Assembly: GCA_977017575.1 (NCBI GenBank)
Contig: CDRNVI010000043.1
Location: forward strand, 186,001-250,000
DNA length: 64,000 nt
Source of the DNA: Paramoeba atlantica
Taxonomy: Eukaryota > Protista > Discosea
Direction of reading: 5' to 3'
Every line of letters begins with the position of its first letter. Positions within the stretch are counted from its first letter, which is position 1. Below, piece after piece: positions 1 to 64,000 of the stretch. Both the position numbers and the translations under genes were made by a program. The notes under the pieces were generated by a model. The model was not told the origin of the DNA and made no database searches. It saw only the letters and a program-made list of their open reading frames with translations.

Positions 1-287
1 ATGTCATACGATTGGTATGAAAGCGTTTGAGCAAAACTTTTTCTCAAAAAAACACCGTTTAATTCACTGAAATTAACATTGAGTTAAAGGGTGGTATTAA
101 TTCACCATTTAATTTATCGTTCACAGGTTTGGCAGCCGAACCATTTTGGACAGGTTCGTAGAGCATCCACTTGAACTCACGCTTTGCCCCCTGTAGGTCG
201 GGCTACACGTCAAACTCAAAGGTTTTGTCTCTGAACGCATACTGCCGTTGTAGGGGATTTGTTTGAGGTGGGCCCCTAAACGCAGTC

Positions 288-319
288 TCCCTGGTATCGG
301 ATCGATCCGATACCAGGGA
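288..319. repeat. Perfect 32-bp palindrome
   Basis: tccctggtatcggatc|gatccgataccaggga is its own reverse complement. Confidence 0.95.
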
Positions 320-464
320 AAGGCGTCCCACCCAGTGGGAATGGCTTCAAACTGAAATACCTATTGTCCGTTCTCTATCCATACGATTTACTTACTTTGT
401 ACAGAATAATACAATTGATTTTGTCGCGAATTTACCTTAATTCTTAACAGATACTTTTCGCCGT

Positions 465-1061
465 TTAAGAGTATGTTGCATCGCGTTTGAAAATATGCCG
501 TGGAATATGTAGGCAAAAGTTGCATCTGTACTTCTCTATCAAAACTTCGGGGGATAGATCTAGCGATTCGAGATCTCGTTGCACCTCTCTAGCCCATGAG
601 CTCTCATTAAAATTTGACAAATACGGCATGCAAGCCAAGTCGTTGTTATCTATCTCATCCGTTTTAAATAGAATAGATTTGATAGGGTGTAAGGCATTTG
701 CGCGAAAGATGCGACCGGCAAGCGCAAGTCTGTGCAGAGAGATGAGAATAGCTATGGATGGTAAGCCAGCGTGAGCTTGTAAAGCAAAATGTGAAATATA
801 GTGTTTTCTACCCCATGCGTCAAAGTAATAGAAGATGTCAAGAACACTGGATAGATGGTTAATGTATGTCCTATTGAGATCGAATAAGTCTTTTGAGGAC
901 AGAACCCATGATTCCGCTCCATATATAAGAATCGGCAGCACACACGTCTTATATACAGTCCAGGTACTGGTTTCCTCCCCCAGGCTCCAGAGCACACCGT
1001 AAGAGCTTTTGACCTAATTCCTTCGGCATTCAACAGATCTCGAAAAACTAGAGCGTTTCCC
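465..1061 (-). mobile_element. Non-LTR (RTE-like LINE) reverse transcriptase C-terminal fragment, frameshifted and 5'-truncated
   Basis: VYKTCVLPILIYGAESW matches the Y-x3-V-x-P-x-L-x-YG-x-E-x-W motif downstream of LINE RT; the preceding AGNALVFRDLLNAEGIRSK is in another frame. Confidence 0.7.
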
Positions 1062-1633
1062 GCCGTTTGCGTGCCTATCACCCTCCCTGGGTCAAAAATG
1101 TTTAGAAAAAGCACGAAAAAATAGCATAAGTTTACTAAAAAATCCAAATATTTCGAAAATTTGGGAGTTTTCTATTCAAATATGGTTTCTCATTCTATGA
1201 ATTTGAGGGATACTCCCGTCAAATCTACTAAAGACCAGTACTAAAGGCCAGTACAACTCGACGAAAAGCAAGATACCCCCTATTACCCATAAAACGTCAC
1301 GATGTGCACTCGCAGAGCGCCTTAACCGAATTGTTAAGGAAAATTTGATACCAGAGACTGAAAAACAGCTCCGGAAGGCGCTAAAGAAAGCCTTTATGAT
1401 GCTTAAGCCTCATCCTCATGGGCGCTAATTCTTAATTTGCATAAATTCAGTTCCTAAACGCTTGCGAATTGTGCGGAGCGTTCAAGGAGACCATTGTAGG
1501 TACTAATATATAGGAATCTATACTAATATATCTATCTGTACTAATATACAACTTTGGGATGCAACTTTGGGAAACGCACTAGCTTTTCGAGATCTGTCGA
1601 ATGCCGAAGGAATTAGGTCAAAAGCTCTTACGG
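997..1633. repeat. 65-bp inverted repeat pair (997-1061 / 1569-1633)
   Basis: ccgtaagagcttttgacctaattccttcggcattc...gcgtttccc recurs as a near-identical reverse complement. Confidence 0.9.
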
Positions 1634-1986
1634 AAAAATGGTGTATGAAACCCTAAGGATGATCAAATCTCGCCATTTTCCCCCCAATTTTTAAGAGTTT
1701 TGAAGGGCACCCCAAATACCAAAATTATTTACTTGTATTTCATCAGCACATCTTCTGGGGCCATTCGTGCTTTCAATTTCCAATTTCGCTCGTTAATGTG
1801 TTGTCCATGCAGTATCGATGCCCTACCGAACTCTACAAGTCTGTCACATCTTTTGACAACCTGGTGTGCTACAATTTGAGCCGTAGAACTCTTATTTTCT
1901 ATAAATATCCCAGAATCGCTTGGTCAATGTCTTCTCTTTCGTCAACACCTCTTTAGAAGGATTGTAAAATCGCTCAACATTTGAAG

Positions 1987-2716
1987 TACTGTACCCCCCC
2001 TACTCAATTGTCTCCGCTTTTCGGGAAAAAGGACAATTAAATAGGGGAAGGGGTGCAAAATTTGAAGAAAGTAGGGGGAAAAAAATTTGCGCCGCTTCGC
2101 GCCGCATGTTTCACTCTATGCTACTATCTGCTATTATTGTTCTTGTGTAAGCGTAGGTCCAATGGACACTAAAAAATTTGCGATGGGTCCCACTAGAGGA
2201 TTTTCTAGAGGCCCTACCCAAGAGACAGGAGGCCGTACTCTCACTCAACGCCCTAGAGGACCAGTAACCCGTTGTTCATTGGAGGTAGTTCCCGTGTCCG
2301 ATAAATGGGGCTCTGAGGGAGAGTCGCCATTTCCAGGAAGGGGGTTAGATGAAGGGTAATCACCGGGAGCATTAACGTTTTCCGGAAGAGAGAAAGATGA
2401 ATGGAAGTCAACTGAAGGGTTACCATTTTCCGGTAGGGGAAGAGATGAAAGGGATTGGCTGGACGGGTTAGCCATCATACCAATCGGTTCCTACCTCGGA
2501 GAACCATCAGTGCAAAAGAGTAAAAAATGAGTCAAATATTGTGTAACAAGATGTAATACGGTGCCCGTAGGACGTATATCACATTACACTAGAAAATAAG
2601 AAAATGAACAGAAAAAATCGGCGCCGCTTCGCGGCGCCTCGTGCCCAAGGCTCTGTCAAAAAGGACAATTAAATAGGGGGGTAGACGGGGGACAATTAAG
2701 TAGGGGGGGCACAGTA
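1987..2716. mobile_element. Non-autonomous Tc1/mariner-type TIR element (MITE)
   Basis: TA-ctgtaccccccctactcaattgtc ... gacaattaagtagggggggcacag-TA; subterminal aggacaattaaatagggg repeats. Confidence 0.7.
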
Positions 2717-2729
2717 TTTGTTTTTTTTG

Positions 2730-3302
2730 CAGGGCCCGCGGAAACTTTTTAAAAGCTAAAAAAAGCTTTTTCAGATCAGAAGGAGAAAGCGCTTTAAAAG
2801 CATTAGTCGAGCTTTTTTTTAGCGTTCGAGATTTTGAATACATGGGTACACCACTTCATTGTCTACGCAACCGCCGTAGCTCATTTCGGCTAAAAGTTGC
2901 CTGCCATAACGTATCTGCCTGCCCTCATGTCGTATCTCATAGCTGACTAGGGCCTCTCAATACAATTAAATACACGCTCCACTTCTAAAATATCTGTTGA
3001 GGTGAAGTAAAACATCTGGGGTGGAGGGGCACATGGACGAAAAAATTAAAAGGCAGCAACAGGGTACAGAAATGCAAATGTAGGTTACTGTATCGGGAAA
3101 ATCTCTACCATCGGGACCAGTGGTGCGTTCGAAATACTCTAAGCGGAAAGCTCATCGGGCCAAGTTGCTATCGCTCGTCATAGAATAAGAATAAAGCGGT
3201 AAAATAATTCTCTCATAAAAAAAGTTTTTAAAAGCTCTATTAAAAAGTTGAAAGCGCTTTAAAAGCCTTTTTTTGGAAGTTTAAAAGTTTCCGCGGGCCC
3301 TG
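2730..3302. mobile_element. TIR element with CAGGG ends (hAT-like), non-autonomous
   Basis: cagggcccgcggaaactttt ... aaaagtttccgcgggccctg; no clear target duplication. Confidence 0.55.
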
Positions 3303-3342
3303 AATTTTGGAACAAATTTGGGGGAAAAAGAGAGATTCGACC

Positions 3343-3657
3343 CTAAGGATTATGTTTTAAACGTTGAGCAAGTTTTGCTTGCTTTGCCTGGCGCTCAGCG
3401 TTCTGTTTGGCCGTAATTTTCTTAAGAATTCCTTCTTGTTGCAACAAAACTTTCATCTGACGCTTCCATTTCCTTGCCAATTCGTATTTTCGCAAAGCAA
3501 ATCCATACGGACGCATGTTCCTCAATCCCCGGGAATCAGTTAAATCCTCAATAAGATTTCGTGAAAGGACGGGTCCTACATGTGTCCGAGGAGACATTAA
3601 TAAAGAACAACGAAGCATTAACGGAAAGAACGAGCCTACCTCGAAGGTATTTTTCAT
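3343..3657 (-). CDS. Small basic hypothetical protein, possibly mitochondrial
   Basis: 104-aa ORF on the gene-bearing strand, K/R-rich helical C-terminus; no family recognised. Confidence 0.35.
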   Translation of the reverse strand: MKNTFEVGSFFPLMLRCSLLMSPRTHVGPVLSRNLIEDLTDSRGLRNMRPYGFALRKYELARKWKRQMKVLLQQEGILKKITAKQNAERQAKQAKLAQRLKHNP

Positions 3658-3848
3658 TGAAAGTCTTCTTGTAATCAGAAGGTATGATTGGATGGTCGTT
3701 GAAGCAATATTCGGCGCAATATGCTTAAAATTGGGACGTTCAAAAGATACATGGTCATATGTGTTGGAATACAGGGTATTTTAGAAATATCGTTATTAAA
3801 TACTATTTTTTTTGGAACACTGACGACACTGATCAGAGGAAATGCAAG

Positions 3849-4105
3849 TACCGTAGACCCCCCAGTAAGAAACTTACCCCGCTAAGAGAGATTCGGCCCA
3901 TTTTGGGCTGACTCCTAGTACTGTAACGAAGATTGGGCTGACAGGGACTAGCTGGCAGGGACAGAGATTTGACATTTTTGGCCCAAAACCGATTCTATTA
4001 CTGATGGATTCCATTACAGCCAGAATCTGTTATATATTTTCTTCCAGCTATCGTATACCACGGCGGTACCAATCTTTTAATTCTATTACTGGCAGGTCTG
4101 CGGTA
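3849..4105. mobile_element. MITE, TA-CCGTAGACC family
   Basis: TA-ccgtagaccccccagtaa ... ttactggcaggtctgcgg-TA; same ends as 26043-26170. Confidence 0.7.
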
Positions 4106-4172
4106 AATAATTTAGGTAAAAGGTAATCTATTTAGTGCTTTTTAAAAGTTTAGGAAACAGAGGCAAAAAACT

Positions 4173-5975
4173 TCAGAAAGTTTTTCCCCTTCGTATACAT
4201 CCTTCATATGAATCAGAAGCAATTTTTACAGATCTCCACGCATCGCGCAATGCATGTAGGGCTAATGAGGAAGACATGATGACACCCAGACCCTTGGAAT
4301 CTGCTTGCACTTCAACGGATGTGTCAATATGATGCTTGGTAAAAAAATTTCTTGTTAGCACGCGGACTTCACAACGCTCCAATATTTCGTACGGAAGATG
4401 ATGCCCCTCCTCGGGAATGCACAAAATAATACGAAGGCTACACAGAACACAATATATCCTTCGTAGGAAAGAACTTGTTCCTCTAATAGAAGAACAGTTT
4501 TGTTGCTTTTCCAATCGCGATCTACCAACTTTAAGCAAAGCTCGATGAAAATCGTAAGGCTGAAATACAGAACAGGTTATATCTATCTTGCGTGCACCAT
4601 TTTCGCATTTCCGATTATATTGCACTGGATTTAGATACGGATATTCAGTGTCAAGTGCCCACCATGACAGCGCTGAAGTCTTTGAGGGTCCTTCAACGCC
4701 TACGCTGCAAATGCTAAGAAAGCTGTGACGATAATAAAGTTTCGAAGCTAAATCTGATTTTAACGAAGTTAATGAAGGTTTTTCCATAATCTCTATTCTT
4801 CTAAGAACGATATCCAGCTTTTGCGGTATTTTAAGAAGTATCAAGGGAAGAGCTGATTTCTTTTCTTCGTGCATTAATTTGAGCGGTTCTTGACTCTTTC
4901 TCACTGCAGAGTAGAAAATATTTACTTCGTTGCCTATCGCTGCATGACGATATACCATTGTGCTCTTATTCGCTCCGAGGCATCCTCTCGTGTTCAGTTT
5001 TCTGCGACCAACTACGTGCGCTGTTCGTATTCCACATGCACTGGCGCTTCGTAGAATAGGTCCTAAGCTAGGATCCCCATATAACCTCACGCAAAGCACA
5101 CTGACTTCCAGCAGCGAAACGCAATACAGTTCTTCCCGCTTTCCTAGAACCACATCAATGAATATTGACCAATCGCTGGATGACATATTTTGCCACAGAC
5201 TTAAATACCAAAGCGCAACAGCTAAGGCACATGCCATATTGAGTGATCCTACACCTTTTGCGCTCATTGCGCAGGAGCTTAAACAGCCTGTATCAGGTAC
5301 TTGAGATTCATCAAAATTAATGTATTGGGGAATGTACGCCATGTATTCATACTTATCGCTAGGTTCAGTTCGCAAACCATTTTCCTCTCCCAAGATAAAC
5401 TGAATATGGGGTCGAAGTGAATCGTTTTTCCGTGCATAGAATCTTGTCCCATGTCTTCCTGTACCATACTCGAGATTAATTCTTTCCAACACACGGAGCA
5501 AACTTTCGGCGGGAGCCCAAGTCCCTGATGGCGGTGATAAAGCAATTCGAATCAGCGGAACACAGCGTTTGGACATTTTCGCAGGTGCAGAAGCTTCTCC
5601 ATGTCTCAAACAACGAAACGAATACGGGTAAAAAAGGAAGGGAAGTTCTTCACGGTATTGCACAGACTCGTTTTCAGAATTTCTACGTGGAAAAGTTTTG
5701 ATATTGCTGGATTGTAGTTCTAATTGTCGGTGTGAGGCATCAGGTACTGATGCAGAATTCAAGGCCTTTCGTCGCCCATCGATGTTTAGAGACAATATGT
5801 GGATTGAAACACAAGGCTGTATTTCCAACCATAACCTTGCAAGCGACCATAAATTTCGACGAAATTTCACACCTTGAACAATGACAGAATGTGATGCTGG
5901 CAATATGATTCCTTTCCTTGGCCAAACTATTCCCATTGTCCAGGCTTCCCAAAGCACACACATGTGTGGCTGCAT
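4173..5975 (-). CDS. SpoU/TrmH (SPOUT) family RNA methyltransferase, probably with duplicated SPOUT motifs; real start may be MSKRC at 5576
   Basis: SLNMACALAVAL (motif 3), LGPILRSASACGI (motif 1), IPEEGHHLPYEILERCE (motif 2). Confidence 0.6.
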   Translation of the reverse strand: MQPHMCVLWEAWTMGIVWPRKGIILPASHSVIVQGVKFRRNLWSLARLWLEIQPCVSIHILSLNIDGRRKALNSASVPDASHRQLELQSSNIKTFPRRNSENESVQYREELPFLFYPYSFRCLRHGEASAPAKMSKRCVPLIRIALSPPSGTWAPAESLLRVLERINLEYGTGRHGTRFYARKNDSLRPHIQFILGEENGLRTEPSDKYEYMAYIPQYINFDESQVPDTGCLSSCAMSAKGVGSLNMACALAVALWYLSLWQNMSSSDWSIFIDVVLGKREELYCVSLLEVSVLCVRLYGDPSLGPILRSASACGIRTAHVVGRRKLNTRGCLGANKSTMVYRHAAIGNEVNIFYSAVRKSQEPLKLMHEEKKSALPLILLKIPQKLDIVLRRIEIMEKPSLTSLKSDLASKLYYRHSFLSICSVGVEGPSKTSALSWWALDTEYPYLNPVQYNRKCENGARKIDITCSVFQPYDFHRALLKVGRSRLEKQQNCSSIRGTSSFLRRIYCVLCSLRIILCIPEEGHHLPYEILERCEVRVLTRNFFTKHHIDTSVEVQADSKGLGVIMSSSLALHALRDAWRSVKIASDSYEGCIRRGKTF

Positions 5976-6090
5976 TTAATCCGAAGCAACGACTTAGAAT
6001 CCTCATGTACAAATGCTACGTGGTGTTTATCAAATAATTCAACTTCATGAGTGACACTAATAAAATAACAAAAAGAGTATTATTCATTAA

Positions 6091-7000
6091 TAATTTTCTT
6101 TTTTAGGCTCTTCGTTAAACGCGGTGGTTGCTTTCAACTTAGAAGTCACTCATGCTGCGCGCTTCGCGTTGAAAACTACCGCCGCGTTTAACGAAGAGCC
6201 TAAAAAAGAAAATTTGTCCTGGAAAACGGAAAGATTATAGCCAAAAATAGCCGAATTTCGGGTAAAAATGGGGTGATTTTCGCGTATTTTTGCTCTCAGA
6301 GCACTAAATCCGACATTTGCGCGTGGGAAATCACTCGCAGGCATGAACGAAAGCCTACCGAACGTATTGGGTAGAGAATGCGACTCCAACCATACCATTC
6401 TTTCGACACAAAAATGCCCCTTTAGGTCCGAAAAATACTTTTTCACCTTTTTTAGTCAAAATTGGGTCATTTTGAGGGGCGCACCACGGTTCGAAGAAGT
6501 GATACCTTGCGAAAACAACTGCGGAGAAAGCTAGTGTAGGTCCCAAACTATCAAAATACAATAGGGGAAACGATTTTGGAAAAATATTTTTTTTGTCATT
6601 TTTTTCGCCAAGTTGAAATTTTTTTCAAAAAATTTTTTCCGAAAAAATCCGAACTTGGCGGACCCGTCCTGCGCATACGCGGGGGGGTCACCCCCGGGTA
6701 GGGGGGTGGAAAATGCGCGCCAAGACCCCGGCTACCCTTTCTGCGGTTTTTTTTCGAAAACTAATTTTTTCGAAAAAATTTGCTCGACCATGCCCCCCCC
6801 CCCCTGGACCCCCCCCCTGGACCCCCCCATGGACCCCCCATTTTTTTCAAATTTTTTTTTCAGTTTTGGACCACCGGAGCCCCCTTTTATATTTTTTTCT
6901 TCTATTATATTACTGTGTTCCTCTTTATATTTTCACTGTTTTTGTTCACTTTTTTTTCAATAATCGAGTGTAGAGCGGTAGTTTTACAACCACCGCAATA
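6091..7000 (+). repeat. ~900-bp dispersed repeat, copy A
   Basis: Near-identical to 8453-9341; begins with a 95-bp TA-flanked hairpin (6106-6200). Confidence 0.9.
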
Positions 7001-7140
7001 AAGACACATACATGTATAAACGAAACTAACTCAACTATGATATTAAAAACTATTGCGGTGGTTATACAACTACCGCCCTATCCTCGATTATTGGAAAAAA
7101 GTGAACAAAAACAGTGAAAATATAAAGAGGAAAACAGTAA
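6909..7140. repeat. ~230-bp imperfect palindrome
   Basis: attactgtgttcctctttatattttcactg...tcaataatcgag is mirrored by ctcgattattgga...cagtgaaaatataaagaggaaaacagtaat. Confidence 0.85.
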
Positions 7141-7297
7141 TGAGCCCCGCGTCACCAATAAGTGACCCCCCTTATTTTTTGCATAGGGGGTCGTGGGGGG
7201 GTTATCATGCCACGTTGTCGTTCAAAATTTTGAGATCTGTACGTTCCCGCTGTTTTTAGCTCATTTTAAGACTTTAAATTTCAGTAAAAAATAGTAT

Positions 7298-8096
7298 TTG
7301 ATTTTTCAACCTTTTTTTCCAAAAATGCCAAAATCACCATATCGACTCCCAAGAGGGGTGCTTACTTCTAGTGGAAAGGTTCTTTTAAAGATGAGGCACG
7401 GACAAGGAGTACCAATAAAAAAGCTAGCCCGTGATTTCAACGTTTCTAGAAGGATAGTTAAAATATATTTGAACGCAAAAAAGCTACCCCAGTATACACT
7501 TTGAGTCCTGAGCGAAACAAAATAATGAAAACTCGTAAAACGAGAATTAAGATAATAACCCCTCTCGACCCTGCTGGAGTACCGAGATTCAATTCATCAA
7601 GGCGCATAACAGCCCAATTGAAGAAAAAGAATATACAAGTTTCAAAAAGAACAGTACAGAGAGACTTATCATCCCTGGATTACAGATATGCCGCCCGGCC
7701 GCTATGCCAAGGGCTTACCGAACACGACAAAAAGGAAAAAGAGTTCAATTTGCGTTGAATTACAATATGGATACTGCCCGTGTCATCTTTACGGACGAAA
7801 AAATATTTGATACGAATGATAGCAGAAGAAAAATGTGGGTAAGGCGCGGTCAAAAAGCAGCCCCGCGTCAAAAAGTACGTTGGGCACCAAGATGCCAAGT
7901 TTGGGGTGCTGTAGGGGTGGGGTGGAGGTACTTGGTAATTCTACAAAATGACACATCTATTACAAGTGAGACGTACATAGAAACATTAAAAGAGGTAGAT
8001 TTCCCCCCTAATCGTATTTTTCAGCAAGATAGGGCAACGGCACACACTTTCGATGAGTACTCATCCAAACTACCATTACAATGCGATCTGCGGTAG
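7298..8096 (+). pseudogene. Tc1/mariner (IS630-Tc1) transposase, split over three frames and truncated before the catalytic E
   Basis: HTH IKKLARDFNVSRRIV; second HTH SSRRITAQL...VSKRTVQR; VIFTDEKIF, WGAVG, FQQDRATAH. Confidence 0.85.
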
Positions 8097-8137
8097 TTTG
8101 GATGAGTACTTTCATTTTCGTCGGAGGGCGGTAATAG

Positions 8138-9674
8138 TACTGTACCCCCACCCCTAGTTATCTGTCGCTACTTTTCGAGAAAAGGTGACAGATAACTAGG
8201 GGTGGGGTAGGGGTGCGACAGATAACTAGGGGTGGGGTAGGGGTGCGACAGATAACTAGAGGGGTCAAAGTGCGACAGATAACTAGGGGGGTCCGTCGCC
8301 AAAAAAAGCGAGGGAACGAAATGTAACAGAAACAGCATCTTTATTGCCTAGGAAGATTCCTTTCTACCCCGATGGGGTACTATAAGCTGAAGACATGCGT
8401 CTACGGGTTAAAAGAAGCCCAGAGAGTAATTCACACATTTTATTGGGTTAAAATAATTTTCTTTTTTAGGCTCTTCATTAAACGCGGTGGTTGTTTTCAA
8501 CTTAGAAGTCACTCATGCTGCGCGCTTCGCGTTGAAAACTACCGCCGCGTTTAACGAAGAGCCTAAAAAAGAAAATTTAGCCTGGAAAACGGAAAGATTA
8601 TAGCCCAAAATAGCCGAATTTCGGGTAAAAATGGGGTGATTTTGGCGTAATTTTGCTCTCAGAGCACTAAATCCGACATTTGCGCGTGGGAAATCACTCG
8701 TAGGCATGAATGAAAGCCTACGGAACGTATTGGGTAGAGAATGCGACTCCAACCATACCATTCTTTCGACACAAAAATGCCCCTTTAGGTCCGAAAAATA
8801 CTTTTTCACCTTTTTTAGTCAAAAATGGGTCATTTTGAGGGGCGCACCACGGTTAGAAGAAGGGATACCTTGCGAAAGCAACTGCGGAGAAAGCTAGTGT
8901 AGGTCCCAAACTATCAAAATACAACAGGGGAAACGATTTTGGAAAAATATTTTTTTTGCCATTTTTTTCGCCAAGTTGAATTTTTTTTCAAAATTTTTTT
9001 TCCGAAAAAATCCGAACTAGGCAGACCCGTCCTGCGGATACGCGGGGGGGTCACCCCCGGGTAGGGGGGTGGAAAATGAGCGCCAAGACCCCGGCTACCC
9101 TTTCTGCGGTTTTTTTTCGAAAACTAATTTTTTCGAAAAAATTTGCTCGACCATGACCCCCCCCCTGGACCCCCCATTTTTATCAATTTTTTTTTTCAGT
9201 TTTGGACCACCGGAGCCCCCTTTTATATTTTTTTCTTCTATTATATTACTGTGTTCCTCTTTATATTTTCACTGTTTTTGTTCACTTTTTTTTCAATAAT
9301 CGAGTAGTTTTACAACCGGTAGTTTTACAACCACCGCAATAATTATGTTGCATCCATGGGTTAAAGTAAAACATCGGGAGCTATTGGACTCCAATCACAT
9401 GATGGAGGGGATACCGAAGCGGACGATGATGGGGATGATGAAAGGGATGATGATCCAATTTTCCGATTTTGACCGTAGAACGCCACGCAAAACCATTAGC
9501 CTAAAAGCAGAACAGAAAAAAATTAAACTTTCGCTTCTATTTTTATAAATTTTTCATTTTGTTTAGAAAGGCGACAGATAACTAGGTCGACGAAAAAAAA
9601 ATGTTCGAAAGGCTGAAAAGCGACAGATAACTAGGGGGGTGGGGGGGTGACAGATAACTAGGGGGGGTACAGTA
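8138..9674. mobile_element. TA-flanked TIR element carrying repeat copy B
   Basis: TA-ctgtacccccacccctagttatctgtc ... gacagataactagggggggtacag-TA; multiple subterminal gacagataactagggg repeats. Confidence 0.75.
8453..9341 (+). repeat. ~900-bp dispersed repeat, copy B
   Basis: Direct repeat of 6091-7000. Confidence 0.9.
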
Positions 9675-9714
9675 GTTTGGATGAGTACTCATCGAAACTA
9701 CCACAATCCCAAAA

Positions 9715-10167
9715 ATTCAACTTGGCGAAAAAACTGGTAAACACAATATTTTTTTAAAATCGTTTCCCCTGTTGTATTTTGATAGTTTGGGACCTACATT
9801 AGCTTTCTGCGCCGTTGTTTTCACAAGGTACCCCTTCTTGGAGCCGTGCTGTGCCTAGAAAAATGACCCATTTTTGACTAAAAGCAAAATAGCATTATCT
9901 ACCCAATACGTTCGATAGGCTTTCATTCATGCCTACGAGTGATTTCTCACACGCAAATATCAGATTTAGTGCTCTGAGAGCAAAAATACCCTGAAATGAC
10001 CCCATTTTTACCCGAAAATCGGCTACTTTTGGCTATAATCTTTCCGTTTTCTTCAGCTTTCCAGACCAAATTTTCTTTTTTAGGCTCTTCGTTAAACGCG
10101 GTGGTCAACGCGAAGCGCGCAGCATGAGTGACTTCTAAGTTGAAAACAACCACCACGTTTAACGAAG
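9715..10167 (-). repeat. Dispersed repeat, partial inverted copy C
   Basis: Reverse complement of the first half of copies A/B (e.g. aatcgtttcccctgttgtattttgatagtttgggacctaca). Confidence 0.85.
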
Positions 10168-10397
10168 AGTCTAAAATTATCCAATAGTACTGAGCCATAG
10201 TATTGAGCCATAGAGCCTAAAAATATATTTATAAGTTTACTTCATTCACCACGAAGCGCGCAGCATTACCTTTATCATCGGACATTAACCGTCTCCTGTA
10301 ATAAAGCTCTAGACAAAAAATAACCTCAAATAAATTCTTCCGTAAATACATCCTTCTCTGACAAAATTCTCATAATGCGATGAATCGTGAATATGCT

Positions 10398-10844
10398 TCA
10401 AGAAAACTGAGCCTGAAAATTGGCATTTCGTTCCAGAAGTCGCTTCTTCTTCGTTGATACTTTCGAATGGTTATGTGCTGTTGATGTACTCTTCTTTTCT
10501 GTAGAAGATTGTGTACAATGTGTATTATCCTTGTTGTCTACATATCTTCGCCTTTGGGCGTGAAGGTTGCCTTCCCCAGTTGCACAAGAAACACAAAAAT
10601 CTCGGACTCGACACTCGGCTCCACACTGAGTACATTGATTTTTTCCTGCTGATGTGCGTGCTTCTAACTCCGCGTAGATGTCATAGGAGCAACAGTGTCC
10701 CATACGAATTTTTTGTTTGTGCCTTACGTTCTTGCGAGTCGATTTTTCGTGAGGTGGAAGAGATACTTGGAGTGGGCGTTGTGACACGATGGTTGTATTT
10801 CGTTGAAGACGACGCTTTCTGCGCTTTTGAGTTTTGGAAGCCAT
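10398..10844 (-). CDS. Possible small basic protein with CxxC...CxxC
   Basis: KRRKRR and CTQCGAECRVRDFCVSC; no family recognised. Confidence 0.25.
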   Translation of the reverse strand: MASKTQKRRKRRLQRNTTIVSQRPLQVSLPPHEKSTRKNVRHKQKIRMGHCCSYDIYAELEARTSAGKNQCTQCGAECRVRDFCVSCATGEGNLHAQRRRYVDNKDNTHCTQSSTEKKSTSTAHNHSKVSTKKKRLLERNANFQAQFS

Positions 10845-11104
10845 GAAGTTTTTAAATCTCTAGGTAAAGGTTCTCTTTCTAGCATAATACACGAAGTAAA
10901 AGACGTCATGAACAAAAGCATTTTTTGAAAGAAAAGAGGAAAAGCAATTCGCATTTACGACATGCGCAAAGCGCTTGTTGTTGCTTTTTGCCTCTTGACA
11001 CTGTACTTTAGATCAGTAAACATTAGATTCCCGGGGCTTCAAGTCACGTACTGGTCCACCAAATATTTCTTGCTAGCTTTTTCAACGTGATACAAATTGA
11101 GGGC

Positions 11105-11235
11105 GGCCGGACAGGACCGATGCCTTTGGACAGATAAAATGCCTCTGGAGAGACAAAATGCCTCTGGACAGATAAAATGCCTTTGGACAGATAAAATGCC
11201 TTTGGACAAATAAAGTGCCCTCGGACAGGAAAATA
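11105..11235. repeat. Minisatellite, ~20-bp unit
   Basis: (aaatgcctYtggacagata)n. Confidence 0.85.
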
Positions 11236-11344
11236 GCCTCCCATCCATTAACCTTCCTCGCCATATTCATCAGTGGTGGAGCTCCTCCGCACGGGTAAAT
11301 TAGGTCACACAGCTTTCATCTTCTCTGTGAGCTCACCCGCGCTG

Positions 11345-12410
11345 CTTGTCCGCGTTCCACAATCCTAGACATAGATTCTCAGTGCGCGACCCGCGCGCTG
11401 GAGCTTTGCCTCCAGAAGTGGGCTTTGCTCACGGTTGGGCCTTGCTCGCAAAAGAGGGCTTTTGCCTCCAGAAGTGGGCTTCGCTCACAGTTGGGCCTTG
11501 CCTCTGGCCAATCCTGCGGAAGGGGTAGACATAGGTTCTCAGTGCGCGACCCCGGAGGGCGCGGGTCGCCAAAAGATATAATTCTGTCCCAGCGCTAGGC
11601 ACCTGCACCCTTATCTGTCATAGAAACTCACACCCTTATCTGTCATAAATGCACCCTTATCTGTCATAAATGCACCCTTATCTGTCATAAATGCACCCTT
11701 ATCTGTCATAAATGCACCCTTATCGGTCATAATGCACCCATATCTGTCATAATGCACCCTTATCTGTCATAAATGCATATATATATGCATATCGCTATAA
11801 TGCATATCGCTCACGCGACCCCCGCTAAATAGGGGGGGAAGGTGGTAGTTGTGGGGTATGGAGGCCTCTCGCAACTCCGGGTCCTCACCGGGAGCAAAGG
11901 TGAATTTATTGGTCTCCCCAACTTGACACTATGCGCAGCATTCGCCAGTTTCTGTCGCAGACGTGTAAACAAGGTCTGGTCCATTGGCCCGGCCGGCCCC
12001 TCCGTGCGTTCGGCCTCTCATATTCCCCAAAACAACTACCACCTTCCCCCCATTTATCAGGGGTCGCTCGCGCGACCCCCGCTAAATAGGGGGGGAAGGT
12101 GGTAGTTGTGGGGTATGGAGGCCTCTCGCAACTCCAGGGCCTCACCGGGAGCACAATTGAGGTTACCTATTTTCGCTCACGGTTGGGCCTTGTTCGCAAA
12201 TGGGGGCTTTTGCCCCTAGAAGTGGGCTTCGCTCACAGTTCGGCCTTGGCTCTGGACAATCCTGCGGAAGGGGTAGACATAGGTTCTCAGTGCGCGACCC
12301 CAGAGCGCGCGGGTCGCCCAAAAATATAATTCTGTCCCAGGGCTACACTCCCAATTGGGCCTTGCTCGCAAACGGGGGCTTTTGCCTCCAGAAGTGGGCT
12401 ATGTTGACAG
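11345..12410. repeat. Composite repeat block (three related ~200-bp units plus two ~90-bp duplicates)
   Basis: Recurrent tagacatagRttctcagtgcgcgaccc and gggcttttgcctccagaagtgggc; duplicated cgcgacccccgctaaatagggggggaaggtggtagttgtgggg at ~11813 and ~12071. Confidence 0.8.
11604..11776. repeat. Minisatellite, 20-21-bp unit
   Basis: (tgcacccttatctgtcataaa)n. Confidence 0.9.
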
Positions 12411-12685
12411 TTGACATTTCCCAATAATATATTTATCTAAATGTAGCCCCGGCACTGCCATCTGTGCGGATGGTACTAACACCGACCTTTTTTATTAGTG
12501 GCATTCTATCTGTCCATTGGCATTTTATCTGTCCATTAGTCATTTTATTTGTCCAGGGACATTTGACGTGTAAAGTGGCCCAAATTAAGATGCAGAAGAA
12601 AACATGACATACATTTTCCGTTTTTGACAAGACGACTTCGGCATCATTTTACGCGAATTACGCGCTTGCCATACGACAAGCAATA

Positions 12686-13357
12686 TCAATTATTGAGCGC
12701 GATCCTCTTTGGTTCATCCTCTGGGTAGGCTTCAGATGTGTACAGAGGGGACGAAAACGGCTCATAGTCTTTATAACACTGAGGAAAAACTTTCTCTACA
12801 GCTCTCTCCGCTACTCCACGACAGTTGGGGTTCTGTGATACGGAAAGAGTGGCACGTCGCTGGACACATCGCATTCCGGCGCCTATTGGGCTGTGGTGCC
12901 CACGTCCCCACTCCGCGTTCCACAGACATTCCCCGCTGAGCCGAGAGGCACGGACTTCCGAGCAGGCATGATGGAGACAATTGGACGGGTCGACCTCTGC
13001 CCTTGCGTCGTCGTAAGCATGTATCATTTCATGCAGGAGAAGCCGATGCAGTTCATTTTCTCCCCCTCTTACTGTATTTTGGTGTAGAATAATTTGCCCC
13101 TTTGCTCCATTTGGAGTATTTTTCCAAAGATAGCCTCCTTCTACGGCATGAGAAGCTGTGTTTTCGGCGAAAGGGAGATGAACCATGCTTGTTCTAGGGA
13201 ACTCTTTATGCGCGTTCTTGCTATCTACACATTTGATCATTCTGAAGTCAAAAGGCTCTTCTGTTAGAGTTTCAATCGCGCGTGCTACGTAGCGAATAGT
13301 ATTTACCGAATGAAGTGCTTTTTGGACACCTTTTTCGCAATCTGTGTGAAGCATCAC
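12686..13357 (-). CDS. ATP23: Mitochondrial inner membrane protease ATP23 (peptidase M76)
   Basis: LLHEMIHAYDDAR zinc motif, HHACSEVRASRLSGEC, CVQRRATLSV, C-terminal VFPQCYKDYEPF. Confidence 0.93.
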   Translation of the reverse strand: MMLHTDCEKGVQKALHSVNTIRYVARAIETLTEEPFDFRMIKCVDSKNAHKEFPRTSMVHLPFAENTASHAVEGGYLWKNTPNGAKGQIILHQNTVRGGENELHRLLLHEMIHAYDDARAEVDPSNCLHHACSEVRASRLSGECLWNAEWGRGHHSPIGAGMRCVQRRATLSVSQNPNCRGVAERAVEKVFPQCYKDYEPFSSPLYTSEAYPEDEPKRIALNN

Positions 13358-13853
13358 GATTTATTGCGATTCAGTGGCCGTTTTTCGACATGCAAGAAAA
13401 AATCTATTCAAGGAGTTAACGAAATAATTTGAATATGCCTAATTGATCTTAAATAGCGAACATGCATAGCCCCTGTAGGTTATACATGTAAATATGTAAG
13501 TACCTCGAACGTATAAGCATGTCGTTTTGTTCTATTTTTTAGCTAAAAGAATGATAGTATTAAAAATGCTTACATAATATTATTGTGTAATAATAATGCC
13601 TGTTTATTAAATAAACAAGCGTTTAAATCATAGAAGTTCCGAAAAAGACCAATTTTAGTTAATTCCCACAAAGTTGCTACAAAGCATTACTACAAGATGC
13701 GACTTTTTGTTTCAAAAGAACTTCATACGAACGAAACCTATATTGCAATAAATCAGGACGGAGAACTTTCGTCAAAATGTTTTAGAGAATATGAAAACGA
13801 AGGATGCAAATCTACTGGGATAGATGGAAAACAATTTCTGTAGAGTTATCATT

Positions 13854-16800
13854 CTACTTTCGGCGAAAGAATAGACTTCTTTTTCGACATTTTTTAGGCA
13901 CTCTCCTAAGTGTTATTTTTCGTAACGCGCTGTGCTGTTGAGTGATCTGTTCCCCTAATACAGAAGCTTCTGATCCACAGTGTTCTGTCCTCTCTCGCAT
14001 TGTTGGTAGTGGGAGTGTGCGAATCGTTTCATGGGCACTGATGGCTTTCCGGATAATACCGCTTCCCAAAGATTCTTTCATGCGTGCTATACGTGAGAGA
14101 AAGCCTGCCGCGCGACAAAGTTCAGTAGAACAGTGGGCCTTGTTAAGCGCTGATTGCTTCGAGTGTATGACAATTGGTGCGATCTGATGCAAAATTATGC
14201 AGTATGCCAATAATCGTGGAAGATGTTGAGTTGATATTTGCTCTTGATTCAATGCAGAATTTGACTTCATTTGAGCATATTTTTTCGGAAATAAAGGTGA
14301 TACAGCTCTTCGGAGATATGTGAGGACCAAACTTTGGGTCCGTTCTGAAACTTCGATAGCGCGAGTCAATTCCGTTATCATTACAAAAAAATTGATGCAG
14401 CGATTGACTGCGTCGTTGCCATGCTCTAGGTCAAAATAATGTACGTTAAGTGCGTGTGGCATCTCATTCGACCGAGATGTTAGACGAACCATGTTTTGAG
14501 CACCACATTGCAAGATTTGCTCAAGTTTCGAATTGGTTAACGAAAAAGGGTCTGAGCTAACCCCATCGTTGTCGCCTACGAGGCTCACAATTGGACTCAA
14601 GGAGAGACGAGAAAATACTTCAATAATTGCACCAAGTAAAGAAAATGTCATCATGCGGACATCTCCCTCACTATGAAGAATGCCACAACTCACATGACAA
14701 GCCAATTGGAATCCTTTCCAACTCTTCGCAAAAGCAGGGCGGCTTTCTTGCAAAAAAGATGTGATTCGTACGTACGATATGAGCGCGTCCATAAGGCAGG
14801 TTAGCAAGTTTGTATTAGGCGACTGCTTCTTTTTCATGAGTGTTTCTTGTTCGTTGTCAGGAAAGATAATGCCCGAGTAGTTGAGGTTGATTTGTACTTC
14901 CAAAATTTGTATGATATGCTGACCACATGTTGCACAAAGAGAATTGAGACCACTACTCTTGAAGTACTCCTCAATATTAGCGATTTGTTCAGAAGCTCGG
15001 TGTGAAATATTTTGGAAAAGAAGCTTCGAAACACTTACCCCCGTGTATTGTACTTCTTGGTCACAATCTTGTAGCCAACTTAAAATAATGCTTTTAACTA
15101 GCGTCAGAGATTCGCCGTCTTCTAGAATGCAGGAGAGCGCCGCTGCGGCTTGTTTGCGACATTTACTTGTGCCATCGCTTGCGAGAGAATGCGCAAGCAC
15201 GGACATGATGACATGCGCGTGTTCTGAAAGCACTTGCAATGGGCATCGCTTCATGAGAACATACATTAATCTGAGAACGCCGAATCGGGCGTCATCGGTT
15301 GGACATTTAGCGTGCGAAAGAAGGATATCCATGTAGGATTGTATATGATCAAGAGGAAGATAATCAGTAAAAAATATTGCGATGATGGCCAAACATCTGT
15401 TGCGCACTCCTCCATCCGCAGTTTGGATCATAGTTTCCAGGATCTTCGGCATGATATCAACGACCTCGATGACGTTCCATCTCCGTACCATAATAACTTT
15501 CAGTAGGGATAGTGCACTTGAAACATTACGCTTATGAACCACGTCAGCATGTATAGTCGAGACTATGACGCTAACGGTGGTCAATTCAGGTTTGCAGAAT
15601 ACAGGCTTCATGAGCAAAGATAACACCCTGAAGCAATTCGTCCTAATACTACCCCCACGGTCAAGAATGCCTAAGATACCCTCAAAGAGTCTCTCAACAT
15701 GTTCTTCCGAAAAAGGAGATCGGTGTTGAAATATTTCTTGCAATAGAAGGAGAACAGCTTTCACTGTTTCATCGCTGGCATCATGTCGAAGAACATTCAT
15801 AAGGAGAGGAAGAAAAACCGAAACGAAGTTATTGCTCAATACATCGAGCTCTTGTGTTGTCCGAATGTCCTTTGGAGCGGTAGAATCACTTTCGGAATGG
15901 AAACTCACATGAGAAGCATTGTCCTTTTCAGAAAATGTTTGAACGCAACCGTACTGAACGTTCCTTTTTCTCCAAATTTGCTTTGATAGTAAAAGCGCTG
16001 CTTCATTTGAGACATCTCGTATTTGATGTGTTAGAATTCCTTCATTTGTCATAGTAGTTTTTCGTAGCTTCTGCTTTCGTTGCCTCGAGAGATCAAGAAT
16101 AGGAGTTGACACAAAGTCAACGTCACGTCTCTCCGCAGGCAGCTGCAAAGAAAATGTATTCTCGAAATGCTTTGAGTAAGTTGCCCGTTGAACCTTACTT
16201 TCACTTTGATTCACTTGAAGCGCACTTCCGAAACCTCGGTCCTTGTCAAACTTACGAGAGATATGCTCGAGTGCAGAATAATTCGTTTCTAAGACCTGAA
16301 GAGCCAATTTCAACAAGATGTCGAAATCAGATTCCACATTTAAAATGAGTCCTCCAATAATTGCAAGCGCCATTTGACGTGCCTTGTTGACAGATACGCG
16401 GTCGGCAGTTGTCCTTTTTTCATTTTTCAAGAAACTTTTGTGGTTGGCGTCGGGTGATAGCAACCAACGTACAGTGCTTAACATGATTTCAAATTCCATT
16501 TCAGGATTCCCGATTTCTGCCAAGAAAGTCATCCCTTCTAGCGATCGATTTTTCTTGGACTCCTTCAGTGTACGCAACTTTCGTATCGTCTTTTCTTCGC
16601 CTACTTTGCCAAAATAGCTGTCCAGAAGTATTGCTGTAATTTCTTCACGCTTTTCTCTAATGACATTTCTTGCACATTTTGCACTGTGAATAACATCCTT
16701 ACAACGTATGAGAATGTCTATAATTGTGTAGCCCAGTACATGTACCTGGTACCCATCGGACAAGATAGCACGAGACTGCGATAAAACAAAAGGGAAATAT

Positions 16801-19800
16801 GAAGCAAACCCGAAAGATTGTAGCACATGTGTTAGAATTTCACGTACGCGATCCCGAATTGTTTCCTTACTTTTCGTTCGGAGATGCGTAACAAGAAAGC
16901 CTAAAAGTTTTCGTATTTCACTATTCACATAGTCCGTAAATGGAATCAAAGAATATGCGTGAAGCAGTGCATTTATCTGAACGGCTTGTAAGGTTTCACC
17001 TTCGATGGCGCATTGCAGGAATGGGATTATTTTCGTTACCAAATAAGTTTCAACGAACTTGCTCTTTTCGGCGGGAAATATTTTTATCAAACGCATTACC
17101 ATATTAGAAGCCAAGTTGTGAGACGGATATTTCTTCAACAATTGCAATATCCTATTGAAAATCCGTAAATACAACCTAGGAGGACAATGTTTGGCTATAA
17201 CGAGAAGATTTTTGAGTACCAAGCTCGTCAACGTACGCCGCTGTTGTCGTCGATAGGTCTTTTTATCGATCCCTTCAGAAGTTTCCATAGCAAAACACTT
17301 TCCACCGAGTCCCAATAATTGCAAAAGTTTGACTAAATGCGGAACAAAGTACAGAGCAGCATCTTTTATGCCTATCTTTGAGTGCGACAGTCCATATTCT
17401 AATTTCTCATGAAGCAGAACCAAACCTTTCGAATTTTCGGATACGTTCGGGGATTGAAGCAACACATACACGTTTTTCGAGTCTTGGGATGAATACATTT
17501 CGCGAAGCCCCTCATATCGATGGACTCCAAAAGAACTTCGGGCAACCACACCTAACAGACCCAATGCAGCCTTTCGAGCCCACGGCTGACTATGTCCTAA
17601 AAGTATTTGAATTTTTGGCATAATAACTGGAGTCAGTATTCCTTCATTAAATTGCAGTCTGGTCAAATGATTTTCCAAAAGCGAATAACTCGTGATCAGT
17701 GATTCAAGCACTGCAGAAGCGTACGTGTGAGAGTCGGTATTTTCAGCGAAAAATAGAAAAGATAAAATAAAGTGAACAAGGGCTTCATTCTCCTTTCCTT
17801 CTGGAAGTATTGATGGAAGGTGTATATCGCTAAACCTTTCAGTGCCAAATTCAACATCTTCTTCAGTCGTATTGTGCGGTAAACGCTTATCAAATTTATA
17901 GCAGTTCTTGTAGAAGAGCAACAAATATTCCCATGCATGATTTCTAGCCAATTGGTTTGGACGACTCACTTGCCGATCTTGTGCGTCAATACTATTCGCA
18001 AGAAGGGCGCGAACAATGCGATTAATACCAATTGTAATTTTGGAATCACTGATGACATCAAGCGCATGAGTAATATCCACCCGCATTGAATCGCTGCGAA
18101 TGGAAAAAAGCAATGAGGATAAATTGGAACGCATAGCAGGAAATTCCTTCGGGTCTGAAAACCTCACAAGCGATCGAATAAGCTGAATAGTGCTACGCAG
18201 CGAACTGCAGTCAGCAGTTTTAAACTTCTTGCCACATATTTCTTTACAATGCGAAAATAAAAATGTTAGTATCAGAGACGACCCACGACCTAGAAAGGCA
18301 AAGTCGTGAAGAGTTGGTTCAGCGCACGTTTTTTCTTCTGCCATCAAACTAAAAACCTCATTAATACACATTGTGCACGTGCGCAAAGTGGCGCTGAACA
18401 GCTGCTTCGATATTTCCGAATGACGCAGTATTGATTCAAACAGAAGTAATAATTTAGGAAGTCGGGGTTGTATTACCAGAGTAGGAAACGTGTTCGAATA
18501 TGAACAACAGGCTGATGCATCATTTAGATTGCTTTCCTTTGCACCCATTGCGCTCCTGGAAGTACAAATAATATCTAAATTATCCAACAAATATTTCAAA
18601 CGTGCTTCGCAAAGCTTACTTTCTTTTAGTAATAAAGACTTCCGAAAATCAAAAAGTGATGCGTCGGTCGCACATTCTTGGGGAAAGGAATCTAAAAACA
18701 ACGCTCGATCGAGTATTTCCGGAAATTCCAAGAGAAGGTAGTTAAGTGCACCGCATTTGATCCAACTTTTCATTAGTTCCTCAAAAACTGGCCGCGAAAG
18801 CTTCAAATTAAAAGTTGTCTTCAATATTCGTTGTACGTCGCTTCTAGGAAATATTGCAGAGTTAACAGAAGGTGAAAAAACATCTAAAATCTCGAACAGC
18901 AAGAATACCCCTTCCTGACAAGTTTTCGTGTATTCAGAAGGTGTAATATTAGACAATACTGTCGTGCGAGGTTTGTGAGCGTCCTGAAGTATACAAGAAG
19001 CAAGATAATGAATCATATCCAGTACGCAGTCAGACATAAGGTGGCGTAAATTACGCACCATGCTTCGTAAGAGAAAAACAGTGCGAGAAGCTCGTCGAGA
19101 TGCCGCATGCACATTAGTATCCTCAATGATTCCATGAGACAAAAGCGGTAATACGACTACGGATTTTATCGTTGCAGTATCAAATTTGCCAACAAAACGA
19201 AAGAGGTGTAGTGTATTAGGATTCCGATCCAAGTTATACAAAAGAGTCCTGCTAGCGATAATGAGAACTGCCATCAAAAAGCATATATCCGCCGCGCAAT
19301 CAATTCCTTCTAGTTGAAGACGCTTTATTTTGTGAGACCGAAATTTGGTCCTATGAAAGCCAAGATTCAAACAAAGTTCACTCAACGAGGGACCCATAGT
19401 GGAAAACGGCTCAATGAGTAAATTTTTGAGGCCTTCGATACAGGAAATTTGTATATTGGAGGATGGATGTTTCAAAAAACAAAGAAATATTTTTTGAAGT
19501 ATGGTTCGCACATCATCGGGTTCTAATTTAGGAACAACACCTTCTGTTGTACCTACAAGATCAATTAGAGAAGATTTGGACCAGAGCTCGAGCAACACCA
19601 GCAGTGTTTCGTCAGAAGCATTTCGAAAAGTGGAAGAAACTGACCAATTTATTGAACGTAGGTAACGCTCACCACTGTCGTGATCTTCAGATTCCGACGA
19701 TTGAAGGTAGGAAGGGGGAAGCAATGATGACCGCCATGCTTCCTCACAATCAAGTTTCGTTTCTTTCAATAACCAATGCCACAAAGTTACAATGAACTGA

Positions 19801-22800
19801 TGCGTTGCATCGCCAAGCTTTTTTCGAGGCTGCAAATGAAGTTTGCTTAGTTCATCGTTTTCCGAAGAAACAGATAAAGCAGTAGTTGAACCTTCTAATA
19901 CAGTTCTAGACGCTACCTTCTTTATATGTTTCTGTGATGCACTGTACTTCGAACATAACGAAACTAGAAGCCCGGTAACCATTTTCCAAAGAGCCCGAAA
20001 TACGGAAACAGGATCCGAGCACACTTTCTGAGACAAGATACTGCGAAATGGTGCCGGTAAACCAATTGTATCCTTGTACTCATGTCTTGTCGCGGTACAT
20101 TTCGTGCTGTCCTGGTCATGTAGCATACAACTAATCAAGTGCTCGTGCAAAACCCCGAGTGCAACAGGAAACGTGTGACACAATAGCTGAAGAATGAATA
20201 CACAGTGCTCGGATAGTGGAGTGTACTTGCAAAACATAAGACCTAATAAATGGGATGTAACAATTTCAATAACGCAATCTGATTCCAATGAGTCAATGTT
20301 AGTACGCACAACTTCTCGTAGATTGTGTAGTGCGCTGATTTTCAGTCGAGAAGTTTCAACAAGAAGCGGATCCAGTTTTTCGGCATCCGTGCACAATCTA
20401 ATAGCTGGATGATCGACAAGTTTTTGACTTAACAAAAGAGCATTATACCGCATGTCGGGGTGAGGGTGACGTAAAAATTTTTTAACAACATCGAAGCGGG
20501 CTTCCGACTTCCAATAAGTGCTAGACGTTGCTCGCACTATAACCTTTAACATTTCTGGAGAAAACAGAAAGCGATCCGAAGTATTCACTTGCTCGGAAGC
20601 ATCGTCCATGTGAATACGTTCCGTAACAAGTTGCAAAATATCTTCGAGAGCAGTAAGTGCAAGATCGGCCATTGTGTAGCTTTGCGATCCTGTTTCACCA
20701 GTAAGCACGGGACGCACCACTCGACACTCATCGCCGTTGAACGAACTTGTCACTACGTACCACAGATTCGCTATACAATTGTCAGTAAATACAATGTCCG
20801 CGTGATCAACATGCCATTTGTTTTCAAGTACATATTGAACCCATTCATTCATCAGACGTGTTGAATCTTCCAATTTTTCTATGTCACTGACAGATATCCA
20901 CCCAATAACTTTAAAATAATTAGAGATAAATGTCCTTTCATCAGGAACGTCAGTCTTCGATAGCGCATTAAGAACTCTACTGAAGGCACCTTGATTCACT
21001 TTGAGATTTACCAGCCAATTGTAGAGATCAAAATTTATAGCGATTTTAGTGCTATCGCCGTTTCGAACAATACATGAACTCTTCTTTCTTTTCATTGTGG
21101 TCGCTTTATCACATTTTAAAGACCATTCGCTGGGTTCCGCTTTATCTTCCCCTATAATCAGAGTTTCGCGTGAGTCTATAATGCAGGGACACAATGCAGC
21201 TAACAAATCTACAATACAGGGAATCATGTCTCTCGAACTAGAAACAATGTCGTGTGTTTCCATCTCTAAAGCGTAAATGTTCCTCTTGATTGCATCAGTC
21301 AGCGACTCCAGTAGCACAGGTAATATGCCGTAATCAAAAGATTCACCTGTCGTATTCATCCAAAATCTTGTGGCTGATGTGACTGATCTAATTCCATTCG
21401 CAGTAACAAATACATCGCTAAGAGTTTCTTGCAGCAATTTTTGAAAAATATCTGATGCATCATAGCAGGGATCTACCTTGGGGTACAATTTCACTATTTC
21501 CATGCAATAATAAGCGCAAAGATGCTGAGACTCAATGCATTTGTGCAAGACTTTGCCATCTGTTTGGCTCCCACTTTGTATGCTATCTCTGATCTCAAGC
21601 GCTAAGCGTAAGAGCCGATTAAAAAACATCGATTCCTTCATATTCATTGCTCGAGGTGCACTATCCAATACTTTTGTGATAAATACGAAGCAGATGTACG
21701 CGCTTGGATGAATACTGGTCTTTTCAAAATTCTGCTCTTTGTTTCGCTTTTGTGCAAAATCGATTTCCTGGCAAATGCAGTTGAATAGAAGATCCACATC
21801 GGATGAGGCCAATTTCTGCGAATAGCAAAGCTTTTTTAACGCGACTGCTGCAGCAGTAGGAATATAACTTAGAGAAAAAGAATGATCTACGCCGATGGGA
21901 GTTGAACTGCGCATTGAGACTCTTAGTGCTGCGCTAAACATGGACGCTGCATTTCGATGTAGATTCCCAACTAAAGTCCCTCTTGATACATTGTACAAAA
22001 GTGAAGACAAAAAGGAAGTTGCAAGTTTTGTACAACGCTCACGCTTCTTATCCAAGCTCCTAATCACTGTCGTGATAATGTGAAATAGCGTGACAAGGTA
22101 AGGCTCTATTTCCTCCGAAGCCACAACTTTGAGGGGAAATTCACACGCATTTGCGACCAATTGCCTCAGGGGCGCACTATCCGATAATAACATTGGCAAC
22201 AAAGCAAGAATAAGCTGCTTCCATTTAAGTAGGCGTTGACTGTTTTCTGTTTCTGTTTCCGTTTCATTGTTATCCCACACAACACTTATTCGTCTCTGCC
22301 AAAGGCAGCGAACTACAGTGTTCAGAACTGTACTTGTAACGTTCATGAAGGCCTCGTTCTGGATGACATTAGGAAGTGGTGACAGTGAGACTTCCTGGAC
22401 TGCAAAACTCAGATCGTCTGAAGTTCGTCCAAGATTTGTAAATATTACCCCAAACAATAGATAGCCAACACTGCCAAGTAGGACGCGGGGCAAGTGTAGA
22501 ATCGCGTTGTCGCCTGCATCCAGCACAATTGCAATAAGAAGTTTGAGGAGCTGGGGATGATTCGGCGTAATTGAGCTACCATTATACAGAAATGAAGTTT
22601 CAGATTTCTTCTGGACAGTGAATGACTGAGCCATTTTTGAGAGCTCCGTGTCATTAATAATAGTTTTTTTAGCGGAGAACGTTGGAGTTTTCCCTCCAAA
22701 AAAGACTGTGCCACACTCTTCCCGCAGTGCACCATGCACGAGCTCGATACAAGTTTGTACATTTAACTTTATTGAGGCAACATTACCTATCATGGTCTGT

Positions 22801-23168
22801 AAACGCGATCGAAGCGTGTGCAGTACGCGTGCATTACTATTCTTTACTACTGTTTTCTCATTGGCGGTGTTGTATTCTGTCACTAACTTATGAATAGCAG
22901 CCGCGGTGTGAGTCTGAAATGGGGGTGAAGGCTCCGGAGGGAAATCAAACTCACTGCCGTAAAGTACCAGGGATGCAGGAAACATTTTCGAACGTTTAAT
23001 CTTGCTCGACTTGAAAAAAGAACTTTTCGGAGACTTTTGTTCCTTAGGGTTCCCATAACGAGTTACGTCACGGTCGGAAGTTGCGACTTCAGACACTGAG
23101 CGGGTTCGCTTTCTTGTTTTTACCATTTTATCCGTCATTGAACAAATGAAAAATATAAGCTTGCACAA
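13854..23168 (-). CDS. UTP20: U3 snoRNP / SSU processome component UTP20 (DRIM-like HEAT-repeat protein)
   Basis: 3104-aa helical protein with the IRDRVREIL...GYQVHVLGYT...YFGKVGEEK...KESKK motifs typical of the UTP20 C-terminal half. Confidence 0.8.
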   Translation of the reverse strand: MCKLIFFICSMTDKMVKTRKRTRSVSEVATSDRDVTRYGNPKEQKSPKSSFFKSSKIKRSKMFPASLVLYGSEFDFPPEPSPPFQTHTAAAIHKLVTEYNTANEKTVVKNSNARVLHTLRSRLQTMIGNVASIKLNVQTCIELVHGALREECGTVFFGGKTPTFSAKKTIINDTELSKMAQSFTVQKKSETSFLYNGSSITPNHPQLLKLLIAIVLDAGDNAILHLPRVLLGSVGYLLFGVIFTNLGRTSDDLSFAVQEVSLSPLPNVIQNEAFMNVTSTVLNTVVRCLWQRRISVVWDNNETETETENSQRLLKWKQLILALLPMLLSDSAPLRQLVANACEFPLKVVASEEIEPYLVTLFHIITTVIRSLDKKRERCTKLATSFLSSLLYNVSRGTLVGNLHRNAASMFSAALRVSMRSSTPIGVDHSFSLSYIPTAAAVALKKLCYSQKLASSDVDLLFNCICQEIDFAQKRNKEQNFEKTSIHPSAYICFVFITKVLDSAPRAMNMKESMFFNRLLRLALEIRDSIQSGSQTDGKVLHKCIESQHLCAYYCMEIVKLYPKVDPCYDASDIFQKLLQETLSDVFVTANGIRSVTSATRFWMNTTGESFDYGILPVLLESLTDAIKRNIYALEMETHDIVSSSRDMIPCIVDLLAALCPCIIDSRETLIIGEDKAEPSEWSLKCDKATTMKRKKSSCIVRNGDSTKIAINFDLYNWLVNLKVNQGAFSRVLNALSKTDVPDERTFISNYFKVIGWISVSDIEKLEDSTRLMNEWVQYVLENKWHVDHADIVFTDNCIANLWYVVTSSFNGDECRVVRPVLTGETGSQSYTMADLALTALEDILQLVTERIHMDDASEQVNTSDRFLFSPEMLKVIVRATSSTYWKSEARFDVVKKFLRHPHPDMRYNALLLSQKLVDHPAIRLCTDAEKLDPLLVETSRLKISALHNLREVVRTNIDSLESDCVIEIVTSHLLGLMFCKYTPLSEHCVFILQLLCHTFPVALGVLHEHLISCMLHDQDSTKCTATRHEYKDTIGLPAPFRSILSQKVCSDPVSVFRALWKMVTGLLVSLCSKYSASQKHIKKVASRTVLEGSTTALSVSSENDELSKLHLQPRKKLGDATHQFIVTLWHWLLKETKLDCEEAWRSSLLPPSYLQSSESEDHDSGERYLRSINWSVSSTFRNASDETLLVLLELWSKSSLIDLVGTTEGVVPKLEPDDVRTILQKIFLCFLKHPSSNIQISCIEGLKNLLIEPFSTMGPSLSELCLNLGFHRTKFRSHKIKRLQLEGIDCAADICFLMAVLIIASRTLLYNLDRNPNTLHLFRFVGKFDTATIKSVVVLPLLSHGIIEDTNVHAASRRASRTVFLLRSMVRNLRHLMSDCVLDMIHYLASCILQDAHKPRTTVLSNITPSEYTKTCQEGVFLLFEILDVFSPSVNSAIFPRSDVQRILKTTFNLKLSRPVFEELMKSWIKCGALNYLLLEFPEILDRALFLDSFPQECATDASLFDFRKSLLLKESKLCEARLKYLLDNLDIICTSRSAMGAKESNLNDASACCSYSNTFPTLVIQPRLPKLLLLFESILRHSEISKQLFSATLRTCTMCINEVFSLMAEEKTCAEPTLHDFAFLGRGSSLILTFLFSHCKEICGKKFKTADCSSLRSTIQLIRSLVRFSDPKEFPAMRSNLSSLLFSIRSDSMRVDITHALDVISDSKITIGINRIVRALLANSIDAQDRQVSRPNQLARNHAWEYLLLFYKNCYKFDKRLPHNTTEEDVEFGTERFSDIHLPSILPEGKENEALVHFILSFLFFAENTDSHTYASAVLESLITSYSLLENHLTRLQFNEGILTPVIMPKIQILLGHSQPWARKAALGLLGVVARSSFGVHRYEGLREMYSSQDSKNVYVLLQSPNVSENSKGLVLLHEKLEYGLSHSKIGIKDAALYFVPHLVKLLQLLGLGGKCFAMETSEGIDKKTYRRQQRRTLTSLVLKNLLVIAKHCPPRLYLRIFNRILQLLKKYPSHNLASNMVMRLIKIFPAEKSKFVETYLVTKIIPFLQCAIEGETLQAVQINALLHAYSLIPFTDYVNSEIRKLLGFLVTHLRTKSKETIRDRVREILTHVLQSFGFASYFPFVLSQSRAILSDGYQVHVLGYTIIDILIRCKDVIHSAKCARNVIREKREEITAILLDSYFGKVGEEKTIRKLRTLKESKKNRSLEGMTFLAEIGNPEMEFEIMLSTVRWLLSPDANHKSFLKNEKRTTADRVSVNKARQMALAIIGGLILNVESDFDILLKLALQVLETNYSALEHISRKFDKDRGFGSALQVNQSESKVQRATYSKHFENTFSLQLPAERRDVDFVSTPILDLSRQRKQKLRKTTMTNEGILTHQIRDVSNEAALLLSKQIWRKRNVQYGCVQTFSEKDNASHVSFHSESDSTAPKDIRTTQELDVLSNNFVSVFLPLLMNVLRHDASDETVKAVLLLLQEIFQHRSPFSEEHVERLFEGILGILDRGGSIRTNCFRVLSLLMKPVFCKPELTTVSVIVSTIHADVVHKRNVSSALSLLKVIMVRRWNVIEVVDIMPKILETMIQTADGGVRNRCLAIIAIFFTDYLPLDHIQSYMDILLSHAKCPTDDARFGVLRLMYVLMKRCPLQVLSEHAHVIMSVLAHSLASDGTSKCRKQAAAALSCILEDGESLTLVKSIILSWLQDCDQEVQYTGVSVSKLLFQNISHRASEQIANIEEYFKSSGLNSLCATCGQHIIQILEVQINLNYSGIIFPDNEQETLMKKKQSPNTNLLTCLMDALISYVRITSFLQESRPAFAKSWKGFQLACHVSCGILHSEGDVRMMTFSLLGAIIEVFSRLSLSPIVSLVGDNDGVSSDPFSLTNSKLEQILQCGAQNMVRLTSRSNEMPHALNVHYFDLEHGNDAVNRCINFFVMITELTRAIEVSERTQSLVLTYLRRAVSPLFPKKYAQMKSNSALNQEQISTQHLPRLLAYCIILHQIAPIVIHSKQSALNKAHCSTELCRAAGFLSRIARMKESLGSGIIRKAISAHETIRTLPLPTMRERTEHCGSEASVLGEQITQQHSALRKITLRRVPKKCRKRSLFFRRK

Positions 23169-23226
23169 AATAATTTATTTCTGTTTCTAGACACATGTGA
23201 AATGTTAGTAAAGTATTTTCGGCTCG

Positions 23227-24412
23227 ATGCCATCGAAAATGTACCCTAAAATTGATTTTTTTGAGTTTTTTATAGTTTTTGTTTCTTCACCCTAGATTCA
23301 TATTGGGGTGCTTTTGCAACGTTTTTTCATCCATTTTTACATGCTTTTTACCAAGTTTTTACCAAGTTTATCCTCAAAGCATAACGTCCGATGTTAAAAA
23401 AGCCTATTGTTTTCGGAATTTTTTTCACTCTTGCTTCATTCATAAGAATGTAGCAAGTGGACGTGGAAGTGGCGGAATGGACGTGGAGGTGGCGGAGTGG
23501 ACGTGGAGGTGGCGGAGTGGCAAGAATTCAAAGTTTGAAGCACATGGTGCTCAGGCGGCGAGTTCAAACCCGCTCATCGCAATATTCCTCACTCTAAGAG
23601 GCTGGGCTGATAACCGACTAGGCCCAGTACTCGGAGGACCGTCCCGGACCCTCCCCTCAGGGAACCAGCTCCCTTACCCGGCTCACACCTCTTGGGTAAG
23701 CCGTGTTGACGTACAATTCGTCGACGCAGCGTGTTGGCAACAGCACGTTGGTGCCGCCTTGGACAAGCAGAAACTGGTAGAGGACGTCGGTCTCGGAACT
23801 TCCAAATCTGTCTGTGAAGGGTCTGGCTTGCCAGTGACCATCCGGAGCAATCCGGAATGATTTGGATTTTTGGATTGGATCATAAGAATGAAGTACTGGT
23901 GTTCGCAGCGATTGCCTCGCCTTCCCTCAGGGCAAGTGCACGTAGTGCTTTCCCTCTATGTAGATTGCGTATTGTCAATCAGTTTCTCATTGCACAATGT
24001 ACTTCTATTCCCCTTCAAAAGCACGATAGCGACGTTTCAAACGGATATACGGGAAGGGATATGTCAGTACATGGTGCAAGGAGAAACGTAGGGGGAAAGA
24101 CCGAGTACGTGCACTTGCCCAGAGGGAGGACAGAAGCAATCGCTGCAAACACCAGTACTTCGTTCTTATGAACGAAGTAAGAGTGAACGAAACCGATGAA
24201 ATTCGGAAAAAAGAAACTTTTTTAACGTCGGAACTTAGGTATTGACGATAGACAAGGTAAGAAAAAGTATGTAAAAATGGGTGAAAAAAAATGAGAATGT
24301 AAAAATGGATGAAAAAACGTTGCAAAGGCACCCCAATATGAACCTGGGGTGAACAAATGAAAACTATAAAAAAATCAAAAAAATCGATTTTGGGGTACAT
24401 TTTCAATGGCAT
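23227..24412. mobile_element. Foldback-type element (whole-length imperfect palindrome)
   Basis: Left arm atgccatcgaaaatgtaccc... mirrors right arm ...ggggtacattttcaatggcat; symmetry continues inward to ~24030. Confidence 0.8.
23440..23890. mobile_element. 429-bp SINE/retroposon-like insertion with 11-bp target-site duplication
   Basis: tcataagaatg at 23440-23450 and 23880-23890; the opposite foldback arm shows the empty site. Confidence 0.7.
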
Positions 24413-24757
24413 TAATCCGTATTTTCTTTAATGACAGAAACTTAGAAGACTAGGATCAAAGATTTTTTAGAAGAGAAGATAGAAATATTCCGAGAACACT
24501 TGCGACGACTCTATAGGCGGTTAATGTTTCGTAGCGGAAAATGGAATGACCAATACCCGTACATTCTTAAGGATTGTCGGTTTCACGATCAGTAAAAACT
24601 TTGATGAGCATTGAAGTTAGTAATGTAGTGTAAGAAGGTTTAGCATCCCAAGAAGTGTTGCGTCCAGTATTAATAGTAGTAACTACATTGTAGCTTTTTG
24701 CATTTCAACGCAGCGTGATCCATGTTCTACTCGCAACGCCCACCAAAGCTACCCCCA

Positions 24758-25588
24758 TCAGGTCTGATTATGACTGACTTTTGTACCCGCTTGAACTGCA
24801 TCAGTAACTGTTACCTGTCCATCGCATTCCTCAAAAGTCGCAAATTTAAACATACCACGAGAAAAGACTTTCTCCGTTGTGTAAACATAGTTTACCGGTA
24901 TAGTAAGCTCAGGATAGAACTCTTTCTCATTTTCCTCATCATTAATTCTCAACAAATCACAAGGCATCCGAACTGCAAGAAAATTCTGATGCGTCTCAGA
25001 AAGCTCTGAAGCTGGAATATTTATCTCTTTACCGTGGTGTATAGAATCTGGAGGAAATACAAAGCAAGCGTTGTCATCATCGTCATAGCCACTAAAATAG
25101 ACTTTGAGTCGTTCGGAATTAGCTTCCGGAAGATCTTGAGTAGGATTAAGTGTGAGCTCTTTTCCTCTTCCAACGGATCCTTTACTCAGACACGAAAGTC
25201 GAACATGCATTGATGCTACATTTTTTCCCTTTTGCGATCTACTCGACTTAAGGATACGCCAATGTTTATTTTCATAACGGACAAGCATACCCGGCTTAAC
25301 CCTTTCGGCGGTAACAAAACGTCGTTGTTCATGTAACCACCCATGCGAGGAATGTTTTGCTGTGCAACGCAGACTAAAGCTTGTGCTGCAAAAACTTCGC
25401 ATGATCTCCTTACACTGCATGAGAATATTAACTATCTCGCAAAAATAACATAGTATCTGATGATAAACTAAAAAATATGTTAAGTAAAAGTGTATCTGAA
25501 CCGTGTTCCGTATTATTTTGCCCCCCCCCCCGTCACAATAGCTAGCTAGGCACAATACGTGACTATAGGCACAATGACTAGCTATCAT
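24758..25588 (-). CDS. efp: Elongation factor P homologue, probably mitochondrial; likely start 25420 or 25402
   Basis: VTAERVKPGMLVRYENKHWRILKSSRSQKGKNVAS (EF-P N-terminal KOW domain), then an OB-fold; presequence-like MRSFCSTSFSLRC. Confidence 0.75.
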   Translation of the reverse strand: MIASHCAYSHVLCLASYCDGGGGKIIRNTVQIHFYLTYFLVYHQILCYFCEIVNILMQCKEIMRSFCSTSFSLRCTAKHSSHGWLHEQRRFVTAERVKPGMLVRYENKHWRILKSSRSQKGKNVASMHVRLSCLSKGSVGRGKELTLNPTQDLPEANSERLKVYFSGYDDDDNACFVFPPDSIHHGKEINIPASELSETHQNFLAVRMPCDLLRINDEENEKEFYPELTIPVNYVYTTEKVFSRGMFKFATFEECDGQVTVTDAVQAGTKVSHNQT

Positions 25589-26042
25589 AAATAAGGTAAA
25601 AAAAAAATTGGCGCCGCTTCGCGACGCCTTTTTTGACTATCATGGACGAAAAGTCTTCTGAAATGTGAAAGCTAAGCGGTTAAACTGAACCATATTCCGT
25701 ACTTTCTCTGTTTCTCCAAAAAAAATCACCCTTCAACTTTGAGATTTTCTCTTGCATATGACTCCTTACGAATGGACGCAAGTACAATGCTCCTCCAAAT
25801 TTAGCAACACAATACATCGCTCCCATTTCACTTCAAGATTCCTGAGCATTTCTCTGCGAAAGCTTAGGTTCTGTACGCTGTTCGACCACTGCTCAACCAT
25901 AGAATTAGCAGATTCCTGTGTTGGTGTCAGTGCCTTGATTTGTGGCCTGCTAACGTTTGTGGTTCACACTCTCGCATTTGTGCTTCCTTGAGGCGAAAAG
26001 TTAAGCCGCGCTCCATGTCCACATCTTGGTACGATTTCCAAT

Positions 26043-26170
26043 TACCGTAGACCCCCCCAGTAATAGACCCCCCAGTAACAAGGATTTGGCCCTTTTTCGG
26101 CTGACCCCCAGTAACAAGGATTTGGCCATTTTGCCCCAAAATCGATTCTATTACTGGGGGGTCTACGGTA
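26043..26170. mobile_element. 128-bp MITE, TA-CCGTAGACC family
   Basis: TA-ccgtagacccccccagtaatag ... ctattactggggggtctacgg-TA. Confidence 0.85.
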
Positions 26171-26919
26171 CATAATGTTGGGAATGGGCATATCGGCCTT
26201 ACGATATTCCACGGGCTCCATGAGGATAACAGACCACGTTCTACCCACTAACTCCAAGTGACGCGGAAGTGCATGAAGACTTTTACAACAAACTGCTTTT
26301 CGTGCTACTACGCAATGGTCTTTAAGCCACTTTGAGCACTTTGATTCACTCCACGAAGATATTCTTCTAATCGTCAGGGTGCACCTACAAGAGAACCCAC
26401 CATCTCCCGAGCAGGACATTAAATAGGTCACACTCCTGTTAAAGTATGCGACAAGTAACTCAGAAAAAGCTAAATTAGCAAGACATTTACTTCAATATTT
26501 TATGTTTGCGTGAAACCAATACTCAACAAAGACAGATCTTTTGAGATAAATAATATTTCTACTGAAATGAGCAAAAGAGCGGAATTTGGTTCAGTTTCAC
26601 CAGCTAAGCTACTCCGATGATTCTTTTCTTTTAAATAGTGCTACGACTACCGGAATATCGTATGTGCCTTGGCTGCAGCAGTGACGAAAGTGTTTTGAGA
26701 TCCCTTGATTTTTTGGGGGGGCATAATAATAGCTGTCGTTCCCACATATTGTGCCCCCCCCCCCCGGCACAATAACTAGCTAGAGGAACATTAATCCGGA
26801 ACAGGGTTTATGCAGATTTAACTAAACTACGCACCTAGCACAGAGTTGCACATGCAGTCAAACCCACTAAATGTACTTGCACTACACTTGTAGCAAAAGG
26901 ATGGATGAAAAAAACTTCC

Positions 26920-28767
26920 TCAACTACTACAATTTTTGAAAGAATTTACGCAATGTTTAACTTTGGCCATGATATTTTGAGCTGCTGACACTGTTGAAGC
27001 CTCGACGTATATCCGAACGACAGGTTCAGTTCCGCTGGGTCTGACAAATGCGCGGGCATATGGGATCGTGCAAATATTCTTGCCCCCTTCCGAAATGCAT
27101 GTTCGCTCCGTTTCTATAGTTATTGCTCTATCAATACTTTCTTGCAGAGCGGAAGGATCCAAAACTTTTTTCTGATCCCAGGAAGTACGTATCGACACAG
27201 GACTCGTCAGAACTATATAACTTTGCAGACTAGGGTAGTCTCTATAAAGGGCCATCCAGCAATCAATATTTCCTCTGCACACAACATCCAACGCTATAGT
27301 GACAGCCAGTAAATTTGCTATTGCATCCCCGCATGCAGGATTTAGTAACTGAGTGAAGTAAAGTAAACACTCAGAGGCGAAAATAGCATCTGACGAATTG
27401 CTCGTGGCGATGAGATGACGTAACGTTGTTTTCACGCTATCCGACACATGTATAGTCCCATGTCCATTAGATTCAAAATACATTCCTACATCGCTTTCAT
27501 TCATTGCCTTCAGACAATGCTTTACTCCTGTTGGCACACATTTCACGTCACAAGACAGGCCTGAGCGAAGATACGCTGTAGATGCCCCATTCGCGTATGC
27601 CGTTTGAACAACTGAAACGCGATGAGGTATTTCACTGTCCACACGACGTATTTCGTTGAGCAGAGTGGTAACGTACAAAGCAAACAACGATAAAATCCGA
27701 TCTCCGTCCATAATTTTATTCCGATCAAGACATGAATCTGATGTATTTTCTGGTGCACACAGTAAGATCAGCCTATCTGCGTCTCCGTCCATTGACGCGT
27801 AAATCGGTACCATACTTTGGGAATCGCTCTGAGAATACACTGCCGAGATCATTTCGCTTGGAAAAGCACAATGTTTTTGGACGAAATCTGCCCCACAATC
27901 AACGTTCAGTGTATGAGGCATTGTGTACTCCGTATTGTACAGATTCAGAGTAATATGAGATGGCAATAACCTAGCTATCTGACGCATTCGATAGGCACCG
28001 ACGCCGTTCGCGCAGTCCACATGTATTGTATAGCTGCGACCGCTATGCCTGGAACTGTGAAGTTGGTGAAGGTTGCGAAAAGCCTTACTAATCCATTCTT
28101 CGTATTTTAGAGGAGAAGAAATAGCATGTAGTATATCCTTTTCCTGAGTACCTTTTTTTTCATAGTTTCTTAGGCCCTCATAATAGGAATATACATAGTA
28201 GTGCAGTTCCGGAGTCGTTGTCATACCACAATCTATGACACCAACACCTATACAATTTAGGACAGCTTTAGATGCCACAAACATATCCATTCCCATCGGA
28301 CGTGAATCTTGACCGCAGTAGATTTGAATTTTTGAAAACACGCCTCGATACAATTTATGGTGGACGGCTAAATCAGCAAGTTTTCGAAGCACTCCTGAAA
28401 TGTCTGGAGCAAGCGCTATTATTTCTGCGCACTTTTCCCAAGATGCGGGAAGCATACCACCGGACACATCAATGAGCTTGACGCCATTATCTAATGGTGG
28501 GTTGTGACTTGCAGTAAAACAGATCCCTGCGCGGAGTTCCGAGAAATTTTCTTGGTGCCCGACTTCTGTGAGATAGGCGGCCGCTCGAAATGCTATCAGC
28601 ACTGCCATTCGAGCAGCAATGTATATTAGCTGTCGTCCAGGTCCGCGAAACCCACAGGTCCCATAGGTAAGTTTGTGTGATGATCCATCGGACTGGTTTG
28701 AAATGGACTGTTCTTGAAATATGTAGTGCAATTGGTCCCAGTTAAGTAAATCAGCTGCGCTTTCCAT
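26920..28767 (-). CDS. PGM3: Phosphoacetylglucosamine mutase
   Basis: YGTCGFR, TASHNP (catalytic Ser), DGDADR, FESNGHG, RPSGTEPVVRIYVEA. Confidence 0.95.
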   Translation of the reverse strand: MESAADLLNWDQLHYIFQEQSISNQSDGSSHKLTYGTCGFRGPGRQLIYIAARMAVLIAFRAAAYLTEVGHQENFSELRAGICFTASHNPPLDNGVKLIDVSGGMLPASWEKCAEIIALAPDISGVLRKLADLAVHHKLYRGVFSKIQIYCGQDSRPMGMDMFVASKAVLNCIGVGVIDCGMTTTPELHYYVYSYYEGLRNYEKKGTQEKDILHAISSPLKYEEWISKAFRNLHQLHSSRHSGRSYTIHVDCANGVGAYRMRQIARLLPSHITLNLYNTEYTMPHTLNVDCGADFVQKHCAFPSEMISAVYSQSDSQSMVPIYASMDGDADRLILLCAPENTSDSCLDRNKIMDGDRILSLFALYVTTLLNEIRRVDSEIPHRVSVVQTAYANGASTAYLRSGLSCDVKCVPTGVKHCLKAMNESDVGMYFESNGHGTIHVSDSVKTTLRHLIATSNSSDAIFASECLLYFTQLLNPACGDAIANLLAVTIALDVVCRGNIDCWMALYRDYPSLQSYIVLTSPVSIRTSWDQKKVLDPSALQESIDRAITIETERTCISEGGKNICTIPYARAFVRPSGTEPVVRIYVEASTVSAAQNIMAKVKHCVNSFKNCSS

Positions 28768-28859
28768 ATAAGAAATGTCTATATCATGTAAGAAGGGTGA
28801 AAAATGGAGAAATTCGTGCTAAGAGACCATTAAATTAAATTTCTAGATACCTACCTAAG

Positions 28860-29065
28860 TACCGTTAGTACTGCCTGACTTTGTACGACGAAAACAGGGA
28901 AAAATCAGGTTTTTCTGCAAAGTCAGGGGGTGTGCGAAGTCATGAAGGTCGGTTGAAGGGGTGAACCGTGACTTCGCACACCCACCCCCACACATCAGGA
29001 AATTTTCAAAAACAGAAAAATGTGCAAAGTCAAGGGGGATGCAAAGTCAGGGGGTACTAACGGTA
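28860..29065. mobile_element. MITE, TA-CCGTTAGTAC family
   Basis: TA-ccgttagtactgcctgactttg ... caaagtcagggggtactaacgg-TA. Confidence 0.8.
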
Positions 29066-29161
29066 GATTAAAATGGTATGATCGAAATACGAACTTCAAT
29101 GCGTAATAAAAATTTCTTTATTATCAATGCCCTGATTAAATCAGGTGTAAAAAAACTCAAG

Positions 29162-29944
29162 TCAAAAGGCTGTATACCGAAGAAATGGTAGACCTATAAT
29201 ATACCACCAAAAAGAAATGTAAGAGAGGGCTGGGGTTATAAAAAAAGACAAAATGATAATAGAAACCCATTGATGTAATATGTAAGCGATAGATATGGAG
29301 TAAGTTTCAATAAAAGAATAACCGATAAGTACTGGAGAGAATATGATCGTTATGGAAAAACTAAAGAAAACTACCCAAATGCCCGAAACAACACCTGTAA
29401 TAACCCCTTCCGATCGTGTACACAAACCAACCACATTGGAAGCTATCTCTTTGCACTTGTTTATGGGTCTCTTAACCCATTCATCTGCTAATTCATAGAA
29501 AATAAAACTAAAATTGGCCCCTCGTGCTCTTTCTATATTCAAAGAATGCTGCGCTTTACGCTGTTCGTCATGCGCAGCGTTTAGAAGATCTTGAGCCTTG
29601 TCATATTCTACATGTAGAATTGATATTTCTGCACATGTGCAATTGGAACCACGATCTCGTATAGCTTCCTCAATTTCAGTGCAGCGCCGAAGTGCATGCT
29701 GTACGCGTCCCGTAGATTTCCTATAGCTTTTTACGGTATTTTTGAAACATTCAGGAACTCGAATTGTACGCTGTACTTGAAGCACCACGAATACATATAC
29801 TGAGCTCCAAAAAACGCCTTGAAGAATGAGTTTAATGTTCGATGTAACTCCATTAACGTGCTTAGCGCTTTGTTGACACTTCATAGCTATTGTGAAATAG
29901 TGCTGTGATAAGCTCTTCAAACACAGGAATTTACGAACGAGCAC
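29162..29944 (-). CDS. Hypothetical membrane protein (coiled coil plus C-terminal TM segments)
   Basis: 260-aa ORF with presequence-like N-terminus and hydrophobic C-terminus. Confidence 0.6.
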   Translation of the reverse strand: MLVRKFLCLKSLSQHYFTIAMKCQQSAKHVNGVTSNIKLILQGVFWSSVYVFVVLQVQRTIRVPECFKNTVKSYRKSTGRVQHALRRCTEIEEAIRDRGSNCTCAEISILHVEYDKAQDLLNAAHDEQRKAQHSLNIERARGANFSFIFYELADEWVKRPINKCKEIASNVVGLCTRSEGVITGVVSGIWVVFFSFSITIIFSPVLIGYSFIETYSISIAYILHQWVSIIILSFFITPALSYISFWWYIIGLPFLRYTAF

Positions 29945-30376
29945 GCCCTTAAAACGTACCTAATGAATCGGCACGGTTCCTACCATAGCGACAAAATAGG
30001 TATTGGTGTTGCATAATAGTTGAAGTATAATTAAGTTGTTTTTATTAAAATTTAGATTTCTTAAATGATGCACAGCAACATTAACGTTAGAATAGCTTCT
30101 GATGTAATAAAAAAGTCAAACAGGTTTCTGAAACTTGTTTGACTTTTACCTGAAACTTTCAGGTAAACTTGGAACCCCCTCAGAATATCATTTTGATGTA
30201 CGCGTGACGCAAAATCATGTATAATCTGTTCAATCATTGGTTGTAGGCCTTTTAATCTGGGTCTCTGCATAAAACTACAATAGCGTTCCCCACGGTAGCT
30301 TAGTAGAATTACAGTTATAAAATCAGTAAATTATAATGTAATAAAAGATAAAGCCTACGGCAGATGGATTGTCATT

Positions 30377-31738
30377 TTATTTTCCCCTTTTCTTTACTCC
30401 ACCGCGACCCGTTCCCCGAGTTTCAAATTTGACGTCAGGGTCGAGTCCCTGGAGCTCTGTCACAACACCTGCCCCAATGGTTTTATTCCCCTCTCGAATA
30501 GCAAACTTATCCCCAACGTTGAGCCCAAGCGGAAAAGACATGGCGATATTGAGTACACGATTCTCCCCGGGAGCACACATTACTTTGCGCTCCTTATCCT
30601 CCTCCCCTTTTAGCTCGGGAAAAGTGATATCTCCAGTGACATCGGCGGTGCGAAAGAAAAACTGAGGGCGGTAATGCGAGAAGAACGCCGTATGCCGACC
30701 TCCTTCCTCCTTGTTGAGAATATAAACCTGGGCCGCAAACTTGTTCTGAAGCTGCACACTCCCTGGTGCACAAAGTTGCATGCCGCGCTCCACAAACCCA
30801 GGGCGGAGCTCATCCCCCACACCACGCAGACTAATCCCTACGCTATCCCCTGGCTGGCCTTGCTCCAGCAGCTGGTGGTACATCTCAATTCCCATGACTT
30901 TCACCTTCGTCTCGCTGTGATGGTAGCCGACAAGATTGACCACTTGCCCGGGTTTCAGCACGCCACTCTCAATACGCCCCGTGCAAATCACCGAGCGGTC
31001 CCCTTTCGCCTTGTCCTTCCCTGCAGCATTGATGACATGCTCGATAGACATACGGAAAGGTAAATCTTTGTTGTCCGGGGGCTCAGGAATGACCTCATCG
31101 CACTTTTGAACTAATTCTTCAATACTTTTCACATATTTTTCCTCCCCCGCGAGGGCTTTCGCGGCACTACCCTTCACCACAGGAATCTTGTCGGGGTCGA
31201 ATTTATATTTTTTAAACAAGTCCTGCATCTCCATTTCGACGAGCTCCACAATATCCGCATTGTCCTCCACCATATCACATTTGTTAATGTAACACACAAG
31301 CTGCGGTATCCCGATTTGAGACGCGAGAAGCAAATGTTCCTTGGTCTGTGGCATAGGTCCGTCGTTGGCTGCGACGACGATAATGGCCCCATCCATCTGC
31401 GCCGCGCCCGTGATCATATTCTTCACAAAATCCATGTGACCAGGACAGTCAATATGTCCGTAGTGACGCTTATCGGACTCGTACTGCACGTGAGTCGCGT
31501 TGATGGTAATCCCACGCGCCCGTTCCTCGGGACTGCTGTCGATGGAGGAGTAGTCTCGTGCCTTTGCAGTTCCCTTACGGGACAGAACGTGTGTGATAGC
31601 TGCCGTGAGGGTGGTCTTGCCGTGATCGACGTGACCAATGGTCCCGATGGTCAAGTGAGGCTTCGTCCTTTTAAAAGTTGCCTTGACAGCGGCCTTTCCG
31701 GCCACTTGCAAAAGGAAAATGGTCCTACCGAATAACAT
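30377..31738 (-). CDS. TUFM: Mitochondrial elongation factor Tu
   Basis: [52 protein letters not shown]; N-terminal presequence. Confidence 0.97.
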
Positions 31739-32026
31739 AAAAAAGCTGTGAAAGAGTTACAAAATTGCAGCGCTAAATTTGTGATGCATTGGTAAGTTTT
31801 CTTTTTGGTAAACTGACCTGAGTCGAGCGAGCAAAACATTTCGCGCAACAAGGTTTAACGAGAGTGTATTTCTTGAGAGAAAAAACGTTCCTAGATGCAA
31901 GCTCATAATAACAATGACATAAATACGATAAAATACATGACTATTAAAATGTAACGTGCTGCTTACATGCGGTCCCACAGTTTCTTGCACTACACAAATT
32001 GTACACTGTTCGTTGCGAGTTAAAGG

Positions 32027-33742
32027 TCATATTCCATATTTTGTCTCTAGAATTTCCTGAATCATGTTGCTTTCTGATACGAGAGCTCGTGTCCGTCCTC
32101 CAAACTCGTAAAGACGAGACAATACTTGTTGTTTTACGCTCAACTGGTGACCTGAAAGCAAAGTAGAAGAAGTTGCCATAAACAATCCAATTTTTGTCAT
32201 AGCTCCTGAATTGGAACTTTGAGGCCACAAAACGTCCAAATTCCTTACTATGAAGGCTTCTGCGATAGGTTCGGTGATCAAGTTTTCATGAAAAAGCACA
32301 AGAAGGATTTCACAGACTAGTTCAGATATGCTGGTGCTTACTAAACAAAGTAAAAAATTGAAGTAGTACTTCGTCTTGCTCAGAATTCTATACAGCCCTA
32401 AGGCTAATGTTGAGTTACCATTTTCTAGAACTGTGCAAAGATTAATAGGAGAGATACCACAGCAATATATTGCTTCTGGATCATTCTTCATAAAGCGAAG
32501 CGCAATTTGTTGAAGTTCCGTAGATATAGTGCTAGATTTGGCTTCGGATAAAATTTTTGAACAGGACCATCTGTCAGAAATGATCCCAGACTTTTTTATA
32601 TCAACGTCACTGGACAACAAAGTAGGGTTAAATGTGAACGGAAGGATCAAGTGTTCTATGAGTTGTAGCGAGGTCGTACGTTCACCAAAGGATGCGAAGC
32701 TAATTGCTGACGTTCCACTACTGTTCGTAATCGGAAAAGGTGGTGGTCCAAACAAATCTAATAACTCTATGGGATTAATTCTTTGAAGAGCCAAATTAGT
32801 GTCAAGAAGAAATCTGTACAACGCTGGCCGAGAATAAATTTTCAATTGATTATGAATTGGAAATGACGAGCTGTTTGGCAGCTGAGTCATAGAGGAAATA
32901 TCGAAAATTTGTTTTTTCAGTGGTGAGATGCAAGCCTGATTATTAGTGTCATCCGAAGTTTTAGAATTTACATTTAGAGCATCATGCAAAGATTTCATCG
33001 AAAATTTATGTTCTTGTGAAGTCGTTTGCGTAGCACGCTCGGATGTAGCATACAGATGAAGAGACCCATCGATGATTCGAGAAAGAGAATGAATCTTTGC
33101 AAGTTTTTCTATCTCATTCTCATGCATGAGTGTACATTCTTGAATTTCTTTAAAATGTATTTTTAAAGCATTCGCAGATAATGTCAGGAATATATCCGGA
33201 GACAGCTCCATTACTTTCTCCGGAATCTTCCTTCCGAAACACCAAAGAAGCTTTAAGCACTGGAACGGGTAGTGAGACTGTTGTTCCAAAGGAAGGGGTG
33301 CTAAGGGACGTACCACAGTTTTCTTAATGTAATATTCTAGACGAATCAGCTCGGACACACGAACAACTTCCTCTTCATCTGTCACAGAAAGTATAATGGC
33401 TGCATTGGCGCGCTCAACCGGCAGCTGAAAAATCGTATACAAATGTGACGGCTCGGTGTCAGCAACCTGAAACTGTGTGGTGACGACGGGGGAGCTAGGC
33501 TGTTTGTCTTCCTTGGCATCTGCACAAGAACCACATTTTATTTTAAACGTCATATTTTCCTGATCTTCTGGATCGGATAACGAAACCACATCAAGGAGAG
33601 CACATAGCACAACTGTAACAGCAGAATATTTCGACGGAGAAAAGTCGGAAACAAATTGAGTGCGGATATCCAAAAAGCTTTTATTACGACTACAGAGTAG
33701 TTCAGAAAGGCGATGAAGTTCTTCTCGTGAAAGAAAGCGCAT
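32027..33742 (-). CDS. CNOT11: CCR4-NOT subunit 11-like
   Basis: C-terminal CGISPINLCTVLENGNSTLALGLY...LVSTSISELVCEIL resembles the DUF2363 domain. Confidence 0.6.
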   Translation of the reverse strand: MRFLSREELHRLSELLCSRNKSFLDIRTQFVSDFSPSKYSAVTVVLCALLDVVSLSDPEDQENMTFKIKCGSCADAKEDKQPSSPVVTTQFQVADTEPSHLYTIFQLPVERANAAIILSVTDEEEVVRVSELIRLEYYIKKTVVRPLAPLPLEQQSHYPFQCLKLLWCFGRKIPEKVMELSPDIFLTLSANALKIHFKEIQECTLMHENEIEKLAKIHSLSRIIDGSLHLYATSERATQTTSQEHKFSMKSLHDALNVNSKTSDDTNNQACISPLKKQIFDISSMTQLPNSSSFPIHNQLKIYSRPALYRFLLDTNLALQRINPIELLDLFGPPPFPITNSSGTSAISFASFGERTTSLQLIEHLILPFTFNPTLLSSDVDIKKSGIISDRWSCSKILSEAKSSTISTELQQIALRFMKNDPEAIYCCGISPINLCTVLENGNSTLALGLYRILSKTKYYFNFLLCLVSTSISELVCEILLVLFHENLITEPIAEAFIVRNLDVLWPQSSNSGAMTKIGLFMATSSTLLSGHQLSVKQQVLSRLYEFGGRTRALVSESNMIQEILETKYGI

Positions 33743-34060
33743 TGTAACTGAAGGAAAGCTGCTAGAATCACGGTAGTAGTTATTGCAAGGGTATATTGTA
33801 CTACGCGTGTATGTTTAGATAATCGCTTTTGTGTTAATAATCTTCATAAAAAAAACGTTAACTCTATTAATAAAATAGAATGCATAAGTTAAGAAGTAAT
33901 AGGATTAGCAGCGACACACTTTTACTCTAGAAATGTAGACAGCGAAAGCTATTCTATGGTCAAACCTACAAACGTATGCAGTGCACATCAAAAATCATTT
34001 CCTACTTGAATCTCAAAGAAGAAACCAACACTCATCTACCTCGAATTGCCTGCTGTGCGC

Positions 34061-34468
34061 TCAATTTGATTTTCCTATTGAAGTTTTAGTAATCTTATTG
34101 ATTCGTGAGGTGTTGTAGGCCAATATTATGAGCGCCGTTCCAAGGAGAATGTGAGCACTGTTAATTTCCCCCGGATTCATAATAGAGCTAACCAGAACCA
34201 AGGCAGGCTCCAGCGGATGCAATATCGGATTCGACTGGATAACGTGCAGAAGAAAAGGTGTCACGGATTGTATACTCAATGCTCCTCCCACAAGTAAACA
34301 GTACGATATTGGCATAGCGAGCACGACGTTCAATGTCGGACGTGAGATTAAGCGTATAATGCCGTACAGAATTAGAAGACCTCCAATACCCACAAATATT
34401 GGTTCCAACGCAGCAGGTGATAAAGCATCCACGATATTCATATTAAAAGTAATTGCCCAAGAAGCCAA
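34061..34468 (-). CDS. Small multi-pass membrane protein
   Basis: 135 aa with three hydrophobic segments. Confidence 0.55.
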   Translation of the reverse strand: MASWAITFNMNIVDALSPAALEPIFVGIGGLLILYGIIRLISRPTLNVVLAMPISYCLLVGGALSIQSVTPFLLHVIQSNPILHPLEPALVLVSSIMNPGEINSAHILLGTALIILAYNTSRINKITKTSIGKSN

Positions 34469-34690
34469 ACAAAGTAAAAGAGAATTTAAAATATTAGATT
34501 ACCATCGTTAGGACGTGTTTAAACTACTTACTGGGATTGATGAAAGCAATAAATAATAACACTGAGTACATTATCACTAATTCAACTGAAGAAAAATCAC
34601 AGAAGATAAAAGAACATGACGCGCGGTTCTAGATCACCCATTACCCGATAAGCGTTGCGGTACGTTTCTGGGCTAAATCTCTTATTCTTC

Positions 34691-36265
34691 TTAGCACTCG
34701 AAAAGAGGAGAATCTAGAGCAGCCATTCCACTGGTTACCCCACCTCCGGAAGTTTGGGCAAACTTGGTGCGTATGAGATATCCACTTGACTCATTTGTTA
34801 GTACATTGCCTGTTTCGTGACTCAAATATATTCCGTAAATTCCAATTTCCGGAACCAGTAGCCCTGACTGCACACCATTTTTAGGGTGTAAAATATGCCC
34901 CACCTTTGTTACTGAGTCTATCTTCCTTGTTAGAAGGTAGGGAAGTCCCTTGCCACCGCGCATAGCTTGCTTCCAGCCCTGCAGTAATTTTGTCATTGCA
35001 TCTCCTGTAAAAATTTGTCCACTACCTTCGCGGTAAGACTTCAAAACGTAAGTCGTAGGAAAGTGTAACGCATCTTCCACTCCCTCTATTTCTTTTTCCC
35101 CTACTTGAAGAAGATCATATTGAGGCAACATGTATGAAGTGAGTTCTTCAATTTCGTCCTTTGACCAGTCTCCATATCTGAGGAGAAGTTCACGAGAGCA
35201 CAGTGCTTCTTGTACTTTTTTGAGAGTACAAAGATGGTGCGGTAGGGAAGGACATTTGATACAACTAGCACGCTCCACAATCTCACGGGCGTGCCAACAA
35301 TCCTCCGTGGGATAATCATTTTTGTCATAGCCGCAACGATAATATGCGACGGATACAGGAAGACCATCTGGCGTGCACAATTCTGGCATGGCGCAAAGGG
35401 AATTAACACGTTCTTTTCCAGTTGCGATGTCTCGATTGTGACGTAAAACGAATGACGTCGCCACCTCCGAAAGCGTGGCATAAACCGTTTGTAAACCGTA
35501 TTGCTGTGACAGTACTTCAGAAAGAGGAAAAATGTCTGCTAAGTTACGCTCATCAGCCTTACGAATAACGAGTAGAACGCTTAGCTTCGAGTTCACACGT
35601 GTTGCGTTCTCACGGCGCCATAGGTGAGTTGCCTCGACAAGAGCTTGGCAAACTTTACTTTGCGCATCGCACATAGCGACTGCGGGGTTAAGTACATTTC
35701 CCTCAGCATTGTTTTTATATTTCGAATGCGTAAAACGATGAAGCGCATTTACTTTTCCTGCCAGACAAATAAAGGCGCTTGCTATTGTGTTGAACTCCAC
35801 CTGTCGTAGCTTGTTGGTTGTCCTTTCAAGCATATAGTCATAGCGATTCACACATAACATCCATTTCTGGTAGGGCACCACTGTGGCGTGGGGGGTATTG
35901 GACGCAGAGTTTGAGCCAAATTTATCAAACTGAGTATCAGTTGGAGCATATACGGAGATGGTAATTGAAAGAAGTCTCTCTACAAAAGGATCTACTGTGC
36001 TCACGTGATATAACGTGTTGAGAAGGAAAGGTAAATCACGAGCTATGCGATCTAAAACGATATTATACTTTTCCGTAACGCGCACTGCCCCTTGAAGCGG
36101 AATACGAGGTAAACTCATAGGCTGCAAAGTAATCGGTACGTGCAAGCCCGTGAGTGAGCCTCTGAAGACATTTTCGCTAGGAAGATCAAAGCTCAAAATG
36201 CCGTGTGTCATTGCATAGAGTGACGCATCATGTGCACAGCTGGCGATCTTTCTTTTAAGATCCAT
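34691..36265 (-). CDS. GSS: Glutathione synthetase (eukaryotic type)
   Basis: RYDYM, QVEFNTIASAF, YYRCGY, KCPS, KKVQEAL, EIGIYG, GYLIRTK, GGGVTSG. Confidence 0.92.
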   Translation of the reverse strand: MDLKRKIASCAHDASLYAMTHGILSFDLPSENVFRGSLTGLHVPITLQPMSLPRIPLQGAVRVTEKYNIVLDRIARDLPFLLNTLYHVSTVDPFVERLLSITISVYAPTDTQFDKFGSNSASNTPHATVVPYQKWMLCVNRYDYMLERTTNKLRQVEFNTIASAFICLAGKVNALHRFTHSKYKNNAEGNVLNPAVAMCDAQSKVCQALVEATHLWRRENATRVNSKLSVLLVIRKADERNLADIFPLSEVLSQQYGLQTVYATLSEVATSFVLRHNRDIATGKERVNSLCAMPELCTPDGLPVSVAYYRCGYDKNDYPTEDCWHAREIVERASCIKCPSLPHHLCTLKKVQEALCSRELLLRYGDWSKDEIEELTSYMLPQYDLLQVGEKEIEGVEDALHFPTTYVLKSYREGSGQIFTGDAMTKLLQGWKQAMRGGKGLPYLLTRKIDSVTKVGHILHPKNGVQSGLLVPEIGIYGIYLSHETGNVLTNESSGYLIRTKFAQTSGGGVTSGMAALDSPLFEC

Positions 36266-36401
36266 GTCCGGCGTTTCAGTCTTGTACGAGACGTGACATG
36301 AGCAATTAGATGTTATGAATCTAGCTAATGTTTTAAAAATAAATTGCCGTCAAAGTACATGTATTTATTGAGGGAGATACTCCCTCCCTACCCCATATTA
36401 G

Positions 36402-36586
36402 TACTGTCCCCTCCCGTTTAAACGCACCTCGTTTTCCGCGAAAAATGCGCTTAAACGGGGGGTCTGAATCACTACGTAAAAAAAAAAATTGACCCCGCTT
36501 CGCGGCGCCGGGCTCTTTCCTTCAACTCTATGTGCGCTTAAACGGGGAGGTCTGACCGGGTGCGCATAAGGGGAGGGGGGACAGTA
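36402..36586. mobile_element. MITE, TA-CTGT family
   Basis: TA-ctgtcccctccc ... gggaggggggacag-TA. Confidence 0.75.
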
Positions 36587-36662
36587 ATAGAATTTCGCCC
36601 GACAAAATATTTTCAGAAAAAAGTTTTTTTTTTCGCAAAGAATCAAAGGCAACACCATAAAC

Positions 36663-36783
36663 TGAGAGTGTTGCCAATCCCTGGTCAGTAATCGGCCCAG
36701 GGACATAGCAACTCCCCATTATCTCGGGCGTAGTAAACACGCCTTGGCTTGCCTGGCACTGAGATCAGCCATTGGAAAAAAAA
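36663..36783 (-). repeat. 3' terminal segment A of the YR element
   Basis: 121 bp, reverse complement of 42258-42378 with a single mismatch. Confidence 0.95.
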
Positions 36784-37338
36784 CGCATTTTTTTCGTTAG
36801 AGGCCTCCTTTCTCAGCCCAGGGGCTTCCCACTTAAGGGGCCCGTTCCCACAACCAAGTGATCTCCCCGGCAACACGATTTCATTCGTGCGTCAAGAAGG
36901 CTGGGCTATGGGACCAGGGAGCTCTAGAACAAGTGCAGCAACTTGTGAGCCTAATTCGACATGAAATGATAGTGGGATTAAATTAGTTCATAGTAAAACT
37001 AAATTATACATTGCATGTACTGAAAACATAAAAAAGGAAAAATAACACGCGCATAGCTTATTATGCGATCTTAAAAGATTTTGTGTTTCAAAATATTTAC
37101 ATGGTCATAAACAAAAACCCAGTAAAAGCAAATTACCTGTAAATTTTAGATTCTCCATTTTCTTATTTTGTCGAATCATTCGACTCGAATGCTGACGGGG
37201 TTCCTACTCTCACTCTGTGCGTGGACCTTTGACGAGTTGGCTACGGATTTTCCGTAACTGGAGCAATAGAGATGAAAATACTGGTTCATTTTTTTAGTGT
37301 AGTCCATTCGCCTTCGCAGCTTCGTTTACTTGTCAATC

Positions 37339-37767
37339 TCAGATTATGATTGGGTCCATATGTGAGAGAGCGATTTCGATTCCTCCGGGCAACAGACCGT
37401 CTTTGACTCGGAATCCGAACTCTTCCCGCGTTAGGCCGTCTGCTGGATTCTCCTTAGATTTGAGATAAAAGATGCGAAACGATAGCCCAGTCTTTCTCCT
37501 TTCTTCGATGTCTAGGAGCTGCTGACAAATTGAATGTCGAACTGATGTGCGCTTTTGGAGTGCCCGCACAACGTCCATATTATCGCATCCTAGAATCACA
37601 TGGGGAGCAAGTTTCCACCCTGTGATTAAGGCGGCTTTTGCCGCAGAGAACTCAGCATCGTATATCTCCCGATACAAGTATTGGAATACTTTCTTGCAGC
37701 AAAATTTCTCCCGATTGACGGAGTACGCATAAACCAGTGTGGGTCGAAGATGCGTCCGAAAAAGCAA
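37339..37767 (-). CDS. RNase H C-terminal part of the YR element pol (out of frame with RT)
   Basis: IYDAEFSAA, LGCDNMDVV, SKENPADGLTR: DIRS-type RNase H E/D/D motifs. Confidence 0.85.
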   Translation of the reverse strand: MLFRTHLRPTLVYAYSVNREKFCCKKVFQYLYREIYDAEFSAAKAALITGWKLAPHVILGCDNMDVVRALQKRTSVRHSICQQLLDIEERRKTGLSFRIFYLKSKENPADGLTREEFGFRVKDGLLPGGIEIALSHMDPIII

Positions 37768-39094
37768 GAACGAGATGGGATATTGGAATTGGCGGTAATG
37801 CGCAACTTCTCTTGTTACTCAATATACGCACTACATGCATGCTCAAGAGCTTTAAGTCTTCGCTCTTCAATTTGTAAAAGCTTTCTTCGGATTGGTGCGA
37901 TATCTCTTTCGCGATCATTCGAACATCATAGACTGAAGCAAAGGAGGATTGGGTGACCATTGTATCCCACATGATCACACCTATCACCCTCTTTATGTCT
38001 CGCACGGTCGTAGGTGACACGGTTTCTAGTACTCTCCAACGAGCAATGTTAGATTCAGCGTGTTTCCAAAATAATTTGTCTATTTCCCAAGAGAACTCTA
38101 TTCCTAAAAATAGGGCTTGATCACATGGGCCGTCGATATATTTCCATTCGACGTTGCAACCCGTTGGCAGTCTCTTCATGCTTTTCATGAGTTGCGATCT
38201 TAACTGACTTAAAAAACCTTCGTTGCTAGATATGACCAACACATTGTCAATCCAAACAAATACTGCACCTTGTTTTGCTTTTGTCTTCTTATTTATCGCC
38301 CACGCGAATGCCGGAGGTGATTCAGATGTGTCTCGGACAGGTAACATCTCATGACCTGTAGGACAAGCCGCTAAAACAATTATCCATGCCAGACATTGGG
38401 CAAGATAAGGAGCCCAAGAGAACCCCATTGGGAGAACTCGCAACTCGAAAGTCTTGTCCTCGCATTTTATTGAGAATATGCGACCCAAGCCTGATGGGAT
38501 TCGTATTTGATGAAAGAAATGACGAATGTCCGCAATCAAGAATTTTCCACCTGGAAAGCATGATAAGATGTGTGTGACTTCTGCGAGAGCTGGAAAGTTT
38601 AGGCTAGGGGGAGTAGCGCATCTATCGTTTATAGGGGTGCCATCTACGATGCTCCGAGATGAAATTTCATCTTTTGGCACTTCAAAGTATCGGAAATAAA
38701 GGCGAGAATCATTACGAAAATCCTGAACTCTGCGCAGTACTTCATACGAACAAAGCTCAGCTAAGTGATCACGCCATTTTGCTTCAGAATGTACCCCAAG
38801 TTTCCCACGAAAGCCTTCGAATTCCGTGAAAAGACGAAATGAGTGTTCATCAGTGAGTATGGTAAGGCACTTTTTTCCCCACGTGTACGTGCTTCGAGAT
38901 GCAATAGCGCATAGAGTATCGATATGAAGACGACCTGCAACCGAAATGGGATCAAGGGCCCGTTGCTTTAGCGTACAGGACTTTTGGAGGACTGCACCAT
39001 ATGCCGTTCCATATGCTAGGTTGTCCGCGGGTTCGTTCACTAATACTATATTATATCCCAACGTCAAAAGACGAATAAACCTACGTTTATTCAT
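37652..39094 (-). CDS. Reverse transcriptase plus RNase H N-terminus (DIRS/VIPER-type)
   Basis: LIADIRHFFHQI, LPMGFSWAP, VWIDNVLV, FLGIEF, AFSDASSTHTG. Confidence 0.92.
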   Translation of the reverse strand: MNKRRFIRLLTLGYNIVLVNEPADNLAYGTAYGAVLQKSCTLKQRALDPISVAGRLHIDTLCAIASRSTYTWGKKCLTILTDEHSFRLFTEFEGFRGKLGVHSEAKWRDHLAELCSYEVLRRVQDFRNDSRLYFRYFEVPKDEISSRSIVDGTPINDRCATPPSLNFPALAEVTHILSCFPGGKFLIADIRHFFHQIRIPSGLGRIFSIKCEDKTFELRVLPMGFSWAPYLAQCLAWIIVLAACPTGHEMLPVRDTSESPPAFAWAINKKTKAKQGAVFVWIDNVLVISSNEGFLSQLRSQLMKSMKRLPTGCNVEWKYIDGPCDQALFLGIEFSWEIDKLFWKHAESNIARWRVLETVSPTTVRDIKRVIGVIMWDTMVTQSSFASVYDVRMIAKEISHQSEESFYKLKSEDLKLLSMHVVRILSNKRSCALPPIPISHLVLAFSDASSTHTGLCVLRQSGEILLQESIPILVSGDIRC

Positions 39095-39438
39095 TAGTAA
39101 TCAAATGGCGGAATGCATAGCTGTGCGCCACATAAGAAATAATCGTTGTACAAGACAAACTTGTACAAGACACGTATGATATCACGTAGAGATTTAGCAC
39201 ATTATTGGAGGAAGGTCTCATAGTTGTAACACTCGATTTGTAACGACTCTCTTTTTTATAGCTTCCAACTTCTTTCACTTAACGTTTCGACTTGAAAACC
39301 AAACTTTTAGTATCTTTAATTTAGTGAAACAAGTCTCCAAGGAACTAGTTTACATGGAACTAACTATATTATGAACTGATTACGCAGAACTAAGGTAGGA
39401 GAAAATCACGCGAGTGGCTTTTTGTTTCTTTCCGTTCT

Positions 39439-40320
39439 CTAATCATGCACTTGAGAATGCGGTGCTAAGTAGTGCTTCTGTCTCACCTGTCTCGACATGC
39501 CCGACAGTGCACTGGACATCATGTCAGCGACGTTTTCTACTATGGCCCCAGTACCACCATGTCTCAGAGTGTGAGTTCCATCAAAAGTCACTCCAGATGG
39601 CCATCCCAGTTCGGTGGATGCTCTTTTTACAAGTTTACTCGTGGATCTTTTCTTGTACGCCGGAAACGCAAGGTCTCCATGTGTTACGTCACGCAGGGCA
39701 TTTCGCACTTCTTCGGTTGCAACATGAGTAAGAGGTTTGCACCTTTGCTTATCAGTTGAGTAACTCTTTGTTTTATCGTGGCGGATGAGAAGATGAGACC
39801 AAGAGCCTTCTACACGCAAATCCCCGCCACGTATCTTCTCCACTTCACAGGATCGAAGAGCAGCGTAGTATTGCACGCGAAAAGCTCTTGCGAGCTGCGG
39901 CCCGTTAGCACGGGGTGTGACCCACCGTACAAGTTCGTGTAACATATTTTCTGATACATAGCCTCTGGGACATTTTTCTTGTCTATGCTGCTCTGCCTCA
40001 ACGGCAGCCCCGTCCACTGCCCGAAGTATGAGGCGGTCGCCTGCCCAGGGGCGTTCACCTGCTTCGAGGTCAAAGCTTTGACATTCCTGATAGAAGAGCA
40101 AGGCACTGCGGTAACCTTGAAAAGTCGATTTGGCGCATCCAACCGATGCGTGATGCCACAAAAAACATCCGAACGCTTCTTTCGTTATTTTTTCGAATCC
40201 TCGGTTCTTGCAAAACTTTCGTAAAGCAGCAAATCGGGCCTCGTACATCCTTCGCGTTCCGGGTGCAATCGACTTTAATGCCAGAGCTGCCAGATACCCT
40301 TCGCAAGAATCTTTCTGCAT
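39439..40320 (-). CDS. Tyrosine recombinase
   Basis: SIAPGTRRMY N-terminus; catalytic R (ALRSCE), K (HDKTK), HxxR (HTLRHGG), Y (KHY). Confidence 0.92.
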   Translation of the reverse strand: MQKDSCEGYLAALALKSIAPGTRRMYEARFAALRKFCKNRGFEKITKEAFGCFLWHHASVGCAKSTFQGYRSALLFYQECQSFDLEAGERPWAGDRLILRAVDGAAVEAEQHRQEKCPRGYVSENMLHELVRWVTPRANGPQLARAFRVQYYAALRSCEVEKIRGGDLRVEGSWSHLLIRHDKTKSYSTDKQRCKPLTHVATEEVRNALRDVTHGDLAFPAYKKRSTSKLVKRASTELGWPSGVTFDGTHTLRHGGTGAIVENVADMMSSALSGMSRQVRQKHYLAPHSQVHD

Positions 40321-40915
40321 CTAAAAGTATGCAAAAATACTCAATGTGTGTGATTACATGGTTTATTTACATATACCGTATGCAATCTCATATCTTCAAC
40401 GGAATGGCCAGTTTAATATATTTAACTTTCCATGTGTAAAATAGCGGATGAAATAACAGACTGCTTTGTTGTAGACACACTTATTCATTCAGTTCATTAT
40501 GTCTTATGGTTTCCCCGATTTTCAAGGAGAAACTGCACCATATTATGACTTACTTTTAATCTGGATGCCACCCATTTGACCCTTTTTGGTATTCCAACAA
40601 ATTGTGCTTAATGATTAGGCACCTACGTACTAGATACACTGTATGTTAATCTGATAGGAATAATTATCACACTTTCCCTCACTATACATGTATTACTTAA
40701 CGTCTAAGTAATGTGCAAAGCCCATTTTCTTTACACAATGTCTATGCTGTATAAAGGCGTCTGTTGTGTGTGAGTGTCACTCGTTGTATGACAAATACGC
40801 ACAATCCTAATGATCTGCACAAGCAAATAATAATATTCGTGCTCTATGTTCAGCCCAAACATGAATCTGATTAAGAAAAACTAAAACATACATCTATTGC
40901 CCCCAAGATCGGCAA

Positions 40916-41959
40916 TTACGGCCCCTTTTCATGTTTATTCTTTCGATCGTTCATTTCCCGAGAAATCTTTTCTGGCCGTTCTTGGCCTTTGACGAAACCT
41001 TCTCGATTAGAACGATAAGATCGAGGGGCATACAAATTTACTGGTCGCGGGCGGTTGAAATAACGCACATCCGGCCCAAATGTTCTTCTGTTGTTTTGGA
41101 CCATGCCTCCCCGTCCATAGCCTGAAGTACTATTTTGGAAGGATTTCGCCTTCAAAAGAGTCTCCGGTATAGTTACGGAGTCGGTCTCTGGGAGCAATCC
41201 GACGTTCTTGCGGCAAAGAAGAAGAGATTCCTCTTTCTTTACGTCGTCAAAATCGGCGCTGAACACAAGAAAATGAGCAGCGAGTTCTAGAAGGAAATGG
41301 TTAGCTGCTATTGATACCGCCTTGTTTTCTTGTGCCGCCTTGGGGGATACACCTTTTCCTGCTTGCGTAAGCATCTCCTTGAAGAAAATAGCGTAGCGGG
41401 TTAGAAGAAAGCTTTCGGCCCATTTTTGAAACTTCGGGTTGTGCACTGCCTCCCACAGTTGCTCTCCAAGGTGAGGACGATTCTCCGTGCCTGTCCATAC
41501 GGTAAGTTGCCCGTCCTCCTTTTCTCCTTCCCGTGCTTTCATTTTCTTTGGCTCCTTCGGGGGGTCCAGCATGAGGGAAACCAAAATTCCTCGATGTTCT
41601 TCGTTTCCAATCAAATTCTCGAATCCGGAGACGTCCTGTGTTCGGCGGACACCCAAAAGTTTGGCTGTAAAACTTGCTTTTTCACTGAGGGTTTCTCCCC
41701 TTAATACCTTTTCAACGAAATCCATGATTGCACTTGCGCATTCGTCTTCGCTGATTTCCGCCATAAATTTGACAAGGAGATTCACATCGACTGCGCGCTC
41801 AAAACGTAGAGAAATTTTTATGCTCGTTTTCGTCGAGCATGCCTGGTCGACTACGCTATCGACGTTTGCGTCAAAGTGGTGAGTGTGGCCGACTATAGGA
41901 ACTGAGCGGCTTTGTGAAGCTTGGGGTGAGGTAGCTACGGAGGGTCGTTTCTTCGGCAT
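40916..41959 (-). CDS. Gag-like ORF1 of the YR element (assigned by position)
   Basis: 347-aa ORF first in element order, with basic R/G/P-rich C-terminus; no zinc knuckle seen. Confidence 0.6.
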   Translation of the reverse strand: MPKKRPSVATSPQASQSRSVPIVGHTHHFDANVDSVVDQACSTKTSIKISLRFERAVDVNLLVKFMAEISEDECASAIMDFVEKVLRGETLSEKASFTAKLLGVRRTQDVSGFENLIGNEEHRGILVSLMLDPPKEPKKMKAREGEKEDGQLTVWTGTENRPHLGEQLWEAVHNPKFQKWAESFLLTRYAIFFKEMLTQAGKGVSPKAAQENKAVSIAANHFLLELAAHFLVFSADFDDVKKEESLLLCRKNVGLLPETDSVTIPETLLKAKSFQNSTSGYGRGGMVQNNRRTFGPDVRYFNRPRPVNLYAPRSYRSNREGFVKGQERPEKISREMNDRKNKHEKGP

Positions 41960-42257
41960 AAGAAATAAAATTTAGAGCAAGTTCCTACGCATGTTTTAAT
42001 AGATTAGATACGGTTGTGACTTATCCTGGTCATCTTTGCTCTCTCATTCTATATTCACCCTTTCTGTATTTCCACCCTCACGCTCGCCAGAATATGGATA
42101 CTTGCTGACTGCTTTATGTCAGCATATTCCTGTTTCTCTCTGTTTTCTCTCTCGCTCTTTTTCCTTACTACTTCAAGCAATCGGCGAAACTAATGTATTC
42201 ATCTATACATACGCCTTCTGTATTTTTTTTTCTGCTTTCTATTCTTTCGTCTTTCTT

Positions 42258-42421
42258 TTTTTTTTCCAATGGCTGATCTCAGTGCCAGGCAAGCCAAGGC
42301 GTGTTTACTACGCCCGAGATAATGGGGAGTTGCTATGTCCCTGGGCCGATTACTGACCAGGGATTGGCAACACCCTCATTATCACAGGCTTCATAAGCAC
42401 CTTGATACCGGGACCAAGCCC
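42258..42421. other. Internal complementary region (ICR): reverse complement of the joined element ends
   Basis: 42258-42378 mirrors 36663-36783; 42376-42421 mirrors 43872-43918; they overlap on TCA/TGA. Confidence 0.9.
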
Positions 42422-42819
42422 AGTGACAGGCATGCCCATTGGCACCGCAGATCAGTTCCCTCCTCCCCTTCTTGTCATCATTCTAGGTTTTCAAACGTGA
42501 GACAAAACTCTAAGGGGCGTGGAATCTGTTGAGCATCTTTTATTAGATACTTCACACAGATGCGTAGCCGTAAAGGCATTGCATTCGAAATCCGTGGAAT
42601 AATGAACGCAGTGCAAAACTGACCCGACTGCGCAAGTCGTATAAGGTGCGTCACACTGACGAATCCATTTTGTTTTTCTTTCTATCCATTTTTTTTTCTT
42701 TACTTCCAGTACCCTGGAAAGCAACACAGACAGCAGTGGTACTGTGTGATGATCAGCAATATTTGCTTACAATAATCATTAAATTTACGACTACGAGAAG
42801 CCAATCCTCAATGATCACT

Positions 42820-43488
42820 CGAAGTGAAGTGCCAACCGTCAGTCCCGAAGGACTTCGAGGCAAAGTATAACCACCAACCGTCAGTTCCGAAGAACCCCGA
42901 GGTGAAGTGCCAACCGTCAGTCCCGAAGGACCTCGAGGCAAAGTATAACCACCAACCGTCAATTCCGAAGAACCTCGAGGTGAAGTGCCAACCGTCAGTC
43001 CCGAAGGACCTCGAGGCGAAGTATAACCACCAACCGTCAATTCCGAAGAACCTCGAGGTGAAGTGCCAACCGTCAGTCCCGAAGGACCTCGAGGCAAAGT
43101 ATAACCACCAACGGTCAGTTCCGAAGAACCTCGAGGTGAAGTGCCAACCGTCAGTCCCGAAGGACCTCGAGGCAAAGTAAAACCACCAACCGTCAGTTCC
43201 GAAGAACCTCGAGGTGAAGTGCCAACCGTCAGTCCCGAAGGACCTCGAGGCAAAGTAAAACCACCAACCGTCAGTTCCGAAGAACCTCGAGGTGAAGTGC
43301 CAACCGTCAGTGCCGAAGGACCTCGAGGCAAAGTAAAACCACCAACCGTCAGTTCCGAAGAACCTCGAGGTGAAGTGCCAACCGTCAGTCCCGAAGGACC
43401 TCGAGGCAAAGTGTAACCACCAACCGTCAGTTCCGAAGAACCTCAAGGTGAAGTGCCAACCGTCAGTCCCGAAAGACCTCGAGGCAAA
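42820..43488. repeat. 78-bp tandem repeat, ~8.5 copies, inside the YR element leader
   Basis: gaagtgccaaccgtcagtcccgaaggacctcgaggcaaagtaWaaccaccaaccgtcagttccgaagaacctcgaggt. Confidence 0.95.
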
Positions 43489-43832
43489 TAATAAATTGTT
43501 ATTATAATAATAATAATCGTCGACCGTGAGTCACAAATTTCCTCGAAGTAGTTCATTTTGGCGCCGAACGGTATGTTTTCCCCGGTCAGGGCCAAAACGA
43601 ACCGGAATAAAATCACTAATTTAGTGCCAGGCTCGGTTCCACATAGCATGTCAACATGTAAATAAAATTTATATCCTATCTTTGGGTCGGAACCAAGGAT
43701 TATAGTGTGTATATTCAACAAACCTGTATGTTCAAACAAATCAGTATGTTCAACAAACCTGTATGTTTAACAAACGAAGAGATGGACAAATATATTAAAA
43801 AAAAAAGTCGTACCTTATCGTACAATAAAACT

Positions 43833-43905
43833 CTTCACCCTCACACTTCGTCTTGTTAAGAAGACGACGCCGGGCTTGGGACCGGTATCAAGCGTGTTTA
43901 TGAAG
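43833..43905 (-). ncRNA. Twister self-cleaving ribozyme (P1 type, with P5 hairpin)
   Basis: Minus strand: P1 CUUCA, L1 UAA, P2 ACAC, GC, UUGAUA, P4 CCGG, L4 UCCCAAGC, CCGG, P5 UCGUCUU/AAGACGA, P2' GUGU, GAGGG, P1' UGAAG. Confidence 0.93.
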
Positions 43906-44173
43906 CCTGTGATAATGATAGTTTTAAGAAAAAAAACGCACCTTTTGGACCACTCGAGGCACCCCTTCTTCGAAAGCAATTTGAAAACTCGAATTTCCCA
44001 CATACATGCTTTTTTCAACTGGAAGCGTGTGATACGCAAGACCGTAGAGGAAGGAGGAGGCGAAAGGTAAGAAGCAGAAGGCAGAGCCGGTTAATGACGG
44101 GTTATACTGCGCCCAATTATTTTTATTTTGCACAAAGTTGTACGCGAAGAAGTTTATATTATAAACTATTTTA

Positions 44174-44925
44174 TATACACCCATGGACAGAAGTGTGCCC
44201 CCGGCCTGGCAAATGTGAATTTTTTTTACCCGTTTTTTCTCATTTTTGCAGCATTCGAGAGATCTCGTTCCCCTAGCGAAGAGCTTTGCCGCCTTTGCTT
44301 CATAGGGACCCCCTGGTACCCCCTGTTTCCAAAAAACATGGTTTTATTGCCCGTTTTTTGGAACACAGTCAATTTCTCTAGTATATTATCTTTTTTTCTA
44401 CCTGTTTTTTCTTCATGAGGACCCTGCCTCGTATAAATCATAACGAAACATCGTTTTGTCGATTTCGGAGCGAACAGAGATAGTCAAACAGCATAAATCC
44501 ACACAACTTTGTAGTTTTAAGCCACACAACTATGTAACCCTGACAAAGGCCACAGGAAAGGCGTTTAATGCTCTAAAACGTGCCCCACATAGATAGAAGG
44601 TGTTGAATTCCATCAAATCTGTTCCTAAACGTATGCAAATAGTTATTCAGACCAATGGGGAGCATTGCGGATATTGATACTTCTTCCTTTTTTCTCATTT
44701 TCTCATTGAAAGGGTGATTTTTTTTCTAGATGTCTAATGCACCATTTTTTGTTTTTGGTCTACTTCGGGGTCACCACCAGAGCACCAGGGGGTCCCTATG
44801 AAAAAAAGGCGGCAAAGCTCTTCGCTAGGGGAACGAGATCGCTCGAATGCTGCAAAAATGAGAAAAAACGGATAAAAAAATGGCATTTGCCAGACCGGGG
44901 GCACACTTCTGTCCATGGGTGTATA
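44174..44925. mobile_element. MITE with ~150-bp TIRs
   Basis: TA-tacacccatggacagaagtgtgcccccgg...cataggg mirrored at 44785-44925. Confidence 0.85.
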
Positions 44926-47553
44926 TTATATTTCCTCCTTTCTCGTCTTTGTTGTCTATGAAGCCGAAAGAAGTGGAGAAATGCATTGCCCTGTATAAAC
45001 TTTGGTTCAAAAGAACCACGTGGAAGGAACGTCTGCAATCATTACTCCTCTGTCCAAAAATTCGGGCAGTGCCTGCCGAATATAAATGAAAAGGAAAATG
45101 AAAGTGAATTGTTTTATCATGCACTTATAGTGCAGAGATTTACTCACCATGTCCTTATCCCGCATACGACGGGTGGATCATGTGAGGTTTCGTCCTCGCC
45201 GGAGGTGTGCGGGTGCGGAGAGCTGGCGTCCCAGGTGCAGAGAGCTCGGTTGTCATGTGCAGGTGCAGAGAGCCGGATGCGTAATCCCCATATTACAGTT
45301 TCGGGGGCAATCCGGGTGCAGAGAGCTGCGACAGAGCCGAGGTGCGGAGAGCTGGGCGACCGCCAGGTGCAGAGAACCGAGTCTCGTCGGCGGAGGACAC
45401 GTCTAGTGGTCCTCAAGGGAGGCCACCGTGACGCATGGCCCTCTCGGAGAGGAAAAAGACAAGTCGAAAAAAGCCGAGAGGGGGAAGCACACTCACTCCA
45501 GGGGAGTGAGTCGGGGAGGGGTGAAGGGGTGAAAGCGCGTCCCCTGCTTCAGCGACATGAGGGACAGTTCCGACTTTAGTGCCGGCCGGCAACGGGCATA
45601 AAAATACAGTAAGAGCATGCCCGTTGCCGGGGAAAGAAAGGATTAACTAAGGAAAAAGTACCAAGGTACAGAAACTGTATCTTTCGAAAAAGAGGAACAA
45701 TGTGAGCAATATATTTACTATCCCCCTTATTTAATAGGGCTACGTGTCACCCGCCCTTTAATAGGGCTATTTTGTCTGGAAGGCCAAAAATTATTTCTGG
45801 GAAAGTGCCAATAAGTTGTCGAATGCGCCGCGAAGCGGCGTATTTTCTTTTCCGCATCTACCCCAACAACCAAAAGTGTATCAAAAGGGAGTAGGACCCT
45901 GTTTCACAACGATAAAAAAAGCACCGCGAAGCGGCGCCGATTTTTTTTCCATATTATTTTCCATCTCCACCCCCCCCCACTTTATTTGGGCTTTTTGCCC
46001 AAAATCGGAGTCCTATTAAATAGGGGGGGATAGTATATGAAAGAGGCAGAAGAAACAGCAACGGAGGCAGAAGACACAGAGTCATGAAACTTGATCCAAA
46101 GTTTCATGAATATGTGAAGGAATGTGTGAAGTGAGGGGTGGTTTAAGGAGTGTGAATTAAGATGTATGTTGAAGACGGAGTCAAATTTTATTATTTTCAT
46201 AATTATTTGTGACAGAAGTGGAGTCCTAAGGAGGATTTGTGCTCGAAAATCTGGCATAAAAGAAAATTTTGTGATAAAAGATGAAGTTGTGTCTGAAAAA
46301 TGCATGAGCACGTTTTTCTATATACAGTATTGTATTTTTTAGGAATGGGCGCAACATAACCCGTCTGTAGCCGTTAATTCGATAGAGCGGTCTTTCTGTG
46401 GTAAGGTACGGTACTCACATACACCGTACACATGTATGTGCATGAGGACAAAGAGCGGACTGTGATATTGAATGCGTGATGTGTCCACAGCGACGACACT
46501 TGAGATGGAGATAGTGACCCATGCTATCCTTCATGCGTGGATCATTTCCTTCGTGCTTTTGTCTCCAACGAGCGCACACAGGATCATCCGGTGAGCAAAT
46601 TGCGTCCTACCAACAGGTCTGTACACTGGAACTATTTTAAATCGTAAATAATTTAGGAGGGAAGAACCTGTGTGTCTCCGAGTGGCTGAAGTCTTTGCTG
46701 GAGACTGGGGAACGTAATGTTGTTGCACAGCCGCCTTTCTCCCAATGCGTTGTACGCCGCTCGGCGTTCTCTGCAGGACTGCAACTCACCAGTCTCGGGT
46801 GTAATGTCCCGAGAGGAACTTTCCTCGTTTGTGGGAAGTGATGTGCCCCACCGTTTTCGGGAGCGAAGCACAATAGAATAAGGTTTGGTTGAATAAGAAA
46901 ATTAGATTTTCTCTAATAGATACCAAATTTCTCAAATAGAACTAAATAAATGATTTCAAGAGACATGATTCCATTCTACATACGTTTCCATTGTCACATA
47001 ATGTTTTCATTATCACTGGTTAACCATTAATTCATTGGTTAATTAATTAATTGACTATTAGGGTATGATTATCGTACCACTATTGCAGTATTGAAACATT
47101 CTCTCAATAGTACTCCATGTAACTAAACGTGCCGCATTGATGACCACTCTTTCCAACAGAAAATATCAATTTAAGCTCTTTTTTCGCGATCAGTTTAAAA
47201 TATAGTTTAAAATATTTAGAAGAATATCAAATAGAAAGAAGATAAATGATGAATCAGATTGGGGCAAGATATTTTAAGATTTTTCATTTCGCAAGACTTT
47301 TTTGTACTAACCTCTTATGAGAATATAAATACTTATGATGATGGAAATTTCAAACTTCGACTAAACAGGGAATTGTCGACTCTTAAATTATGGAGGATAT
47401 TACTGTAACCAATTAAAACATTTACAAAACAAATACTAATGCTAAACTCTACAAAAATTATATGCTGGGAAACATAGATTGTATTAGACAACAAAACTGT
47501 AGACTTCAATGGTTCGAATTTTAGAAAGAATACATGGGCACTTGTGTTTTCCG

Positions 47554-48483
47554 CTAGCAAGAAAGCTCAAACACCATTGGGTGCATCGGTAACTTAACTT
47601 TATGCCAATTCGGATGGAGACGAGGTCTTCGTGCAATTTCAAAGAAATTTAATTGATTGCGTTCTTCTTCGTTCCGGGCATACCAGAAACACAGAGTATC
47701 AGACATTACGGCTTTGTGTAAACTAATTATTCGGCGTACCTGATCTGACGTATGCACATGAACGAAAAACTGACCATCGGATCGCCCATGCATAGCATAA
47801 ACTAATGCTGGCTCAACTCCCGTAAGAGAGTGCACAAGACAGAAAATCGCCCTGGTTCCAATACCTCGCCTTGCCTGTGCTACGAACAACTTTTTAGTAG
47901 TTGCTTCGACCTGCCTTACTTCATAGCAGTCCAATGGAGGACAGGGAGATACGTCAGCAGCAGCAAAGCAATTCACTAAGTGCGGTGGCAATACGACACG
48001 GAGGCAAAACGGCGACAATTCTTCGAAATAATTCACAGTGGTTTGTAAAGAGCATGCGTAATGACTACAATACGGATGTGGCGTTGATACTTGTGTGTGG
48101 ATGGGGTTCATGTGGGACTGGAACGCAGGAATAGGCCGAAAGGGCGGATATACGTCTGAAGGGACATACGGATTTTCAGTGGAATGGTCATTGGGCATGA
48201 GGGTAACCTTTTCTTCCGGATATACGCGGTTTACGTATCCCAAGCTGCACACCATGGAATCATTCACATACGTCAACGGCGTCGAAAAATACATTGATGC
48301 GGGGTATACTGTCGGGTTCGCGCTGTACGACGTATTGACGTATGTGAATGGTTCCATGTGGGCAGTTTGGGATACAGAGACCGACACATCAGGATGAAAA
48401 TAGTGTTGATCGCTACGGGGCCACATGAACGACGTTAAACAGGTATGTAAATAACTATTTCGATATAGCTTAGGCAGTTGCAT
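47554..48483 (-). CDS. Kinetoplastid-type hypothetical protein with C-terminal RRM-like domain
   Basis: LFVAQ...LHKAVMSD...FWYARNEEE...KLPMHPMVFE pattern recalled from kinetoplastid paralogue families; low-complexity N-terminus. Confidence 0.6.
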   Translation of the reverse strand: MQLPKLYRNSYLHTCLTSFMWPRSDQHYFHPDVSVSVSQTAHMEPFTYVNTSYSANPTVYPASMYFSTPLTYVNDSMVCSLGYVNRVYPEEKVTLMPNDHSTENPYVPSDVYPPFRPIPAFQSHMNPIHTQVSTPHPYCSHYACSLQTTVNYFEELSPFCLRVVLPPHLVNCFAAADVSPCPPLDCYEVRQVEATTKKLFVAQARRGIGTRAIFCLVHSLTGVEPALVYAMHGRSDGQFFVHVHTSDQVRRIISLHKAVMSDTLCFWYARNEEERNQLNFFEIARRPRLHPNWHKVKLPMHPMVFELSC

Positions 48484-48813
48484 TTACCGAAGTATTGGAA
48501 AAAAATGCAGAGCACGTTTCATAACACTGGTTAATTACTAAAATCGAAGTGAATGATACGTGGAATTTATACATGAATGTTTCGTCTAGACTCACGAAAG
48601 TATGACGTCCGTGTGAGGTCGTTGATGAAATACATTGTAAAATTATACCGCAGTATTTGTTTTGGCGATAAGATGAAGCAATTCTTTTGTGACACGAAGT
48701 CCCAAATATTCCGACAATCGTCTCTTAGTCCATTGCACTGGTGACGCGTCCACTACATGGTGAGCATTGCCCGTATCAATCCCTTTTGAAGTTGCAGGGT
48801 AAACGCCTCGATA

Positions 48814-51426
48814 CTACGATGCGACTTCCGACCTACGTTGAAAACCATATTTATAGTATAATACTGGGGACGCATCTTTTATCCATTCTGGAAGTATTGG
48901 AGCGCAGTGCATCATGAAATTTGCTTTTGTGCAGCGTAAGTGATGATACATAACGTATGTTGGCAACGGTCTCTTCTTTGCCAATGAACTAGAAGGGTGT
49001 ATCTTGAGCTCCAGACCAGGTTTTGTCACATTCTCGTACGTATCTCCATAGCGTCTCAGTCTTGCGATGTTTTGAGCGTATCCACCAATCAATGATTTCA
49101 TGACATCACTATGTTCTTTGTAGCTCTTCACGAGTATATTCGTCCGATCTAATAATCTCAGCAGTTGGTTTCGAATATTACAGGCCCTTTGCAATATTCT
49201 GTATTGGACAAAATGATTAATACACCAACTTTCCGATCGACCACTATCTTCCCATTGTTCAAAGATTTCAAGGAATAATATCATATCACCGTGCCCCCGG
49301 TCGAAATTAGCAATGGTAGATTGAAAAGCAGATCGGAGACGTGAATTCTGCCCTACTTGAAACAAACTCGTGTCCAAAGTTGCTAACAAAGCCACCACAA
49401 TTGTAAGTTCATGAGAACATTCGTATTTTTCAGCGCGTACCAGCGACTTTGAAAGCCTAGGATCAAGTGGAAACTCCGCCATGCGCTTTCCTAAGGTAGT
49501 GAGTTCTCCGTCATCATCCAAAGCTTCAAGAAAGTGTAGATCTGTAAAAGCTTGAGTTATGTTCTCAGGACATGGAGAATCAATAAATTCAAAATCTAAA
49601 AAGTTTGCTACACCCAAAGCTTTCACATCCAGTACTAGGTGTGCTATGTCCGTCCGCTGCACTTCGGGGATAATGGCAAGCGCGAGGTCATTGTCATATG
49701 AGGATCGCGTATACAGTCGGTAGCAAATTCCAGGCTTAGTACGACCTGCCCGACCACGCCTTTGCTCCGCTCCGGCCTGAGAAATCGGCACCACTAAAAG
49801 ACGTTCCATATTTGCTTTCGAGTCGTACCACGTTTGTTTACAGAAGCCACAATCAATGACGTAAACAATTCCGTCGATAGTCAGCGATGTTTCAGCAATA
49901 TTCGTAGCTAATACGACTTTTCGGGCTCCTTGGGGTGTAGGTTCAAATATTCGTCTTTGTAAATCGGAAGGAAGAGCCCCGTAAACAGGGAAAATAAGTA
50001 TTTCACGCAAGAAATGCTGCATAGATGAGAGTTTTTCTTGTATAATACCTTCACACCTTGTGATTTCCTCTTGCCCTGTCAAAAAAACAAGTATATCACC
50101 CTGCGGCTCGTGCTCATGAATCTGTAAAATAGTTGCCGCAGAGGCCTCTACATAATCTAGTAATGGAATTTGTGCAAATTTTACTGCTACCGGAAACAAA
50201 CGCCCCGTGACGTGAAGAACGGCTGCATTTTCAAAGTAGCTGCTTAATTTTATAGCTTGTAATGTTGCAGATGCAATCACAACGGTTAAAGGATTACTTG
50301 TATTCCTCCTTACTCTCCAGGTTTCGCGAACGAATCCCAGCAGAACGTCAGTATGTAGCGCTCGCTCATGCGCTTCATCAATCACTACGGCCGACACGTT
50401 TTCCAGCATCGGATCGGAAATATACTCTCGTAGTAGCATACCATCTGTCATGTAAATAAGTTTTGTGTCTGGAGCAAGCCTTTCATCGAATCGGACTTTA
50501 TAGCCCACGCTTGAGCCTAGTGCGACACCGCACTCATAAGCCACGCGGGCCGAAACGCTCATAGCGGCCACTCGTCTGGGTTGAGTACAAATCACACGCT
50601 TGGAACTATCACACGTGTATCCAGTCTCTACCAGGTACTGTGGAATTTGGGTTGATTTCCCACACCCCGTTTCTCCCTGTAGAATGAGAACATGTTCGTC
50701 CTTCAGTCGTTTCAAGATTTCACTTCGATAATTATAAATGGGCAAGGTTTTACGAAAGTCATCGATACTGAGAATTTTTAAAGTATCTTCGGGTTCATCA
50801 CGTGGTACTTGGTACTTTGAGTAATGATTGTATTTGTCACTAGTAAAAGCTATTTCATCTTGAAGAAGGGCTTGTACCGCGTGTTTGTCGGGAACAAAGG
50901 TCCTAGCAACAGTAGTAAGTTCGACGCCGGAAGCTTCTATTTTTTTCTGTTCTAGTAACTTTTGCTGCTGCAGGGCAGTTGTGGCATGGTAATCGTCAAA
51001 GGTTGCATCATCCCCCATTAGTGCTCCAACCTGTTTTTCATTTCTATCCCCCAAGCTTTCCAGTGACGTGGCTTGAGGAAGACGATACGATGAATCTCGA
51101 GTACCAGTGGGCTCAAAAGATTTCGCGATCGCGACGCTATCTATGACCTTACGATATTTTGCAAGCTCCACCGAAGAAAGTGGTTTATTCTTTATTTCGG
51201 CTTCTAAATATTCCGCAATTTTCGATTCTTCTTTGAAAACCCGTGGAGCAATTCGCGAAAAAAAGTTCTGACGAGACAAACTTTCCTGACGCTCCCAATC
51301 TGAATCTTTATACGCTTTTGCATGTGCCCGCGGTGTGAGCTCGTGATCCCGTAATCTTTTCACCTGTTCCTTGCGAATCTCTCGCTTACGCTCGTTTAAA
51401 TCTTTTATCCATTCATTTTCACCCAT
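48814..51426 (-). CDS. Spliceosomal DEAH-box RNA helicase (PRP2/DHX16- or PRP22-like)
   Basis: GETGCGKST, TQPRRVAA, DEAHER, SAT, TNIAETSLT, QRRGRAGR. Confidence 0.92.
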   Translation of the reverse strand: MGENEWIKDLNERKREIRKEQVKRLRDHELTPRAHAKAYKDSDWERQESLSRQNFFSRIAPRVFKEESKIAEYLEAEIKNKPLSSVELAKYRKVIDSVAIAKSFEPTGTRDSSYRLPQATSLESLGDRNEKQVGALMGDDATFDDYHATTALQQQKLLEQKKIEASGVELTTVARTFVPDKHAVQALLQDEIAFTSDKYNHYSKYQVPRDEPEDTLKILSIDDFRKTLPIYNYRSEILKRLKDEHVLILQGETGCGKSTQIPQYLVETGYTCDSSKRVICTQPRRVAAMSVSARVAYECGVALGSSVGYKVRFDERLAPDTKLIYMTDGMLLREYISDPMLENVSAVVIDEAHERALHTDVLLGFVRETWRVRRNTSNPLTVVIASATLQAIKLSSYFENAAVLHVTGRLFPVAVKFAQIPLLDYVEASAATILQIHEHEPQGDILVFLTGQEEITRCEGIIQEKLSSMQHFLREILIFPVYGALPSDLQRRIFEPTPQGARKVVLATNIAETSLTIDGIVYVIDCGFCKQTWYDSKANMERLLVVPISQAGAEQRRGRAGRTKPGICYRLYTRSSYDNDLALAIIPEVQRTDIAHLVLDVKALGVANFLDFEFIDSPCPENITQAFTDLHFLEALDDDGELTTLGKRMAEFPLDPRLSKSLVRAEKYECSHELTIVVALLATLDTSLFQVGQNSRLRSAFQSTIANFDRGHGDMILFLEIFEQWEDSGRSESWCINHFVQYRILQRACNIRNQLLRLLDRTNILVKSYKEHSDVMKSLIGGYAQNIARLRRYGDTYENVTKPGLELKIHPSSSLAKKRPLPTYVMYHHLRCTKANFMMHCAPILPEWIKDASPVLYYKYGFQRRSEVAS

Positions 51427-51992
51427 TTATCAGTACATATTAAATGCTTGACTAAAGAAAAAGGGAATGTGTTACAACAATGAAATGATTGTATTCAAAA
51501 ACTGTATATTGAATTTTATAAAGATAAACTTGATAAGGTTTTGATCGTTGGCTCATCAAAAAAAGTCAATTTGAGGAAGTTACATTGGTCTGTGTATACG
51601 TTCGGAGACTAAAATCTTAGGTTACGTAACTATAGAAAGTATTTAAACATTTTCTTATCAAACTCAAAAACAAAAACAAATCATAAGTTGGCTACGCCAA
51701 TAGACGGTAAGAATTTCACCAGCCTCGGGAACAATGTTTTTAAAGGTTCAAGCTATGCATAGGAGCAAAAAGAAATTGGTCACCCCAAATGATCAATGGG
51801 CAAATTTGTTTCTTAACTGCATCTTTAGAGACTGATATTCACTGCAGTTATTTGATGGTGAGAATAAAGGGCCGCACTGCGCATACATTCAAATATATAC
51901 ACTTACATAGTACTGTATTACATGTATGTACTTACATAGTACTGTAAATTAGGAAGCATTTGTTTACATTCGAGATATTCAACGAGAGCTGC

Positions 51993-53447
51993 TCAGTTGC
52001 TGAGTCCAAGCTGACGCAATGAAGGAACTACATCTACTTCTCCAGTGCTGAACATGCAAGGTGCCTGATTCAGGGCTTTTTGAAGTAGACAAAGAACTTG
52101 ATTAGGTCTGACGTTTCCTATAGCATCGAGAACGTCGCATCCAAGCTCTGTAGAATCACTCATACTCAAAGCGCAAGATGCAACATAATCGCTGTAGTCC
52201 CTCCTCAGTTCTAAATTGTCATGATAAAACCTGACAACAGCGCGGTGAAGAGCATGTGCAAAACTTTGTTCGAATAACTTAGCGCCTTTAGCACATTCTT
52301 GAACAATATCTATACCTTTTCTCATGTCCGTTTCGAAATGAAAAGGATCTGATCTTATAGTCAAACCAAATACACCAGCTGTTTCATAAGGATTGTAAAA
52401 CGTTCTAGCACCTTTGTCCAACCCATATTCAAGTCGAGATCCGTCTTGTAGGGCGGTACTCAGAAGCTGGTGAGTGACTAAACCCACTGCGTATTCCTCT
52501 GGAGCGCTAGCTCCAGCAGGTACTATCCAACCTAGAGCGCTAATCGTTTCATTGTCCATCGAAGGCTTAGATGTCATTTCCTTTTGACGCTTTTCAGGGT
52601 CAGCCGTTTCGCGCCCAGGGTGAAACTGCGCACTTTCATTTTTAGTTGAAATAGCCAAAGGAACTTCACTTTCTCGAAAATGGGGAGCCGTTTTTTGGTG
52701 TGGATACGGCGCTGTTTCATATGCTGCTACTAAAGTATCATGATCAATGTTGGTACCTACGATACACATGTTATGGGGGAGAAAACGAGTGCAGTACTGT
52801 TTCATTAGGTGATCTGGAGAGCAGTCGTCATTGCTATGTGGTGGGACAAGACGTGGCTGGCCGAGAGGCTCTTTGTAGAAACCAACGCACTCAAGACGTT
52901 GTGTGCAATACTCACGTGGAGCTTTCCAGCGCATTTCCTCATACACTGCATCCATCGCATCGCGGTAGCGCTGTACTTCAACTTCCATAAAACGAGGAAC
53001 AGCTACACAGTTACACATCATATGGAACAATGTCTGAAACTTGTCGCGCGGCACCTCTACTTTCCAACCAAGAATTTGTTTACGGATTTCAGTGTGCTCA
53101 AAACTCGCTCCTACGGAACGAAGCTGGCGATCGAATTGAAACATAGAGTCCTCCAAGTTCGAAAGCATGAGACCGCAACGCATGACGTAATTAAGCCCGG
53201 GGCGAGAAATAGGATCATATTTAGCACCAGCTTGTACATTATATATTCCGATGGATGACATACTTTCTCCAAAGTCTTGAGTAATAATTTGCGCCTCATT
53301 CGAAGCTGTGCTTCTTCGAAGTGAAGATTTGGCAGAGGGGGTCAGAGGAGAAATGTCATTATCTGCTTGCCTATATGAGAATCCCCAGGAGAGCTTCGGG
53401 TGAACGCTAAAAGGTGCGATTGATAGTGAAAGACTTCTGCAAAGCAT
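51993..53447 (-). CDS. PMPCA: Mitochondrial processing peptidase alpha subunit (M16, kinetoplastid-type)
   Basis: AGAKYDP, EEMRWKAPREY, FYKEPLGQPRLVP; no HxxEH, as expected for the alpha subunit. Confidence 0.85.
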   Translation of the reverse strand: MLCRSLSLSIAPFSVHPKLSWGFSYRQADNDISPLTPSAKSSLRRSTASNEAQIITQDFGESMSSIGIYNVQAGAKYDPISRPGLNYVMRCGLMLSNLEDSMFQFDRQLRSVGASFEHTEIRKQILGWKVEVPRDKFQTLFHMMCNCVAVPRFMEVEVQRYRDAMDAVYEEMRWKAPREYCTQRLECVGFYKEPLGQPRLVPPHSNDDCSPDHLMKQYCTRFLPHNMCIVGTNIDHDTLVAAYETAPYPHQKTAPHFRESEVPLAISTKNESAQFHPGRETADPEKRQKEMTSKPSMDNETISALGWIVPAGASAPEEYAVGLVTHQLLSTALQDGSRLEYGLDKGARTFYNPYETAGVFGLTIRSDPFHFETDMRKGIDIVQECAKGAKLFEQSFAHALHRAVVRFYHDNLELRRDYSDYVASCALSMSDSTELGCDVLDAIGNVRPNQVLCLLQKALNQAPCMFSTGEVDVVPSLRQLGLSN

Positions 53448-53758
53448 TATTAGAGAGTAAAATTATGTTCACATTTCATTATTGATGTTAATATCAACTT
53501 CTGTGTGTGCAGTTGCATCATTGTTCAACAATATAAGGTAGTTATATTTTTTATATATATACATCATTCCAGTACATGCAGGGTACATGTACAGGGCGTA
53601 CATGAGAGCCGTTTACACATTTGCAAAAGGTTCGACGAAAACCCCATACAGACCCTGCTCCCACTTCGGGACCCTGCTCCCACTTCCGCATCTTTTTCAA
53701 GGAAAGATTACACGCAAAAAAACTTCGTGCCACTGCAAGGAACATAAACTATGGAATG

Positions 53759-56700
53759 CTACCTGGATTCTATCTGTGACAGAGAGTTTATCAATAAATG
53801 AGCGTGCTTAGGCAATTCATTTTGCATGTTTGCGGACTCCACAGTATCCAAAAGCAAACGCGTATCGGTGGCAGACAAACATTTGACGATGCGCAAAGAA
53901 GATAACCAATCTTCCGTGTTTTTCAGGAGGAGCTGCACGATGGAGGCAAGTAATTTAATATCAATCTTGTTTCTCACTTTAGCTTGTGTTTTTGAGACAC
54001 CAGTAAGAGACATCGGAGCTGAAGACTCCTCAAGAGCAGGCTTTTCACGTAACATGAATTCTGCAGCAGTGAGTGCACACATCCAAAACGCATATGTACC
54101 TGCTCGTATTTGAATTTCCTTCAACTGTTTCAGTAAAAAAACAGATAACATTAGAGAAGAAAATGTGTGACACAGCGCGCTAAAAGTTTTAACTAGAGCA
54201 GGAACACACCCGTGATGAAATTTACGCAGCACGACGATCACAACCTTGGCATCCACGAGTCGCACAAGTTTGCGACTTCGAAGGACTCGTAATGACTCAC
54301 TCCAGGACCAATGAGTTTGTGAAAGTAAGGAGCACAGCTCTGTTGCGGAGTTTACGTGACTTAACGCCCGTAAAAGTGCGCTCTGTTCCTGCGCTGCCAT
54401 GTAAACGGGCATCAAATCCGTTTGAGGCCCTCGGGCATCAACATAATGCTCATATATTTGTAACGCGCGCTGTGCTTTGCCGGTATGAAGTAGTTGACTC
54501 ATAATCAATTGCAGAAATCGATGTCTGATACCCAGAGAACACAAAGGTTTTATGTGTTCCATTACACGGGTAGCATATTCCCAATTCGATGAAGTGAGTA
54601 TGTTCAACCATCTAAGAAGAATAGATGAATTCTCGAACACCACTGAGTGATTTTTCGCAAACAGTAGTACCGCTATCCACCAGCTATCCCTACTAATTCT
54701 CGAAATAGAAGTAAGTAATTGAGCTGCCAATGCTTCTTTGACTTCCTTTCGGACCGTTTCTTGTCTTCCCAAAAGATTCAAACATTGTCTCCAGCTTAAC
54801 TTCTTCGTGGAAAGTAAATCTTGCTGAAGGGCAATATCCTGTAGGGAAAACCACCACTCCTGCTTTAGGTCTAACGAACGTTCAATTAGCTTTGAAGAAA
54901 GATCAACAGATATTCGCGGCGCACGACAATGTAAGCATAATCGCAACAACGACGCAACTCGGTGATCCGTTAAAAATCGTTTTCCTACTCGCTCATGCAT
55001 CCAATTTGCAAGTGCTAGGACGGTTTTATTCTTATTGCTGTTCATTAAAGAGTGTAGACAAGAATACGCAATTGTAGGCAATAACTTCTCCGGGTGTGGT
55101 AGCTTCAATAAAACCTGCAATCCGACACTCCAATGAAAATAAAATAACTCCGTTTGTGCGTCCGCTTGAATTTCATCTGTGCAATTGATGCCAACGCGTG
55201 GTACTTCGTTTGATTCTCTAGACCTCTTTTGAAGACTTAAATCCATGGCGAATATTTGAAAAGTGTGTTGAATCAGTCCGGGTCGGTTGATCGATACATT
55301 TACAAGCACTTGACACCACTTTTTCAACGATCTTCTCGATATGCTGAGAGATAGAAAGGATGAGAGAATAATTTTCCATGGTGCACCACAAAAGTAGGCA
55401 CTGCCCCACAAATCATTGAGCAAATCTGATTCACCAGGTGCATGAGTATTAACCAATGTGAGGGCATCCTGCCACATGAAGCACGCAGACCCATGAGGAG
55501 TGTCAACGAGGACTCTAGAAAGCATTAGACGCTCCAGCAGAACATCTAATGGAGCGGGAAAATAATTTGTCGTAATCAAGCTCGCAGCTTCTTTCCAAGA
55601 AATATTACAACGCAAAATCTCTCGAAGACTTTCGTGAAGCATTCTTTTTGCAGACGCATAAACTTTCACTCCTTTGCATAAGAGACCGTACGGCAATGCG
55701 GTGGAAACAAGAATTTGCTGCTTTTCCTTTTTGGCTTGCTTGAGAACGGAAAAGTATTTTTCGATGGTATCCGACGGAATACTGCCCCAAGGTACGTCTA
55801 CAGTTTTCAAAATCTCATAATTTCGCAATAAACATTCCGAATTACGAGATAAAAGATCGAAAAATGCTAAATTAAGTGCAGAATACGTGAGGTTCAAAGA
55901 AAAGTCAAAGCGACCTTCCGCATTCTCTAGTTCGCTCTTTCGTAAAAATAACATTGATAAGGCCGTAAGTAGTAGGGAAGATGTTCCTGGAAGATCGCAA
56001 TCACCACGCCCACAAATAGTACGGAGGGAGCAAGCAACTAACCGTTGATCTGAAGAGAAATTAATCGCTGTGATACATAGTTTGATACACAAAGTAATTT
56101 CCTTATGATCTAGCAGTATCATTACCACTTCGCGCAAATATCCCATGATTGCTCTCTCACATGATGACAATTTGTGCGCCATTATAACGATATTTGCTGA
56201 GCTGCTGGAACCTAAAACAAGCTGTTCAGTTTGATCTACGATAAACTTCCAGTTGCGCGCTTCTAAGTGCTGTTTAAGCTTGCGATGCTCTGGACTATCG
56301 CAAACGCTTAGTGGAGGGAGGGGAATGTTGAAATCAAGACACGCGCGCCATGTGGACCGCCTAAGCCTATGATACAGAAGAGCAGTTCGCAGAACTTCTT
56401 TTACAGGTTGAGCAGCTTCTTTTTGGCCAGCATTTGGGAGCTGCGATCCACTTTTCAAAAAACCTCTGTTATAGAGGTTTTCATAGTCGTGAACCTCAGG
56501 TATGATCCCAAATGCAACGAAATCCAAAAGACAGTCTAATGGGTTCATCGTTACACTAATAATTTCTGACAGGCAGTGACTCAAAAAACTGGATTCAAGT
56601 TCAGCGAGCTCGTTTGCGCTTCTCTGACATTCCTTCTTCAATGAGACAAGATCCTTTTGCTGCACTTTCCGAAGCCAGCTCGGTATCAGCTGTGCTTCAT

Positions 56701-59700
56701 TAGCAGAAATCTTATGCACAGTTATATCAAAGCATATGACACACATTATCAGGAGTTTCATACCTTGGCGGATCGGCACTTTTTTGAATATGATCTGATG
56801 TATCAGTGCATCCAATGAAGCATGAGCAATATTCTTTTCATGCCCTTGCCTAAGTTGTAGATACAGCCGAAATACATAAGGAGCAAACCTCGCGCAAGAC
56901 ATGGATGTAATTAGTGCACCACAATTTTCGATTGTTATTGTTGGTCTCTTGGACAAAAACATGGATAGTAAGTGAGCCTTTTCTTTTTGATGATTTGGCG
57001 AATATTGATCCAGAACAGATAAGGCGTGCAATACGCAAGTTATGTCGTGCGAGGGTACAGATGAATAATTGTATGCCATAATGCCAAGAGCAGCTTCCCA
57101 CTGTGTAGAGAGAACCGATAGTGCTAATCGAAATACTTTTACAGAAATGCGAAATCGTGAAAGGACGGTGGGGTATGAAGGATGCTCGTAAACGAGCTTA
57201 AAAGTCCACAGAGCTATTTCCCAAGCACCCAGTTTTTTAGCCTGCAAAATAAAACTTTCAAAGTTGCAACGAATCCAATCCATTACATCTTTCCTCGCAC
57301 AGAAACAACTAAGACGGTTTCGCAATTTATCAGTAATTTCGGATGCGCTGAAAAAAGAAATACATGTAGTTGTGTCATGTACTGCGGAATTCCTCCTTTT
57401 ACCGTCACAAATATAAGTACTAGACTCTTCAATGGCTACCCGATGCGCAATACAGTGTCCACTAAGAGCAGATTGCAAAACAACGTCGGCTTCACTAGAA
57501 GACAAAGGGTCCTGCAGCCACTTCCAAAGGAGACTCGGCAAAGCGGGTGATGAGAATTTTGCGTAACCGATTTTTATTAAAAGCGCTTCCCGAATTGCTG
57601 GAGTCGCATTTTCAGTGATTAGGTGAAGAACTGCGTCTTGTTTCTCGGGAACTAAAAATAGAAAGTGAGGTACAAGAGTGGACAAACATGAGTCTATTTC
57701 GGAAATATTTCGTCTTATAGCTAATGGAAACCGGTTAACTACGTCACCTAGTATAAATGCTAGCTCATGCGAAGAACTAGACTGTATTTTTTCAGCCATG
57801 CTTCGCAACAAAATTCTTAGCACCGACTGAGCTTCTAGCGTACTACTATTGCTTATATTCCACATTAGATATAGTGTGTGCAATTGTTTTAGAGAAAACA
57901 CACGATTTCCGTGCCTCAATAGCTTTGTAAAGATATTCGCTGGTATTTCTCGTAAGAATAAAGTGGAGAGCAAATAGGCTTCATGATATGCTCCAATCTC
58001 AAGTATGCTATCCACCTGTTTAATGACGGAATTCTCGAACTCGATTCGTAAAAGTTCAGTATCGCTTTGAGCATCAGTGACATTGCTGTCTAGGGCATCT
58101 AAAAATCGAGTTTTTTCGCAAGTTGATTCGTTCCACTGTAGTGCCGTACCGGAGGAGTATGACAGAGCACGGAATACGACTAAAGCTGATACCCAGTCCT
58201 GAGTTTTGGATGCAATATTGCTCTGATCCACAATAGTAGATTTGAGGTTGTCACTATAACGAAGTCTAGCCTTCTTATCGTACAAATTATGTAATCGAGC
58301 CCTTGTTTGCCTTTCGCCAACATCATTTTCCCATATTTTCATTAAGGGCATAAAATATTCATGTATCGGCAGGTCATTAGGATTCCGTTTTCCCAACATC
58401 CATAGTGCTTCTCCAAAAGAGAAGCACAGTGCGTGCGCAATTAAGAGTTTCTTTAGAGGAGTGTTGTTGTCTAGGCGCTCGAGACATTCATGGAGATAAA
58501 AATAGAACCTGTTTCTGTCAAGAAGAGGAAGAACCGCAGCAACAACGGATGGGCACTCACGTATGGCCAAGCTACTGCCAAAATAAAGCTTTAAGGCTTG
58601 TAACCAAGCATTCTCTGCCCGTAACGTACCGATACGAGTTTCTATGTTACTGCGCATGACATTAAGCTGACTGTCATACTGTAGTACGCAACGGGCGGCC
58701 AATTTGTAAAGAAAATTCAATTTATTTGCTATTTGTGCATCACATCTTATGTATTCTGCGCTTTCAGTGCGTATTATATCGTGCCTTGCTATGTGTGCAT
58801 GACACAACTCGATTAGGGAATAGTAAGAATCAGTTCGCATTTCGTAAGCACATACAAGAGATTCTTTTGCGAACCAGCAAACGAAGTATATACTATCTGG
58901 CACCGTTCCGGATAATAGAAGAAGCGTGTCGAATACTAGTAGGAGATAATGTCGTGTCTGAACACTTGTAGATAATTTGTACAGCTTCGTAGCTTCAAGC
59001 CAGGATAGATTCGCGAGGTATGAACTACTTCTGGCGTGATTTTTCATCTGGGGTATAATATAGCTCATGCAGCTTTCCACATAGCTTATCATGTGCTCAG
59101 TCTCACAACGTCCTTTTTGTATTTCACGCATAGCAAGTTGCAAAGCGTTTGTCCAGAGAGAATTCCTATGATAACTCCTTATAAGAACACTGCTGTGCAT
59201 AAAATTTGGATCTATGATAGTTCGATATAATTTCAAAGTAACATTCCACGGAGCATCCACGAATCGTTGATCAAACATCTCGTACAATATTCTCAGAGGG
59301 AACGCTTGAGCTATGGTATCCTTTGATTGCTGCCATGAGTGTCCGTGCATCCTGCCCCATAAATGTGTAGACGTCGAACTCTCCAGACCTTGAAGTGAAC
59401 TACAAGCGCGATACACAATGCCAAGAAAAAACAATGATGTCATCCAAGATGCAGATTGGAAATGTGACTGCGAATACTTTAAAGCTTCGTTCACCCTCCT
59501 CGAACATATCCACAAAACCGCTATCGTTGGAGGACGTCTGGTAAAGTCTATCCGACATAGGACATTTGATGAGATGCTCAAAGCCCTCTGCCAAGGATGT
59601 TCGTGAGACAGAATATAAGCCAGCAAGACAAGCGTACCTGAGGAAAAGGTTCCTCGACGAGGCATACCCGACAAGCATTTCTCCCATGAAAGATTTGATC

Positions 59701-59884
59701 CGAGAATCCGGTTTCGAACAGAAAAATCATCGAGATTAAATAACTCCGAGTAATTGTTTGTGTCACTTGGTCTTAAAGACCCATTTTGACCCAATGCAGA
59801 TATGTTACGATTTTGCGAATAATGTACATCGAGATTATGTAAGCCAATGTTGTGTTTGTATCTCTGCAAGCATTGTTTCCACAT
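53759..59884 (-). CDS. 2041-aa helical-repeat (PPR-like) protein
   Basis: Many W-x-x-A-L-x-(L/V)-F/Y motifs (WQRAL, WTNALQL, WLQALKLY, WVSALVVF, WEIAL, WEAAL, WQDAL...). Confidence 0.7.
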   Translation of the reverse strand: MWKQCLQRYKHNIGLHNLDVHYSQNRNISALGQNGSLRPSDTNNYSELFNLDDFSVRNRILGSNLSWEKCLSGMPRRGTFSSGTLVLLAYILSHEHPWQRALSISSNVLCRIDFTRRPPTIAVLWICSRRVNEALKYSQSHFQSASWMTSLFFLGIVYRACSSLQGLESSTSTHLWGRMHGHSWQQSKDTIAQAFPLRILYEMFDQRFVDAPWNVTLKLYRTIIDPNFMHSSVLIRSYHRNSLWTNALQLAMREIQKGRCETEHMISYVESCMSYIIPQMKNHARSSSYLANLSWLEATKLYKLSTSVQTRHYLLLVFDTLLLLSGTVPDSIYFVCWFAKESLVCAYEMRTDSYYSLIELCHAHIARHDIIRTESAEYIRCDAQIANKLNFLYKLAARCVLQYDSQLNVMRSNIETRIGTLRAENAWLQALKLYFGSSLAIRECPSVVAAVLPLLDRNRFYFYLHECLERLDNNTPLKKLLIAHALCFSFGEALWMLGKRNPNDLPIHEYFMPLMKIWENDVGERQTRARLHNLYDKKARLRYSDNLKSTIVDQSNIASKTQDWVSALVVFRALSYSSGTALQWNESTCEKTRFLDALDSNVTDAQSDTELLRIEFENSVIKQVDSILEIGAYHEAYLLSTLFLREIPANIFTKLLRHGNRVFSLKQLHTLYLMWNISNSSTLEAQSVLRILLRSMAEKIQSSSSHELAFILGDVVNRFPLAIRRNISEIDSCLSTLVPHFLFLVPEKQDAVLHLITENATPAIREALLIKIGYAKFSSPALPSLLWKWLQDPLSSSEADVVLQSALSGHCIAHRVAIEESSTYICDGKRRNSAVHDTTTCISFFSASEITDKLRNRLSCFCARKDVMDWIRCNFESFILQAKKLGAWEIALWTFKLVYEHPSYPTVLSRFRISVKVFRLALSVLSTQWEAALGIMAYNYSSVPSHDITCVLHALSVLDQYSPNHQKEKAHLLSMFLSKRPTITIENCGALITSMSCARFAPYVFRLYLQLRQGHEKNIAHASLDALIHQIIFKKVPIRQGMKLLIMCVICFDITVHKISANEAQLIPSWLRKVQQKDLVSLKKECQRSANELAELESSFLSHCLSEIISVTMNPLDCLLDFVAFGIIPEVHDYENLYNRGFLKSGSQLPNAGQKEAAQPVKEVLRTALLYHRLRRSTWRACLDFNIPLPPLSVCDSPEHRKLKQHLEARNWKFIVDQTEQLVLGSSSSANIVIMAHKLSSCERAIMGYLREVVMILLDHKEITLCIKLCITAINFSSDQRLVACSLRTICGRGDCDLPGTSSLLLTALSMLFLRKSELENAEGRFDFSLNLTYSALNLAFFDLLSRNSECLLRNYEILKTVDVPWGSIPSDTIEKYFSVLKQAKKEKQQILVSTALPYGLLCKGVKVYASAKRMLHESLREILRCNISWKEAASLITTNYFPAPLDVLLERLMLSRVLVDTPHGSACFMWQDALTLVNTHAPGESDLLNDLWGSAYFCGAPWKIILSSFLSLSISRRSLKKWCQVLVNVSINRPGLIQHTFQIFAMDLSLQKRSRESNEVPRVGINCTDEIQADAQTELFYFHWSVGLQVLLKLPHPEKLLPTIAYSCLHSLMNSNKNKTVLALANWMHERVGKRFLTDHRVASLLRLCLHCRAPRISVDLSSKLIERSLDLKQEWWFSLQDIALQQDLLSTKKLSWRQCLNLLGRQETVRKEVKEALAAQLLTSISRISRDSWWIAVLLFAKNHSVVFENSSILLRWLNILTSSNWEYATRVMEHIKPLCSLGIRHRFLQLIMSQLLHTGKAQRALQIYEHYVDARGPQTDLMPVYMAAQEQSALLRALSHVNSATELCSLLSQTHWSWSESLRVLRSRKLVRLVDAKVVIVVLRKFHHGCVPALVKTFSALCHTFSSLMLSVFLLKQLKEIQIRAGTYAFWMCALTAAEFMLREKPALEESSAPMSLTGVSKTQAKVRNKIDIKLLASIVQLLLKNTEDWLSSLRIVKCLSATDTRLLLDTVESANMQNELPKHAHLLINSLSQIESR

Positions 59885-60189
59885 GCTGAGTACCTATTAT
59901 GTTCTCTCAGATGCCTCGATTCTCGGCATGTGTTTAATTTCCAAACTCGTCATTCAAGAAAAAGAAGCAACACGAATTCGCGATCAGACCTGTTGTCGAG
60001 CTAGTGCAAAATGTCCTTACGAGTACCCGCATTCAAGGCGCAGAGAAAACGCAGGGAGATGCATCCAATAAATGTACAAAGAAGTATCAGATCAATTATC
60101 GCCAACCATTTCATTGTATCAATTCGACATGTAGATTTGCAAACTATTTGTTCGCTGTAATTCTGTTGATAATATCAATAGTAAATGTT

Positions 60190-60594
60190 TTATCTCTTTT
60201 TGAAACAACCTGCCTCATACAAAATATAAATCATCACAACTAGTAATATGCAAAAACAAATGCCATATGCTATCATACGACTTTTCCCCAAGTTCTTTAG
60301 GGCGTAACGGACTTGAGAGCCCAAATTATCCACCGACTGCTGTGTGTGTGATATTTTTAGCGTAGAATCTTGCAGTGCACGTCCTTGTGTGTGTAGTTCA
60401 TCTTGAATTTGGCGCGCATTCTCATGGAGACGACCAACTCCAATTTCTATTCGATTTACAGCGCTATCTATAACGTCGTCTTGCTCTCGAAATTCTGAAA
60501 GAATATTTCTAGCTTCGAAGTGCTTAAAGGCAGACATTTGAGAAGGGCTCTTGAAATGAGATTCCGAATCAGGAGGTATGAATTCGCTTCTCAT
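60190..60594 (-). CDS. Qc-type SNARE (syntaxin 6/8-like)
   Basis: EQDDVID...IQDELHTQGRAL SNARE coil and C-terminal TM helix. Confidence 0.8.
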   Translation of the reverse strand: MRSEFIPPDSESHFKSPSQMSAFKHFEARNILSEFREQDDVIDSAVNRIEIGVGRLHENARQIQDELHTQGRALQDSTLKISHTQQSVDNLGSQVRYALKNLGKSRMIAYGICFCILLVVMIYILYEAGCFKKR

Positions 60595-60843
60595 TAAATT
60601 TTTTTATTTGCACTTTGAAGCAAATTTGATACATTTTACAGAAATCAAATATCGTTGAATCAAACTTATAATAATTACAATAATCTGTCATGAATAAATT
60701 TTCATGTGAGTGAGCCCAAATACCGACCTACAATATCCTTTAGCGAAACCGTATTATCTAATTACAGTACCCTTTAAAAAACCGTATTGTTACCCACAAA
60801 CTTCATCTAAAGAAATTTGCATCATCACATTTTATAGTAAAAT

Positions 60844-61644
60844 TTATACTATGACTGTAGAAGGGATAAAGCCTTCCACGTATTCGTCAATGTTATTTCC
60901 AAGTAAGTGTAATGAACGAAGATTGCGCGGAAGCTTTCGTAAATCCAAAACTCCTGAAAATCGGTTCTGAGCCAAACTTAGCTTCGTCATGCCTCGTGGC
61001 AAAGATGTCAACTCGGGACAAGAGGATAAATCATTTCCATCCAATAGCAGCAGTGTGAGTGTATCGGGGAGAGTACGTAAATCTACGCTTCCATGAAAGT
61101 TGTTGCGAGAGAGCTGAAGCATTAGAAGGAGAGGTGGTAAGGCCTCAAGAGCTAAAGTCCCACTGAAGCGATTCGCGGAAGCGTTCAGAAGCGATATGCT
61201 CTGCGGAAGATGCGACAGGTTGAGCGGCCCGTCCAAAACGTTGTCGTGTAGCCAGAGTTCAGAAAGCTTGGGGGGTAGTGTAGTGGTGTCCACAGAGCCC
61301 CGCAGTTGATGACGGTAGGGATGCTCCGCGTTCACCAGTAGAATGCGAAGTGTCCAGGGCAGATATTTCCAAACGAGGACGCCTGAGAGATTGTGCCCCT
61401 CTATCTTTATTACCACCTCTTCCGCATCACATATGACACCCATCCAAGAACACACAGCGGTGGAGGCAGACCATGAATCATGCTTGTTGTCAAGCTCCGC
61501 AAGAAGTTTTTCCATTTCTATTTGAGCCGGCAGCGTGGCACTCGAGATTTTCCCCACTCGTCGCCGTTTCTTCGGGTTGTAACTATCAGCAAAAAGAAAT
61601 CCAGAAGCTTGAAAAGTTGAAAACACCAAGATACCCGAAAACAT
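60844..61644 (-). CDS. Leucine-rich repeat protein
   Basis: Repeats such as LWLHDNVLDGPLNLSHLP and LSLAQNRFSGVLDLRKLP after a VCSWMGVICD cap. Confidence 0.88.
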   Translation of the reverse strand: MFSGILVFSTFQASGFLFADSYNPKKRRRVGKISSATLPAQIEMEKLLAELDNKHDSWSASTAVCSWMGVICDAEEVVIKIEGHNLSGVLVWKYLPWTLRILLVNAEHPYRHQLRGSVDTTTLPPKLSELWLHDNVLDGPLNLSHLPQSISLLNASANRFSGTLALEALPPLLLMLQLSRNNFHGSVDLRTLPDTLTLLLLDGNDLSSCPELTSLPRGMTKLSLAQNRFSGVLDLRKLPRNLRSLHLLGNNIDEYVEGFIPSTVIV

Positions 61645-61804
61645 TCAAAAAAAGAGAAGAAAACGTCTTCAAAAAATACCTTTTACTTTGTTTCTCGTCT
61701 CCTAACGTAACAGGTAAATAAATTTGTGAATGTCGTATACCTCCCTCTTTTGTTAGCCCTACTTTATCTCACTCCAACATTGTTCGTCCGGCTTTTCCGC
61801 TTCT

Positions 61805-62560
61805 TCAAATTGTACACAACTCTTTTGCAAGAAACCCCGCCGCCTGGCGCATCCATTCCGCCGGACGCACACTATTATGATCCCCCTCGACCCGTACCAA
61901 AGTACACTTCCCACCATAACCCCTTCTTACTTTCTCACTATGCTCCACTGGCACCAACCCATCTTCAGTACCATGCACCATCATGCACGCACACCCACAC
62001 TTCCTCGCATCCTCCGCCACATCCAACTCTCCGAGCTCCATCCCCGACCGCTCCCTCAACGCATCCCCCAGTCCTCTCACCACCGTATCCCCAACCACTC
62101 TCGGAACCCACCACGCCCCCAGTCCTGTACGCTCCAACACGAGTTGTTGTAACGAACAAAACACACTATCCAGGACCAACGCCCTCACGATCCCACCCCC
62201 TCCTTGCCCCCCCTCCCTCTCATCCCCCCCGTGCGGAGGACAGCCCCTCCCCTCCCCCCGTTCCCCCCCCCACCGGGCCGCGTACCTCACCGCGGTGGCT
62301 GCGCCCATACTCCGCCCCCACAGCCCGACCCGATCCACCCCTTGCGCCCGCACGTACCCCACCACCGTCCCCAGGTCCCCCGCCTCGTGGTACCCCAGCG
62401 TGACGAGGTCCCCCGTGCTGGCGCCGCAGCCCGCAAAGTCAAAGCAGAGGACCGTGAGGGGGTGGTGGGGGAGGAGGTGGGGGAGCAGCGCGGTGGCCTC
62501 GCGGCGGGACCCCGCGTTGCCGTGGCAGTAGATCACACAGGGGAGGGAGCGGAAGGGAGG
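61805..62560 (-). CDS. Alpha/beta hydrolase (ABHD17/S33-like) catalytic domain; 5' part lies upstream through the repeat
   Basis: PCVIYCHGN, FDFAGCG, GRSMGA (nucleophile), HGTEDGLV, GDHN; no in-frame ATG upstream of GRSMGA. Confidence 0.88.
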   Translation of the reverse strand, partial: PPFRSLPCVIYCHGNAGSRREATALLPHLLPHHPLTVLCFDFAGCGASTGDLVTLGYHEAGDLGTVVGYVRAQGVDRVGLWGRSMGAATAVRYAARWGGERGEGRGCPPHGGDEREGGQGGGGIVRALVLDSVFCSLQQLVLERTGLGAWWVPRVVGDTVVRGLGDALRERSGMELGELDVAEDARKCGCACMMVHGTEDGLVPVEHSEKVRRGYGGKCTLVRVEGDHNSVRPAEWMRQAAGFLAKELCTI

Positions 62561-62569
62561 GGGGGGGAG

Positions 62570-64000
62570 TGGTAGTAGTCGTCGTACTCGTGTTACGCGG
62601 GATGCTCGTAGTAGGGGTAGTACTCGTGTTACTCGGGATATTTGTAGTAGTAGTCGTACTCGTGTTACTCGGGATATTTGTAGTAGGGGTAGTACTCGTG
62701 TTACTCGGGATATTTGCAGTAGGGGTAGTAGTCGTGTTACTCGGGATATTTGCAGTAGGGGTAGTACTCGTGTTACTCGGGATATTTGCAGTAGGGGTAG
62801 TACTCGTGTTACTGGGGATATTTGCAGTAGGGGTAGTACTTGTGTTACTCGGGATATTTGTAGTAGGGGTAGTACTCGTGTTACTCGGGATATTTGTAGT
62901 AGGGGTAGTACTCGTGTTACTCGGGATATTTGTAGTAGGGGTAGTACTTGTGTTACTGGGGATATTTGTAGTAGGGGTAGTACTCGTGTTACTCGGGATA
63001 TTTGCAGTAGGGGTAGTACTCGTGTTACTGGGGATATTTGCAGTAGGGGTAGTACTTGTGTTACTCGGGATATTTGTAGTAGGGGTAGTACTCGTGTTAC
63101 TCGGGATATTTGTAGTAGGGGTAGTACTCGTGTTACTCGGGATATTTGCAGTAGGGGTAGTACTTGTGTTACTCGGGATATTTGTAGTAGTAGTCGTACT
63201 CGTGTTACTGGGGATATTTGCGGTAGTAGTCGCACTCGTGTTACTCGGGATATTTGCAGTAGGGGTAGTACTCGTGTTACTCGGGATATTTGCAGTAGGG
63301 GTAGTACTTGTGTTACTCGGGATATTTGCAGTAGGGGTAGTACTCGTGTTACTCGGGATATTTGCAGTAGGGGTAGTACTCGTGTTACTCGGGATATTTG
63401 CAGTAGGGGTAGTACTTGTGTTACTCGGGATATTTGTAGTAGTAGTCGTACTCGTGTTACTGGGGATATTTGCGGTAGTAGTCGCACTCGTGTTACTCGG
63501 GATATTTGCAGTAGGGGTAGTACTCGTGTTACTCGGGATATTTGCAGTAGGGGTAGTACTTGTGTTACTCGGGATATTTGCAGTAGGGGTAGTACTCGTG
63601 TTACTCGGGATATTTGCAGTAGGGGTAGTACTCGTGTTACTCGGGATATTTGCAGTAGGGGTAGTACTTGTGTTACTCGGGATATTTGCAGTAGGGGTAG
63701 TACTCGTGTTACTCGGGATATTTGCAGTAGGGGTAGTACTCGTGTTACTCGGGATATTTGCAGTAGGGGTAGTACTTGTGTTACTCGGGATATTTGTAGT
63801 AGTAGTCGTACTCGTGTTACTGGGGATATTTGCGGTAGTAGTCGCACTCGTGTTACTCGGGATATTTGCAGTAGGGGTAGTACTCGTGTTACTCGGGATA
63901 TTTGCAGTAGGGGTAGTACTCGTGTTACTCGGGATATTTGCAGTAGGGGTAGTACTCGTGTTACTCGGGATATTTGCAGTAGGGGTAGTACTCGTGTTAC
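62570..64000 (-). repeat. 36-bp tandem array (~40 copies, runs off the window), probably coding TANIPSNTSTTP repeats
   Basis: Unit tactcgtgttactcgggatatttgcagtaggggtag; open minus frame act gca aat atc ccg agt aac acg agt act acc cct. Confidence 0.9.

Follow-up and report, generated by a model that had tools for sequence, protein, structure and literature searches.

A tyrosine recombinase retrotransposon with a candidate 5′ twister ribozyme and an internal complementary region in its leader

The replication of DIRS-type retrotransposons is still largely a model. DIRS-1 and DIRS1-like elements, from Dictyostelium and other organisms, encode a reverse transcriptase/ribonuclease H (RT/RNase H) and a tyrosine recombinase (YR), insert without target duplication and possess an internal complementary region (ICR), in which the two termini are repeated, joined and inverted; the junction of their circles has a short, lineage-specific core. 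In DIRS-1, the termini are long inverted repeats, the ICR is located downstream of the genes, beside the right repeat, and a ribozyme has not been reported. Retrotransposition requires this ICR, which is presumed to restore ends that the transcript lacks; the circle junction is described as containing a trinucleotide, and priming from a 3′ hairpin has been proposed (PMC7192593). The kinetoplastid elements VIPER and TATE have the gene order gag-like, YR, RT/RNase H and likewise cause no target duplication. Their split direct repeats (A1 ... B1 A2 B2) place a copy of the junction, in direct orientation, close to the 3′ end, and neither a ribozyme nor a leader array has been described for them. 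TATE is site specific for telomeric repeats (PMC6681497, PMC12278014). Ngaro/PAT-like elements are characterized by split direct repeats and by an RT that precedes the YR.

Twister ribozymes are widespread, and to our knowledge the only ones with a demonstrated biological role are variants located 5′ in the elements of a single non-LTR family. Variants of this type process the 5′ end of Perere-3 in Schistosoma (PMC8501958), and 5′ ribozymes of non-LTR elements can also be HDV-like, as in R2 and in the Pr77 sequence of L1Tc/ingi (PMC8501958, PMC12278014). In these elements, the self-cleaving RNA is situated at the very 5′ end, where its cleavage separates the element RNA from sequence co-transcribed upstream. 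Integration occurs by target-primed reverse transcription, and in Perere-3 the lost P1 strand is supplied by the target-site duplication. Other non-LTR elements, namely, CRE, SLACS, and CZAR, insert into spliced-leader (SL) sequence (PMC12278014), using a restriction-like endonuclease and a fixed position in the SL RNA genes.

We analyzed a stretch of 64,000 nucleotides, referred to as the window, that contains on its minus strand an element of 7,256 bp (36663-43918). From 5′ to 3′, it consists of a terminal repeat B that harbors a twister-type ribozyme motif, a 78-bp tandem array, inverted copies of B and of a second repeat A (rc(B) and rc(A)), the gag-like, YR and RT/RNase H genes, and A itself. 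A preliminary description had proposed this arrangement, and the repeats, the array, the ribozyme match and the open reading frames (ORFs) were all recovered at the positions it gave. Two further contigs of the assembly carry copies, L003 (311-12383) and L004 (4737-11690), that are approximately 98% identical to the window copy. Their homology to it begins at the same base, corresponding to 43916-43918, and stops at the same base, corresponding to 36663; the element ends are thus exact to within the core shared with the target. Empty, uninterrupted target sequence was found at three other places, and the flanks correspond to the composite as a whole. Considering these common outer ends and the existence of uninterrupted target sites, the twister-bearing leader is part of the element: segment 42380-43918 is included in the other copies, which do not end at 42378. 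The region from 43918 to 36663 is therefore one mobile unit. Two diverged lineages, L069 and L070, have retained the layout of twister, array and ICR. At least one gene is broken in each copy seen.

The gag-like ORF (40916-41959, minus strand; 347 amino acids) has a basic C terminus and no Pfam domain, and shares 25% identity with the first ORF of a related element, L002. The YR (39439-40320, minus strand; 293 amino acids) gave weak matches to the Pfam families Phage_int_SAM_4 and Phage_integrase and contains the R, HxxRH and Y motifs. Its AlphaFold model (pLDDT of 77.6) matches Cre, XerH, IntI and lambda Int, which suggests a Cre-like fold. RVT_1 and RNase H matches identified the RT/RNase H (37339-39094, minus strand), which is split in the window into an RT ORF (37652-39094) and an RNase H part that extends to 37339 in another frame. 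The split results from a difference of 2 nt within a run of ATATAT, near 37665 in the RNase H, and the intact protein (P0009, 567 amino acids) is encoded by L003. The RNase H residues D-E-D-D are conserved, and the PDB profile match spans the region from RT motif C through the RNase H. Motif C reads D-N instead of D-D; since it is invariant in 40 relatives, this unusual form is probably functional. In two relatives, a weak match to hepadnavirus-type RNase H was obtained. No methyltransferase domain was detected in the element.

The 3′ terminal repeat A (36663-36783, minus strand) forms an inverted match with rc(A) (42258-42378) that extends over 121 nt with 99% complementarity. The element terminates in a stable hairpin, made up of the last ~50 nt of A, with z scores of −4.3 in the window element, −7.9 in L069 and −2.5 in L002, although the sequences differ. 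The 5′ terminal repeat B (43872-43918, minus strand) is an inverted repeat of rc(B) (42369-42421); the computed pair covers 43872-43925, and true homology begins at 43918. In the ICR (42258-42421, minus strand), rc(B) (42421-42369) directly abuts rc(A) (42378-42258), so that joining the 3′ end to the 5′ end yields exactly the reverse complement of this region. The same structure was found in L003, L004, L069 and L070. Its location, 5′ of the gag-like ORF between the tandem array and gag, agrees with the leader ICR of the preliminary description. The ends also proved unrelated to each other, as that description had stated: 43918-43700 and 36663-36783 have no repeat in common, the internal segment is the sole pairing partner of each end, and long repeats within the window element are all inverted, with no long direct repeats linking the ends. 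A junction of A to B was found in no locus other than as the inverted internal copy. The 78-bp array (42818-43488, minus strand) comprises 8.6 copies with 97% identity in the window, about 6 copies in L003 and fewer in L004, and equally placed arrays occur in L069 (124 bp, 4.9 copies) and L070 (46 bp, 19.3 copies). A 17-nt repeat (43708-43775, minus strand; 3.9 copies) follows a T-run, and its unit resembles the SL target (ATACAG..TTGTTGA).

The putative ribozyme (43833-43905, minus strand) is of the P1 type, lacks P3 and has an extra P5 hairpin; cleavage is predicted between U43900 and A43899, which places the first 19 nt of B (43918-43900) upstream of the cut. In a permissive search of 2 kb, the Rfam twister-P1 model (RF03160, clan CL00120) matched 43834-43904 of the minus strand with 37.4 bits (E value of 4.8e-6), whereas a search of the entire window at gathering thresholds returned nothing, the gathering score for twister being 67.2 bits. 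This shortfall is attributable to the absence of P3 and to the 18-nt insertion that forms P5. In the alignment to the Rfam model, the conserved UAA, CCGGUCCCAAGCCCGG and GAGGG blocks are identical, and U takes the place of the consensus GCC. The conserved core is present, comprising the U-A cleavage site with AA, P1, P2 and P4, the P4 loop UCCCAAGC and a GAGGG able to form two pseudoknots, the complementarity of which (loop CCC/GGG and GC/GC) was read from the sequence. The predicted fold contains P1, P2, P4 and P5. The same Rfam match was obtained at the first ~90 nt of L003 and L004, and a custom model built from the window motif matched the 5′ ends of L069 and L070. The sequence of P5 differs in each of the three lineages and yet always pairs, with five of six pairs changed on both sides and 100% of cells paired. 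Outside these elements, the custom model had no match in L002, the rest of the window or 63 metagenome loci related by their RT, and a twister descriptor likewise had none in these loci, which are mostly contigs of 2 to 6 kb, few of them reaching the element 5′ end; the contig of one relative, P0015, is only 1.6 kb long. Loose descriptor matches in L009 and at L003:16040 were rejected as coding or unrelated sequence. The earlier proposal that a self-cleaving ribozyme heads the element holds insofar as a twister match, by the Rfam model or the custom model, occurs at the 5′ end of each of these copies; the score lies below the Rfam gathering value, and that the twister sets the RNA 5′ end by cutting between U43900 and A43899 is what we infer from the motif.

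The comparison of B with the ICR in three lineages is consistent with this cleavage site. Positions 1 to 21 of B equal the ICR-encoded copy in the window element and in L003, except for the first base of L003, which is target derived, and the decayed copies L004, L069 and L070 show the same pattern with 1 to 4 mismatches. Where lineages differ in this terminal stretch, which extends 2 nt beyond the predicted cut, the ICR carries the corresponding change. Starting at position 22 and over the next ~30 nt, B and the ICR show identical differences in all three lineages. The boundary of recopying thus lies 2 nt from the predicted twister cut. Within elements, A and rc(A) are 95 to 100% identical, whereas between lineages the identity of the A and ICR regions drops to about 70%. 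This footprint is as expected if the bases cut off were recopied from the ICR in each cycle, and it supports, at the level of sequence comparison, the restoration of lost terminal bases suggested in the preliminary description. The boundary would fit equally well a fixed transcription start at that point.

The host uses a spliced leader of kinetoplastid type, and its taxonomic placement is based on this sequence; PDB and Pfam searches with the neighboring genes gave no taxon. When junctions were compared with uninterrupted sites, only CA (TG on the plus strand) was in common, and there was no target-site duplication. Integration at a TGA, as initially proposed, was not borne out: there is no fixed TGA, and the flanking preference, with sites like ATACA|GTTT, matches SL sequence. 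Of the five insertions, two interrupt SL relics with which non-LTR copies begin, and the remaining ones are in sequence that is loosely similar. Polycistronic read-through from the host had been suggested as the transcript from which the twister frees the element RNA. Such read-through is possible for the window copy, which lies in a host gene array, but the L069 copy is antisense to its neighboring genes, and read-through can therefore not be the general source of RNA.

The copies found are all defective, and the cycle that we propose is drawn from their sequences. The element would be transcribed from upstream, after which the twister would fold and cut, leaving an RNA without its first 19 nt, including the 5′ strand of its own P1. 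Reverse transcription of this RNA may be primed by the conserved 3′-terminal hairpin of A. The two ends of the single-stranded cDNA could then be brought next to each other by pairing with the complement of the internal rc(B) and rc(A), so that the missing 19 to 21 nt and the A end would be copied from the ICR and the ends joined into a circle, a step supported by the concerted evolution of B and the ICR. Finally, the YR would insert the circle into a CA core, with a preference for ATACA|GTTT-like sites and no duplication of the target; the junctions and the empty sites are observed, and the action of the enzyme is presumed.

Other readings of the 5′ end were considered. The twister-like motif could be an inactive relic or a look-alike, with a promoter or trans-splicing setting the RNA 5′ end and B being kept for pairing with the ICR or for recombinase binding. 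The score below the Rfam gathering threshold is in line with this idea, as are the unpaired P1 in L069 and L070, the loss of GAGGG in L069, the coincidence of the most conserved part of the motif with repeat B, and a T-run followed by AG sites just downstream of the motif. However, a part of the motif outside B, AAGUGUGAGGG, is also kept in the window family and in L070, P5 shows compensatory changes in three lineages, 2 nt separate the recopying boundary from the canonical cut, and a broken P1 is confined to decayed copies, whose genes are broken as well. We consider a relic unlikely. It appears similarly improbable that the ribozyme cuts transcripts of tandem or circular templates, in which case both RNA ends would be made by the twister, no bases would be lost, and the ICR would serve only as a splint for cDNA circularization. 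The ICR does pair across the cut, with 19 nt plus A to one side and about 28 nt to the other, and tandem clusters have been reported for the related TATE (PMC6681497); nevertheless, all five insertions are single copies with unrelated DNA on both flanks, and the A-to-B junction is limited to the inverted internal copy.

Finally, the locus might consist of two neighbors, a YR retroelement bounded by inverted terminal repeats (42378-36663) and an unrelated, nonautonomous element of 1.5 kb bounded by B and rc(B). Each part has its own flanking inverted repeat, and L002, which has the gene order of the window element (gag-like, YR, RT/RNase H), has the A/rc(A) pair only: a non-LTR element abuts its rc(A), and a B/rc(B) pair sought on either side of its A repeats was absent. 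Against this stand the three copies with the same composite outer ends, the empty sites that fit the composite, and the identical position at which rc(B) meets rc(A) in four lineages and families; moreover, neither part was found alone in the window or in the loci of the same assembly that aligned to the element. Such a pair of neighbors is very improbable, and we retain the single element with a twister-set RNA 5′ end as the preferred reading.

With respect to the described systems, the element has the RT/RNase H and YR of the DIRS order, in place of a DDE integrase or an endonuclease, and its insertion without target-site duplication at a short common core. Inverted terminal repeats, typical of DIRS1-like elements, are absent, and the ICR is complementary to both termini but is not beside a right terminal repeat. 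In contrast to DIRS-1, the ends are unrelated, the ICR is in the 5′ leader, the gene order is gag, YR, RT/RNase H, and the RNA 5′ end is apparently set by a ribozyme. Host group, gene order and lack of target duplication are those of VIPER and TATE, a likeness by gene order and description; their split direct repeats are missing, and the junction copy is inverted and 5′ of the genes. The element has neither the split direct repeats nor the RT-before-YR order of Ngaro/PAT-like elements. As in the non-LTR carriers, the candidate ribozyme is at the very 5′ end, where it would release the element RNA from an upstream co-transcript, but the lost P1 strand would apparently be supplied by the ICR. 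CRE, SLACS and CZAR depend on an endonuclease and a fixed position, whereas here a recombinase would act at a CA core. Taken together, the element is probably a YR retrotransposon of the DIRS order from a kinetoplastid-like euglenozoan, combining the gene order of VIPER/TATE with a DIRS-1-like replication logic and a twister-set RNA 5′ end. The association of a 5′ twister with a leader ICR has not been described for this retrotransposon class, and we regard the element as one of the DIRS order with a putative 5′ ribozyme.

We tentatively propose, as a possibility of somewhat lower standing, that in this clade of YR retrotransposons the 5′ twister and the inverted junction copy form one device, in which the ribozyme removes its own P1 strand and the junction copy rebuilds it in each cycle, and that the clade homes to SL sequence. 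If true, this would be the first ribozyme-bearing element of the DIRS order, the first YR retroelement that targets the spliced leader, and a natural case in which comparative sequence marks a twister cleavage site in vivo. For twisters, the element would add a second role that differs in mechanism. It would also serve as a natural test of whether the ICR restores ends, given that bases upstream of the cut covary with the ICR and those downstream do not, and it indicates that the junction copy need neither be placed 3′ nor come with inverted terminal repeats. The preference for the spliced leader would add, after CRE/SLACS, a third class of retroelements that exploits this kinetoplastid hallmark.

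Protein-cluster look-ups led us to two further copies of the element in the same assembly (L003 and L004, on other contigs), each ~98% identical to the copy in the window (36663-43918, minus strand). Their homology to the window copy runs from the base matching 43916-43918 to the base matching 36663, and the DNA outside is unrelated. Copies with the same ends, which the preliminary description had proposed to look for, thus exist; both include the twister-bearing segment and neither ends at 42378, the outcome named there as contrary evidence. The L003 copy is interrupted by a ~5-kb non-LTR insertion. Its flanks, when joined, read CGATAAAGAT-ACA-GTTTCTGTACC, a sequence found uninterrupted at three other places, so that empty sites exist for the whole composite. 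Compared with the empty site, the junctions show no duplication: the target and the joined ends have only CA in common, and the base before CA is the target's at the left junction and the element's at the right junction. At the 5' junction of the L004 copy, ~9 additional bases separate the element from the spliced-leader half-site, and a ~442-bp tandem duplication (L004:11656-12545) covers the last 35 nt of the element and the adjoining flank. The element family is real and well bounded, with the architecture previously described.

Every part of that layout (repeats, array, internal segment, and gene order) was recovered. The 3' terminal repeat A (36663-36783) and its reverse complement, rc(A) (42258-42378), span 121 nt and are 99% complementary. 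The 5' terminal repeat B (from 43918) likewise has an inverted copy, rc(B) (42421-42369), which directly adjoins rc(A); the internal segment (ICR) made up of the two therefore reads as the joined 3' and 5' ends in reverse complement. A 78-bp array (8.6 copies) lies between B and the ICR, which is followed on the minus strand by a gag-like ORF, a tyrosine recombinase (YR) gene, and an RT/RNase H gene. The 39439-40320 product is assigned as a tyrosine recombinase from weak Pfam matches, the presence of the R / HxxRH / Y motifs, and a predicted structure (pLDDT 77.6) whose match to Cre, XerH, IntI, and lambda integrase extends along the whole model. A 2-nt difference within an ATATAT run (near 37665) splits the RT/RNase H gene of the window copy, and an intact version of 567 aa was found in L003. 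Each of the three copies has one or more broken genes, and their array copy number varies. RT motif C (~38290-38310, minus strand) reads (W/Y)xDN in place of YxDD; the D-N pair never varies among 40 diverse relatives and occurs in 68 of the 89 scored database matches, which makes it a clade trait and not a defect of the window copy. We know of no retroelement RT clade for which a D-N motif C has been described as a trait.

The ribozyme proposed at the 5' end was matched by the Rfam twister-P1 model at 43834-43904 (minus strand) with 37.4 bits (E 4.8e-6 in 2 kb). The score lies under the Rfam gathering score of 67.2, because P3 is absent and a hairpin, P5, is inserted, but the assignment is backed by an alignment identical in the conserved UAA, CCGGUCCCAAGCCCGG, and GAGGG blocks, by thermodynamic folding of the 5' end into P1, P2, P4, and P5, and by recurrence of the match at the 5' ends of the L003 and L004 elements (E 1e-4 in a 42-kb search of both). 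Twisters cleave at a U-A site (PMC8501958), which here predicts a cut between U43900 and A43899, 19 nt inside the element; the 5' strand of P1 would then be missing from the RNA. Right after the ribozyme and a T-run, a 17-nt unit (GGTTTGTTGAACATACA) is repeated 3.9 times (43708-43775, minus strand); it resembles the integration target and the spliced leader (ATACAG ... TTGTTGA). These repeats could be trans-splice acceptors or recombinase sites. The cleaved RNA would itself be uncapped, in an organism that trans-splices its mRNAs, and we speculate that the T-run and the AG-containing repeats might give rise to a translatable, spliced-leader-capped mRNA.

Two diverged lineages of the same assembly, L069 and L070, were reached via recombinase homologues (63% and 53% identity, respectively). 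Both start with the same twister-type motif as the window copy, followed by a tandem array and an rc(B)+rc(A)-type segment. Their array units differ (124 bp x 4.9 in L069, 46 bp x 19.3 in L070). A short motif, TC(G)AGGT(C/T), is common to the units of the leader arrays in all three lineages (window 42818-43488, L069:8011-8615, and L070:5230-6129), and copy number differs among copies of one family. A covariance model of the window family matched the L069 and L070 5' ends with scores of 48 and 60 bits; across 412 kb made up of the window, the relative L002, and 63 related metagenome loci, it gave no further match. Neither P2 nor P4 varies among the three lineages. P5 consists of three unrelated sequences that all pair, with 5 of 6 pairs changed on both sides and all cells paired, in an alignment that was fitted to the model and somewhat favours a paired outcome. 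P1 is unpaired in L069 and L070, and GAGGG is lost in L069. Both copies are decayed, with fragmented genes, and their contigs are transposon-rich: a Tc1/mariner-type DDE_3 transposase is inserted within the L070 YR gene (L070:8871-9881), and the surroundings of the L069 copy contain DDE_3 and hAT fragments (L069:17180-17650 and 20362-20558). The L069 copy is antisense to neighbouring genes, whereas the window copy is co-oriented with the host gene array. In L002 (RT 38-41% and YR 52% identical), the A/rc(A) pair is present, but rc(A) is abutted by a restriction-like-endonuclease non-LTR element at which the contig stops; B and the twister were looked for and neither was found. This non-LTR ORF (C-terminal part, L002:2-1288) encodes a CCHC knuckle along with a restriction-like endonuclease motif, PD-(D/E)xK, of CRE/R2-like type, and its 3' end lies ~95 nt before rc(A).

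For each element, B was compared by alignment with the B-like stretch that its own ICR encodes. In the window copy and L003, positions 1 to 21 of B equal the ICR copy, save the first base of L003, which is derived from the target. The pattern persists in the decayed L004, L069, and L070 copies, with 1 to 4 mismatches. Proximal B differs among lineages (CACAGGCTTCAT, CACAG-CTCCAT, and CACAGCCATTG), and each change is mirrored in the lineage's own ICR. From position 22, B and ICR no longer agree: all three lineages show the same differences, namely A versus G, an indel of 1 nt, and TC versus GA. Proximal B has thus been homogenised with the ICR, and distal B has been separate since before the lineages split. 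The 21/22 boundary lies 2 nt from the predicted cut (19|20), a pattern expected if the RNA begins at the cut and the lost bases are recopied from the internal segment. Comparative sequence therefore supports the replication model proposed earlier, in which the twister would free the element RNA and the ICR would restore the lost terminal bases, here predicted to be the first 19 nt. An end-restoring role of this kind has been put forward for the ICR of DIRS-1, and deleting that ICR abolishes retrotransposition (PMC7192593).

A behaves likewise with respect to its internal copy: A and rc(A) are 95-100% identical within elements, in regions ~70% identical between lineages. The last ~50 nt of A form a stable hairpin in three lineages with differing sequences (window 36663-36722, L069:12960-13023, and L002:6538-6600), recalling the DIRS-1 3' hairpin proposed to prime cDNA synthesis (PMC7192593). 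This hairpin sets the element end opposite an internal GATAATG motif. With the first B bases added, its stem would extend across the junction, as seen in the L069 fold, so that the recombination site may be presented as a folded single strand.

The inverted internal junction copy resembles that of DIRS-1, but the element lacks the inverted terminal repeats and the ICR beside the right end that define DIRS1. It has the gene order and host group of VIPER/TATE (PMC6681497, PMC12278014) without their split direct repeats. A 5' ribozyme, here the predicted twister, is also found in R2, L1Tc, and Perere-3; in Perere-3 the lost P1 strand is supplied by target duplication (PMC8501958), whereas here we propose the ICR as its source. 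Full-text literature searches returned no twister or other self-cleaving ribozyme combined with a tyrosine-recombinase retrotransposon, and the family is of interest to ribozyme and transposable-element researchers.

The window comes from contig ctg3950l of the ENA metagenome assembly ERZ24900291. Nearly all long ORFs of the window lie on the minus strand, without introns (e.g., glutathione synthetase, mitochondrial EF-Tu, and a DEAH helicase). AAAGATACAGTTTCTGTACCTTG is repeated in the window and also occurs elsewhere in the assembly, on other contigs. Its core, GATACAGTTTCTGTAC, exactly matches published spliced leaders of euglenozoans (PMC3795323), which bears out the kinetoplastid-type host suggested previously and identifies the host, by this sequence match, as a kinetoplastid-like euglenozoan. 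After some occurrences of AAAGATACAGTTTCTGTACCTTG come GTAC and a conserved ~260-nt unit, an arrangement resembling a spliced-leader RNA gene; others directly precede retroposon ORFs. The gene-like units (window 45398-45684, minus strand; L002:13732-14020; L003:15200-15481) have an exon end ...ACAGTTTCTGTACCTTG(TTG) before GTAC and the ~260 nt. Homology between them starts only at AAAGATACAG and the parts upstream are dissimilar; they may therefore represent truncated or retroposed spliced-leader RNA genes. One of the units shares the element's orientation and is situated 1.5 kb upstream of it. Also upstream is a ~145-bp repeat (44173-44317 and 44784-44926, 94% identical) that matches the arms of a MITE-like inverted-repeat unit (L002:9361-9531 and 9872-9953). 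G+C reaches 0.53, with strong GC and AT skew, at 62001-64000, compared with ~0.42 in the rest of the window.

The L003 and L004 copies have integrated within the spliced-leader sequence found at the 5' ends of APE-type non-LTR copies; their upstream and downstream contexts differ, so the two insertions are independent events. Full-text searches found no description of a spliced-leader-targeted tyrosine-recombinase retrotransposon. At the other three sites (window, L069, and L070) the sequence is not spliced leader; the first two both read ..A(T/A)CA|(G/T)TT.., and the L070 junction core is different. From this comparison of sites and junctions, a CA core with a flanking preference describes the target better than the TGA first assumed. 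The non-LTR copies, which encode APE, RT, and RNase H, start with a nearly full spliced leader joined to the 5' UTR (L003:16216-16270; L004:15450-15510; L003:9618-9651, reverse), which suggests that they retrotransposed from trans-spliced mRNAs. Each new copy of this kind would make a new target for the YR element.

Follow-up and report, generated by a model that had tools for sequence, protein, structure and literature searches.

A tyrosine recombinase retrotransposon with an internal junction copy that likely restores bases lost to a predicted twister ribozyme

Why should a retrotransposon carry in its own leader an inverted copy of its two joined ends that is exact over a short tract of the 5' end and imperfect beyond it? 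The question arises for a tyrosine recombinase (YR) retrotransposon of 7.26 kb that occupies the minus strand (43918-36663) of a 64,000-nucleotide stretch of Paramoeba atlantica DNA, here called the window. Our analysis leads us to believe that this internal junction copy (ICR) likely serves as the template from which bases lost to a cut are restored, and that the 5' end of the element's RNA likely comes from a predicted twister ribozyme. The initial annotation of the locus had already proposed a repair template for the cleaved-off end. The idea gains support from the tested role of the ICR in DIRS-1 (PMC7192593, in the part of the paper available) and from a breakpoint that falls two nucleotides past the predicted cut (cut+2) in two elements whose reverse transcriptases (RTs) are 25% identical. 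Separate selection to keep the copied bases exact, as the accompanying claim had it, is not needed if these bases are recopied from the ICR in each cycle, which would give the match automatically.

The element has gag-like, YR and RT/RNase H ORFs (Table 1). These genes, the lack of a DDE integrase, the internal copy of the circle junction and the shared terminal trinucleotide are the features of the order DIRS. The plus-strand trinucleotide TGA lies at both limits of the element (36663-65 and 43916-18), and the TCA of the 5' terminus is found again at 36663-65 and 42376-78. No Pfam match was obtained for ORF1. In the YR, residues R156, K183, H250, R253 and Y284 are invariant across five aligned relatives. 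The RT ORF, separated from that of the YR by 345 nt, is frameshifted near its end in this copy; an uninterrupted RT protein of 567 aa from another contig (P0009) is 97% identical to it. The final ~53 nt of the 3' end (A) fold as a terminal hairpin, a candidate self-primer of a kind also proposed for DIRS-1 (PMC7192593, in part), and a degenerate inverted terminal repeat sits 54 nt inside that end. Between the 5' end (B) and the ICR, the leader holds a tandem array whose depth is very high in two sequencing runs of the same organism (X3 and X4) and which is probably a satellite also present elsewhere.

Table 1. Coordinates of the element and its leader within the window
Feature	Positions	Strand	Remarks
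A, element 3' end	36663..36783	-	terminates in TCA
Degenerate inverted terminal repeat	36717..36742	+	26 nt, 81% complementary to 43892-43917
Remainder of RNase H	37339..37767	-	different frame from ORF3
ORF3, reverse transcriptase and RNase H start, 480 aa	37652..39094	-	RT/RH motifs
ORF2, tyrosine recombinase, 293 aa	39439..40320	-	weak PF13495/PF00589 matches
ORF1, gag-like by position, 347 aa	40916..41959	-	weakly similar to L009 ORF1 (E 1e-4)
ICR, A arm	42258..42378	+	120/121 identical to A (36783-36663, minus)
Long imperfect hairpin, whole ICR and 34 nt beyond	42273..42455		-95.2 kcal/mol
ICR, B-like arm	42376..42421	+	matches B (43918-43872, minus)
78-bp tandem array in leader, between B and ICR	42818..43494		
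Predicted twister-P1 (RF03160)	43904..43834	-	cmscan 37.4 bits, E 2.5e-5
B, element 5' end, portion copied in ICR	43872..43918	-	
5' terminal trinucleotide TCA	43916..43918	-	junction / predicted YR crossover site

The ICR is, as first described, the reverse complement of the circle junction. Its A arm departs from A at a sole position (36667/42374), the two arms share one TCA, and from this TCA the match to B is exact for 21 nt (42376-42396). The later changes were also read correctly: A>G (42397), the loss of one nucleotide (after 42400) and TC>GA (42412-13). It had been overlooked that the last of these is one micro-inversion, 2 nt long and flanked by GG and CC. Homology to B stops at 42421 (blastn: 47 columns, 91%, E 2.6e-11), and the copy, which was indeed said to end early, halts in L4/P4 of the twister described below, without P5, P2', the 3' internal loop and P1'. 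Such repeats of the element ends are far beyond chance. Also overlooked was the long hairpin around the ICR (z -6.6 as RNA, z -5.0 as DNA), which forms because A holds a degenerate inverted copy of the start of B. Positions 42395-42421 of the B-like arm are the predicted landing site for the 3' end of the cDNA. Long pyrimidine tracts lie nearby on the plus strand (42020-42260 and 42670-42710, the second ending in AG) and resemble trans-splice acceptors antisense to the element. As a general feature, be it an antisense splice site or a polypurine primer, the tract is unsupported, since it is not seen beside the ICRs of the relatives L003, L009 and L053.

The twister-P1 match at the 5' end spans the full model (1-68 of 68), with P1, U^AA, P2, T2, P4/L4 and a 3' loop GAGGG in the order of that type. 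Its score is under the Rfam gathering score of 67.2, lowered because P3 is absent and P5 carries an insertion, and no Rfam match in the window reaches the gathering threshold. The U^A cleavage position and the helix names are those that we take from the twister literature and read onto the Rfam alignment, which places the predicted cut at 43900^43899. A cut at this site would remove 19 nt (B nt 1-19, 43918-43900), the TCA integration site included, and on this model the twister likely sets the 5' end of the element's RNA. The ICR had further been suggested to pair with the twister and unfold it. Pseudoknot-free folding agrees, with 46 nt of B paired to the ICR in the uncut window leader, 22 after the cut, and 50 in the relative L053. 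In the window, however, transcription would reach the ICR ~1.5 kb later than the twister, which leaves room for co-transcriptional cleavage to precede any pairing. Across the window and 81 loci a twister descriptor gave two matches (mean of 0.33 in three shuffles), a count that is not independent evidence because the descriptor was written after both twisters were known.

The second of these twisters belongs to L053, whose RT and YR are 24.7% and 26% identical to those of the window element and for whose leader no DNA similarity to that of the window was reported. In L053, B lies at 8-56 and the ICR at 332-379, only ~280 nt away; the contig is without a 3' end, and the 5' boundary of the element is set by ICR homology only. 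The twister-P1 match (28-122, 22.6 bits, E 0.02) is below the gathering threshold, has a 3' internal loop off consensus and predicts a cut at 32^33. The ICR is exact over 8-34, that is, over 27 nt made up of the 25 bases that would be lost and 2 more. The next position, cut+3, shows C>T; a single nucleotide is then missing where P2 meets T2, L4 carries another C>T, and the copy stops as L4 ends. The hairpin of this ICR has a z of -6.5. The exact tracts of the two elements, 21 nt and 27 nt, are thus unequal in length and end at the same ribozyme position, cut+2.

Exactness over the bases that the ribozyme would remove, as claimed at the outset, is observed in the window copy, but the clustering of differences beyond the cut is not significant on that copy alone when only B is considered (Fisher p 0.14-0.26; (26/47)^k = 0.09-0.17; permutation 0.20). 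With the A arm included, p is 0.003-0.016. B and ICR are both available for two elements, that of the window and L053, which together have no differing column among the 44 before the cut and 7 among the 52 beyond it (Fisher p 0.014, or 0.030 by events). Joint permutation gave p 0.022 for no difference before the cut and, by a post hoc criterion, p 0.002 for a first difference <=3 nt after it. The A arms are identical to A over 116/116 nt in L003 (178-293) and 122/122 nt in L009 (1-122, with the terminus TCA as in the window), and identity is therefore not simply decaying with distance from the junction. The L003 ICR contains the reverse complement of a twister 5' half at ~60-95.

Other copies in the same organism bear on the same point. 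Among the matches listed in four sequencing runs of one study (X1-X4), we found four ICR-like contigs (X1 record 7, X2 record 14, X3 record 21 and X4 record 30), probably two or three alleles. They differ from the window ICR at 4-19 places, 42386-42388 (nt 11-13) among them; 2-3 of the differences per contig probably fall near 42406-42424. All four listed contigs retain G42397 and have no insertion at 42400. The special status given earlier to the terminal ~21 nt therefore does not stand as plain conservation, and the prediction should be co-variation of each ICR with its own B. Runs X1 and X2 contain a collapsed 94-nt contig (42285-42378) with 0 differences and a depth roughly double that of the ICR-only contig (19.2 vs 10.3 in X1; 272.9 vs 141 in X2), which suggests that A and ICR are identical in these runs and that the single A-arm mismatch is private to the window copy. 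A local inverted duplication unique to the window copy, the case that would have told against a general role, is rejected in view of the ICRs of L053, L003 and L009 and of the same-organism contigs.

We propose that the element is transcribed by host read-through, as it lies on the host-gene strand: 15 of the 16 ORFs of >=250 aa in the window are on the element's (minus) strand. This strand bias, the long uninterrupted ORFs with eukaryotic Pfam families and an RT family with a Bodo saltans member suggest a kinetoplastid-type eukaryote. The predicted twister cut would precede transcription of the ICR, release the RNA and remove the 19 nt that include TCA. The RT would then produce single-stranded cDNA, the 3' end of which could fold back on its landing site in the ICR and be extended through nt 19-1, TCA and the A arm, and this extension would give a complete circle junction. 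Integration of the circle at a genomic TCA would, by analogy with DIRS, be the work of the YR. On this scheme the ICR would be the source of bases 1-19 and of A, which would account for their match to it, and bases 20-47 would derive from the RNA's own end. In B this second segment has to function as a ribozyme; in the ICR, annealing is all that is asked of it.

The mismatches in this second segment most likely weaken an RNA-RNA duplex that would trap the twister, yet may be tolerable for cDNA annealing, which is the least certain step. Each element has two substitution events. Read on the cDNA strand, all four produce G-T or tandem G-A pairs; read on the RNA strand, they produce A-C or pyrimidine mismatches, and for four in one direction p is ~0.06. 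The mismatches weaken the RNA duplex of B and ICR from -56.9 to -39.3 in the window and from -45.7 to -30.1 in L053, and the cDNA and RNA strands differ by 6 kcal/mol in both elements with RNA parameters and by 0.7 and 1.5 kcal/mol with DNA parameters. The landing site in the cDNA is unpaired at 0.53 with the native ICR vs 0.41 with an in-silico B-like ICR, and no such effect appears in RNA. We regard strand tuning of the mismatches as suggestive only, a lead and not a result.

These patterns could have other causes. The ICR might be an ordinary DIRS-type end template in which mismatches drift neutrally along the annealing arm, the twister being a passenger or having no role in the RNA end and the exact tract stopping near the cut by chance. 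We find this unlikely: although the single-copy statistics are not significant and both twisters, known from sequence only, score below the gathering threshold, the cut+2 breakpoint and the three kinds of change recur in L053 despite its distant RT and unrelated leader DNA, G42397 and the deletion are common to the diverged ICR-like contigs, and both sides of the T2 pair are different in the two twisters (GC/GC in the window vs AC/GT in L053). It is very unlikely, in our judgment, that the ICR is mainly an RNA switch whose pairing with B protects some transcripts or holds RNA ends together, full-length ends being kept without cDNA repair. An uncleaved transcript would carry host sequence at its 5' end, and such a switch does not account for a match that is perfect up to the cut and no further, the mismatches weakening that very duplex; the ICR also spans an end-to-end junction with one shared trinucleotide, as befits a circle template. 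What speaks for a switch are the minimum-energy folds, with 46 and 50 nt of B paired, and the closeness of ICR and B in L053.

Least probable of all is the version of the initial annotation, in which the mismatches were selected to inactivate a second, antisense twister within the ICR. The copy lies opposite the element's RNA strand and is missing the 3' half, with P2', the 3' internal loop and P1', so that it has no cis twister fold whether the changes are present or absent. Of the four substitution events, three are transitions or wobble-preserving, the L003 ICR retains a consensus-like P2/T2/L4 start, and the pyrimidine-rich tract that precedes the window ICR on the plus strand, and makes antisense transcripts conceivable, is a feature that the three relatives do not share. 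That the changes hit P2, the T2 dinucleotide or L4 in both elements still lends the notion of a disabled ribozyme some slight weight.

To place the preferred reading, an ICR that restores the bases lost to the cut, in a wider setting, we turned to related elements. An RT profile search returned 12,606 representatives at E<=0.001, of which 923 reach E<=1e-30. A metagenome scan confirmed 148 of 499 candidates, the best 80 of which were kept as 79 loci, and genome contigs contributed 2 more. The window architecture was seen in 3 of the 59 loci of >=2.5 kb within this set (best 80 of 148 metagenome relatives plus the 2 genome-contig loci). In L003, L009 and L053, as in the window, gag lies downstream of the ICR, and a YR profile made from the window's close homologues matched 4 of 81 loci (L003, L007, L009 and L053). 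Fifteen loci were assigned to a direct-repeat type. A quick RT tree was made from 4 proteins and 39 loci that had a contig >=3.3 kb and an RT ORF >=300 aa, 43 rows in all. On it a single change divides the 4 elements with an ICR from the 15 of direct-repeat type, as in 0 of 500 shuffles; the tree is unrooted with long branches, and the split has an SH-aLRT of 91 and is not starred.

Several other loci were noted in passing. L052 has an inverted pair in a different arrangement, and L047, a direct-repeat relative (20-145/5809-5934), has an extra perfect 21-nt inverted pair (1-21/472-492) that encloses a highly structured 5' region and possibly represents an intermediate architecture; neither was counted among the window-type loci. 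L004, L008, L010, L050, L057, L071 and others form a large, apparently unnamed gag-ORF2-RT/RH family (the 923 representatives at E<=1e-30) with direct end repeats, which often hold hairpins (L045, L050, L078). Rfam models detected no ribozyme in 12 loci at E<=0.5, a search of one 66-kb batch that missed the L053 twister and is hence insensitive. A hammerhead-core scan gave one unconvincing match with a weak stem in a 5' flank (L071 ~198, minus), probably by chance. An exact scan of metagenome contigs for the B/ICR motif gave 0 matches, and RT scans found no relatives in viral contigs and 2 short fragments in genome contigs.

Considered together, the window element, L003, L009 and L053 may form an undescribed YR clade with a promoter-free, cut-and-rebuild way of life, a reading that we advance tentatively. 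The twister would excise the RNA from host read-through and destroy the integration site, which the 5' inverted junction copy would rebuild, with mismatches tuned by strand such that the RNA duplex is broken and G-T/G-A pairs are kept for cDNA priming. The clade would descend from VIPER-type direct-repeat relatives, the junction copy having been inverted and relocated, and an ICR would then have originated a second time.

The element works like DIRS-1, has the gene order of VIPER and fits neither. In DIRS-1, deletion of the ICR abolishes retrotransposition (PMC7192593, in part). As in the window, the ICR of DIRS-1 and DIRS-like elements is described as complementary to both outer ends, with a 3-bp junction overlap that also begins and ends the element, and as needed to complete the ends (PMC3266345 and PMC7192593, both in part). 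A short, partly complementary 'divergent ITR' with a right extension is likewise known there, and the hairpin and A layout of the window ICR correspond to it without the conserved ITR (PMC3266345, PMC7192593, in the parts available). According to the same partial texts, however, the DIRS-like ICR lies near the 3' end, the ITR is strictly conserved over 31-304 bp and the junction is NTT, whereas in the window the ICR is 5' of gag, the inverted repeat is short and degenerate and the junction is TCA. Further differences are the order of genes, with pol (RT-RH-MT) before or overlapping YR in DIRS-like elements and YR preceding RT as separate ORFs in the window, where no methyltransferase family is among the Pfam matches at E<=0.01, and the window's predicted 5' ribozyme and left ICR arm that is imperfect beyond the cut.

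With VIPER/TATE, which belong to kinetoplastids, the element shares the order gag-like, YR, RT/RH and likely a host of kinetoplastid type; the direct repeats of its sister loci could be of the split type, and its RT family includes the Bodo saltans protein CUF79501. In the published descriptions of VIPER/TATE, the direct repeats are split (A1...B1 A2 B2) and the ORFs of YR and RT overlap (PMC6681497, PMC12278014, in part), in contrast to the inverted, 5' junction copy and separated ORFs of the window. Self-BLAST of the window element gives only inverted end copies and no split direct repeats. The RT searches returned no named VIPER/TATE protein. CUF79501 is not named in the supplements of the VIPER paper, and the word 'ribozyme' is absent from its text (PMC6681497, in the portions available for each).

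Ribozymes that release element RNA are known from elements that use target-primed reverse transcription. Twister variants at the 5' end of the non-LTR element Perere-3 were proposed to free its RNA (PMC8501958, in part), and the HDV-like Pr77 ribozyme of L1Tc/ingi was proposed to release element RNA from a polycistronic transcript (PMC5814959, in part), as we suggest for host read-through here. In these cases little or no element sequence is lost, as L1Tc cuts at +1 (PMC5814959) and P1 of Perere-3 is supplied by the target duplication (PMC8501958, both in the parts available). In the window, by contrast, the predicted cut is inside the element and would remove the recombination site, which the internal template would restore. 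Our search of the literature, subscription journals and Repbase being outside its scope, found no ribozyme-bearing YR element, and the present case would add a ribozyme to a retrotransposon order in which that search found none. It would also show that direct and inverted junction-copy architectures can switch within one RT family. Restoration of YR element ends rests on a 1985 model and one direct test, the ICR deletion in DIRS-1, and the RNA ends, primer and circle closing are still unclear. The window element offers a nucleotide-level prediction of the RNA 5' end, and its natural mismatches would tell RNA-derived bases from ICR-derived ones, so the template-switch step is directly testable.

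The surroundings of the element are themselves repetitive. It sits in a multicopy host repeat (36268-36662 and 43919-46250; summed contig depth up to ~30x that of the flanks) with nested inverted repeats (44173-44317/44784-44926 and 44088-44115/46346-46373), and a motif of this repeat recurs at 1994-2101, 2612-2638 and 25589-25634. In X2 and X4, contigs pass from 36660/36661 to 43932 across 22-25 letters of other sequence, as empty paralogues of the host repeat would. No B-type circle junction is among the contigs listed, which is no evidence either way since contigs drop rare molecules. The A-derived stretch 42276-42315 (= 36726-36765) reaches a summed depth of ~4400 in X2, against ~140 for the element body, and has many different flanks, with one contig joining 44345 to 36727; it likely represents abundant non-autonomous derivatives, like SIRE for VIPER. 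Another copy, seen in X2-X4, matches 42400-42526 and has unrelated sequence before 42400, so that the predicted landing site is kept and the junction is not. Elsewhere in the window there are further dispersed direct and inverted, MITE-like repeats (6089-10176, 997-1633, 11137-12564 and 23203-24436) and an array of 72-bp units at 62572-64000.

Follow-up and report, generated by a model that had tools for sequence, protein, structure and literature searches.

The DNA analyzed here, a stretch of 64,000 nucleotides from contig ctg3950l of ENA assembly ERZ24900291 that we call the window, carries its genes on one strand. All 17 of its open reading frames of at least 250 amino acids lie on the minus strand, and an earlier note on this DNA was correct in placing a predicted ribozyme on the same strand as the host genes. 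An element of 7,256 bp (36663-43918, minus strand) is found between a gene for a DEAH helicase, which lies upstream, and one for glutathione synthetase, which lies just downstream. In the sense direction, the element contains a twister ribozyme motif, four 17-nt units, a 78-nt tandem array, an internal complementary region (ICR), ORF1, a tyrosine recombinase (YR), and a reverse transcriptase (RT) with an RNase H-like domain. The element, with its genes in the order ORF1-YR-RT/RNase H, is a DIRS-like or VIPER-like tyrosine-recombinase retroelement. The coordinates of its features are given in Table 1.

Table 1. Features of the retroelement and of its ribozyme motif, in the order of the sense strand. 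Positions are those of the window.
Feature	Positions	Strand	Remarks
Leader predicted to be cut off, 19 nt	43900..43918	minus	TCA core plus 16 element-specific nt; similarity between copies starts at 43916-43918
Twister ribozyme motif, type P1, without P3, with P5	43833..43905	minus	Rfam RF03160 match and pairings read from the sequence
P5 stem-loop of the twister	43848..43867	minus	7 bp: 43867-43861 with 43854-43848
Four 17-nt units 3' of the ribozyme	43708..43775	minus	Sense strand resembles a spliced leader without its middle
78-nt tandem array, 8.6 copies, between ribozyme and ICR	42818..43488	minus	Unit = 2 x 39
ICR	42258..42423	plus	Inverted repeats: 121-nt arm (99%) for the 3' end and an arm for the 5' end
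ORF1, 347 aa, gag-like by position	40916..41959	minus	No family match
Tyrosine recombinase, 293 aa	39439..40320	minus	Pfam Phage_int_SAM_4 (E 4.7e-4) and Phage_integrase (E 8.4e-3), both weak
Reverse transcriptase and RNase H-like domain	37339..39094	minus	Pfam RVT_1 and RVT_3, both weak
Element 3'-terminal 121 nt, ending ...CTCTCA at 36663	36663..36783	minus	Complementary to the ICR

The enzymes of the element are only distantly related to known proteins. Single-sequence searches of the RT and the YR against solved structures returned nothing, and only a profile search succeeded, for the RT: a profile of 20 RT relatives matches solved reverse transcriptases at E 1e-15. The R, the HxxR, and the C-terminal Y can be read in the translation of the recombinase, and relatives of it with 26-33% identity are found upstream of RT in metagenome loci. 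The RT/RNase H frame of the window copy is broken near 37666 by a deletion of 2 nt relative to two other copies of the element (L003 and L004), and the window copy is therefore not autonomous. Motif C of the RT reads (W/Y)xDN instead of the usual xxDD, and its D and N are invariant in 20/20 aligned relatives (positions 265-266 of P0009; about 38250 in the window RT). Neither inverted terminal repeats of the DIRS-1 type nor split direct repeats of the Ngaro/PAT type were found in the element, which has only terminus-to-ICR repeats. The four 17-nt units read ACATACAGGTTTGTTGA in the sense strand and are preceded by a T-run with AGs; they may serve as sites for the recombinase, as decoy targets, or as a region of trans-splice acceptors. 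The 78-nt array has no exceptional fold (z -1.4).

The earlier note had described a canonical twister ribozyme at the 5' end of the element with every part in place, and the coordinates and pairings of all the parts that it claimed (P1, P2, P4, P5, T1, T2, L4, GAGGG, and the U^A) proved correct. From 43905 to 43833, in the sense direction, the motif begins with the 5' strand of a 5-bp P1 (CUUCA, 43905-43901, with UGAAG, 43837-43833), followed by the U^A-A of the predicted cut site and by the 5' strand of a 4-bp P2 (ACAC, 43897-43894, with GUGU, 43846-43843). A GC and a 6-nt linker lead to P4 (CCGG, 43885-43882, with CCGG, 43873-43870), which encloses the loop UCCCAAGC, and P4 is followed by the 7-bp P5 hairpin, AA, P2', GAGGG (43842-43838), and P1'. 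The cut site that had been predicted between 43900 and 43899 is borne out by the sequence, as U43900, A43899, and A43898 stand between P1 and P2. For the T1 pseudoknot, G43893 and C43892 are complementary to G43875 and C43874, and for T2, the CCC at 43880-43878 is complementary to the GGG at 43840-43838 inside GAGGG. Both pseudoknots can form as far as complementarity goes, and their formation in three dimensions is inferred. The P4/L4 stretch, CCGG UCCCAAGC CCGG (43885-43870), is an exact match to the conserved (uppercase) consensus positions. Judged by these pairings, the motif is a complete type P1 twister, with the three-stem core of the rice form and the optional P5 stem.

A check against the Rfam twister-P1 model, which the earlier note had proposed, gave a full-length match under the gathering score. 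RF03160 aligns to 43904-43834 over model positions 1-68 of 68 with 37.4 bits (E 8.5e-7 with 351 nt searched; E 1.3e-4 with 54 kb searched). The cut-off for twister-P1 is 67.2 bits, and a scan of the whole window with Rfam at the gathering score returned nothing; the match is seen only with E-value thresholds on short stretches. The score stays under the cut-off because the P3 stem is deleted and 18 nt, the P5, are inserted, not because of mismatches in the core. In the alignment, P3 is cut down to a single U-A pair, and the other conserved positions match except for one P2 pair, which has a compensating change, and two junction positions, which are affected by the P5 insertion. Thus, the motif shares with the rice Osa-1-4-like core of this class the L4 loop, GAGGG, the UAA cut site, P1, P2, P4, T1, and T2; it differs from RF03160 in its score, in P3, and in the inserted P5, and its activity is only predicted. 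The exact 16-mer of P4 and L4 occurs once in the window, and 0.12 occurrences with up to three mismatches are expected by chance. The fold of the motif as a single strand is only mildly better than that of shuffled sequences (z -2.0), as expected since the RNA is pseudoknotted. The score below the gathering threshold would be in keeping with a mere chance resemblance to a twister. This explanation is hardly credible, given the E value of the local match, which corresponds to about 1e-4 per 54 kb, and given that the motif is found at the same position of the element in several families, with covariation.

The two further copies, L003 and L004, were obtained through the members of the 90%-identity cluster of the RT. 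They are 97.5-98.7% identical to the window copy over the whole element, and the three copies have common edges at 43916-43918 on the 5' side and at 36663 on the 3' side. Each of the three has lesions of its own. In both further copies a twister lies 16-19 nt from the 5' edge; the one in L003 (325-395) is identical to that of the window, and the one in L004 (4751-4821) has an A instead of U at -1. Other loci of the same assembly were reached with YR and RT fragments at 42-63% identity, and a descriptor search combined with a covariance model (R1, built from the window, L004, and L010 motifs) yielded four more twister-like motifs. The Rfam filters missed those in L010, L006, and L008, which were found with the simple descriptor and R1; with R1, the window motif scores 108.9 bits. 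L010 (9465-9539) contains an intact twister with a different P5 sequence, a G.U in place of an A-U in P1, and a G.U pair in T1. L005 (7690-7758) has a complete 5' half with another P5 sequence, and its GGG and P1' have been lost. L010 and L005 both start with CATTATCAC, and then the 5' strand of P1 follows. L006 (5143-5225) and L008 (5507-5578) represent one more family, which is decayed: L4 is mutated in L006, P4 has a deletion in L008, and P1 is unconvincing. Besides the window copy, two further copies and no fewer than three diverged families of the genome have the motif at the same position of the element.

Beyond these families, the motif was not detected. No twister was found in L009 and L011, which are among six degenerate RT or YR fragments of the assembly. 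The closest intact family, L002 (RT 41% and YR 52% identical), has the same ICR layout (1371-1500 and 6480-6600); the 5' arm of its ICR junction (TTGTGTTTATTGAATGCAG...) contains nothing twister-like, and the true 5' end of L002 is off the contig. A metagenome scan with the 20-sequence RT profile gave 80 loci at 22-38% identity on contigs of 1-10 kb, and at least 6 of the 80 have a YR upstream of the RT. The descriptor and R1 found a twister in none of the 80, which is weak evidence because the contigs are short. In the 20 metagenome loci scanned with Rfam, no family reached its gathering score. Like the window copy, every family of the assembly has tandem repeats in the interval from the twister to the ICR, and the units of these arrays are unrelated (window 42818-43488; L010 9700-9960; L006 5210-5300; L008 5570-5660). 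The units in L006, L008, and L010 are GC-rich and hairpin-like.

Pair counts were made over six distinct sequences of the motif. In these, 96% of the cells are paired, compared to 35-51% with slid partners. Changes on both sides are seen for 7/7 pairs of P5, P2 and P4 are invariant, the changes of T1 in L010 and L006 stay G.U, and T2 is 92% paired. None of the shuffles attained the observed covariation. These are few sequences from a single genome, several of them decayed, and their alignment had been fitted to the model. The covariation supports the predicted twister fold and is not strong statistical proof of it. Another possible explanation for the recurrence of the motif is that it is an inherited relic that does not cleave, either left by a ribozyme that is inactive in this lineage or kept as a structure for protein binding or packaging. 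The decay in L005, L006, and L008, the A at -1 in L004, and the broken RT/RNase H frame of the window copy could all be taken in this sense. Yet the young family A, to which the window copy belongs, and L010 keep all core positions, both pseudoknots, and all helices, and the pairing of P5 persists through a full replacement of its sequence. We regard a relic as improbable.

The position of the cut within the element is defined by the edges of the copies. The earlier note had placed the cut 19 nt inside the element, and this distance is correct when it is counted from 43918, the first base common to the three copies. However, these 19 nt include a 3-nt core, TCA, that the element has in common with its target, and without it the distance is 16 nt. 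TCA (CA in L003) is present at both junctions of the element and in the junction of the ICR and is therefore considered to be the crossover core. The leader that would be cut off recurs exactly, in inverted orientation, at ICR positions 42376-42394.

The ICR is located in the 5' untranslated part of the element, upstream of ORF1. On the plus strand, it consists of the 3'-terminal 121 nt of the element (99% match) directly followed by the 5' end of the element. Since the ICR joins copies of the 3' end and the 5' end, it corresponds to a circle junction in reverse complement, like the ICR of DIRS-1. The arm that represents the 5' end begins with 19 exact nt, continues with a near-identical anchor of about 17 nt, and ends in a decayed copy of the twister P4/L4, a match with three mismatches at 42408-42423. 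The possibility that this inverted, twister-like stretch is a second, antisense ribozyme was rejected, as its L4 and P4 are mutated and there is no GAGGG. An ICR was not found for the L010 copy. At 7196-7236 (minus strand) of L010, 2.2 kb upstream of the twister, part of a twister-like motif is found in inverted orientation (P4/L4 with a single change); it is possibly the ICR remnant of another copy.

Comparison of the 5' end with the ICR indicates how far the two agree. In family A, they are the same over the 19 nt before the cut and over the first two A's after it. Past the AA, the ICR has a G for an A and lacks one G; similarity then continues for about 17 nt more and decays across P4/L4. 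Overall, the similarity runs about 36 nt past the cut at lower identity, with the roughly 17 conserved nt within it. The layout is the same in family B (L005 element 7681-13021, ICR 8747-8892), with an exact 17 nt plus AA before the identical mismatch and gap. The A/G mismatch and the 1-nt gap common to families A and B are one inherited event and not two independent ones. The ICR of each family reproduces the two differences between A and B upstream of the cut (one indel and one T/C in P1) as well as one difference in the linker just downstream of the cut. Farther downstream, the ICR copies of A and B differ at several positions where the twisters of A and B are identical. In L004, the A at -1 is present in the 5' end, and the ICR of the same copy has kept the T, as expected of a mutation that occurred after insertion. 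The whole pattern would be expected if each new copy took its first 16-19 nt from the ICR, if the following 17 nt or so needed no more than to anneal to it, and if the remainder of the twister were under selection as RNA.

Two other accounts of this pattern assign no repair to the ICR. The twister might cleave only to free the RNA of the element or to permit its translation, as in R2, L1Tc, and Perere-3, with the ICR being an ordinary DIRS copy of the circle junction and the end of the identity lying near the cut by coincidence. An ICR that is exact over both termini is standard for DIRS-1 (PMC7192593); a plain DIRS element without a ribozyme shows the same, which is a point against our own reading, and the mismatch common to A and B counts as a single ancestral event only. 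We nevertheless consider cleavage without repair to be unlikely, since the similarity of the ICR passes the cut and includes about 17 conserved nt beyond it, of the kind expected of an annealing anchor, and since the ICR reproduces the changes upstream of the cut and drifts in its distal part downstream. The twister could also trim unit-length RNAs from multimeric transcripts of tandem or circular element DNA, in which case nothing would be lost. The cut lies merely 16-19 nt past the circle junction, and L004 has a duplicated 3' end with the same spliced-leader (SL) flank (11689 and 12131), both of which would suit such trimming. But the three copies are single insertions flanked by host or SL sequence, and the window contains neither a second ribozyme nor a tandem junction, which makes this account less likely still than a non-cleaving relic.

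The sites of insertion provide evidence on the target. The L003 and L004 copies are inserted in the sense orientation within AACGATAAAGATA/CAGTTTCTGTACCTTGTTG (the slash marks the point of insertion), between GATA and CAG. The second half of this sequence matches what we take to be the core conserved among euglenozoan spliced leaders. A similar site, ATCA/GTTTATG, harbors the window copy. From these sites, the recombinase appears to aim at an SL-like sequence. The SL-like sequence (...AAGATACAGTTTCTGTACCTTGTTG) recurs in two forms across the loci, with copies in the window (45640-45677, minus), L002 (14013, minus), L003 (15207 and 16250, plus; 9644, minus), L004 (15490, plus), and L006 (3376, minus). 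In the first form, it is followed by GTAC... and looks like an SL RNA gene; the window copy, which reads from 45677 to 45640, is of this form and precedes the element by 1.75 kb on the same strand. In the second form, it is joined to a repeat, AATTATTT..., as if RNAs bearing the SL had been copied back into DNA. A transcript that enters the element from an SL unit or from the gene cluster would begin with host sequence, which the twister would cut away, with both cleavage and co-transcription being inferred. The earlier note had also held that the twister would sever the host polycistron; this is an inference for which there are no cleavage or RNA-end data.

The suggestion of the earlier note that the twister processes the 5' end of the element is supported by four lines of evidence: the same position in copies and families, the covariation of P5, the end of the ICR identity within 2 nt of the cut in two families, and the two sense insertions in SL sequence. 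Cleavage itself has not been shown. In our judgment, the twister probably frees the RNA of the element from host co-transcripts, and the ICR then serves as the template for the 16-19 nt that are lost. The motif, its position, its recurrence and covariation, the geometry of the ICR, the break of identity at the cut, and the target sites are observed; cleavage, co-transcription, and the cDNA steps are inferred. In this scheme, the element, which has no evident promoter of its own, would be transcribed within host RNA, from the one-strand gene cluster here and from an SL unit in the other copies. The twister would fold once it has been made and cut between U43900 and A43899, leaving an element RNA that starts 5'-OH-AAACAC without its first 16-19 nt. 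The 3' end of the minus-strand cDNA could then be anchored on the ICR by annealing of the roughly 17 near-identical nt that follow the cut. Extension on the ICR would restore the lost letters and run on into the 3'-end sequence, which would produce a circle junction. The recombinase would insert this junction at a short (T)CA core, preferably inside an SL-like sequence. The cDNA steps are borrowed by analogy from the model for DIRS-1 (PMC7192593). The twister motif is an integral and recurrent part of this YR retroelement family, and its most likely role, with cleavage inferred, is the definition of the 5' end in combination with repair on the ICR.

Several known systems resemble parts of this arrangement. 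DIRS-1 of Dictyostelium has a YR, an RT/RNase H, and an ICR complementary to both adjoined termini (Cappello 1985; PMC7192593). Retrotransposition of DIRS-1 was shown to require the ICR, on which incomplete transcripts are believed to be restored to full length (PMC7192593), and in both elements the circle junction has a short core in common with the target. In contrast to DIRS-1, the window element has no inverted terminal repeats, its ICR lies upstream of ORF1 and not near the 3' end, its genes are in the order ORF1-YR-RT, and the incomplete 5' end would come from a ribozyme and not from an internal start of transcription. VIPER and TATE of kinetoplastids (PMC6681497) are likewise YR retroelements with the YR upstream of RT/RNase H in a host of the spliced-leader type. 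No ribozyme is mentioned for VIPER/TATE (PMC6681497), and the window proteins are only distantly related to anything named. The link to VIPER/TATE rests on gene order only, without a phylogenetic placement.

The nearest published case that we found is Perere-3, a non-LTR retrotransposon of Schistosoma with a twister variant at its 5' end (PMC8501958). The Perere-3 variants cleave in vivo, and cleavage is sufficient for translation of a downstream reporter (PMC8501958). Perere-3 and the window element have in common a twister-class ribozyme at the 5' end of a retrotransposon, co-transcription from upstream, and an RNA 5' end that is set by cleavage, the latter two being inferred for the window element. 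Perere-3 differs in being a non-LTR element that uses target-primed reverse transcription, in taking the upstream strand of P1 from target-site duplications, and in having no ICR. The window element, in contrast, is a YR element in which both strands of P1 are element sequence and the piece that is cut off is stored internally.

The earlier note had drawn a comparison with the HDV-like ribozymes of kinetoplastid LINEs, and non-LTR elements offer further parallels. R2 and L1Tc carry HDV-like ribozymes, and SLACS, CZAR, and CRE are non-LTR elements specific for SL genes. The logic of these elements is to insert in highly transcribed rDNA or SL genes and to obtain their RNA through a 5' ribozyme or a host promoter. 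The window element would follow the same logic with a different class of ribozyme, a different integration enzyme, and a different route of replication.

Full-text searches found no paper that joins the twister with DIRS, YR elements, or kinetoplastids; most subscription journals were not covered by these searches, and the novelty is provisional. We lean, by a small measure, towards the complete interpretation, that this is the first self-cleaving ribozyme found in a DIRS-like YR retrotransposon, that the twister sets the 5' end of the RNA, that the ICR rebuilds the piece removed, and that the recombinase targets SL sequence, with the element riding on SL and polycistronic transcription. The twister is widespread, and a demonstrated biological role was found in only one published case, that of Perere-3 in Schistosoma. 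The model for DIRS elements starts from an incomplete transcript that the ICR serves to complete, and both what makes this transcript incomplete and where exactly it ends are not well defined. If our reading is true, a ribozyme fixes the end of a DIRS-type transcript to the nucleotide, and the model of repair on the ICR becomes directly testable; the footprint that it predicts, exact identity up to the cut and then an imperfect anchor, is already in the sequence. YR elements would then join the retroelements that use self-cleaving RNAs, and the arrangement would be a counterpart, among YR elements, of R2, which resides in rDNA and has an HDV-like ribozyme. It also suggests how a mobile element copes in a genome without gene-specific promoters.

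Two further insertions or repeats were seen in and around the copies. A second RT-encoding element, lying on the other strand, is nested within the L003 copy and interrupts it (L003 5260-9586). Just upstream of the element in the window, at 44168-44931, two inverted repeats, of 97 nt (96%) and 72 nt (83%), are nested with a spacing of 470-620 nt and look MITE-like or foldback-like.
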